Of a stretch of 29,185 nt of DNA, positions 1 through 29,185 are shown piece by piece. The notes under the pieces were generated by a model, which did not search any database, was not told the origin of the DNA, and worked only from the letters and a program-made list of their open reading frames with translations. Numbering within the stretch: position 1 is the stretch's first letter; every line of letters starts with the position of its first letter. Both the position numbers and the translations under genes were made by a program. This stretch comes from a virus (taxonomy: Duplodnaviria > Caudoviricetes): the IMG/VR virus record IMGVR_UViG_3300048998_000133, positions 1 to 29,185 of that record. One strand, 5' to 3'.

Positions 1-17
1 CCGAGTCCGCGATTCCC
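1..17 (+). repeat. Terminal direct repeat, left copy (CCGAGTCCGCGATTCCC)
   Basis: 16/17 identical to 29169-29185 (CCGAGTCCGCGATTACC). Confidence 0.85.
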
Positions 18-35
18 AGCCAGGCGAGTTAGCCG

Positions 36-293
36 ATGACCGAGTGGAAGATCGGCGTCTTTAGGCCGTTATTGCACGTCCCCACCGAGTTCGTCATCAA
101 CTTCCGAGGTGCCCGCATGGCCGCCGGTCTGTGCGGGTCCTTCGTCTACGTCGACCGAGACGTCACCCCTGACCTGCACATCGATGCGTGCCCCATCTGC
201 GTGGAGCGAGCCAAGAAATGCCCGAGCCAGAAGAGCAATCCCCCGAACAGCGACGGTTGGCCAACCGAGCTCAGGTCCATGTGCTCTTCATGA
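36..293 (+). CDS. Small Cys/His protein, possible zinc finger, in the operon divergent from the XRE-DUF5753 regulator
   Basis: 85 aa; H...GLCG...CPIC motif; ATGA overlap with next gene; contains a TTA codon at 69-71. Confidence 0.65.
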   Translation: MTEWKIGVFRPLLHVPTEFVINFRGARMAAGLCGSFVYVDRDVTPDLHIDACPICVERAKKCPSQKSNPPNSDGWPTELRSMCSS

Positions 294-436
294 TGGGGCT
301 GCTGTCCATCGGGGACACCGCCGGAGCCGAGGACTACCTCAAGGACGTCGAGCAACGCGACGGCGCTCAGATGGCCCGCAACGTCACAGACATGATCTCG
401 CTGACCCTGCACATCCCACCGCCGGAGCTCCGATGA
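290..436 (+). CDS. Small hypothetical protein (48 aa, MMGLLSIGD...)
   Basis: ATGA overlaps with both neighbours; start chosen inside the 188..436 ORF. Confidence 0.5.
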   Translation: MMGLLSIGDTAGAEDYLKDVEQRDGAQMARNVTDMISLTLHIPPPELR

Positions 437-690
437 GCGAGATCGAGGACCTCAGGGTCCGGCTGTTGCGGGTGACCGGTGACATGCCGGTGGCGATCAT
501 GCGCGAGGCAGACCAGAAGATCTCCGATGCCCTCAACGAGCTCTGGGACATGTGCCGGGGCGACAACCGCGAGGAGCTCACCACCATCGTGCGCGAACTG
601 GCCAACGTCGTCGGCGAGCACATCCAGAAGGGGTACTACGGGTTGGAGGGCATCCAGTCCCAGTTGGAGGGCTACGCCGCCCGGCTGTAG
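433..690 (+). CDS. Hypothetical helical protein (85 aa, MSEIEDLRVRLL...)
   Basis: ATGA overlap at 433-436; amphipathic helical composition; ends just before a terminator; C-terminal part of the 109..690 ORF. Confidence 0.7.
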   Translation: MSEIEDLRVRLLRVTGDMPVAIMREADQKISDALNELWDMCRGDNREELTTIVRELANVVGEHIQKGYYGLEGIQSQLEGYAARL

Positions 691-704
691 CGGAAGACGC
701 GAAA

Positions 705-742
705 AAGCCCCCTCCACCGCCGTGAGGCAGTAGAGGGGGCTT
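705..742. terminator. Probable bidirectional intrinsic terminator
   Basis: AAGCCCCCTC...GAGGGGGCTT stem between convergent genes, A-run on the left. Confidence 0.8.
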
Positions 743-749
743 CTGCTCA

Positions 750-1217
750 TCATGGGCCGAACACGATCGCGGTCCAGCGTGTGGACTGCCCCGTCTGAAT
801 GTTGCCGGTCGGTCCAGGCCCGAAGTAAGACCCACGCAATTTGATGGTATGGCTTCCGGCCAGAGGGAGAATGGGACTCCATTGCTGACCGATTGTACCC
901 CTAACCCCATTGAAATGCGCTTCAGCTGTGCCACCCAAGCTGACCCCATCAACCAGAGCCACACCGATGAAATTGGCACCCGTGACGCCGACGTCCACAT
1001 TGTTAGTGAAAGAGATGTCAAAGAACGCGGTGACAAGCACCTTGGTGTTCGAGTACTGCGTGGTAAACGTCAGCGACGTGCCCGTGAGGTCAGTAGGTGT
1101 GACGGTCATGTTCTGAGGGAACGATGTCTGCGACGCCCCGATGAACTGGAATGAAGTAGAGCCGATCTGATCGGCCTCCGATGCCGCGAACTTTTGCCCC
1201 GCGTGAAATGTCATCAA
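750..1217 (-). CDS. Minor tail / tail-tip protein, last gene of the late operon
   Basis: 155 aa, Thr/Gly-rich beta composition; F-x-AGQK N-terminus of the kind seen in actinophage tail proteins; position. Confidence 0.6.
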   Translation of the reverse strand: MMTFHAGQKFAASEADQIGSTSFQFIGASQTSFPQNMTVTPTDLTGTSLTFTTQYSNTKVLVTAFFDISFTNNVDVGVTGANFIGVALVDGVSLGGTAEAHFNGVRGTIGQQWSPILPLAGSHTIKLRGSYFGPGPTGNIQTGQSTRWTAIVFGP

Positions 1218-1223
1218 TGCCCC

Positions 1224-3545
1224 CTACAAACTCAGGACCGTCGGTCGCCACACGGACACCGAGACTCCGGCAGCGAGTGTCTTCGTCACGGTGGAGGAGT
1301 CGACCGTGAAAATCTGTGTTGTGCCCGAACCGGTGATGTTGGTGACACTCACCACGATGCCGTCAATGTCGACCAGGAGTGGGAAGTCATCCGAGTCCGT
1401 TGTCCAGTTTGGACCGGATGCTGTCGTCACCGAGATGCTGGCGGCACCGATATCAGCATTCATCGCCACAACGCTGTCGTCGGTGTCCAACCGCATGACG
1501 AACTCGCCGGTGTCGCCGCTGTCAGCAGCCAGCACACCCACTCGCCAGGGATCATAGGAGGAGCAGTTCGCGGCCACACTTACCACGAACTTATTGATGT
1601 TCCATGTCATACCTTGAATGAGTAGAGAGATGGTCTGCGCAGGCATCTGGGTGTAGGCGTTTTCGATGTTGGTGATGTCGACGCGACCCAGAATCCCCAT
1701 GTTCAGCCAGCTGTCCAGCAAATGTGGCGAGTGATGGAACGCCAGATTCAGCGACGGATAGCGGTAGCCCTGCACCGTATTCTCGTGCACACGCCAGGAC
1801 GCCCTCTCCTGGAGACCCTTGATTCCGTAGGCACCCCCCAGGCTGCCCACCTCATTGGAGTTCAGGTTGACCGTGGCCGAGTCCTCGAACAGACCGACCA
1901 TGTTGGTGCCCAGCGGGCCATCGGTATCCTCGAAGACCACAGAGGAGCCGTTGCGCTGCTGGATGGTCCATCGGTTGCGCAGTAGCTGGTCATCGTCGGC
2001 CGGATCGAACGATGGCGCGATGTCGCTGCTCGTGGCATCAATGGTGAGGCTGGCAGACTGGTTCTCCAGGTACGTGCGCGAAAAGAAGCTCAGCGAGCCG
2101 TTGAGGCCGTCAAATAAAACACCTGGCTCAGTCTGCTCGCATTCACGCAGCAGGTTCACCACGGTGTCAATGCGCTGCGGCCCCATGAAGACCGAAGTGA
2201 CAAGGCCATCGCTGGAGTAGGCCACCGGATCGATATTGACCAGACCAAGTAGGCGCGTCGCTCGGTCCTCGGCCGTCTCGCCATCGAAGGCGGACAACGG
2301 CTGGATCATGTCGAAGATGTCGGTGACCTGGTTCTGCACCGAAAGGTGCCCGATCGCCACGCTGGTGTTCACGTTCGCTGGCAGCAGCTGGACCGAGGTG
2401 ACGTTGCCGATGTTCCCCGTCACGGAGAAGGTGTTCTCCGCCGGCTCAAAGTCGCCTGGCCCCATCGTGGACAGCGTCCCGCTGGTGTTCGAGCCGTTCG
2501 CCGCCATCCGAACCTGAACCAGCAGGTTGAGTCCGTTGAGGATGTATCCCAGCGGCCCGGTGTCGGTCAGCACGGTGCCGGCGGGGTCGTACGCCTTCAC
2601 GCCGAGGCTGCCCCCGGTGTAGTAGATCAACTCCCAGGACCTGATGTCGCCCGTGGACCACGCCCGCATCACCACGGTGCCGTCCGGCAGGGCGCTGGAC
2701 GCCTGCGGCCACGCCACGAGCATCCGGACCTGAGCGGTGTTCGTCGTGCCGACCGGCAGCGGGACATCGGCGTAGGCCATGCCGTTGAAGACCGGGATCG
2801 AGTCCGAGCACAGGAACGAGCTGTTCTGGTGCAAGGAGAACTTCGAGTTCGGCTGCACCACGTCGGTGCCCAGCGCGTACGTCATCAGCCTGCCGTCCGG
2901 CAGCGCCGAGGCGAGAGCTGGCGCGGAGGCGTCGTCCTCCATCGGCCAGTAGGCGAGAAGCCCTGCCACGGCTGGTGTGTAGTGCCGCATGGCGGACTGG
3001 ATCGGCTTGTTGCCCTGCCCGAGCCGGCGGAGCAAGCCGTTGGCGGTGACCTTGGTGATGGCGTACTCGCCCGTGACGTCCCAGCCCGGGTTGAAGCCGA
3101 CGGCGTTGCCCTCGAACAGCGTGAAGGGGATGCCGTCGAGCAGCAGCCGGATCCGGATCGGGGTGCTGCGCTTCACGTTGGGCCAGTTGGATCCCAGCGG
3201 CGACTGCGAGTACTTGTTCAGCCGATTGTCCAGCGTGAACTTGCACGAGGCCGGCGAGGCGGTGGAGTGCTCGTCGGTGCGCCCCACGGTGATGGAGAGG
3301 TTCTGGTTCGAGGCCACCTGAACGTCGGTGGTCACTTCCGACCATCCCCAGGTGGTGGAGCTCGCGTTCAGGTCCGCACCCCAAGCGATCTCCACCATGA
3401 GGTGCAGCGAGTCGCCGAACTGCTGCGTGAGGATCGGCACGCCACCGACCGCGCCAGCGCCCAGCATCGGCACGCTGGTGTCGTGCCTGCCCCTGAGAAG
3501 CCGCCTCTGGTCCTCGATCAGGGCCGGACGCATCTGCCTCCGCAC
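1224..3545 (-). CDS. Large minor tail protein (tail tip/hub, possible LamG-like beta domain)
   Basis: 773 aa downstream of tape measure; 'ITVGRTDE...FTLDN' and 'LLAYWPMED' motifs; GGAG-like RBS. Confidence 0.75.
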   Translation of the reverse strand: MRRQMRPALIEDQRRLLRGRHDTSVPMLGAGAVGGVPILTQQFGDSLHLMVEIAWGADLNASSTTWGWSEVTTDVQVASNQNLSITVGRTDEHSTASPASCKFTLDNRLNKYSQSPLGSNWPNVKRSTPIRIRLLLDGIPFTLFEGNAVGFNPGWDVTGEYAITKVTANGLLRRLGQGNKPIQSAMRHYTPAVAGLLAYWPMEDDASAPALASALPDGRLMTYALGTDVVQPNSKFSLHQNSSFLCSDSIPVFNGMAYADVPLPVGTTNTAQVRMLVAWPQASSALPDGTVVMRAWSTGDIRSWELIYYTGGSLGVKAYDPAGTVLTDTGPLGYILNGLNLLVQVRMAANGSNTSGTLSTMGPGDFEPAENTFSVTGNIGNVTSVQLLPANVNTSVAIGHLSVQNQVTDIFDMIQPLSAFDGETAEDRATRLLGLVNIDPVAYSSDGLVTSVFMGPQRIDTVVNLLRECEQTEPGVLFDGLNGSLSFFSRTYLENQSASLTIDATSSDIAPSFDPADDDQLLRNRWTIQQRNGSSVVFEDTDGPLGTNMVGLFEDSATVNLNSNEVGSLGGAYGIKGLQERASWRVHENTVQGYRYPSLNLAFHHSPHLLDSWLNMGILGRVDITNIENAYTQMPAQTISLLIQGMTWNINKFVVSVAANCSSYDPWRVGVLAADSGDTGEFVMRLDTDDSVVAMNADIGAASISVTTASGPNWTTDSDDFPLLVDIDGIVVSVTNITGSGTTQIFTVDSSTVTKTLAAGVSVSVWRPTVLSL

Positions 3546-3580
3546 AGTTCACCTCCTCTCGTTCCGGGGGATCTCAGGGC

Positions 3581-4102
3581 TCACTCGTCCCAGCAGACCC
3601 AGCAGCGCATGTCCACCGCGGTTGTCGGAGTGGTGGCGCGCACGCGCAGGAACTTCGAGACGTTGATGATCGGCCGCTCTGCCTCCAGGAACTGGAACGC
3701 GTACTGCATCACCGGAGCAGCCTCAGCGGACACCGAGGACATCGAGACCACGTCGAAAACCCGAGTCGCGGTGATGGTGCCCTCAGTCGGCGCGGTGCTG
3801 GCGTAACCAGTCCCTGACGTGCTCAGCGTCATCAGCGAGGCCGGCAGACCAGGCCACACCGGCTGGACGCCTGCGGCCACGTGCGCGGTCAGACCCGTGG
3901 CCGCCACGTCCGTCTCCAGCAGCTCGAAGGTCGCGTCAGCACCGGGCGGGTCGTCGACCGAGAAGCCCCACGACACGAGCTGGATCATGCGGGTGCTCGG
4001 CGTCGCGATCTGGAGCATGGTCTTGATGGCGGTGCCGGTGGTCACCTGCTGCTGCGCGGCGATAGTCGGAGCCGGTCCATTCCAGCACTTGTAGCGATGC
4101 AT
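3581..4102 (-). CDS. Virion structural protein of unknown function following tape measure
   Basis: 173 aa, AGGAG RBS, Thr/Ala-rich, position. Confidence 0.65.
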   Translation of the reverse strand: MHRYKCWNGPAPTIAAQQQVTTGTAIKTMLQIATPSTRMIQLVSWGFSVDDPPGADATFELLETDVAATGLTAHVAAGVQPVWPGLPASLMTLSTSGTGYASTAPTEGTITATRVFDVVSMSSVSAEAAPVMQYAFQFLEAERPIINVSKFLRVRATTPTTAVDMRCWVCWDE

Positions 4103-4111
4103 GGGGTTCTC

Positions 4112-6556
4112 CTAGTTGGCGATGTACTGCGAACGGATCTGGATCTGGCCCTCACGCATGAGCTGGTTGATCATCTTGGCGACAGCTTGGTCAGCTCCTG
4201 GACCCACGATCAGCTCCAGCTTCTGGATGCCGTTGCCCTGGCCGGCACCGGCCTGACGCAGGGCATCACCGACTCCGCTGTGTGGAATGACGGAGGAACC
4301 AGCTGGCACATCGATCAGCTCAGCGCCTTGCTCACCAACCACCGTGAGGTTGCCCGGCAACACCTTGCCGGTGGCAGCTGAGCCGATCACGCCACCGTGG
4401 GCGTTGTAGGGCCGCCCACCATTGATTGGCTTGACCGACGCGGTGTTGCCCTGAGCGTCGACCGTCACCACCGCGCGCATTCCATTGATGGTGCGGACCA
4501 GGTTGTTGGCGGCGTTCATCGCAGGCGTGGTGTTGGCGTCAATGTTGGTCATGATGTTGGCGGGCAACAGCTTGTACGTCGACAACAGGTTCCAGGCGGC
4601 GTCACGGCTCATTCCGGCCTTGACCATGGTGTTGACCAGCTGGTCGGCCATCGCGTTGAGCTGGTCGGTGATCTGCGACGCAGGCATGTGTGCGTCCGCA
4701 GCCGACTGGGCCCAGGTGACCATCGAGTCGCGGGATTGCTCCATCACCTGCCGGGTGTCACGCCCGCGCTCGGTGAGAGTGTTGAGCTCACCGTTGACAT
4801 TGAGCACGCCACCCTTGGCATTGGCCAGCTGCTGCACGAAGGCGTCGAGCTGCGAGTTGAACTGGTCCTGGGCGTCGTCGGCCTTCTCCAAGCCATGGTC
4901 CGACAACAGCTTCAAGGCGTCCTGGAGAGACTGGATGCGCTGCTGGGAGGTGGATGCGCTGGAGGATAAGACGTCCATGTCCATGGTCAGCTGAGCGGTG
5001 TTCGACGAAGCCGATTGAGCATCCCCGGCGTAGACCTGCGTCTTGCCGGTGAGTTGGTCGATGTTCATGGCTGCCGCGCCGAGACTGGCCGCGTAGTCGT
5101 TGTACGCCTTCAGCGAGTCGTCGACGACCTTCTTATTGTCCTGGATCGTCTGGCTGTTCTCGGCGATGGCGGTCGCGTTCGAGCCGGCCATCAGGCCGTA
5201 GGAGCTAGCGGTCTGGGTGCCTTGGACCTGGCTCTTCTCCAACTGGTCGATCTTGTCCTTGGCGTCCGATGCCTGGAAGCGCAGCTGGTTCAGCTGGGTG
5301 CTGGCGTCGCTGCCCGCCTTGCCGCCTTGAATCAGTTCTTGGGAGAGCTTGCTGATGGTGGCGGACAGTTCCTCACCATGCTGGGCATCGAGCTCCTCAG
5401 CGACGCCCACAGCGGTCAGCGCGATGCCGACCAGCGGCAGGGCGTTGCCGAGCTTGCCCATGGCGTTGCCGATGGTCGTGGTGGTCTGGCCGAACCGGGT
5501 TGCTGGGTCGCCTGCGTCCTGGAGCTTCTTGGAGACGCTGTTGAGCGGGCCTTCGAGGGTGCCCAGCAGGCGCACGTTGGTGTAGGCCGATAGAGCAGCG
5601 GAACCAACCGCGCCAAGCACAGGTGCTGCTGGCTGCAACACGGTCAGGAATTGCGAGATCAGCTTGATCTCACCGCCGAAGGCGGTGCCGAGTACCGGGA
5701 GTGCTCCAGTAGCGAGGCCGGTGATAGCTCCACCTGTTGAGCTGACGAGCTGGGTCACCTCGGCCGAGTGCTGCGCCCACAGATCGGTGAGGTGACCAAT
5801 CAAGGGCGCAGCCGTGCCAAGCAGGATCTGGTAGTCCTTGCCCAGGCCCTGGATGGCGACACCTGCCGTGCCGGAGTGCTGGCTCAGGGTGTCCAGAGCG
5901 TCTCCGGTGCCCTTGCCCATGTCGCCAGCCGCGACCTTGATTCCTTGGAAGAGCGGAGCCAGTTGGCTGGAGGCTCTCACCACCCCAGGCATCGCCTGGT
6001 CGGCAAAGGACACCGCTGAGGCCGCAAGGGTGTCGAAGTTGGTGGAGGCGTTGTGAAGCGCCTGATCGATCTCCGGAGCCAGGTGATCGAACCCGACCTG
6101 GATACGAGCAAGGCCCTGGTCGACGGGGGCAGCGAGACCGGTCGCCCAGTCCTTCGCCTTGGCGGCGATGTCCTGGCCCATCATGGATAGCCGGGTCTGA
6201 ACCTGCGTGTCCATACGAGCCACGGCGAAGACCGCGCCCTCAAGCCCAAGAGCGAGACCGCTGGTGATCGAGACACCTGCGGCCATGCCAGCGGCAGGAG
6301 CTCCGATCTCCAGCAGGGCCTGCCAGCCGAGTCCGCCAGCCATCTCGCTCTTGGCGGACTCCTTGGCCTTCTGGCTGGTCTTCTTGCCCGACTCCTTGCC
6401 GGCCTTCTCGCTGCCCTTGCTGGTCTCCTTCTCCAGTTCCTCGGAGAACTGCTTGCCGGCCTCCTTGCCGGTGACGCCGAAGCCGTTGCGGATGACCTGC
6501 TGAGTGCCCTTGGTGTCGTCCTGGGAGGTGACCTTTATCTTGACTTCACTCATCAT
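4112..6556 (-). CDS. Tape measure protein
   Basis: 814 aa, Ala/Gly/Gln-rich helical with hydrophobic stretches; C-terminal 'VVGEQGAEL' motif; follows the chaperone genes. Confidence 0.9.
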   Translation of the reverse strand: MMSEVKIKVTSQDDTKGTQQVIRNGFGVTGKEAGKQFSEELEKETSKGSEKAGKESGKKTSQKAKESAKSEMAGGLGWQALLEIGAPAAGMAAGVSITSGLALGLEGAVFAVARMDTQVQTRLSMMGQDIAAKAKDWATGLAAPVDQGLARIQVGFDHLAPEIDQALHNASTNFDTLAASAVSFADQAMPGVVRASSQLAPLFQGIKVAAGDMGKGTGDALDTLSQHSGTAGVAIQGLGKDYQILLGTAAPLIGHLTDLWAQHSAEVTQLVSSTGGAITGLATGALPVLGTAFGGEIKLISQFLTVLQPAAPVLGAVGSAALSAYTNVRLLGTLEGPLNSVSKKLQDAGDPATRFGQTTTTIGNAMGKLGNALPLVGIALTAVGVAEELDAQHGEELSATISKLSQELIQGGKAGSDASTQLNQLRFQASDAKDKIDQLEKSQVQGTQTASSYGLMAGSNATAIAENSQTIQDNKKVVDDSLKAYNDYAASLGAAAMNIDQLTGKTQVYAGDAQSASSNTAQLTMDMDVLSSSASTSQQRIQSLQDALKLLSDHGLEKADDAQDQFNSQLDAFVQQLANAKGGVLNVNGELNTLTERGRDTRQVMEQSRDSMVTWAQSAADAHMPASQITDQLNAMADQLVNTMVKAGMSRDAAWNLLSTYKLLPANIMTNIDANTTPAMNAANNLVRTINGMRAVVTVDAQGNTASVKPINGGRPYNAHGGVIGSAATGKVLPGNLTVVGEQGAELIDVPAGSSVIPHSGVGDALRQAGAGQGNGIQKLELIVGPGADQAVAKMINQLMREGQIQIRSQYIAN

Positions 6557-6765
6557 TCATCACCTCCAAGTTGAACAATCCTCAGTAACCGCAACAGCTC
6601 AGCGTCTTCATCCAGCAGTTCACACAGCCGGTACCCTGGGAATCGGTCAAGGAGTCGAAGCACGTTCTGGGCGTAGATCAGCTCGCGAGGCTTTGTGACG
6701 GGGGTTCCATCGGAATCGATGCCTCCACCGACGGATCTCCACCTGGCGAGCCGCTCTCCAAAGGG
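6553..6765 (-). CDS. Tail assembly chaperone, -1 frameshift extension (gpGT-like C-terminus)
   Basis: Open -1 frame starting at slippery C CCT TTG (6765-6759) and ending in an ATGA overlap with tape measure. Confidence 0.75.
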   Translation of the reverse strand, partial: PFGERLARWRSVGGGIDSDGTPVTKPRELIYAQNVLRLLDRFPGYRLCELLDEDAELLRLLRIVQLGGDE

Positions 6766-7103
6766 CGGGACACCGCCGAGGTCTCGAAGAGCCACGACCG
6801 CACGATCCGCAGACCGAAGTCCTGATCCAGCGACTGGAGCCCCTCTAGCGTGGTCGGCACCGGCTGATCGTCCTCATCCTCGATGTTCCAGGAGACCAAC
6901 CGGGTGAGGAACAGCTCGTACAGCTCCATGAGCTTGGCGACGCGCTGCTCCTCGGTCAGCTCGTCTTCGTACATCCAGGACAGGTCCATGTTCCGGAGGG
7001 CTTCACCAACCGTTGGGGGCCTGACCTTCACAACCAGGTCCTCGTAGTCAGTCTCGTCCTGGAACTCCAGGACGTATGTGCGCTTGGGCTTCTTGAATCC
7101 CAT
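6678..7103 (-). CDS. Tail assembly chaperone (gpG-like)
   Basis: 141 aa acidic protein, 'LVSWNIEDEDDQPVPTT' motif, between tail tube and tape measure. Confidence 0.8.
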   Translation of the reverse strand: MGFKKPKRTYVLEFQDETDYEDLVVKVRPPTVGEALRNMDLSWMYEDELTEEQRVAKLMELYELFLTRLVSWNIEDEDDQPVPTTLEGLQSLDQDFGLRIVRSWLFETSAVSRPLESGSPGGDPSVEASIPMEPPSQSLAS

Positions 7104-7106
7104 GAC

Positions 7107-7526
7107 TCACGTCCAGGTCGGAACGTTGCCGTCGGCCAGGATGCCGGGCGCGGTCCAGGTGAGCTTGCCGGTGTTGTCGCGCTTGACCTGGTAGTCCGAG
7201 TAGAGGCACTCGTTGGCCAGGGTGCTGGTCACCGAGGTCGGCCCCGTGATCGCCAGGGTGGTGGTGCGGTTGACCGAAGTGGACGGCACGGTCTTCAGCA
7301 CGTCGTGCGACTTGTTGGCGGCGTTGTTGAAGATGCCGTTCAGCGAGATGCTGAAGTCCGCCAAGGTGAGGATGCGCTCCATGGCGTACTTGTCGACACC
7401 GGTCGTCTCCTCGACGGCGCGCGGCATCGCGTAGTTGAAGTCGGTGACGTCGTTGCTGATGTCTCGCGCGGTGCCGCCAGCGTCATCGACGTTGATGGAG
7501 TACCCGAGACCACTCTGCTTGGCCAT
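7107..7526 (-). CDS. Major tail (tube) protein
   Basis: 139 aa directly upstream of the chaperone; MAKQSGLG start; tube-like composition. Confidence 0.75.
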   Translation of the reverse strand: MAKQSGLGYSINVDDAGGTARDISNDVTDFNYAMPRAVEETTGVDKYAMERILTLADFSISLNGIFNNAANKSHDVLKTVPSTSVNRTTTLAITGPTSVTSTLANECLYSDYQVKRDNTGKLTWTAPGILADGNVPTWT

Positions 7527-7531
7527 GTTGG

Positions 7532-7951
7532 TCAGCCCTTCTCGATCGTGCGCAGGACCTTGTCCTGGTGGGTGTGGAGGTCATCCGCCCAGCTCTGTGC
7601 CGAGGTGTGCTGGAACTGGCGGGTGCGGGAATGCACCAGGAACAGCGGGTTCTTCCCCACGTTCGTCTTGTGCTCCATGAAGCACCGCTGTCCGGCCTCG
7701 AACGAGAACACCGTGATGGTGCCGCCCGGGTTGCGGTCCTCGGTGAACTTCCGGCCGGACTGGGTTCGGATGTAGTGCGCCTGACGCTGGCCGAGCTCGG
7801 TCGACTCATCGATCAGCGACTGCCAGCCGAACTCCTGGTGCTCGCAGTCCGCTTCCTCGCAAGAGATGCGACGGAAGTGCGTGTCCTCCGGATTGACGAT
7901 TCGATAGGAGACCTGGTCATTGTCCAGCGCGCTGGCAAGAACAGGGATCAT
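7532..7951 (-). CDS. Hypothetical phage protein with Cys/His residues (139 aa, MIPVLASALD...)
   Basis: ATGA overlap at 7951; CxxxxC and C..H motifs; C-terminal part of the 7532..8221 ORF. Confidence 0.7.
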   Translation of the reverse strand: MIPVLASALDNDQVSYRIVNPEDTHFRRISCEEADCEHQEFGWQSLIDESTELGQRQAHYIRTQSGRKFTEDRNPGGTITVFSFEAGQRCFMEHKTNVGKNPLFLVHSRTRQFQHTSAQSWADDLHTHQDKVLRTIEKG

Positions 7952-8703
7952 CAGAACACCACCTTGACCGTGTTGCGGGTGAAGGAGACGGCGAACGTCG
8001 CCGAGGTGAAGCCAGCTGTGGTGACCGTGACTGCGCGGATGTATCGGCGCACCACAGCGGTGCCGCCGACGGCGAGGCGTTGTCCGCGTGGCGTGGTCGT
8101 GGTGATCTGCGTGAACGCCCCAGACGCGAGGTCGGTGAACGAGCTGTTGTCCGCGCTGTCCTGCAACTTCACCGTGACGTCCGTGCCGGAGAAGGCGTTG
8201 AGGTGGAGGTATGCCTGCCATCCGAACGCGGTGGACACGGTGATCTGGTCGACCGACGTTCCGTTGGTGGCCGCCGTGTCCGTCCGCATTCCTGCGGTGA
8301 GCTGGATGGCCCAGTCCAAGCCGTACTGGTTGGCCTGGCCCGCGATGGAGACGGCTAGGTTGCCGACACCGTCGCGCTTGGGGTCGTAGCCGATCTGCTT
8401 GGCCACGATGTTGGCGGACGGGTTGCCCAGCGTGGTGCCTCGGCAGTAGGTCATCACCCTGTCTGCTGTCGGCAGCGTGGACAACGTCGGATGCGCAGCC
8501 CCCACAGCGTTGTCGAAGAACGAGGTGTAGTTGATGTCCCCGTCACGGAGACCACCGATGCGCTCCATACCGAAGCTCTTGATCGAGGTGACGTCGAGCA
8601 TCGCCGGCCCACCACCAGCCTGGTCGATCGCCGAGATGTCGCCACTCAGGTCGATGCCGTCGACGTAAAGGTTGTCGCCGAGACCGCTCTGCTTGCCTGC
8701 CAT
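7951..8703 (-). CDS. Second tail-tube-like protein with extra C-terminal beta domain
   Basis: 250 aa; N-terminal half aligns by eye with 7107..7526 (KQSGLG, D.S.D, MERI..L.D); strong AGGAGG RBS. Confidence 0.65.
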   Translation of the reverse strand: MAGKQSGLGDNLYVDGIDLSGDISAIDQAGGGPAMLDVTSIKSFGMERIGGLRDGDINYTSFFDNAVGAAHPTLSTLPTADRVMTYCRGTTLGNPSANIVAKQIGYDPKRDGVGNLAVSIAGQANQYGLDWAIQLTAGMRTDTAATNGTSVDQITVSTAFGWQAYLHLNAFSGTDVTVKLQDSADNSSFTDLASGAFTQITTTTPRGQRLAVGGTAVVRRYIRAVTVTTAGFTSATFAVSFTRNTVKVVF

Positions 8704-8721
8704 TGCGCCTCCTTTCCTGGA

Positions 8722-9108
8722 TCAGCTGTTCATCTCGCGGACGAAGGCGTCCACAGCGGCTTGTGCGTACTTGTCGGAGTCACGGTCGAGCTGCTGCACA
8801 GAGCGGCGGATCGAGGCGTACCCCTTGAAGCGAGTCGTCTCGTTGCGGGAACCGGTGCCCTCCAGCCATGGGCCGTAGGTGGCGTTGTCGTCGTAGACGT
8901 CAGTTCCCTGCGAGGTTGCCCGGTCAGCCTTCACGTGCCTGGAGGCGTAGCCAGGGCCATCGACGTGAATGGAGGCGGACATGTTGCCGCGCACGATCTC
9001 CACGCCATGGTGGGCGACGTCGTCTTCGATCTGCCGGTCCATGTGAGCAGAGGCCGCGTCGTAGCGGCTGTCGAAGTAGGGACCGATGAATTCGACGGTG
9101 TCAGGCAT
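8722..9108 (-). CDS. Neck / tail-completion protein (HK97 gp10-like position)
   Basis: 128 aa; 'YGPWLEGTGSRN.TTRFKGY' resembles the YxxxxExGT motif; position. Confidence 0.6.
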   Translation of the reverse strand: MPDTVEFIGPYFDSRYDAASAHMDRQIEDDVAHHGVEIVRGNMSASIHVDGPGYASRHVKADRATSQGTDVYDDNATYGPWLEGTGSRNETTRFKGYASIRRSVQQLDRDSDKYAQAAVDAFVREMNS

Positions 9109-9565
9109 TGTGCACCCACACGTCATTCACGATCAGCGGCAACGTGATGTCGATGATCCGGAAGAGCTTGCCATCCTGATCCAGGTATTTCGACCGCGCC
9201 GACAGACTGTTGCCTGTCTCGCCGAGCAGGTCGATGTTGCGCACCGAGGAGTCCAGCTCGTAGTCCTCGGAGAAGCCGTCGAACAGCGTGTCGCAGGCGT
9301 CGATGAGGTTCGGGTCGATCATGTCCTGCGGGTCCGAGAGCATCGAGGTGTAGAGCCGGATGGTGAAGACGTAAGTCCCGGTCGTTGCGTTGATGCCCGA
9401 GCCGCCCGGGTAGGGGTCCAGGGAGGTGAACCAGACGGCGGCCGTCAATCCGTTGCCCGGCGCGCTCTTGGGCTCGTACTGGTTGACCCGCTCGAACAGC
9501 CCGGTTGCCAGCAGCACCGAGGCGACGTTCTCGGTGAGCTCCTTGGCGGTGATTGCGAGACCCAT
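9101..9565 (-). CDS. Putative tail terminator
   Basis: 154 aa acidic protein starting MGLAITAK at an ATGA overlap; position between adaptor and tube genes. Confidence 0.6.
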   Translation of the reverse strand: MGLAITAKELTENVASVLLATGLFERVNQYEPKSAPGNGLTAAVWFTSLDPYPGGSGINATTGTYVFTIRLYTSMLSDPQDMIDPNLIDACDTLFDGFSEDYELDSSVRNIDLLGETGNSLSARSKYLDQDGKLFRIIDITLPLIVNDVWVHNA

Positions 9566-10635
9566 CAGACCGACCTCGCCGTCGTGCGGGTGCGCAGCCT
9601 GGCGTACCGCTTCTTGGCTCGGTCGCGCACGTCCTCCAGGCCCACACCGAGCACCTGCCGGACCACGTCGGTGCCGATGGTGCGGGCGTAGCCGGCCATC
9701 TCCTGGAGCAGGCCCGTCACGGTCTCGGCGATGCACAGGTCACGGATCAGCGAGGGCACCCGGTGCCTGACCATCGCGGTGGTGGCCGTGTGCGAGGCCG
9801 CGGTGGTCCCCAGAACGCCCCGGGTGACCGTGCACAGGCGCTCGGCGTACAGGGCGGCACCGGAGTTGTGAGCGGCCAGCACAGAGCCGCTCTGGGCTCG
9901 CTTCACGGTAAGGTTGTTGCCGCCGATGTCGGTGATCAGCAGCCGCTCGGAGTCGACCAGCAGCGTCTCGCCGAGGTCGAACTTGGTGCCGTCGAGCACC
10001 GGCAGCGTCACGCTGTTGGTGTTGGCGGTCAGCGCACCCTGGGCGGTGTAGGTGGTGTCGACCATCCGCTTGTCGGTGACGATCAGGCGCTCGGAGTCGA
10101 TGCGCAGGATCGTGCCGACGCCCACGAGGTTGCCGTCGGAGACCGTCAGCGTGGTGACCGAGGAGTTGATGGTGCCTGCCAGGGTGCCGGCCGGATCCTC
10201 GTTGGCGCAGTAGCCGAAGACGCCCGTGACCGAGATCGAGCGCTGGTGGGTGGCGCCGGAATTGAAGGACGAGCCCGTGCCGAGGTTGATCTCCAGCTTG
10301 GTGAACGGCGGCCCATAGTCGGGACGTGCCAGGACGTACGCGGTGATGTCCACGCCGGCCGCAAGCACCTGAGTCGGAGCTGCCGCCATCTCGCGCTGGT
10401 CGAGCCACAGCCGCCACGGCAGGCTGAACTGGTGGTCGGGCCAGTCGAACGTCTGAGTGTCGGTGCTCGGGAAGAAGTAGCGCAGCAGGTCGCCTTCGAT
10501 GGACCGCGACGACGCCTCGATCTTGCGGTCGATGCGTGAGTTCGAGATCTGTGACGTGCTCTGGAAGTCCAGGGCGCGCTTGATGTCCTCACGTGTGCAG
10601 TACCACACGCCCTCACCGTTCGCGGTGGCGCTCAT
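9565..10635 (-). CDS. Head-tail connector/adaptor with inserted duplicated beta domains
   Basis: 356 aa; 'YCTREDIK...IEASSRSIE' N-terminus, 'GVFGY' and 'VPSLIRDLCI' typical of gp6/gp15-type adaptors. Confidence 0.75.
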   Translation of the reverse strand: MSATANGEGVWYCTREDIKRALDFQSTSQISNSRIDRKIEASSRSIEGDLLRYFFPSTDTQTFDWPDHQFSLPWRLWLDQREMAAAPTQVLAAGVDITAYVLARPDYGPPFTKLEINLGTGSSFNSGATHQRSISVTGVFGYCANEDPAGTLAGTINSSVTTLTVSDGNLVGVGTILRIDSERLIVTDKRMVDTTYTAQGALTANTNSVTLPVLDGTKFDLGETLLVDSERLLITDIGGNNLTVKRAQSGSVLAAHNSGAALYAERLCTVTRGVLGTTAASHTATTAMVRHRVPSLIRDLCIAETVTGLLQEMAGYARTIGTDVVRQVLGVGLEDVRDRAKKRYARLRTRTTARSV

Positions 10636-10709
10636 GCTGCGTCTCCTCGCCTTGCATTCTGGCCTAGGGATTTCTCCCGGATGACGATGTATTCAGTTGT
10701 CCAGCTGGC

Positions 10710-10913
10710 TCAGGGCTGTGCGCCCTCGACGGTTCCGTCCCATTGCCAGCCGTCGAACTTGCAGAACCACTCGCCGTTGGGACCGCCGGTCAACGGCTCA
10801 CCGTCGTTGGGGCAGGCGGAGGGGATCGTCTCCCTCCAAATGCGACGTTCTTCGCGGCTCGTCTGGATGATGTCGAGCAGGCCGTACCACCCGCCCTGAA
10901 CTGGATTGGTCAT
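10710..10913 (-). CDS. Small Cys-containing protein (67 aa, CPNDG...FCKFDG)
   Basis: ATGA overlap with the upstream gene; C-terminal part of the 10710..11399 ORF. Confidence 0.65.
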   Translation of the reverse strand: MTNPVQGGWYGLLDIIQTSREERRIWRETIPSACPNDGEPLTGGPNGEWFCKFDGWQWDGTVEGAQP

Positions 10914-11641
10914 CAGCTCACCGCCGTCCAGAAGATGCCTGCGCCGGACTGGCTGTTGCTCGCTGGCGTGATGCTCGCCGGCATGGCCGTCAGCGAGGTC
11001 CCGTTGACACATGCTCGCAAGCTCGCGGCGGCCAGATTGGCGTTCGCGATGGACAGGAACGCCGGAGTCGAGCGCACCAACTGCTGCGGTGTCGTGGCGT
11101 TCTGAAGGATGCCGACCCAGTAGAAGCCCACGGCCAGCGCGGTCGAGGTGATGGTGGCGTTCTGTGGCCCGTTGGAACCGGCCACCTGGGTGTCGATGCC
11201 CACCGACTGCAACAAGGTGCCGCTGGAGTTGAACAGGCCGGCGAAGTTCTGGCCAGAGACCGGGGTGTTCGCTGCCGCTCCCATACCCCACCACAGCTTG
11301 GTGACTGTGACCGGCTTGTGCACCGGGATCGCGGTCAGGTAGAGCGTCCCTGACACCGGCGTGAACGACCCGGTGGCGTTGGCGCAGTCGAACGACCACG
11401 CCTTGAAGCCGTTGTCGCTGGGGTTCGGGTTGTTGCTATCGCCGGTGACGGGGTTGGTGCCCACCAGCATCGAGCCGAAGACCGTGAGCGCGCCGTCGGT
11501 AGCCAAGGAGTTGGCGGACAGCCGGTAGAGGTCGGTGTCAGCGGCGGCACCGAACTTGATCGCTCCGGACGCGCCCACCACGAGCGTGCTGTCCGTCTGG
11601 AGCATTCCGTTGCGGTAGCTGAGGTCTACGTCTTGAAGCAT
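10913..11641 (-). CDS. Virion structural protein, possible head fibre
   Basis: 242 aa; 'DTDLYRLSANSLATDG' fibre-type repeat followed by a beta-sandwich-like region. Confidence 0.6.
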   Translation of the reverse strand: MLQDVDLSYRNGMLQTDSTLVVGASGAIKFGAAADTDLYRLSANSLATDGALTVFGSMLVGTNPVTGDSNNPNPSDNGFKAWSFDCANATGSFTPVSGTLYLTAIPVHKPVTVTKLWWGMGAAANTPVSGQNFAGLFNSSGTLLQSVGIDTQVAGSNGPQNATITSTALAVGFYWVGILQNATTPQQLVRSTPAFLSIANANLAAASLRACVNGTSLTAMPASITPASNSQSGAGIFWTAVS

Positions 11642-11651
11642 GTGCCACCCC

Positions 11652-13220
11652 CTACGAGTACAGACGCATGACGTCGGACACCGGCAGCACAGGAATGCCC
11701 CGGCTGTTGATCCCGTCCATCAAGGTGTTGAAGTCGGTCTGGCTGATCTGCGTCGAGTCGGTGACCGTCCCCGTCGTGATCTGGTGCAGGCAGAGGTTCA
11801 GCCAGGAGCCGTTGAGCTGGCATCGGTCGAGCAGACCACCAGCGGCGGTGATCGAGCTGACCGAGGTGCCGGCCGAAGAGATGCCGGTCTTGGCCCGCAG
11901 GCGCTGGAGCATCGGCGGAGAGAAGACCTCGATATTCTCCGAGATAATGCTGCGTGAGGTGGCCCAGTACTGGCTGGCGATCTGGTCGATGGGTACACCG
12001 TCCGTTGTGGACGAGAAGTGACCCTTTGGGTATGCGAAGTTCTCGCTGTTGAATCCGTTTGTGTAGAGCCAGCTTCTGAGGTTGCGCATCTCGGCGTTGA
12101 CCTGGGCGGCCGTGAGGGTGTTGTAGCCGGCGTTGTGCGCTGCTGAGGTGAACGCATGTGCGGCCATCTCCCAACCGCTGAAGTTGGCCAGCGACCTGAG
12201 CTCAGGCATCGACAGGTACGGGTTCGTGCCGATGACGTCCGCGATGTGGTAGATCGTGCCCCGGTACCCGTAGGTGTCCATCTTCGGACGGGCGAGGTCG
12301 TAGACCGACTGGTACGAGTCATCGAAAGTGATCGAGATGACGCCAGTCGGGAACGTCGTGGTGGTGTCCGGGATGATCTCGACCGACTGAAGGTGTGCGG
12401 TCACCGCGCCGGCAGCGTCGTCGAAGACGGCCAACTGGAAGTCGGTGAAGCCCGTCCTGGTGCTCGGCACGTGCGTCGCGCTGATCGAGTACGAGCCGGA
12501 GGCCGCGTTCACGTCAGCCCATTGCAGATCCACGATGACCCACTCGCCGGACTGGACGTAGTTGTCCGCGCTGGCGCTGTGCGTGTGCACGACCCACAGA
12601 AAGTAGTTCGAGAACGCCGAACTACCAAGGTAGAAGTACATCTTGTTCAAGTGGGTGACGTCGTCGACCTTGAACGTCAGCCGGATCATCTTGCCGGTCA
12701 GGTCGAGTGCGGAGGTCACCGCAGTCTTGCGGATGTTCGCCTGGGCACCGGTCGCGTTGGTGGTGATGGTCGCGGCCTGGGTGCCACGGATGAAGTTGCC
12801 GGTGGTGGTGTCGTTCAGGTTCGAGCTGGCGACGCCACCGGTCGCCGAGAATCCGTGACCGGTCTGGAAGAGCTGGGCGTAGGACGCTGGCCTCCAGGCC
12901 GGCTTGCGGGACGTCGAGCCCAGGATCGGCAGGGTGAAGCCGGCGGACGTGAAGCTGCCGTCCTGGGCGACCGCGAACTGCTCGACGCCCGAGGAGTTCT
13001 TCAGCGACAGGAGCTGGCCGGTGCCCTGGATGGAGGCGGCCGGCGCACTCGGGTTGTCCGATCGCAGCAGGAGGGCCTGGCCCTTGCCGGCCGTCGCGCC
13101 GTTGCGCACCACAAGGGCATGGGCATCGGTCGATCCCGTGGTGCCCATGTGGTCGACGTAAGCGGCGTCCATCGATGGGTCGAGGGACGTCAGGTGAAGC
13201 CGGTCGGTCTCCGTACTCAT
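11652..13220 (-). CDS. Polysaccharide deacetylase (CE4/NodB) domain protein, probably virion-associated
   Basis: 522 aa; ITFDD, E.AAH......H, FAYPKG and LCLH motifs in the C-terminal ~230 aa. Confidence 0.85.
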   Translation of the reverse strand: MSTETDRLHLTSLDPSMDAAYVDHMGTTGSTDAHALVVRNGATAGKGQALLLRSDNPSAPAASIQGTGQLLSLKNSSGVEQFAVAQDGSFTSAGFTLPILGSTSRKPAWRPASYAQLFQTGHGFSATGGVASSNLNDTTTGNFIRGTQAATITTNATGAQANIRKTAVTSALDLTGKMIRLTFKVDDVTHLNKMYFYLGSSAFSNYFLWVVHTHSASADNYVQSGEWVIVDLQWADVNAASGSYSISATHVPSTRTGFTDFQLAVFDDAAGAVTAHLQSVEIIPDTTTTFPTGVISITFDDSYQSVYDLARPKMDTYGYRGTIYHIADVIGTNPYLSMPELRSLANFSGWEMAAHAFTSAAHNAGYNTLTAAQVNAEMRNLRSWLYTNGFNSENFAYPKGHFSSTTDGVPIDQIASQYWATSRSIISENIEVFSPPMLQRLRAKTGISSAGTSVSSITAAGGLLDRCQLNGSWLNLCLHQITTGTVTDSTQISQTDFNTLMDGINSRGIPVLPVSDVMRLYS

Positions 13221-13269
13221 GGCCGGCTCCCACCTTCCGTATGCCGGTTGTGCAACAGATCAGCGCGGC

Positions 13270-13623
13270 TCAGGACTGAGCCGGCTTCTCCTCGGTCTTG
13301 GTCTCCGTTGCCGGCTTCTCCTCGACCTTCGGAGTCACAGCGCTGTCCTCAGCGGGCTTGGGCTGCTCAGCGGGAGCAGGAGCCTCCACAGGAGCTGCCG
13401 GAGCCTCCTGAGGCGTCTCGGGGACATCGGTGGCCTCCTTCTCGGGCTCCACCTCGGGCGGCGTCTGCTCGACCTCGGGCTCCGGGGCGTTCTTGTCACT
13501 CGGGCCGCCGGCCACGGTGATCTTGGCCATGTCGCCTTCCTTCACGTTCTCCAGTCCGCATTGCGGACACCGAGGCGCATCCCCGTAGTACTGCGCGGTG
13601 CACCTGGAACAAGTCACCAACAT
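13270..13623 (-). CDS. Hypothetical protein, N-terminal zinc ribbon plus Pro/Glu-rich tail
   Basis: CSRC...CPQC; GGAGG RBS; low-complexity acidic C-terminus. Confidence 0.7.
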   Translation of the reverse strand: MLVTCSRCTAQYYGDAPRCPQCGLENVKEGDMAKITVAGGPSDKNAPEPEVEQTPPEVEPEKEATDVPETPQEAPAAPVEAPAPAEQPKPAEDSAVTPKVEEKPATETKTEEKPAQS

Positions 13624-13637
13624 CTCTTGTCCTCCAA

Positions 13638-13677
13638 GGGAAGAGCGGGGGCGGCTGCCTCTACCCCCGCTTCTCCC
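13638..13677 (-). terminator. Intergenic hairpin, possible partial terminator after the capsid accessory genes
   Basis: GCGGGGG/CCCCCGC stem with flanking pairing; weak U tail. Confidence 0.5.
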
Positions 13678-13681
13678 AGGG

Positions 13682-14143
13682 TTATGCGGCGGTGACCGTC
13701 GCGCCGTTGTCGAAGGGCACGTAGGTCAGCGACCAGCTCACCTGGCCGGTGTTGGAGGCAGCGGTGTTGAGGCCGATGGTGCCGATGGCCACGACGATCC
13801 GGTTGCGCACCGTGGAGATACCGCCACCGGTCGACAGGACCAGCGCGTCGCCGGCAAGGCCGGTGGCCGACAGCAAGGAGCCGACGGCCGCGCCGTTGAT
13901 GTCCACGGTGCCGGACAGGTCGTTGACTGAGCCGGTGGTGGGCGTGGCGCGCAGCTTCACCGCGTTGGCCTGCGCCTGGATCACCGTGGTGACGGTGCCG
14001 ATGATGCTGGTGACGATGACCCGTCCACCGGCGACGGTGAACAGGGCACCGGTCGCGGTCTGGGGCAGGTTCGCCGCAGCGCGGTCCACCTTGATGCCCA
14101 GGTCGATCGTGCGGAGCTGGTCGCCGCTGATGAGCACGGACAT
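13682..14143 (-). CDS. Capsid accessory/decoration protein (putative)
   Basis: 153 aa Ala/Thr/Val-rich, AGGAG RBS, follows the capsid gene. Confidence 0.6.
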   Translation of the reverse strand: MSVLISGDQLRTIDLGIKVDRAAANLPQTATGALFTVAGGRVIVTSIIGTVTTVIQAQANAVKLRATPTTGSVNDLSGTVDINGAAVGSLLSATGLAGDALVLSTGGGISTVRNRIVVAIGTIGLNTAASNTGQVSWSLTYVPFDNGATVTAA

Positions 14144-14165
14144 GAGTAGTTCTCCTATTCCGTGA

Positions 14166-14576
14166 TCAGGCCGACAGCTTGGGGAGGTTGGCAGGCTTGC
14201 GCTGGCCGGACAGGTCGTGGGTGACGGCCATGACCAGACCGGACCCGCCGACGCTGCACTTCACGTAGGTCTTGCCGTCCGGCAGCGAGTTCGCGCTGAG
14301 GTAGAACACCACCGTGCCGCTGGTGGAGACCACCGCGTTGGAAGCCGACTGGGTCGCCGCCACCCACGCCCCGGTGCCGTCGGTGGCGGTGTTGGTGTAC
14401 TTGTTGGTGATGATGTTGCCCGGCGTCGCGTACGAGCCGCCGAAGGTGGACGCGCAGGTCAGCGTGAAGGTGTCATTGCCGGTGCACACGAAGGTGATGC
14501 CGGTCGCGTCCTTCATGCTGATGGCGACGCCAGCGGCGATCGGGGCGACGTTGATGAGTCGACCGAGGGCTTCCAT
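14166..14576 (-). CDS. Capsid accessory/decoration protein (putative)
   Basis: 136 aa immediately after the major capsid gene, beta-rich. Confidence 0.6.
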   Translation of the reverse strand: MEALGRLINVAPIAAGVAISMKDATGITFVCTGNDTFTLTCASTFGGSYATPGNIITNKYTNTATDGTGAWVAATQSASNAVVSTSGTVVFYLSANSLPDGKTYVKCSVGGSGLVMAVTHDLSGQRKPANLPKLSA

Positions 14577-14668
14577 TGTTGATCACTTCCTTGTCTGAGG
14601 GTGGGGCGTGACTGCCACCCCGGCGGGAGCCGGCGTCTGGGGGTTGAATGCCAGACGCCGGCCGGACA

Positions 14669-16024
14669 TCACCGAGCTGCGATCTGCACAACCGGGGAAA
14701 GCGTGTTGCCGCCGTTGTGCGGCGTGATCGCGGTGCGCAGCCAGTTGCGGCCGTCCACGCGCTCGATGATGCGGAATGCGGTCTTGTCGTTCTGGAACTT
14801 GTAATGCGGGCTGGAGTCCGCCGTCATCGCCTGCCGGTCGCCGATCAGGTAGTACGACAGGTCGACGAAGTTGATGTCGCCCGCGTTGCCCAGCGAGTTC
14901 GGCTTCTCAGAGAAAATGACCGGCCGACCGAGGATGGTCATCGGCGGACCCACCTGGCCGTTGTTCAGCCAGACCGCCGAACCACCGGTGCCGACCGACA
15001 GCGCCATCGTGGCCAGCTCGGGGAAGGTGTCAATGCTGGCGATCCACACCGCGTTGTCCAGCGAGGTGGGGAGCATCCTCGCGTAGCACTTGACGATGTT
15101 CTCCCACACAATGGTGGCCGCCGACTGACCGGATTCCTTGGCCACCTGAATGGTGCACGGCGCGTTCAGGAAGCCCTCGGGCTCGCCGACGCCGGTGCCA
15201 GAGGTGAAGCCGAGGTCCTCGAAGTACGCCAGGCCCTGCGGGAACTTCTGCGAGAGGAAACCGTTGAACGCCGGGGCGTCCATCATCAGCTCATTGGGCA
15301 CCTCGCAGTACCCGGTGAGCTTCTTGGCCTCCAGCACGACGCGGCCGAAGGAAGCCTGCGTCTCGGTGAGAGATGCGCCTTCCTCGGCCCAGTAGAACTG
15401 GATGCCGCCGAAGATCGAGTTGGCGTGACTGGTGTCGTCCACCGCAGGAATGGGGACACGCAGGGAATCCATCGGGATCGTGGTCGCCCGCGAACGAACG
15501 ATGGACTTCTCCAGCGCCACCGACAGCAGCTGGGCGCGCAGGTTCTCCGGGATCAGGAACCCACCGGCGTCCGGGATGGACGAACCGAAGGAGTTCAGGA
15601 TCTCGGCGGCCTTGGTGCGCTTGGGCTCCAGGGTCTTCCAGTTGCGCAGCGAGTTCGCCTTGAACCAGGTGGCCTGGAAGAACTCGGCCGCGTCCTGGAA
15701 GGTGTTGTCCAGAGCGACACCCGCAGCGCGCTTGTTGTAGACCTGGCTCTTCTTCAGGGTCAGGTTCTGGTGGTCCAGCGGGTTGAGGTCGAGCCGGGCG
15801 TTGGAGACGTCCTGCCCGTTCTCACGCAGCATCTGGTGCAGGACCTGCTGCGTCTGCTCACGGATCTGCACGCCGAGACTCGCGTCGTTGTCCATCGACG
15901 CGGCGGTGTAGTTCTTGATGAACTGCCCCAGGCCACCGTTCTCGAAGACCTTCTTGAGCTGCTTGTCGTCGCCCAGCATCTCCTCCAGTTCGGAGGCGGT
16001 GGTGGGGATCGTCGGTGCGGTCAC
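14669..16024 (-). CDS. Major capsid protein, HK97 fold
   Basis: 451 aa; 'GGFLIPE', 'WAEEG', 'LEAKKL', 'GTGVGEPEG', 'ILGRPV', 'FRIIERVDG' motifs. Confidence 0.95.
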   Translation of the reverse strand: MTAPTIPTTASELEEMLGDDKQLKKVFENGGLGQFIKNYTAASMDNDASLGVQIREQTQQVLHQMLRENGQDVSNARLDLNPLDHQNLTLKKSQVYNKRAAGVALDNTFQDAAEFFQATWFKANSLRNWKTLEPKRTKAAEILNSFGSSIPDAGGFLIPENLRAQLLSVALEKSIVRSRATTIPMDSLRVPIPAVDDTSHANSIFGGIQFYWAEEGASLTETQASFGRVVLEAKKLTGYCEVPNELMMDAPAFNGFLSQKFPQGLAYFEDLGFTSGTGVGEPEGFLNAPCTIQVAKESGQSAATIVWENIVKCYARMLPTSLDNAVWIASIDTFPELATMALSVGTGGSAVWLNNGQVGPPMTILGRPVIFSEKPNSLGNAGDINFVDLSYYLIGDRQAMTADSSPHYKFQNDKTAFRIIERVDGRNWLRTAITPHNGGNTLSPVVQIAAR

Positions 16025-17112
16025 TTGGCCGCCTCCTTCTGGATCGTGCTTGCCGCGTTGCGCAGGGCCTTGCGGAGTGCATCGGGGTCGAACTCGAACG
16101 TCTCCCGCTGGATCTCGCCGGTCTTCGTGTCGACCAGCGGCACGCGGGCAGCGAGAGACTTGGTGGAGGAGTTGGTGGTGTCCTCACCGGACTTGCTGGG
16201 AGGCTCAGCGATGTGGTCGGCCAGACCGGCAGCGACCGCTTCGTCCTCGTCGTACCAGGTCTCGGCCTTCATGGCGTCTTCCCATGTGGACAAATCGCCG
16301 CCGGCCTTGGCCTGGTAGAGCTTGGCGAGGCTGGCGTCCATCTTCGCCAGCAGCGCCATGACCTCACCGAGGTCGTCGATGTTGCCGTACACCGAGGTCA
16401 TCGCCCGGTGGATCATCAGCTTCGAGCCGGGTGCCATGGTCAGCGAGTCGCAGCCCATCGCGATGATCGAGGCGGCGCTGGCAGCAAGTCCCACCACGGT
16501 GCCATTGACCGTGCTGCTGTGGTTGCGCAGCATGTTGGCGATCGTGATGCCCTCGAAGGCATCGCCCCCACCGGAGTTGATGTGCACCTGGAGCGGGCCA
16601 GAGACCTCGGCGAGGTCTGCGGCGAAGTCCTCGGCGTTCACGCCGAACCAGCCGCCGATGGAGCCGAAGACGTGCAGCACGGACTCACCGCTGCTGTCGT
16701 TGGTGAACCGGTACCACTTGCGCTCGGGCTGCGGTCCGGCCAACGCGTGGATGCGACGCAGCGTGTTGTGCACGCCTGCGGGCACCAGCAGACGGCTGGA
16801 GTTGCCGGCCTTCTTGTTGGCGTCGTCGAGGTGCGCCTGGGCGTGCTTGCGGACGCCCTCCTTGTCGCCCTCGGGGATGCCGCTGTTGCCGACCCGCGCC
16901 AGGATGTTGCGGCACGCGCGGACGTTCGCCGGCCCACCCTTGGACGTGGCGTGCGGGAACGAGTAGTCGTCCTTGACGTCCCCGGGGTTGTCCGTCTCCC
17001 AGGCGTGGCAGTAGTGCAACGCCGCCTCGTCGTTGGGCATGGCGGAGACGGCGGCAGTCGCGTCCCAGACCGTGTCCACCGTCGCGGTGTGGTGCACAGG
17101 AATCGCGGGCAT
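16021..17112 (-). CDS. ClpP-like head maturation protease with extra N-terminal domain
   Basis: 'INSGGGD', 'GLAASAAS', 'LMIH', 'ETW...EAV..GLAD' ClpP motifs from about residue 130. Confidence 0.92.
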   Translation of the reverse strand: MPAIPVHHTATVDTVWDATAAVSAMPNDEAALHYCHAWETDNPGDVKDDYSFPHATSKGGPANVRACRNILARVGNSGIPEGDKEGVRKHAQAHLDDANKKAGNSSRLLVPAGVHNTLRRIHALAGPQPERKWYRFTNDSSGESVLHVFGSIGGWFGVNAEDFAADLAEVSGPLQVHINSGGGDAFEGITIANMLRNHSSTVNGTVVGLAASAASIIAMGCDSLTMAPGSKLMIHRAMTSVYGNIDDLGEVMALLAKMDASLAKLYQAKAGGDLSTWEDAMKAETWYDEDEAVAAGLADHIAEPPSKSGEDTTNSSTKSLAARVPLVDTKTGEIQRETFEFDPDALRKALRNAASTIQKEAAK

Positions 17113-18401
17113 CAGGCGTCTCCCTGCGAGGTGTTGTTGGCGTTGGTGTCAGCGGCTTCCTGGGCGGGCGAGGGCAGCGCCAGGCGGGCCGGAGGGCCGA
17201 GGTAACGCATGCGCGGCATGCCCACGGCGTCGGTGACGTCCTCGGGGTGATAGCCGGCCTCGATCAGTTCCAGCGCGGCCTTGCCCTGCTCCCGCAGAGT
17301 CGCCGAGTCGGCCTGCCAGTCAGCCGGCACCGGGTCCTCGAAGTCGAACTCGACGCCCGCGCCAGTCGCGCCGAACTTGGGCAGCAGCTGGTTGTTGGCG
17401 GCGCTGCGGATGCGCTTGAGCCTGTTGCGCAGCCGGTACTTCGAGTAGATGTACTCGGAGCCCTCGATGTTGGCGCGGTTGACGTCGTCGACCACGCCCA
17501 GCATTCCCTTGCTGACGCCAAAGCCCTCATACGTGACGTCCCTGCTGTCCTTGCGCAGCTCGGCGAACTGCATGTCCGCCATCGAGTAGCCACCCGGCTG
17601 CCAGGTCGCGCCCATCTCCAGGAAGGCCACACGGTGCGCCTTGTTTACCCCTCGGTGTTGCTCGTCCCAGCGCTCGGTCAGCTCGTCGAACTGGTCGTCG
17701 GACAGGCGCTCGGGGAACTGCACGAAGCCGCCCGGCTGGGCGGAGTTCTCGAAGAACTTGCGGTTCCACTCCGAGATGTAGTGGGCCGACTCGATGTCGG
17801 ACATCAACGGCTCGACCGCGCTCAGGCCGTCGTAGGGGTCGAGCAGGTGCGGCTTGCGGATCCAGATCACCTCGTCGGTGGTGAAGGGGATCTGCTGGCC
17901 GTTCGGGGCCAGGTAGACCCATCCCGCGAGGAACTTCTTGCGGTCGGGCACAGGAACCATGCGGCTGGGCATGACCGGCCACATGCTCAGCGGACCGACC
18001 GGTGACGGGTCGAGGATCCAATGCGCCTTGCCGGTCACGTCGATGTACTGCTGCGTGAGCTCGACGAAGAAGTCCCGGTCCATGAAGTCGTTCGGCCGGT
18101 TCCACAGGTCCAACGCTGCGTGCGAGTCGACCTCACGGCGCGGGTCGGGACCAGAGATGCGGCCACGGCCGTTGGAGTGCCGGAACAGGTGCCAGTCGAC
18201 CTCGGCCACCGACGAGGACAGCAGCTCGATGGTGGCGAACAGCGTGCCGTTGCGGGTCAGCAACCGCATCTGCGCGTCGGGGTCGTTGTTGTTCTGGAGC
18301 GCGGTGAGCAGACCGCTGGCGATCCGGTCGCCGAGCGGGACAGGCGACGGACGTGTGGTGCCAGCGCGGAAGGACCGGGCGACGTTAGCGAGAACGCTCA
18401 T
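17112..18401 (-). CDS. Portal protein, HK97 family
   Basis: 429 aa; 'RPN', 'GLSAVE', 'FFENSAQPGG', 'DMQFAE.R', 'FGV...LG' motifs. Confidence 0.93.
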   Translation of the reverse strand: MSVLANVARSFRAGTTRPSPVPLGDRIASGLLTALQNNNDPDAQMRLLTRNGTLFATIELLSSSVAEVDWHLFRHSNGRGRISGPDPRREVDSHAALDLWNRPNDFMDRDFFVELTQQYIDVTGKAHWILDPSPVGPLSMWPVMPSRMVPVPDRKKFLAGWVYLAPNGQQIPFTTDEVIWIRKPHLLDPYDGLSAVEPLMSDIESAHYISEWNRKFFENSAQPGGFVQFPERLSDDQFDELTERWDEQHRGVNKAHRVAFLEMGATWQPGGYSMADMQFAELRKDSRDVTYEGFGVSKGMLGVVDDVNRANIEGSEYIYSKYRLRNRLKRIRSAANNQLLPKFGATGAGVEFDFEDPVPADWQADSATLREQGKAALELIEAGYHPEDVTDAVGMPRMRYLGPPARLALPSPAQEAADTNANNTSQGDA

Positions 18402-18669
18402 CCGTCACCGCCTTGTCCCACAACAGGGCAGCGACGCCCAGGGCGCACCAACCGGCCCAGGACTGCCACTCGAAGGCGGCCACGACAGGGGAGCCGAAGC
18501 CGACGGTGGCGAAGAGGCCGTTGCGCAGCACCTTGGAGTTGCGGCCAGCCCACGCCAGCAGACGCTTGGTCTTGACGCCCTTGGGCTTCGGGGAGTCGAC
18601 CACCTTCGGCTTGAAGTGCCTGAGGGTGGAGTCCAGCACGCTGGTGTGCTGAGGATCGAGAACGGCCAT
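18385..18669 (-). CDS. Small membrane protein between terminase and portal
   Basis: 94 aa from MAVLDP; basic N-terminus and two hydrophobic segments; GAGG RBS. Confidence 0.65.
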   Translation of the reverse strand: MAVLDPQHTSVLDSTLRHFKPKVVDSPKPKGVKTKRLLAWAGRNSKVLRNGLFATVGFGSPVVAAFEWQSWAGWCALGVAALLWDKAVTDERSR

Positions 18670-18671
18670 GG

Positions 18672-20042
18672 CTACCTCACCCACCGGATGTACTTGGAGC
18701 GGCCCTTGTCCCGGTGGCGCACGACATAGCGCATCGGGTCCATGCCGTGGTCGTTCGCTTTTACTGGCTTTTCCTTGGCCTGGTCCCAGATGTAGCCCGG
18801 GACCTCTTCGATCGTGCAGGTGGGCAGCGACTGCGCAGCCAGGATCTGATCGCGCTCGACGAGGGCGTCTCGCAGAAGGAAGAGACGGGCGTCCTTGAAG
18901 CGCGCCTGCACATCTTGGAGGCCCTCAAGCACGGCCTTGTCGGCAGCGGTGGTCGGCATGCCCACAACGGACTCGAAGTCCGCTCGGCCTTCGGCGTCGT
19001 GGTCGGTGACGATGGCCTGCGGCTTGGGCTCCAGCCACACGCGCTTGCCCTCGTTGCCGTCCTCCTTGGTGCCCATGCGGGTCACCTGGTTGAGGACGTC
19101 CTGGGCGTGCTCACGGACGAGCCGGTGGGTCATGTAGATCTCGCCGTACAGCAGCAGCTCGCCGTCTGGCATCTCAGCCCACCGCTGAAGAACGAACGGG
19201 TTCACGTACCCGAAGTCGATTGCCCAGTAGCGAGGCCAGGACCACGGCAGGCCGGCCTTGCACAACGGGGTGTCCTTGCCGAACACCAGCTGGCGCTCGC
19301 CCAACGAGATCAGGTGGATCGACGGGTCGAAGTCTTCGAAGATCGCGCCCTCGGCAGAAGCCCAGCGACCGAACAACATGCGTTCGCGGAACACCCCGGT
19401 GAGCTTGTGCAGCCTGGCGAGGTAGGCCGCGCCCTCCTCGGTGGGAGTGCCGTCGCGGTTGAAGTAGCGCGGGTTGTCCTTGTGGACGCTGTGCAGCATC
19501 AGGAGATCACCACGGTTTGCCCGCTGCTTCAACCAATGCGTCTCGGCGTCGGGGTTGCAGTCGCCCATCAACAAGGCACGTGACGTGCGTCCGTTGCGCA
19601 GCCGGGTGTTCAGACTGTTCCAGTCGACCTCGAACAGCTGGGTGGCTTCCTGCGCGTAGACGAGGTCGTACTGCGTCGACATGATTTTCACCGGGTCGTC
19701 TAGACCACCGAGGGTGACGGTCGCACCGTTCGAGTACTGGTACTGCGCCGGCTTGCGGACGGAACCGCCGAAGAACGTCACCATGCCGGAATCAAGGGCT
19801 TCCTTGATGACGTCCTCGAACTCCTCAATGAATGAGGCAGACAATGATTTCTGTGTCTTTCTCACCACGAGCGTCTTCGCCTTGCGGTACTTCATCATCG
19901 TCAGGTGGATCTTGATCATGCATGCTCGGGACTTCCCGGTGCCGGCAGGACCCGCCAGCATGATCTCGGGTGCGCGAGAGTTCATCATCTCGGCGGCAGC
20001 GCCGTAAACGCGGTAGCTGACTTCCATCACGGCGGCGGTCAC
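18672..20042 (-). CDS. Terminase large subunit (PBSX/T4-like family)
   Basis: Walker A GPAGTGKS, Walker B-like LVYAQE, DCNP coupling motif, nuclease IDFG and DHGMD. Confidence 0.95.
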   Translation of the reverse strand: MTAAVMEVSYRVYGAAAEMMNSRAPEIMLAGPAGTGKSRACMIKIHLTMMKYRKAKTLVVRKTQKSLSASFIEEFEDVIKEALDSGMVTFFGGSVRKPAQYQYSNGATVTLGGLDDPVKIMSTQYDLVYAQEATQLFEVDWNSLNTRLRNGRTSRALLMGDCNPDAETHWLKQRANRGDLLMLHSVHKDNPRYFNRDGTPTEEGAAYLARLHKLTGVFRERMLFGRWASAEGAIFEDFDPSIHLISLGERQLVFGKDTPLCKAGLPWSWPRYWAIDFGYVNPFVLQRWAEMPDGELLLYGEIYMTHRLVREHAQDVLNQVTRMGTKEDGNEGKRVWLEPKPQAIVTDHDAEGRADFESVVGMPTTAADKAVLEGLQDVQARFKDARLFLLRDALVERDQILAAQSLPTCTIEEVPGYIWDQAKEKPVKANDHGMDPMRYVVRHRDKGRSKYIRWVR

Positions 20043-20575
20043 AGGTTGTCCACGTCAACGCCATGGACGGTGTACTTAATCTCGACGCTGCCGCTGTTCT
20101 CCACCTTGACGGCGGAATCCAGGCCAAGAAGCTTGGCGACGCGGTCTTCCACCTTCAGCAATGCCTGCTCGGCCTGAATGTTGATGGTGGGATCGAGAAC
20201 AATGGAACCGCGGCCATCATTGATGACGGCGCTGACATTGCCCTCGTCGTCCTCGACGATCTCCGGCAGACCCTCACGCACGACCTTGCCGTTGACGGCC
20301 ACGCGAGGGTGCTGGCTGGTCGCGATGGGGGACAGACGCGACCGCTGCTCCTCCAGGCGCTCTAGCATCGCGACGCGGTGCTCATGGACCGCTTCGGCCG
20401 GAATCGACTGTAGATGCGCCTGCTTGATCTGGTGGATGCGCTGGCGCGTGAGCGTGAAGTGTTCGGCGACTCGTTGAGCGCTGACTCCGGCCGTGAGCAT
20501 GCGGATGATCTCGGCGTTACGGTTCGCCTCAACCATCTGCTGCTCTGTGCTGCGGAAGTCCGACACGTAAAGCAC
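20039..20575 (-). CDS. Terminase small subunit (start may be 20536)
   Basis: N-terminal HTH (SAQRVAEHFTLTRQRIHQI), C-terminal 'AKLLGLD'; overlaps the large terminase start. Confidence 0.8.
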   Translation of the reverse strand: MLYVSDFRSTEQQMVEANRNAEIIRMLTAGVSAQRVAEHFTLTRQRIHQIKQAHLQSIPAEAVHEHRVAMLERLEEQRSRLSPIATSQHPRVAVNGKVVREGLPEIVEDDEGNVSAVINDGRGSIVLDPTINIQAEQALLKVEDRVAKLLGLDSAVKVENSGSVEIKYTVHGVDVDNL

Positions 20576-20738
20576 CTTCGCGTCAAGTTGACCGTCAAGC
20601 GAAGGTTACGTGCGGAACGCGCATTTCCGCAGGTTTGTGAAGGTAGTTGGGCACTTCAACTACCTAATCGTTATCGAATATAAGGTTCCTTATACGACCA
20701 TTTTAAATGGTTATCACGGTGAGTAAGCGGTGTTTACC
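20564..20738. promoter_or_regulatory. AT-rich late promoter/packaging region with tandem inverted repeats
   Basis: Intergenic, visibly AT-rich, six consecutive inverted repeats. Confidence 0.6.
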
Positions 20739-21019
20739 TACTCGTAGCCGCGCTTCGCCATCAGCTCGTAGCAGCGCCGGATGTCGTCGTAGGTGAGCTT
20801 CGGTGGGTCCGTGATCTGGGTGGGCACCTGCGGCCGGCCGAAGACCATCTCATCGACCATCCGCTCTGTGTCTCGGACCATCGACTCGATGACGGCCCCC
20901 AGGAGCCGCATGTCGGCCTCACGCTCCTGCGGGGTGGTGGACTCGGCCCACCTCCATCGGATCGTGCACAGGTCGCTCTGGGGGTCCGTGTGGACGATCT
21001 CGAAGGGCGGCTCGTGCAT
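20738..21019 (-). CDS. Hypothetical protein (93 aa)
   Basis: TGATG coupling to the rep stop; normal codon usage. Confidence 0.65.
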   Translation of the reverse strand: MHEPPFEIVHTDPQSDLCTIRWRWAESTTPQEREADMRLLGAVIESMVRDTERMVDEMVFGRPQVPTQITDPPKLTYDDIRRCYELMAKRGYE

Positions 21020-22782
21020 CAGACACCCACCAGCAGGTCGCCCAAGTGCTTCTCCCGCAGCGTGATGTGCTCGGACTTCTGGCTGACGTACTCGCCGACC
21101 CGGTCACGGGCGAACGCCTCGTTCAGCTCGTCCATCTCCTCGGGCGCGGCGTCGAGAAGCGCGTTGATCTCCCGCTCGTGCAGCTTGGCCAGGAGCTCGC
21201 GACGGCCCTGCTCGGTCTTGGCCCGCTCGCGGTTGCGGCTCTTGGCGGCCAGCTGCTGGATGCGGTTGCGGTCCACGGTGGAGTGTTCCTCCTCGTCACG
21301 CTGCATGGGGATGGCCACGGGCAGCTCGACGGCGTCGGGCTGGTCAGAGCTAATACCCTTCTCCAGGGTATTAACCGAGCGTGACTCTTGATCACCTTCG
21401 GTTGAGGTCAAGATCTTGACCTCAACGGCCGGCTCCTGGGCCACGTCGCCGCGCACCCGGTTGCTCATTCGCGTGAGCATGGCCCGGCTCTCGGCCTGCT
21501 GTTCGGGAGTCTGGGCCGCACGCTGCTTGTCGTGCTCCGCCTTGCGCGCCTCGTTCTCGGCGTGCTCGGTCTCGAACGCCTCGACCACCTGCTCATGGGT
21601 CCGCGCCTTCAGCACCGTGGTCCTGGTGTCGTCCATGTGCCAGCAGTTGAAGAAGAAGGTTCGCAGGGTGCTGGTGTGGAACGGCTTGTCCGGCCGATCG
21701 TGGGTTACGACAACCTTCCTGGTCTTGGTGTCGTCGCCGTACGCCTCGTGTGTGAAGGTGCCCAGGATCTTGTCGATGGTGTCGTTCATCAGCTTCGGCT
21801 CGTACTGCTCGTCAACCAGGAAATAGCAGAGGATCGACTGGAGCTGTGTGACCCAGGGCTCCTCGATCACCTCGCCGGGCTTCTTGCCGGCCACCAGGCG
21901 CTCCCAGTACGGCCGCCAGTCGTGGCTGGGTGCGTAGTCGGCCAAGAGGTCCAGGGCCTCACGGTCGTACCGGTGATCAGGCAACGCGGCGTTCTTGGTG
22001 GCCTTGCGGGACCGCGCCGGCTTCTTCTCGGCCAAGTCACCTGAACGACGGAAGCGTGGGCGTGCGGTGTCCTTGGGCGGGTTGATGGTCTCGATCTGCC
22101 TCGCGTCTTCTTTGTGGCCGCAGGCCACGTCAGTCAGCTGCTCGGGGGGTGGCGCACAAGAAGATGTGTGTACGACCTGGTCTGACCCCGTGGTCTGGTG
22201 CCTGATCTGGTGCCTGGTCTGTTCGTGTAGGTACTGGCTACCACCCTGGTCGTCAGTAGCAACCACCCCTGGTTGCTGTTGGCTACCACCCTGGTTGGCG
22301 TTGGCTACCACCCCTGGTGCCTGGGAGACATCACCCTGGTTGCTAGTAGCGACCACCCCCAGGAACCAGGTCTCGCCGGCCTGGTCGTGCAGGGTGTACA
22401 GCGAGCTGGTCGGCGAGCCCTTCTCGTTGAACCGGAGCTCGATCGCCAGGACGCCCTCAGACTCCAGCTCCCGCAGGCCCTTGCGCATGAGGTCGACCGA
22501 GCACCGCACCTCCCTGGCCAAGGTGGGGAGCGACGGCCAGCACGTCTGGTCGTTGGGGTGCGGCTCCTCATCGGGACGACGGACGTAGAAGCCCAGCGCG
22601 GTCAGCGCGAGCACGCCTCGGTAGGTGAGGTCCTTGGACGCGAACTTGATCGCCCTGCGGCGGACCATCGAGAAGATCTCGGTCTCGTCGTACTGCTGCT
22701 GCCGGTCGTCCTGTCCAACCTGGTCCGGCAGCTTGGCGTCTTCGAGCTTTGAGGGAGTCATCTCAGACTGGTACCCTGACAT
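21019..22782 (-). CDS. Replication initiator, N-terminal winged HTH (HTH_36-like)
   Basis: 'CWPSLPTLAREVRCS....RKGLRELE..G.L....R......SSLYTL'; internal iterons; start at 22782 chosen for its AAGGAA RBS. Confidence 0.8.
   Translation of the reverse strand: MSGYQSEMTPSKLEDAKLPDQVGQDDRQQQYDETEIFSMVRRRAIKFASKDLTYRGVLALTALGFYVRRPDEEPHPNDQTCWPSLPTLAREVRCSVDLMRKGLRELESEGVLAIELRFNEKGSPTSSLYTLHDQAGETWFLGVVATSNQGDVSQAPGVVANANQGGSQQQPGVVATDDQGGSQYLHEQTRHQIRHQTTGSDQVVHTSSCAPPPEQLTDVACGHKEDARQIETINPPKDTARPRFRRSGDLAEKKPARSRKATKNAALPDHRYDREALDLLADYAPSHDWRPYWERLVAGKKPGEVIEEPWVTQLQSILCYFLVDEQYEPKLMNDTIDKILGTFTHEAYGDDTKTRKVVVTHDRPDKPFHTSTLRTFFFNCWHMDDTRTTVLKARTHEQVVEAFETEHAENEARKAEHDKQRAAQTPEQQAESRAMLTRMSNRVRGDVAQEPAVEVKILTSTEGDQESRSVNTLEKGISSDQPDAVELPVAIPMQRDEEEHSTVDRNRIQQLAAKSRNRERAKTEQGRRELLAKLHEREINALLDAAPEEMDELNEAFARDRVGEYVSQKSEHITLREKHLGDLLVGV
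21401..21426. repeat. Perfect 26-bp palindrome GTTGAGGTCAAGA/TCTTGACCTCAAC
   Basis: Read directly; no spacer; inside the rep coding sequence. Confidence 0.9.
22235..22363. repeat. Iteron-like array, putative replication origin
   Basis: Six degenerate copies of T(G/A)GC(T/A)ACCACCC(C)TGGT at about 22-23 bp period inside rep. Confidence 0.75.
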
Positions 22783-22861
22783 GGCCTGATGTTCCTTTCC
22801 AAAGAATACCGTGAATGCAGCCCGCGAAGAATGCATTCACCTACTGAAAATAATTCTTTCG

Positions 22862-22896
22862 AGAAGCCCTGCGTCCTCCACAGACGCGGGGCTTCT
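22862..22896. terminator. Hairpin upstream of rep (terminator/attenuator)
   Basis: AGAAGCCCTGCGTC...GACGCGGGGCTTCT stem. Confidence 0.5.
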
Positions 22897-23016
22897 TGCT
22901 GTCTCGGGTCCATCTTGCCACCGAGATGACCTTGATCGACAACCCGGACTTGGTTTGTAGCAACCTTTGTAGCAGGTGGGGGTTATCTGTGTATCAAGGT
23001 TCCTTGCTAATCGATA

Positions 23017-23286
23017 TCAGGAAGCCTGATAACCCAGCAATGTGTACCTGCTGGGGCCTGGCCGGCTGTCAACGCCAGGGATCCGCACGGTGCGCTCCAC
23101 CTGGAGAAACCCTGCCGCGACCAGCTCCTTGACCGCCCTGCGCACGGTCGTGCTGGCCATCGACGTCTGCTTCACAAGCGTGGCCAGGCTCATGTTGACC
23201 ACCTGTTTCTGACTCGACGCGAGAACGAGGTAGACGAGCTTTGCGCTGCTACCGAGGCTCTCGTTAGCGAGGACTGTCGATACCAC
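23017..23286 (-). CDS. Small winged-HTH DNA-binding protein (HTH_36-like)
   Basis: 89 aa; 'AKLVYLVL...SLATL.......TTVRRAVKELVAAGFL...YTL'; GGAGG RBS. Confidence 0.8.
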   Translation of the reverse strand: MVSTVLANESLGSSAKLVYLVLASSQKQVVNMSLATLVKQTSMASTTVRRAVKELVAAGFLQVERTVRIPGVDSRPGPSRYTLLGYQAS

Positions 23287-23315
23287 TCTGGTCCTCCACT
23301 TCGAACTGTTCCATG

Positions 23316-23330
23316 TGCTACGGTAACACC
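23316..23330 (+). promoter_or_regulatory. Putative extended -10 promoter for a leaderless transcript
   Basis: TGcTACGGT ending 6 nt before ATG 23331; no RBS. Confidence 0.5.
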
Positions 23331-23648
23331 ATGAGCACGTCGACTAACAGGGTCGATGCCTCGGTCACTCGGATCGCCAACTGGGCCGGATCCGTCCGTC
23401 TCAGCGTGATGGTCTGCGGCCTGGCCCTGGGCACAATCTCGACCATTCTATTCTTTGCGGCGACGATAGGGTTTTCATTGTTGCTGCTGTTGTGGGTCGG
23501 CCTTCTGGCTGTCCTGGGCGTGGGGTACTGGGTGCTGGCGCAGCACAGCGAGCGCAGCCACCGACGCGAGGTTGACGCCGCCTGGGCGGCACTTCACCAG
23601 GCCAGCACGGCGCACCACGTCACCGTCATCGAGAAGGAGAACGCATGA
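23331..23648 (+). CDS. Membrane protein with two predicted transmembrane helices
   Basis: Long hydrophobic stretch; ATGA overlap with the next gene. Confidence 0.7.
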   Translation: MSTSTNRVDASVTRIANWAGSVRLSVMVCGLALGTISTILFFAATIGFSLLLLLWVGLLAVLGVGYWVLAQHSERSHRREVDAAWAALHQASTAHHVTVIEKENA

Positions 23649-24244
23649 GGACCTCTGGGCAGCGCTACCGCCGGACGCTGGAGCACTACCCGATCTTCCG
23701 GGCCTACCGCGAGATCAGGGCGAACGAGCCGGAGACGCACCCGACCGACGCCGTCACGACGGCGCTGCGCGAGGTCAAGTCGATGCCCTGCGACGTCGAG
23801 ATCGTCGAGGCGCTCTACAAGCTCTTCGCCGGCCTGGAGTCCAGCCTCAGCGAGGAGAAGCCGTTGACCGACGAGCAGATCGGCTACACCGGCATGACGT
23901 TGCCCAACGGCGACCGCGAGTGGAGGGACCCTGACTACGAGCGGCCGAGCCTGGTGCACGTCCAGGTAGGACACAACACCGAAGGCTGGGGCACCGTCAT
24001 GCAATACGCGAGCGAGCCCGGCGGCAGCGTCCGGGTCATCGTCTGGGATGAGCCCACGGTCTGGTTCGACGCCCAGCTGTTGCCGGGTGAGTACGTGCTG
24101 CCCGAGGACTGCGTCCAGCTGCCCGCTCAGTACGACCGGGAGAGCTGGACCGACGAGGGCTACGACAACGTCCGCCTGGCCCACGCTGAGCGGCTGTGGA
24201 ACGGCTTCAAGCCGACCGAGGACAAGAAGGTGACGGTGCTGTGA
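23645..24244 (+). CDS. Hypothetical protein (199 aa)
   Basis: AAGGAG RBS, ATGA overlap, GC3-rich codons. Confidence 0.8.
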   Translation: MRTSGQRYRRTLEHYPIFRAYREIRANEPETHPTDAVTTALREVKSMPCDVEIVEALYKLFAGLESSLSEEKPLTDEQIGYTGMTLPNGDREWRDPDYERPSLVHVQVGHNTEGWGTVMQYASEPGGSVRVIVWDEPTVWFDAQLLPGEYVLPEDCVQLPAQYDRESWTDEGYDNVRLAHAERLWNGFKPTEDKKVTVL

Positions 24245-24555
24245 GCGAGCCCAAGCAGAAGGTCGAGCTGCCCAAGGCCGTTGGGCCAGAGCGCACCGAT
24301 CCCTACTTCACCCGCGTCGCGGTCCTGAGGTACGCCCTGGGGGGCGACACGGAGCGCGTCAAGGCCGCGTTAGTGGAGCTCTCCGACGAGCAGGTTGCCC
24401 AGCTGGCCAAGATCTTCACGGACCTGGCCGACATCACCAAGCGTTGGCAGATCAGCAAGAACCAGCTGGCCGAGAGCGTGCACAACCTGCGGATGGTGCG
24501 CCACTCGGGCCGCTACAACGGCTTCCCCGTCAGCGACCTGAACTTCGAGGACTGA
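24241..24555 (+). CDS. Hypothetical protein (104 aa, MSEPKQKVEL...)
   Basis: GTGA overlap; TTA codon at 24370-24372. Confidence 0.7.
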   Translation: MSEPKQKVELPKAVGPERTDPYFTRVAVLRYALGGDTERVKAALVELSDEQVAQLAKIFTDLADITKRWQISKNQLAESVHNLRMVRHSGRYNGFPVSDLNFED

Positions 24556-24556
24556 G

Positions 24557-24982
24557 ATGAATGCCTGGGACAGCGGCGAGATCGCCCCACGTGTGTACCA
24601 GATCGACGACAGGTTCTTCCTGACCGTGGTGGTGCCCCGGCGGTACGTCGAGACGCTTACCGAAGATGAATACACCGGGATGGTGTCCGAGGCAGCCATC
24701 ATGCTGCGGGGCGCGTTCTGGGCCATCCATGAGGACAAGGTCACGCTGCCGCCGGTCATGGAGTTGTCGGTCCAGGAGTCCGACGAGGACTACGACTTCC
24801 TGAGCCAGGACGACAGCCTCAAGTACCAGTTCGTGTTGCGGGTGCCGAAGGAGGCGTTGGGCGCGATGGACGACCGGATCCTGGAGGACGTCGTCAAGGC
24901 ACGGCAGCGCACGTTCGGCGAGAACCTGCTCAAGTCGCTGACGGACAAGAGAAATGAGCTGGTGTCCGGTGTCGGCCGCTGA
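24557..24982 (+). CDS. Hypothetical protein (141 aa)
   Basis: GAGG RBS, tight operon packing. Confidence 0.75.
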   Translation: MNAWDSGEIAPRVYQIDDRFFLTVVVPRRYVETLTEDEYTGMVSEAAIMLRGAFWAIHEDKVTLPPVMELSVQESDEDYDFLSQDDSLKYQFVLRVPKEALGAMDDRILEDVVKARQRTFGENLLKSLTDKRNELVSGVGR

Positions 24983-25145
24983 GAAGGCGGTCACGGCCTC
25001 TGCGGTGAAGTCCATCGATGGGATCCGCGAAGACCTCGCCAAGCTGATTCAGGTGCTGACGACCGTCACCGACCTCCTGGGCAAGACCAACGCCGGTCTC
25101 GAACGGATCGCCGTATCGCTGAGGGAGCCCTCGAAGAAGAAGTGA
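24969..25145 (+). CDS. Small coiled-coil-like protein (start 24969 or 24954)
   Basis: Heptad-like pattern; ends before a terminator. Confidence 0.55.
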   Translation: MSAAEKAVTASAVKSIDGIREDLAKLIQVLTTVTDLLGKTNAGLERIAVSLREPSKKK

Positions 25146-25155
25146 CCGAAGTGGA

Positions 25156-25194
25156 CGAAGGCCCTGCCGACGAGAGGAAGCGGCAGGGCCTTCG
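25156..25194. terminator. Terminator hairpin between convergent genes
   Basis: 14-bp perfect stem CGAAGGCCCTGCCG/CGGCAGGGCCTTCG. Confidence 0.75.
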
Positions 25195-25210
25195 CGGGTT
25201 CAAGGGTAGT

Positions 25211-25465
25211 TCAGCGACCGAGCTTCCGCGCTCGACGGACGATCGCTGATCTGCGGGCTAGTTCGATCATCTTGGCTCGACGTAGATCTTCCGCGCGCTG
25301 AAGACGGACTCCTTCTGGCAGAACACCTTCGGGATCGACTTCCTTTGCCAGCTTGGCCAGCCACCCTCGGCAAGCCGGCTGCATGGCGGCAGCATGATCC
25401 GGAGTCTTGGCCCATTTGGCTAGAGCCGCTGCGCGCATCTGAAGCGACTTGTCGGTGTCAGCCAT
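25211..25465 (-). CDS. Small basic protein downstream of the integrase (start may be GTG 25471)
   Basis: 'AAALAKWAKT.D...EVDPEG.L....R..RAE' pattern recalled from actinobacterial integrative elements (not verified). Confidence 0.7.
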   Translation of the reverse strand: MADTDKSLQMRAAALAKWAKTPDHAAAMQPACRGWLAKLAKEVDPEGVLPEGVRLQRAEDLRRAKMIELARRSAIVRRARKLGR

Positions 25466-25632
25466 CGGCACGTCCTGTTCACGTCAGCTCCTCCGGTGCG
25501 GTGCGGTCCAGTAGTGGACGCACTCCAACACAGCGTGAGCGTCGTGCACAAGTTGATCAGCGCCGAGAAGCCCTTGTGTAGCAAGGATTCTTGTACGGAT
25601 TCGAGAGAAGTTAGGCCGAACGAAGTAATGAG

Positions 25633-26532
25633 TCAGACCCTGTTTCCTCGACCCAAGCGTTGTGCTGCGGCCTTGGCGCGGGCGTCTGCGGCGGCGAGGC
25701 CGTAGCGCTCCAGCATCGTGTCCGACGACCAGCCGGCGAGCCTCTTGAGATCGCGCTCCTGACCGCCGGCCATGAGGAAGTCGTGGGCGAAGCTGTGGCG
25801 GAAGCGGTGGGGGTGGACACCCTTGATGCCGACAAGGGCCCCACGATCCCTCAGCATGCAGCGGACGCCGTCCGTCTTCATCGGACCCCGCTGGCCGAGG
25901 AAGAGCGCCCGCTCGTGCGCGTGGGGGTGCTTAAGGCGGTCGCGGAGGTACCGGTCCAGGGCCCGGCTGGTCTTGGCGCAGAAGTAGATCATCCTGGGCT
26001 TGCGGCCCTTGCCGACGATGAGCGCGCCCTCGGCGTCGAGGTCGATCTGCTCAACCTCCAACGAGCACAGCTCGCCCACCCGGACTCCGCAGTCCATCAG
26101 GAGCCTGATGATGGCCTCGTCCCTGCGGTCGTAGAAGCTCTTGGTCTTGCACGTGCCCAACAGCGCGGCGATCTCGTCGTCGCTGAGCAGCTCCACCGGC
26201 TTGATCGGCACGGTCGGCGACTTCAGGTTGGCCATCGGGTTTGCGTCGATGAGCTCCTCGGCCACCGCCCACAGGCAGAATCTCAGCAGCCCCTTATGCC
26301 GGGTCTGGACGGTGGCCGGCTCGCTGACGGCGGACAGGTCGATCATCCAGTCCCGGATCAGGTCCCGGGTCAGGTTGTCCGTCGTCGACTCGTGGCCGTT
26401 GCGAGCCAGCCACTCGGCGTAGAAGAGCGGCGCGGCCGAGTACGTGGTGATCGTGTGTGGGCTCTTGCCCTCGGCTCGAAGGTCTCGCCGGAACGATCTC
26501 AGCAGGTCTTCCAAGCGGCTGCTCATGATCAT
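25633..26532 (-). CDS. int: Tyrosine recombinase/integrase (XerC/D-like)
   Basis: Catalytic R (CGVRVGE), K (GKGRK), HxxR (HRFRH), W (AGW) and Y (LERY); GGAGG RBS before 26532/26526. Confidence 0.93.
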   Translation of the reverse strand: MIMSSRLEDLLRSFRRDLRAEGKSPHTITTYSAAPLFYAEWLARNGHESTTDNLTRDLIRDWMIDLSAVSEPATVQTRHKGLLRFCLWAVAEELIDANPMANLKSPTVPIKPVELLSDDEIAALLGTCKTKSFYDRRDEAIIRLLMDCGVRVGELCSLEVEQIDLDAEGALIVGKGRKPRMIYFCAKTSRALDRYLRDRLKHPHAHERALFLGQRGPMKTDGVRCMLRDRGALVGIKGVHPHRFRHSFAHDFLMAGGQERDLKRLAGWSSDTMLERYGLAAADARAKAAAQRLGRGNRV

Positions 26533-26568
26533 CACCCCTCCACTTCGAGGGCGAAGGTATAGCTTGAG

Positions 26569-26736
26569 CAAGCGTCGTGCACGCAACCCTTGTTCGGGAT
26601 CGTGTACTGTTTTGCCTGGTAGGAGCCTGGGATGCACCTCGCCGGGAGCTTGGAACTCACCGGATACCAATCTGGTATCGACGATCCAAGCGTCGTGCTG
26701 ACCTGCAAAGACGCAGGTCGCGCCGAAGCGTCGTGC
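26569..26736 (+). repeat. Three direct repeats AAGCGTCGTGC upstream of the integrase (candidate attP/regulatory region)
   Basis: Copies at 26570-26580, 26688-26698 and 26726-26736; related copies at 25538-25547 and 25654-25665. Confidence 0.75.
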
Positions 26737-26796
26737 GCCCAGTTATCGCGCGAGTTTCGACCGAGGAACTCGCCTGACTGAGGCGGAGACACAGCG

Positions 26797-27189
26797 GTGA
26801 TCAATAAGAAAAGTTGGGCCATTTGGGTGACCGTCAGCGCCGTGATTCTGGGGCTGCTGATCACGGTCGGAGTGCTCGCCGGCAGGTTACACGACCAGCA
26901 GCCGACGCCGGCTCCCACGACCACCGCCCAGGTGATGAGCCTCCAGGAGCGGGTGGACCGGGCGGTGGCAGCCGACGGTGTGCCGCTGGTGCTGCCCTCC
27001 CTCTACCGGGACGCGTACGAGCTGGTGCTTGACGACTGCAACACGATGGCGAGCCTGCCCGCCAACATCACGCCGGCCATCTGGATGTCCAGGCACCTGG
27101 GGAGTGCCTCGGCCCCTGGAGAGGCTCAGGCGCTGGTGGTTGGCATCCCGTTGATGTGCCCGGAGTTCCGGGGCACGGTCGGAGCCTGA
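26797..27189 (+). CDS. Membrane-anchored exported protein, DUF732-like
   Basis: N-terminal TM helix, Pro/Thr linker, two Cys with a terminal 'CPE'; GGAG RBS; TTA at 26887-26889. Confidence 0.65.
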   Translation: MINKKSWAIWVTVSAVILGLLITVGVLAGRLHDQQPTPAPTTTAQVMSLQERVDRAVAADGVPLVLPSLYRDAYELVLDDCNTMASLPANITPAIWMSRHLGSASAPGEAQALVVGIPLMCPEFRGTVGA

Positions 27190-27191
27190 CC

Positions 27192-27425
27192 ATGGCCATC
27201 GAGCACGACTGGGTGGACACCGGCCAGGGTCTGGTGACCTGCGTCTGGTGTCCAGTCCACGTCACGCCGGCTGTCCGTGACCTCGGGCTCGTCCCGGAGT
27301 GCATACCGGACGACCGGTGCGTGGTCGACGGTTCACCTGGCTACCACGAGATCACCACCAACCCCCGGGCACTCGGCACCGCGTTCTGCGTCTGGTGCGG
27401 GGCGACCTGGGAGCCAGCCGCATGA
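27192..27425 (+). CDS. Small Cys/His-rich protein with two CVWC motifs
   Basis: 77 aa from MAIEHDW; GGAG RBS. Confidence 0.7.
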   Translation: MAIEHDWVDTGQGLVTCVWCPVHVTPAVRDLGLVPECIPDDRCVVDGSPGYHEITTNPRALGTAFCVWCGATWEPAA

Positions 27426-27458
27426 CTACCATCCCGGCAAATGACAGAAGGAGCTCCG

Positions 27459-27671
27459 GTGCACAAGCTGACCGCCAACATCCCTGACGACGCCACCCTG
27501 ATCCAGGACGGCGACACCGTGATCGGTGCGGTGTGGCGCGGGGAAGACGGCTCCGGCCCATGGCCGGGTGAAGCGTGGAAATTGGCCACCTTGACGCATG
27601 GCAAGACCGTCAGCGTGCGTCGGACTGAGGCCGAGGCCACCAGCTACGTGAAGGCGACGCACGGCGTCTGA
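27459..27671 (+). CDS. Hypothetical protein (70 aa; alternative start 27441)
   Basis: AAGGAG RBS before GTG 27459; ends before a terminator. Confidence 0.65.
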   Translation: MHKLTANIPDDATLIQDGDTVIGAVWRGEDGSGPWPGEAWKLATLTHGKTVSVRRTEAEATSYVKATHGV

Positions 27672-27672
27672 C

Positions 27673-27719
27673 CAGCACGACACAGCCCCCGGCTCCTGTG
27701 CACCGGGGGCTGCGTGCTG
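27673..27719. terminator. Terminator hairpin between convergent genes
   Basis: CAGCCCCCGG/CCGGGGGCTG stem extended by CAGCACG/CGTGCTG. Confidence 0.75.
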
Positions 27720-27720
27720 T

Positions 27721-27921
27721 TCAGGCCGTGAAGCTGCCGTGCTTCACGGCGTCGGTGAACTTGGCGAACGTGCCCTTGTCCAGCTCAAGCACGCCACCCT
27801 CAGGGTTCTTGCTGTCGCGCACGAAGACCGTTGTCTCCCATGCGAGCTCGACGCAGCTCCCGCCGTTGCTGCCGGAGTACGACGACGTGCGCCATCGCAG
27901 CCGACTCAGGTCCGGGGTCAT
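27721..27921 (-). CDS. DUF397 domain protein (BldB/Scr2-like)
   Basis: 'WRTSSYS....GSCVELA.....VRDSKNP.G..L' signature; GGAGG RBS before ATG 27921. Confidence 0.93.
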   Translation of the reverse strand: MTPDLSRLRWRTSSYSGSNGGSCVELAWETTVFVRDSKNPEGGVLELDKGTFAKFTDAVKHGSFTA

Positions 27922-27942
27922 CGCCCGCACCTCCGATTCTGG

Positions 27943-27961
27943 TCGTCACAGTTGCTGGCTC
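27943..27961 (+). repeat. 19-bp direct repeat copy 1 (TCGTCACAGTTGCTGGCTC), over the DUF5753 gene stop codon
   Basis: Exact match to 28937-28955. Confidence 0.9.
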
Positions 27962-28797
27962 AGCCTACTGAGCAACTTGCGCGAGCTCTCTGCGTTATTC
28001 GCGCTGGTCAGCAGAGCCGGCCACGTCAAGGCGTCGTAGGTCTCGGTTCGGCCGGGCTCGGTGACGAACAAGCCGTCCGTCAAGTTCTCGGTGTACGCGA
28101 CCACCGGACGGTCGGGTGGGGTGAACAGCACGAAGGAGAAACCGGCCGCGACGTGCGCGCCGGTCTTGAAGGTGACCACCTGGATGGTGATGTTCGGCCG
28201 CTTCGACAGCTCGACCAGGTGCTGGAGCTGAGCCTTCATCACCTCCGGTCCGCCGACTTCACGGTGGAGGGCACCTTCGGAGAGCACCATGTGCAGCTCG
28301 GGAGGATTCGCGCCGTTCAGCCGCTGCTGCCGCGCCATTCGAGCCTGGACCAGCCGTGTGACGTCGCCCGGTCGGTGAACCGGATTGGATGAGATCAGCG
28401 CCCGTGCGTAGTCCTCCGTCTGCGCCAAGCCGTGGATGACCTCGGGGTCGTAGGTCCGAATCAGGAGCGCCGTCTCCTCGGTCGGGAAGTACTTCTTCAA
28501 CGCCTCAGGAACGGCCGAGCCCCATGGCGTCGCCGGCCTGCGCCGTCGTGCCTCCTCGCCCAGCTGCACCATCTCGTCCCGCTCGGTGCCCTTGAGCTTG
28601 AAGTGGTCGAGCAGCAACCGCAGTTCAGCGGCGTTCACCGCGACGTCGCCACGGAGGATCCGGTTGACCTTCGACGGCGAGCACTCCAGCAGCTTCTCGA
28701 CCTGGTCCTTGCTGGTCCCGGCAGCCTCCATCAACTCGGCGATGCGCTCACCGAGGCGCTTCTTGTAGTCCGCCGGACCATGGCCGTGCTCCGTCAT
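27946..28797 (-). CDS. XRE-family HTH + DUF5753 regulator (WhiJ/Scr1-like), probably leaderless
   Basis: 283 aa; N-terminal XRE HTH, 'GLAQTEDYARAL', 'R.ARQQRL', 'E.AL.R.VGG..VM..QL.HL'; CAGACT -10-like box 7 nt before the ATG. Confidence 0.93.
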   Translation of the reverse strand: MTEHGHGPADYKKRLGERIAELMEAAGTSKDQVEKLLECSPSKVNRILRGDVAVNAAELRLLLDHFKLKGTERDEMVQLGEEARRRRPATPWGSAVPEALKKYFPTEETALLIRTYDPEVIHGLAQTEDYARALISSNPVHRPGDVTRLVQARMARQQRLNGANPPELHMVLSEGALHREVGGPEVMKAQLQHLVELSKRPNITIQVVTFKTGAHVAAGFSFVLFTPPDRPVVAYTENLTDGLFVTEPGRTETYDALTWPALLTSANNAESSRKLLSRLSQQL

Positions 28798-28804
28798 GCG
28801 GAAC

Positions 28805-28880
28805 AGTCTGCACGATCCGTGAGCGCACGCAGTTCCCCCGGATGGGCGTCTACGCAATCTGCGCACGCAGGTTGTACGGT
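28805..28880. promoter_or_regulatory. Divergent promoter region with GCGCACGCAG direct repeats
   Basis: -10-like CAGACT (minus, 28805-28810) and TACGGT (plus, 28875-28880); repeats at 28823-28832 and 28861-28870. Confidence 0.55.
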
Positions 28881-28919
28881 CAGATGGCTCACGCGGCCAG
28901 CTGGACAGACTGCGGAGCA

Positions 28920-28963
28920 CCCGTCCCGGGCCGACTTCGTCACAGTTGCTGGCTCGGGGCGGG
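28920..28963 (+). ncRNA. Candidate antisense hairpin in the 5' leader, containing copy 2 of the 19-bp repeat (28937-28955)
   Basis: 13-bp stem with two G-U pairs that favour the + strand RNA; loop and 3' arm are complementary to the DUF5753 mRNA stop region. Confidence 0.5.
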
Positions 28964-28984
28964 CCTCATCCCTGGGAGGCGGAC

Positions 28985-29185
28985 ATGGACGTCGAGGTCG
29001 CGGTGACGCTGCTCGTGGGCGGTGCGTGCCTGGTGATCGTGGGCATCGCCGGCCTGGTCGAGCTGATCAGACGACGACGCGAGCGATGGCTGATCGTGTC
29101 CGCCCAGGTAACCGCGGTGAAGAGCCACCGCGCCCACGACGTCGCGGACTCGGAGTGCCCTGACACCTCCGAGTCCGCGATTACC
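28985..29185 (+). CDS. Small membrane protein (MDVEVAVTLLVGG...), open at the window end; 71 aa if the ends are joined
   Basis: GGAGG RBS; one TM helix followed by RRRRER; the frame continues into positions 15-32 to a TAG. Confidence 0.7.
   Translation, partial: MDVEVAVTLLVGGACLVIVGIAGLVELIRRRRERWLIVSAQVTAVKSHRAHDVADSECPDTSESAIT
29142..29180. repeat. 14-bp perfect inverted repeat with 11-nt spacer, overlapping the right terminal repeat
   Basis: TCGCGGACTCGGAG-tgccctgacac-CTCCGAGTCCGCGA. Confidence 0.9.

Follow-up and report, generated by a model that had tools for sequence, protein, structure and literature searches.

An exact 19-nt direct repeat links the two divergent transcription units of a regulator module in the window, by which the whole analysed stretch of 29,185 nt of Caudoviricetes DNA is meant. 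One copy covers the end of an XRE-type regulator gene and the other is displayed by a hairpin upstream of the divergent gene. Due to this orientation of the repeat on two divergent genes, their two RNAs are complementary. Functional RNA-RNA pairing, with the antisense encoded within the locus, is the reading we prefer, and judged from the sequence a probability of about 0.5 was assigned to it. According to the proposed mechanism, the hairpin would be transcribed within the 5' leader of the divergent operon, and its displayed loop would bind the message of the regulator itself by base pairing, over the XRE stop codon and directly ahead of the ribosome binding site (RBS) of the DUF397 gene. Likely consequences would be less DUF397 translation or a cleaved mRNA. 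With the divergent operon active, the XRE-DUF397 mRNA would be titrated or destroyed by the leader of this operon; the converse may hold too. Since the module belongs to the lysogeny region of a temperate actinophage and lies next to an integrase gene, pairing would couple the activity of two back-to-back promoters with a putative common palindromic operator and would sharpen an either/or choice. We infer that both RNAs are made, that they meet, that their pairing is regulatory and which way the effect runs; the 'feedback switch' of the original prediction and its direction of control would be conclusions of the same kind.

The regulator pair and the 19-nt repeat

The following features are located on the regulator side of the module:

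27946..28797, minus strand: XRE-type regulator gene with HTH_31 and DUF5753 (phrog_9908; 283 amino acids plus stop codon)
27943..27961, minus strand: copy 1 of the 19-mer, predicted target site; the mRNA reads GAGCCAGCAACUGUGACGA
27931..27935, minus strand: GGAGG, RBS of DUF397; on the mRNA it follows the target site at a distance of 8 nt
27721..27921, minus strand: DUF397 gene (phrog_10815; 66 amino acids plus stop; PF04149 at 3e-18)
27900..27906, minus strand: second short match GCCGACT, inside DUF397 codons 6-8; its other copy (28930-28936) lies directly before copy 2

The regulator consists of an N-terminal HTH_31 domain (PF13560 at 8e-12) and a C-terminal DUF5753 domain (PF19054 at 6e-53). 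The DUF397 gene follows directly downstream on the same strand after a 24-nt spacer, and its start ATG at 27921 matches the start in its relatives. With both domains present and DUF397 downstream on the same strand, the two genes are an XRE-DUF5753/DUF397 (WhiJ/BldB-like) pair. Against the NCBIfam Sco1979 family (NF058600), the regulator scored 194 bits at a cut-off of 350 and is related to this family without being an equivalog member. The module sits in the lysogeny region of a temperate actinophage, adjoining a tyrosine integrase gene (25633-26670, 1.3 kb away).

The sequence TCGTCACAGTTGCTGGCTC was found as two exact copies in the window, both on the + strand (27943-27961 and 28937-28955) with an offset of 994 bp. 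The original prediction that it occurs exactly twice was borne out, as no third copy was detected in the window even when 3 mismatches were allowed; at ≤ 3 mismatches 0.02 copies were expected, and none of 100 shuffles had two. Its origin by chance had been called unlikely, which agrees with dinucleotide-preserving shuffles of the whole window (n = 60), whose longest exact direct repeat was 17 nt. The core AACTGTGAC, with 1 mismatch, was no commoner than in shuffles, and each locus holds two motif copies only, with none scattered elsewhere. Besides the 19-mer, the real window contains one unrelated exact 20-mer repeat at 2694/3862.

Copy 1 is the reverse complement of the codons AGC, CAG, CAA, CTG and TGA plus the 3 nt CGA, and thus spans the last 4 codons (SQQL) and the stop codon of the regulator gene. 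On the mRNA it lies upstream of the DUF397 gene, 8 nt from the GGAGG and 22 nt from the ATG, so that its predicted position over the end of the regulator gene and upstream of the DUF397 RBS was recovered. The sole CAA among 11 Gln codons of the XRE gene falls inside the matched stretch, as does the sole AGG among 30 Arg codons in the XRE gene of a related locus (L084). Part of the conservation of copy 1 is due to coding, because the core also encodes the conserved C-terminus ...QL-stop.

The predicted duplex comes no closer to the DUF397 AUG than -22, bordering a ribosome footprint or lying outside it, which counts against an effect on DUF397. That DUF397 is the regulated output is proposed tentatively, as less likely than pairing itself. 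As GCCGACT recurs in DUF397 codons 6-8, the leader may be able to pair on both flanks of the DUF397 start region, perhaps through a chance match. Secondary matches of 6-8 nt, collinear with the main match and next to it, were observed in 3/5 loci, which is about chance level.

In local alignments of ± 150 nt around both copies, no similarity was detected outside the 19 nt and the boundaries of identity were sharp. Exact direct repeats with sharp ends, 1.3 kb from a tyrosine integrase gene, could be sites for a site-specific recombinase, e.g. this integrase, which would excise the 994-bp regulator cassette. We consider this very improbable. The two sites are not equivalent, inverted-repeat arms surrounding one copy only, and the common core with recombinase-binding arms of att/attC-like sites was not found. 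Excision would part the regulator from DUF397, no integrase is encoded in the examined DNA of three related loci (L004, L009 and L012), and the integrase of the window scored far below the cut-off of the integron-integrase model (43 vs 265 bits). Among contigs of the sequencing runs no joints skipping the 994 bp were found, which carries little weight since contigs drop rare forms.

The hairpin in the predicted divergent leader

The divergent side of the module comprises the following features:

28856..28873, no strand: imperfect palindrome AATCTGCGCACGCAGGTT between the divergent genes, candidate XRE operator
28875..28880, plus strand: -10-like hexamer TACGGT (TANNNT); predicted divergent start ~35-40 nt before the hairpin
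28920..28963, plus strand: GC-rich hairpin displaying copy 2 in its loop and 3' arm; kept in 6 loci
28937..28955, plus strand: copy 2 of the 19-mer; a + strand RNA would match copy 1 of the minus-strand mRNA as its exact complement
28985..29185, plus strand: divergent ORF whose small product has one hydrophobic helix and then RRRR; runs past the end of the window

A G-U-containing hairpin had been proposed for this region and was found again, with a stem of 14 bp including G-U pairs and UCGUCAC in the loop. Its free energy is ordinary for a GC-rich sequence (z = -0.87 vs shuffles); the hairpin is supported because of the comparison with other loci and not because of its energy. In the loci with the repeat, the upstream copy is always located in the loop of one homologous hairpin. 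In the hairpin alignment 91.7% of the cells are paired compared to 82.6% in shuffles (0/500 as high), and when the partners were slid only 40-53% of the cells paired. Six hairpin pairs are altered on both sides, e.g. C-G to U-A, which represents compensatory change. A covariance model of the hairpin (R1) gave 59 bits at 28920..28963 and, in a search of 96 sources, nothing beyond its own training hairpins. Neither the window nor five related loci matched any covariance model of Rfam 15 at E ≤ 1.

The hairpin was also compared between the two strands. In 6/6 loci the divergent sense gave the more stable fold, by 1.0 to 10.9 kcal/mol, and 88/96 cells pair in this sense vs 81/96 in the XRE sense. 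G-U pairs number 12 in the divergent sense vs 5 in the XRE sense, and 10 vs 1 within the 13 core pairs. The TANNNT hexamer is present in the divergent sense upstream of the hairpin, at the same aligned position in 7/7 loci; a variant contig in run X2 has a G>C exchange at 28878 leading to TACCGT, as in relatives. In 6/6 loci an RBS and a start codon follow ~10-30 nt past the hairpin, and a U-tract terminator is absent. In the window, copy 2 is positioned 30 nt before the ATG (28985) of the divergent ORF, whose RBS GGGAGG is at 28974-28979. If the contig closes on itself, this ORF would end at TAG 30-32 (71 amino acids). No Pfam or PHROG family matched its product.

The same pairing could act in the opposite direction, the stop region of the XRE-DUF397 mRNA serving as an antisense which would repress or destabilise the divergent operon. 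This possibility is nested within the pairing idea and by analogy resembles a type I antitoxin RNA acting on a toxin leader. In the window and in L084 the gene whose 5' leader holds the element codes for a small protein with a single hydrophobic helix, and in known divergent type I loci the toxin 5' UTR is described as complementary over 18-21 nt (PMC4147584). The first divergent gene is not conserved, however, as a small membrane protein is encoded in the window and L084 only and is replaced by a zf-HC3 zinc-finger protein (L004), an unrelated ORF (L005) or a 17-codon ORF (L009). To our knowledge, no toxicity is known. We rate this direction as unlikely.

Accessibility-corrected interaction energies were -14.5 to -16.5 kcal/mol in the four loci with an exact match, and the heterodimer predicted by cofolding for the window includes the 19-bp duplex. 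With whole leaders, the site of the window gave -14.5 vs -8.3 ± 2.6 for scrambled sites, and in L084, L005, L009 and L010 the site was not favoured over scrambled sites. This cofolding test is weak either way because loop-target pairing with the stem kept cannot be modelled. For duplexes in short windows, the own locus was best in 4/5 rows, random GC-rich junctions getting similar values; a long-window duplex matrix is uninformative for GC-rich RNA.

Matching within and between loci

For comparison, 66 usable XRE-DUF5753 loci (window included) were searched upstream of the XRE start for a match to the own junction. The longest exact match was 19 nt in the window, 15 nt in L084, its duplicate L011 and L009, and 12 nt in L005; one further locus had 10 nt and the other 60 had 9 nt or less. 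As controls, the cross-locus maximum was 12 (n = 391) and the own reverse complement gave at most 11. When mismatches were allowed, the own-junction match was 16/18 in L005 and 13/15 in L010; the two mismatches of L010 are not G-U compatible and reduce its duplex to 7+1+5 bp. The core AACTGTGAC is constant, and its flanks vary between loci and agree within each locus: beyond the core, the match extends by 8+2, 3+0, 3+3, 3+3 and 2+4 nt within loci, compared to 0-3 nt between unrelated loci.

The XRE proteins of the loci with the repeat are 40-57% identical to each other, except for the related prophage-type loci L084 and L009 (85%), and therefore represent 4-5 independent lineages. All of these few lineages are metagenome or provirus contigs. 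The original prediction turned on the leader matching its own junction across XRE-DUF5753/DUF397 loci. This held in the nearest relatives (15, 15 and 12 nt exact, 13/15 with mismatches), and not in three other close loci, nor in ~55 more distant XRE-DUF5753 loci, nor in three cultured Streptomyces phages. Of the three close loci, L012 keeps the junction motif and has no hairpin, and in L006 and L007 the genes overlap and the motif is absent. On sequence comparison, the self-matching feature is thus limited to one small clade. A contig of run X6 (1389 nt, 88% alike) has a changed junction, reading ...GCTTCGCAACTGTGACGA.

Further members were sought in several collections. Viral contigs were searched for the 19-mer in exact form, for a pattern made of hairpin plus core, with XRE both as a protein and as an alignment, and with the integrase, which yielded one other contig (L084/L095), and in genome contigs just one distant Streptomyces locus was found. 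Using blastn and tblastn, all matches in phages and plasmids were of 40% identity or less, and a GTDB genome sample (1131 counted, with repeats) contained no homologue above 39% identity. Homologues of the regulator (45-62%) are present in cultured Lentzea, Umezawaea and Saccharothrix. Related proteins are also encoded by Umezawaea sp. Da 62-37, Solihabitans fulvus and Actinosynnema.

The repeat could be a non-functional relic of duplication or illegitimate recombination, its copies being alike by chance or through occasional short-patch conversion; sharp identity ends, absent flanking similarity and the small sample would fit. Independent decay would not yield different matching flanks in four lineages with proteins 40-57% identical, nor would it hold one copy in the loop of a covarying hairpin. 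Ordinary homologous conversion needs longer stretches than 12-19 nt. We hold a relic to be improbable.

Identity within a locus combined with difference between loci is the pattern of heteroimmune repressor-operator sets. The two copies could accordingly be DNA sites for one sequence-specific protein, be it XRE, DUF397 or some other protein of the phage. Of these sites, the first would belong to the divergent control region and the second to the end of the regulator gene, where they might serve DNA looping or a separate control of DUF397; co-evolution of the protein with its sites would keep those of one locus alike. Besides this pattern, which co-evolving repressor-operator pairs also show, the location within a phage lysogeny region is in favour, as is the half-site of the promoter palindrome (AAACTGTCA), which resembles the junction motif AACTGTGAC in L005, L010 and L012. 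The 19-mer as read from the sequence is no palindrome and lacks dyad symmetry, however, and with two copies only it has neither the several copies nor the symmetry of phage operator sets and stoperators. A separate clear palindrome, unlike the motif in the window and L084, is already present at the promoter, and relatives have a palindrome of other sequence at the corresponding place. Relative to the start predicted for the divergent transcript, the site would also be ~55-75 nt downstream. Binding of a protein to duplex DNA gives no reason for the long inverted repeat around every upstream copy, nor for its acceptance of G-U on a single strand and its compensatory C-G to U-A changes. A pair of protein-binding sites is judged unlikely, though it is the strongest alternative to RNA pairing.

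If RNA pairing is the function, each module of the clade may bear its own RNA 'address', the loop matching only its own stop-codon junction. As the loop is written to the junction of its own module, the back-to-back transcripts of the lysogeny switch would antagonise each other by base pairing, and paralogous modules sharing a cell would be insulated from one another. We advance this as a speculative extension. A conserved self-matching RNA element would be a concrete and easily tested handle, since loop and junction can be mutated and re-matched; it bears on what determines the proportion of the two proteins and on the communication of the module with the divergent genes it targets.

Comparison with known systems

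XRE-DUF5753/DUF397 (WhiJ/BldB-like) pairs are described as being among the most numerous regulators of filamentous actinobacteria, affecting antibiotic production and development, and their working mechanism is given as largely unknown in the sections consulted of these reports (PMC8269248, PMC10294661, PMC4255298, PMC10364602, PMC6262351). The window has the same two domains in the same gene order as pairs of this type, such as Scr1/Scr2 from Streptomyces coelicolor, and the clade with the hairpin is a small subset of the family. A divergent neighbour is reported to be common for such pairs, which are found on mobile DNA (PMC4255298), and for DUF397 an expression usually above that of XRE is reported, as are alternative starts lying upstream of it (PMC8269248). 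The searched portions of the literature on XRE-DUF397 pairs do not describe any connection at the RNA level between such a pair and its divergent neighbour. If true, our proposal would place an RNA-guided layer over a protein regulator pair.

The cultured Streptomyces phages Samy, Success and Darolandstone have the same order of phrog_9908 and phrog_10815 in the lysogeny region, with divergent neighbours, and their XRE and DUF397 pairs adjoin the integrase. Their proteins are 29-33% identical to those of the window, their two genes overlap (ATGA), and the longest direct match to the own junction is 5-8 nt, i.e., there is no repeat of this kind.

Phage antisense RNAs in lysis-lysogeny control include lambda OOP, P22 sar and P1/P7 c4. 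OOP and sar act by overlap (cis-antisense), and c4 is processed from the transcript of its own target. Common to these and to our proposal is a short RNA-RNA pairing within the immunity region which tunes the partner gene of a regulator; here, in contrast, the RNAs would originate from back-to-back promoters and are predicted to be matched via a displayed loop. In a phage, the element would give the lysogeny switch an RNA arm.

A close design is that of the divergent, non-overlapping type I loci of E. coli, namely tisB/istR-1, shoB/ohsC, zor/orz as well as dinQ/agrB (PMC4147584). In the parts of this source consulted, the divergent neighbours share a short stretch (21 nt for IstR-1) instead of being antisense by overlap, pairing takes place away from the start codon and the duplexes are cut by RNase III (PMC4147584). 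Their RNAs are complementary via the short common stretch, so the DNA carries a direct repeat, and the same design of divergent neighbours with a short direct repeat was found here. In type I loci ~18-21 nt of complementarity fall in an untranslated part of the partner mRNA; in the window the direct repeat would give the predicted RNAs 19 nt exact, part of which is coding (last 4 codons). Two type I features are absent, namely a small hydrophobic toxin as the regulated gene and a dedicated non-coding antisense RNA. DUF397 is not a small hydrophobic toxin, a hydrophobic helix being absent from its 66 amino acids, and the membrane protein is encoded on the other transcript. The pairing element would belong to the leader of a protein-coding operon, and the site it would pair with, a stop-codon junction, lies within a regulator mRNA of two genes. 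Finally, the hosts here are high-GC actinobacteria and their phages, in which the arrangement is known from sequence; if functional, it would extend the design of a divergent neighbour with a short match from enterobacterial type I loci to high-GC bacteria and to regulator genes.

The 19-nt repeat and the XRE-DUF397 module

The window record (29,185 bp) is listed as linear and is 83% complete by CheckV estimate. A two-gene module, in which the XRE gene precedes the DUF397 gene, occupies the right end of the window on the minus strand.

Features of the window used in the analysis
about 1.2-22.8 kb, minus strand: structural genes
25633-26670, minus strand: tyrosine integrase
27721-27921, minus strand: DUF397 gene, 24 nt downstream of the XRE gene; phrog_10815 in PHROGs
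27946-28797, minus strand: XRE-type regulator gene with HTH_31 and DUF5753 domains; phrog_9908 in PHROGs
28856-28873: palindrome
28875-28880, plus strand: -10-like hexamer
from 28985, plus strand: divergent small-protein ORF, 187 bp from the XRE start, encoding one hydrophobic helix followed by RRRR

A search of the window returned the 19-mer exactly twice and in direct orientation, at 27943-27961 (copy 1) and 28937-28955 (copy 2), as originally predicted, with sharp limits of identity at either end and no third copy in the window even when three mismatches were allowed. The view that such a repeat is unlikely by chance was borne out: the longest exact direct repeat in 60 dinucleotide-preserving shuffles was 17 nt, and the real window holds the 19-mer plus an unrelated 20-mer. 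Copy 1 reads antisense to ...AGC CAG CAA CTG TGA CGA, i.e. the final four codons and the stop codon of the regulator, and on the mRNA the GGAGG of DUF397 comes 8 nt after this site, which agrees with the predicted placement ahead of the DUF397 RBS. A hairpin at 28920-28963, whose energy is unexceptional for such a GC content (z = -0.87), holds copy 2 in its loop and 3' arm. Since the genes are divergent and the DNA repeat is direct, the two RNAs are complementary, and the logic of the prediction is correct on this point.

The heptamer GCCGACT lies directly 5' of copy 2 (28930-28936) and recurs at 27900-27906, in DUF397 codons 6-8. Judged from the sequence, the leader could clamp the DUF397 start region from both sides, with 36 nt including RBS and AUG looped out; a consistent counterpart of this second match was absent from the other loci.

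Several further repeats were recorded. The 20-mer (2694-2713 and 3862-3881), the longest exact direct repeat of the window, lies inside large minus-strand tail-region ORFs and probably reflects a duplication or a repeat internal to the protein. A 22-23-nt unit (TGGCTACCACCCTGGT...) is present in five tandem copies at 22235-22369, in or beside ORF 21019-22836, and these units look like iterons. A perfect 26-bp palindrome containing AGATCT, of which none is expected by chance, lies within the same ORF at 21401-21426. The two ends of the window are alike: bases 1-14 are identical to 29169-29182, the terminal 17 (29169-29185) agree with 1-17 at 16 positions, and a Logan contig from sequencing run X1 terminates at 29169. 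Most likely, the record is circular or has overlapping termini, and its end is not that of a fragment. Were the window closed on itself, the divergent ORF would stop at TAG 30-32, giving 71 aa, and would be followed by the plus-strand ORFs 36-293 (with a zinc-ribbon-like CPIC...KKCP motif), 290-436 and 433-690, beyond which a hairpin is located at 696-751.

Upstream hairpin and promoter region

The upstream elements of six loci align as one hairpin. In its 16-pair consensus, 91.7% of cells were paired. Column shuffles gave 82.6%, none of 500 reaching the real value, and sliding the partners gave 40-53%. Six pairs were altered on both sides, C-G to U-A among them. In each of the six loci, the RNA fold predicted for the divergent sense was more stable than that for the XRE sense, the difference being 1.0 to 10.9 kcal/mol. 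Paired cells numbered 88/96 in the divergent and 81/96 in the XRE sense, and G-U pairs 12 and 5, respectively; within 13 core pairs, a split chosen after seeing the data, the G-U counts were 10 and 1. On this comparative and modeled evidence, the hairpin is conserved as a structure and specific to one strand. It has no match in Rfam.

An RBS and start codon follow about 10-30 nt past the hairpin in 6/6 loci. What is encoded behind it differs among these related XRE-DUF397 loci: the window and L084 have a gene for a small membrane protein, L004 has one for a zf-HC3 zinc-finger protein, and L005, L009 and L010 have other ORFs. Because the downstream gene varies by locus, the hairpin goes with the XRE module and not with the neighboring gene. 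L084 is a provirus too, with tyrosine integrase, DUF397 and then tail genes (Sipho_Gp37), and the small membrane-protein gene divergent from its XRE gene is the same one as in the window. The phrog_9908 and phrog_10815 families adjoin integrases in annotated temperate Streptomyces phages. Phage genes were absent from the available DNA of L004, L009 and L012. Immediately upstream of its hairpin-bearing module, L009 carries a second HTH_31+DUF5753 gene (1148-1960, minus strand) and a gene for a DUF222/HNH endonuclease.

Upstream of the hairpin, a TANNNT hexamer in the divergent sense was found at one aligned position in 7/7 loci (TACGGT, TACCGT in three loci, TAACTT, TAGGAT and TATCGT). A variant contig from run X2 carries G>C at 28878 within it, giving TACCGT. 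The hexamer abuts a palindrome which every locus has between its divergent promoters, each time with its own sequence, and which we infer to be the natural operator of the XRE protein. In L005, L010 and L012 its half-site AAACTGTCA is like the junction motif AACTGTGAC, whereas the palindromes of the window and L084 are unlike it. In several loci, the palindrome is followed by another such block of the CCCGATCGGG type.

Matching and co-variation of the two copies across loci

The nearest database relatives of the regulator belong to the Pseudonocardiaceae (Lentzea, Umezawaea, Saccharothrix and Actinosynnema; 45-62% identity), together with short metagenome contigs of 87% and 81% identity. The comparison set comprised 80 metagenome loci, one viral and one Streptomyces locus, oriented on the XRE gene. 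For the 66 loci having both regions, including the window, the longest exact stretch of the junction (the XRE stop-codon region before DUF397) recurring ≤ 400 nt upstream of the XRE start was determined. It measured 19 nt in the window, 15 nt each in L084, its duplicate L011 and L009, 12 nt in L005, 10 nt in one locus and ≤ 9 nt in the other 60. Controls reached a maximum of 12 against foreign upstream regions (391 comparisons) and 11 against the own reverse complement. With mismatches permitted, L005 matched at 16/18 and L010 at 13/15; in L004 the upstream element is present and the contig stops short of the XRE stop codon. The upstream copy was situated 158-224 nt ahead of the XRE start in every case. 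As the XRE proteins of matching loci are only 40-57% identical pairwise (except L084/L009, 85%), these sequences suggest that four to five independent lineages carry an own-junction match.

The expectation that the divergent leader matches its own junction despite divergence therefore held in L084/L011, L009, L005 and L010 and failed in three other close loci and in more distant ones: L012 retains the junction motif and has no hairpin, L006 and L007 have neither and their XRE and DUF397 genes overlap, and the match was absent from ten Frankia-type loci and three cultured Streptomyces phages (Samy, Success and Darolandstone).

The core AACTGTGAC (...Q/E L stop) is invariant across loci; adjoining letters vary between loci and agree inside each. 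Exact extension past the core was 8+2 nt in the window, 3+0 in L005, 3+3 in both L084 and L009 and 2+4 in L010, compared to 0-3 nt between unrelated loci. Junction codon choice is unusual: the sole CAA among 11 Gln codons of the window XRE gene and the sole AGG among 30 Arg codons of that of L084 fall in the matched stretch. A 1389-nt contig from run X6, 88% alike to the module, has an altered junction flank (window 27941-27969), its regulator ending in ...ASQL-stop instead of ...SQQL-stop, with 13 nt of the match kept. Natural variants of the module occur in soil metagenomes of other studies (runs X2 and X6). Were the two copies a functionless relic, the co-varying flanks in four lineages would be left unexplained. 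Excision by a recombinase acting between the copies is unlikely because the two sites are not equivalent. Identity within a locus would likewise be expected if one protein bound both copies as DNA sites, and the likeness of the palindrome half-site to the motif in L005, L010 and L012 speaks for such sites; they leave unexplained, however, a strand-specific, covarying hairpin around just one copy.

Predicted pairing of leader and message

With the cost of opening both RNAs added to the hybrid energy, the accessibility-corrected interaction energies amounted to -14.5 to -16.5 kcal/mol in the four exact-match loci, and the best pairing sub-site in the window consisted of 14 nt exposed in the hairpin loop. 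For short-window duplexes, the own locus was best in 4/5 rows and 2.0-3.9 sd lower than 82 unrelated junctions; similar energies were attained by some random GC-rich junctions. In whole-leader cofolding, the real site beat scrambled sites in the window alone out of five loci; since this method cannot pair the loop while keeping the stem, it was given little weight either way. Folding predictions for the junctions of L005, L010 and L012 have the DUF397 RBS paired to a CUCCU-like stretch that lies some 40 nt further upstream, at the end of the XRE coding sequence; the motif AACUGUGAC falls in the apical portion of the predicted structure (mean unpaired probability 0.79 in L005).

The sequences establish that two sites on the divergent genes are complementary, that one of them is displayed by a conserved hairpin with a likewise conserved -10-like hexamer upstream of it, and that matching is locus-specific. 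The divergent promoter would yield a leader RNA, and the loop of this leader would meet the stop-codon junction of the XRE-DUF397 message, forming a duplex that would impede DUF397 initiation or coupling, or undergo cleavage by a double-strand RNase. Through such pairing, the two transcripts of a lysogeny-region switch would additionally antagonize each other. This interpretation is partly supported by the comparative test proposed with it, through the locus-specific matching in the nearest relatives.

XRE-DUF397 pairs are described as abundant and pleiotropic; DUF397 is usually expressed above XRE, and alternative starts precede DUF397 (PMC8269248). It is also reported that whiJ-like clusters adjoin small SCO4542-like and antisigma-like genes and are found on plasmids (PMC4255298). 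In agreement with the original prediction, no description for XRE-DUF397 systems, nor of an RNA link of this kind for DUF397, DUF5753 or whiJ, was found in a search of open full-text literature that covered, among others, PMC13214402, PMC10294661 and PMC4255298. The closest known design is that of divergent type I toxin-antitoxin loci (PMC4147584), although the window module lacks several defining traits of this class. Short antisense pairing encoded at the locus itself is a known kind of control, and the partly supported variant described here would be new for the XRE-DUF397 regulator family.
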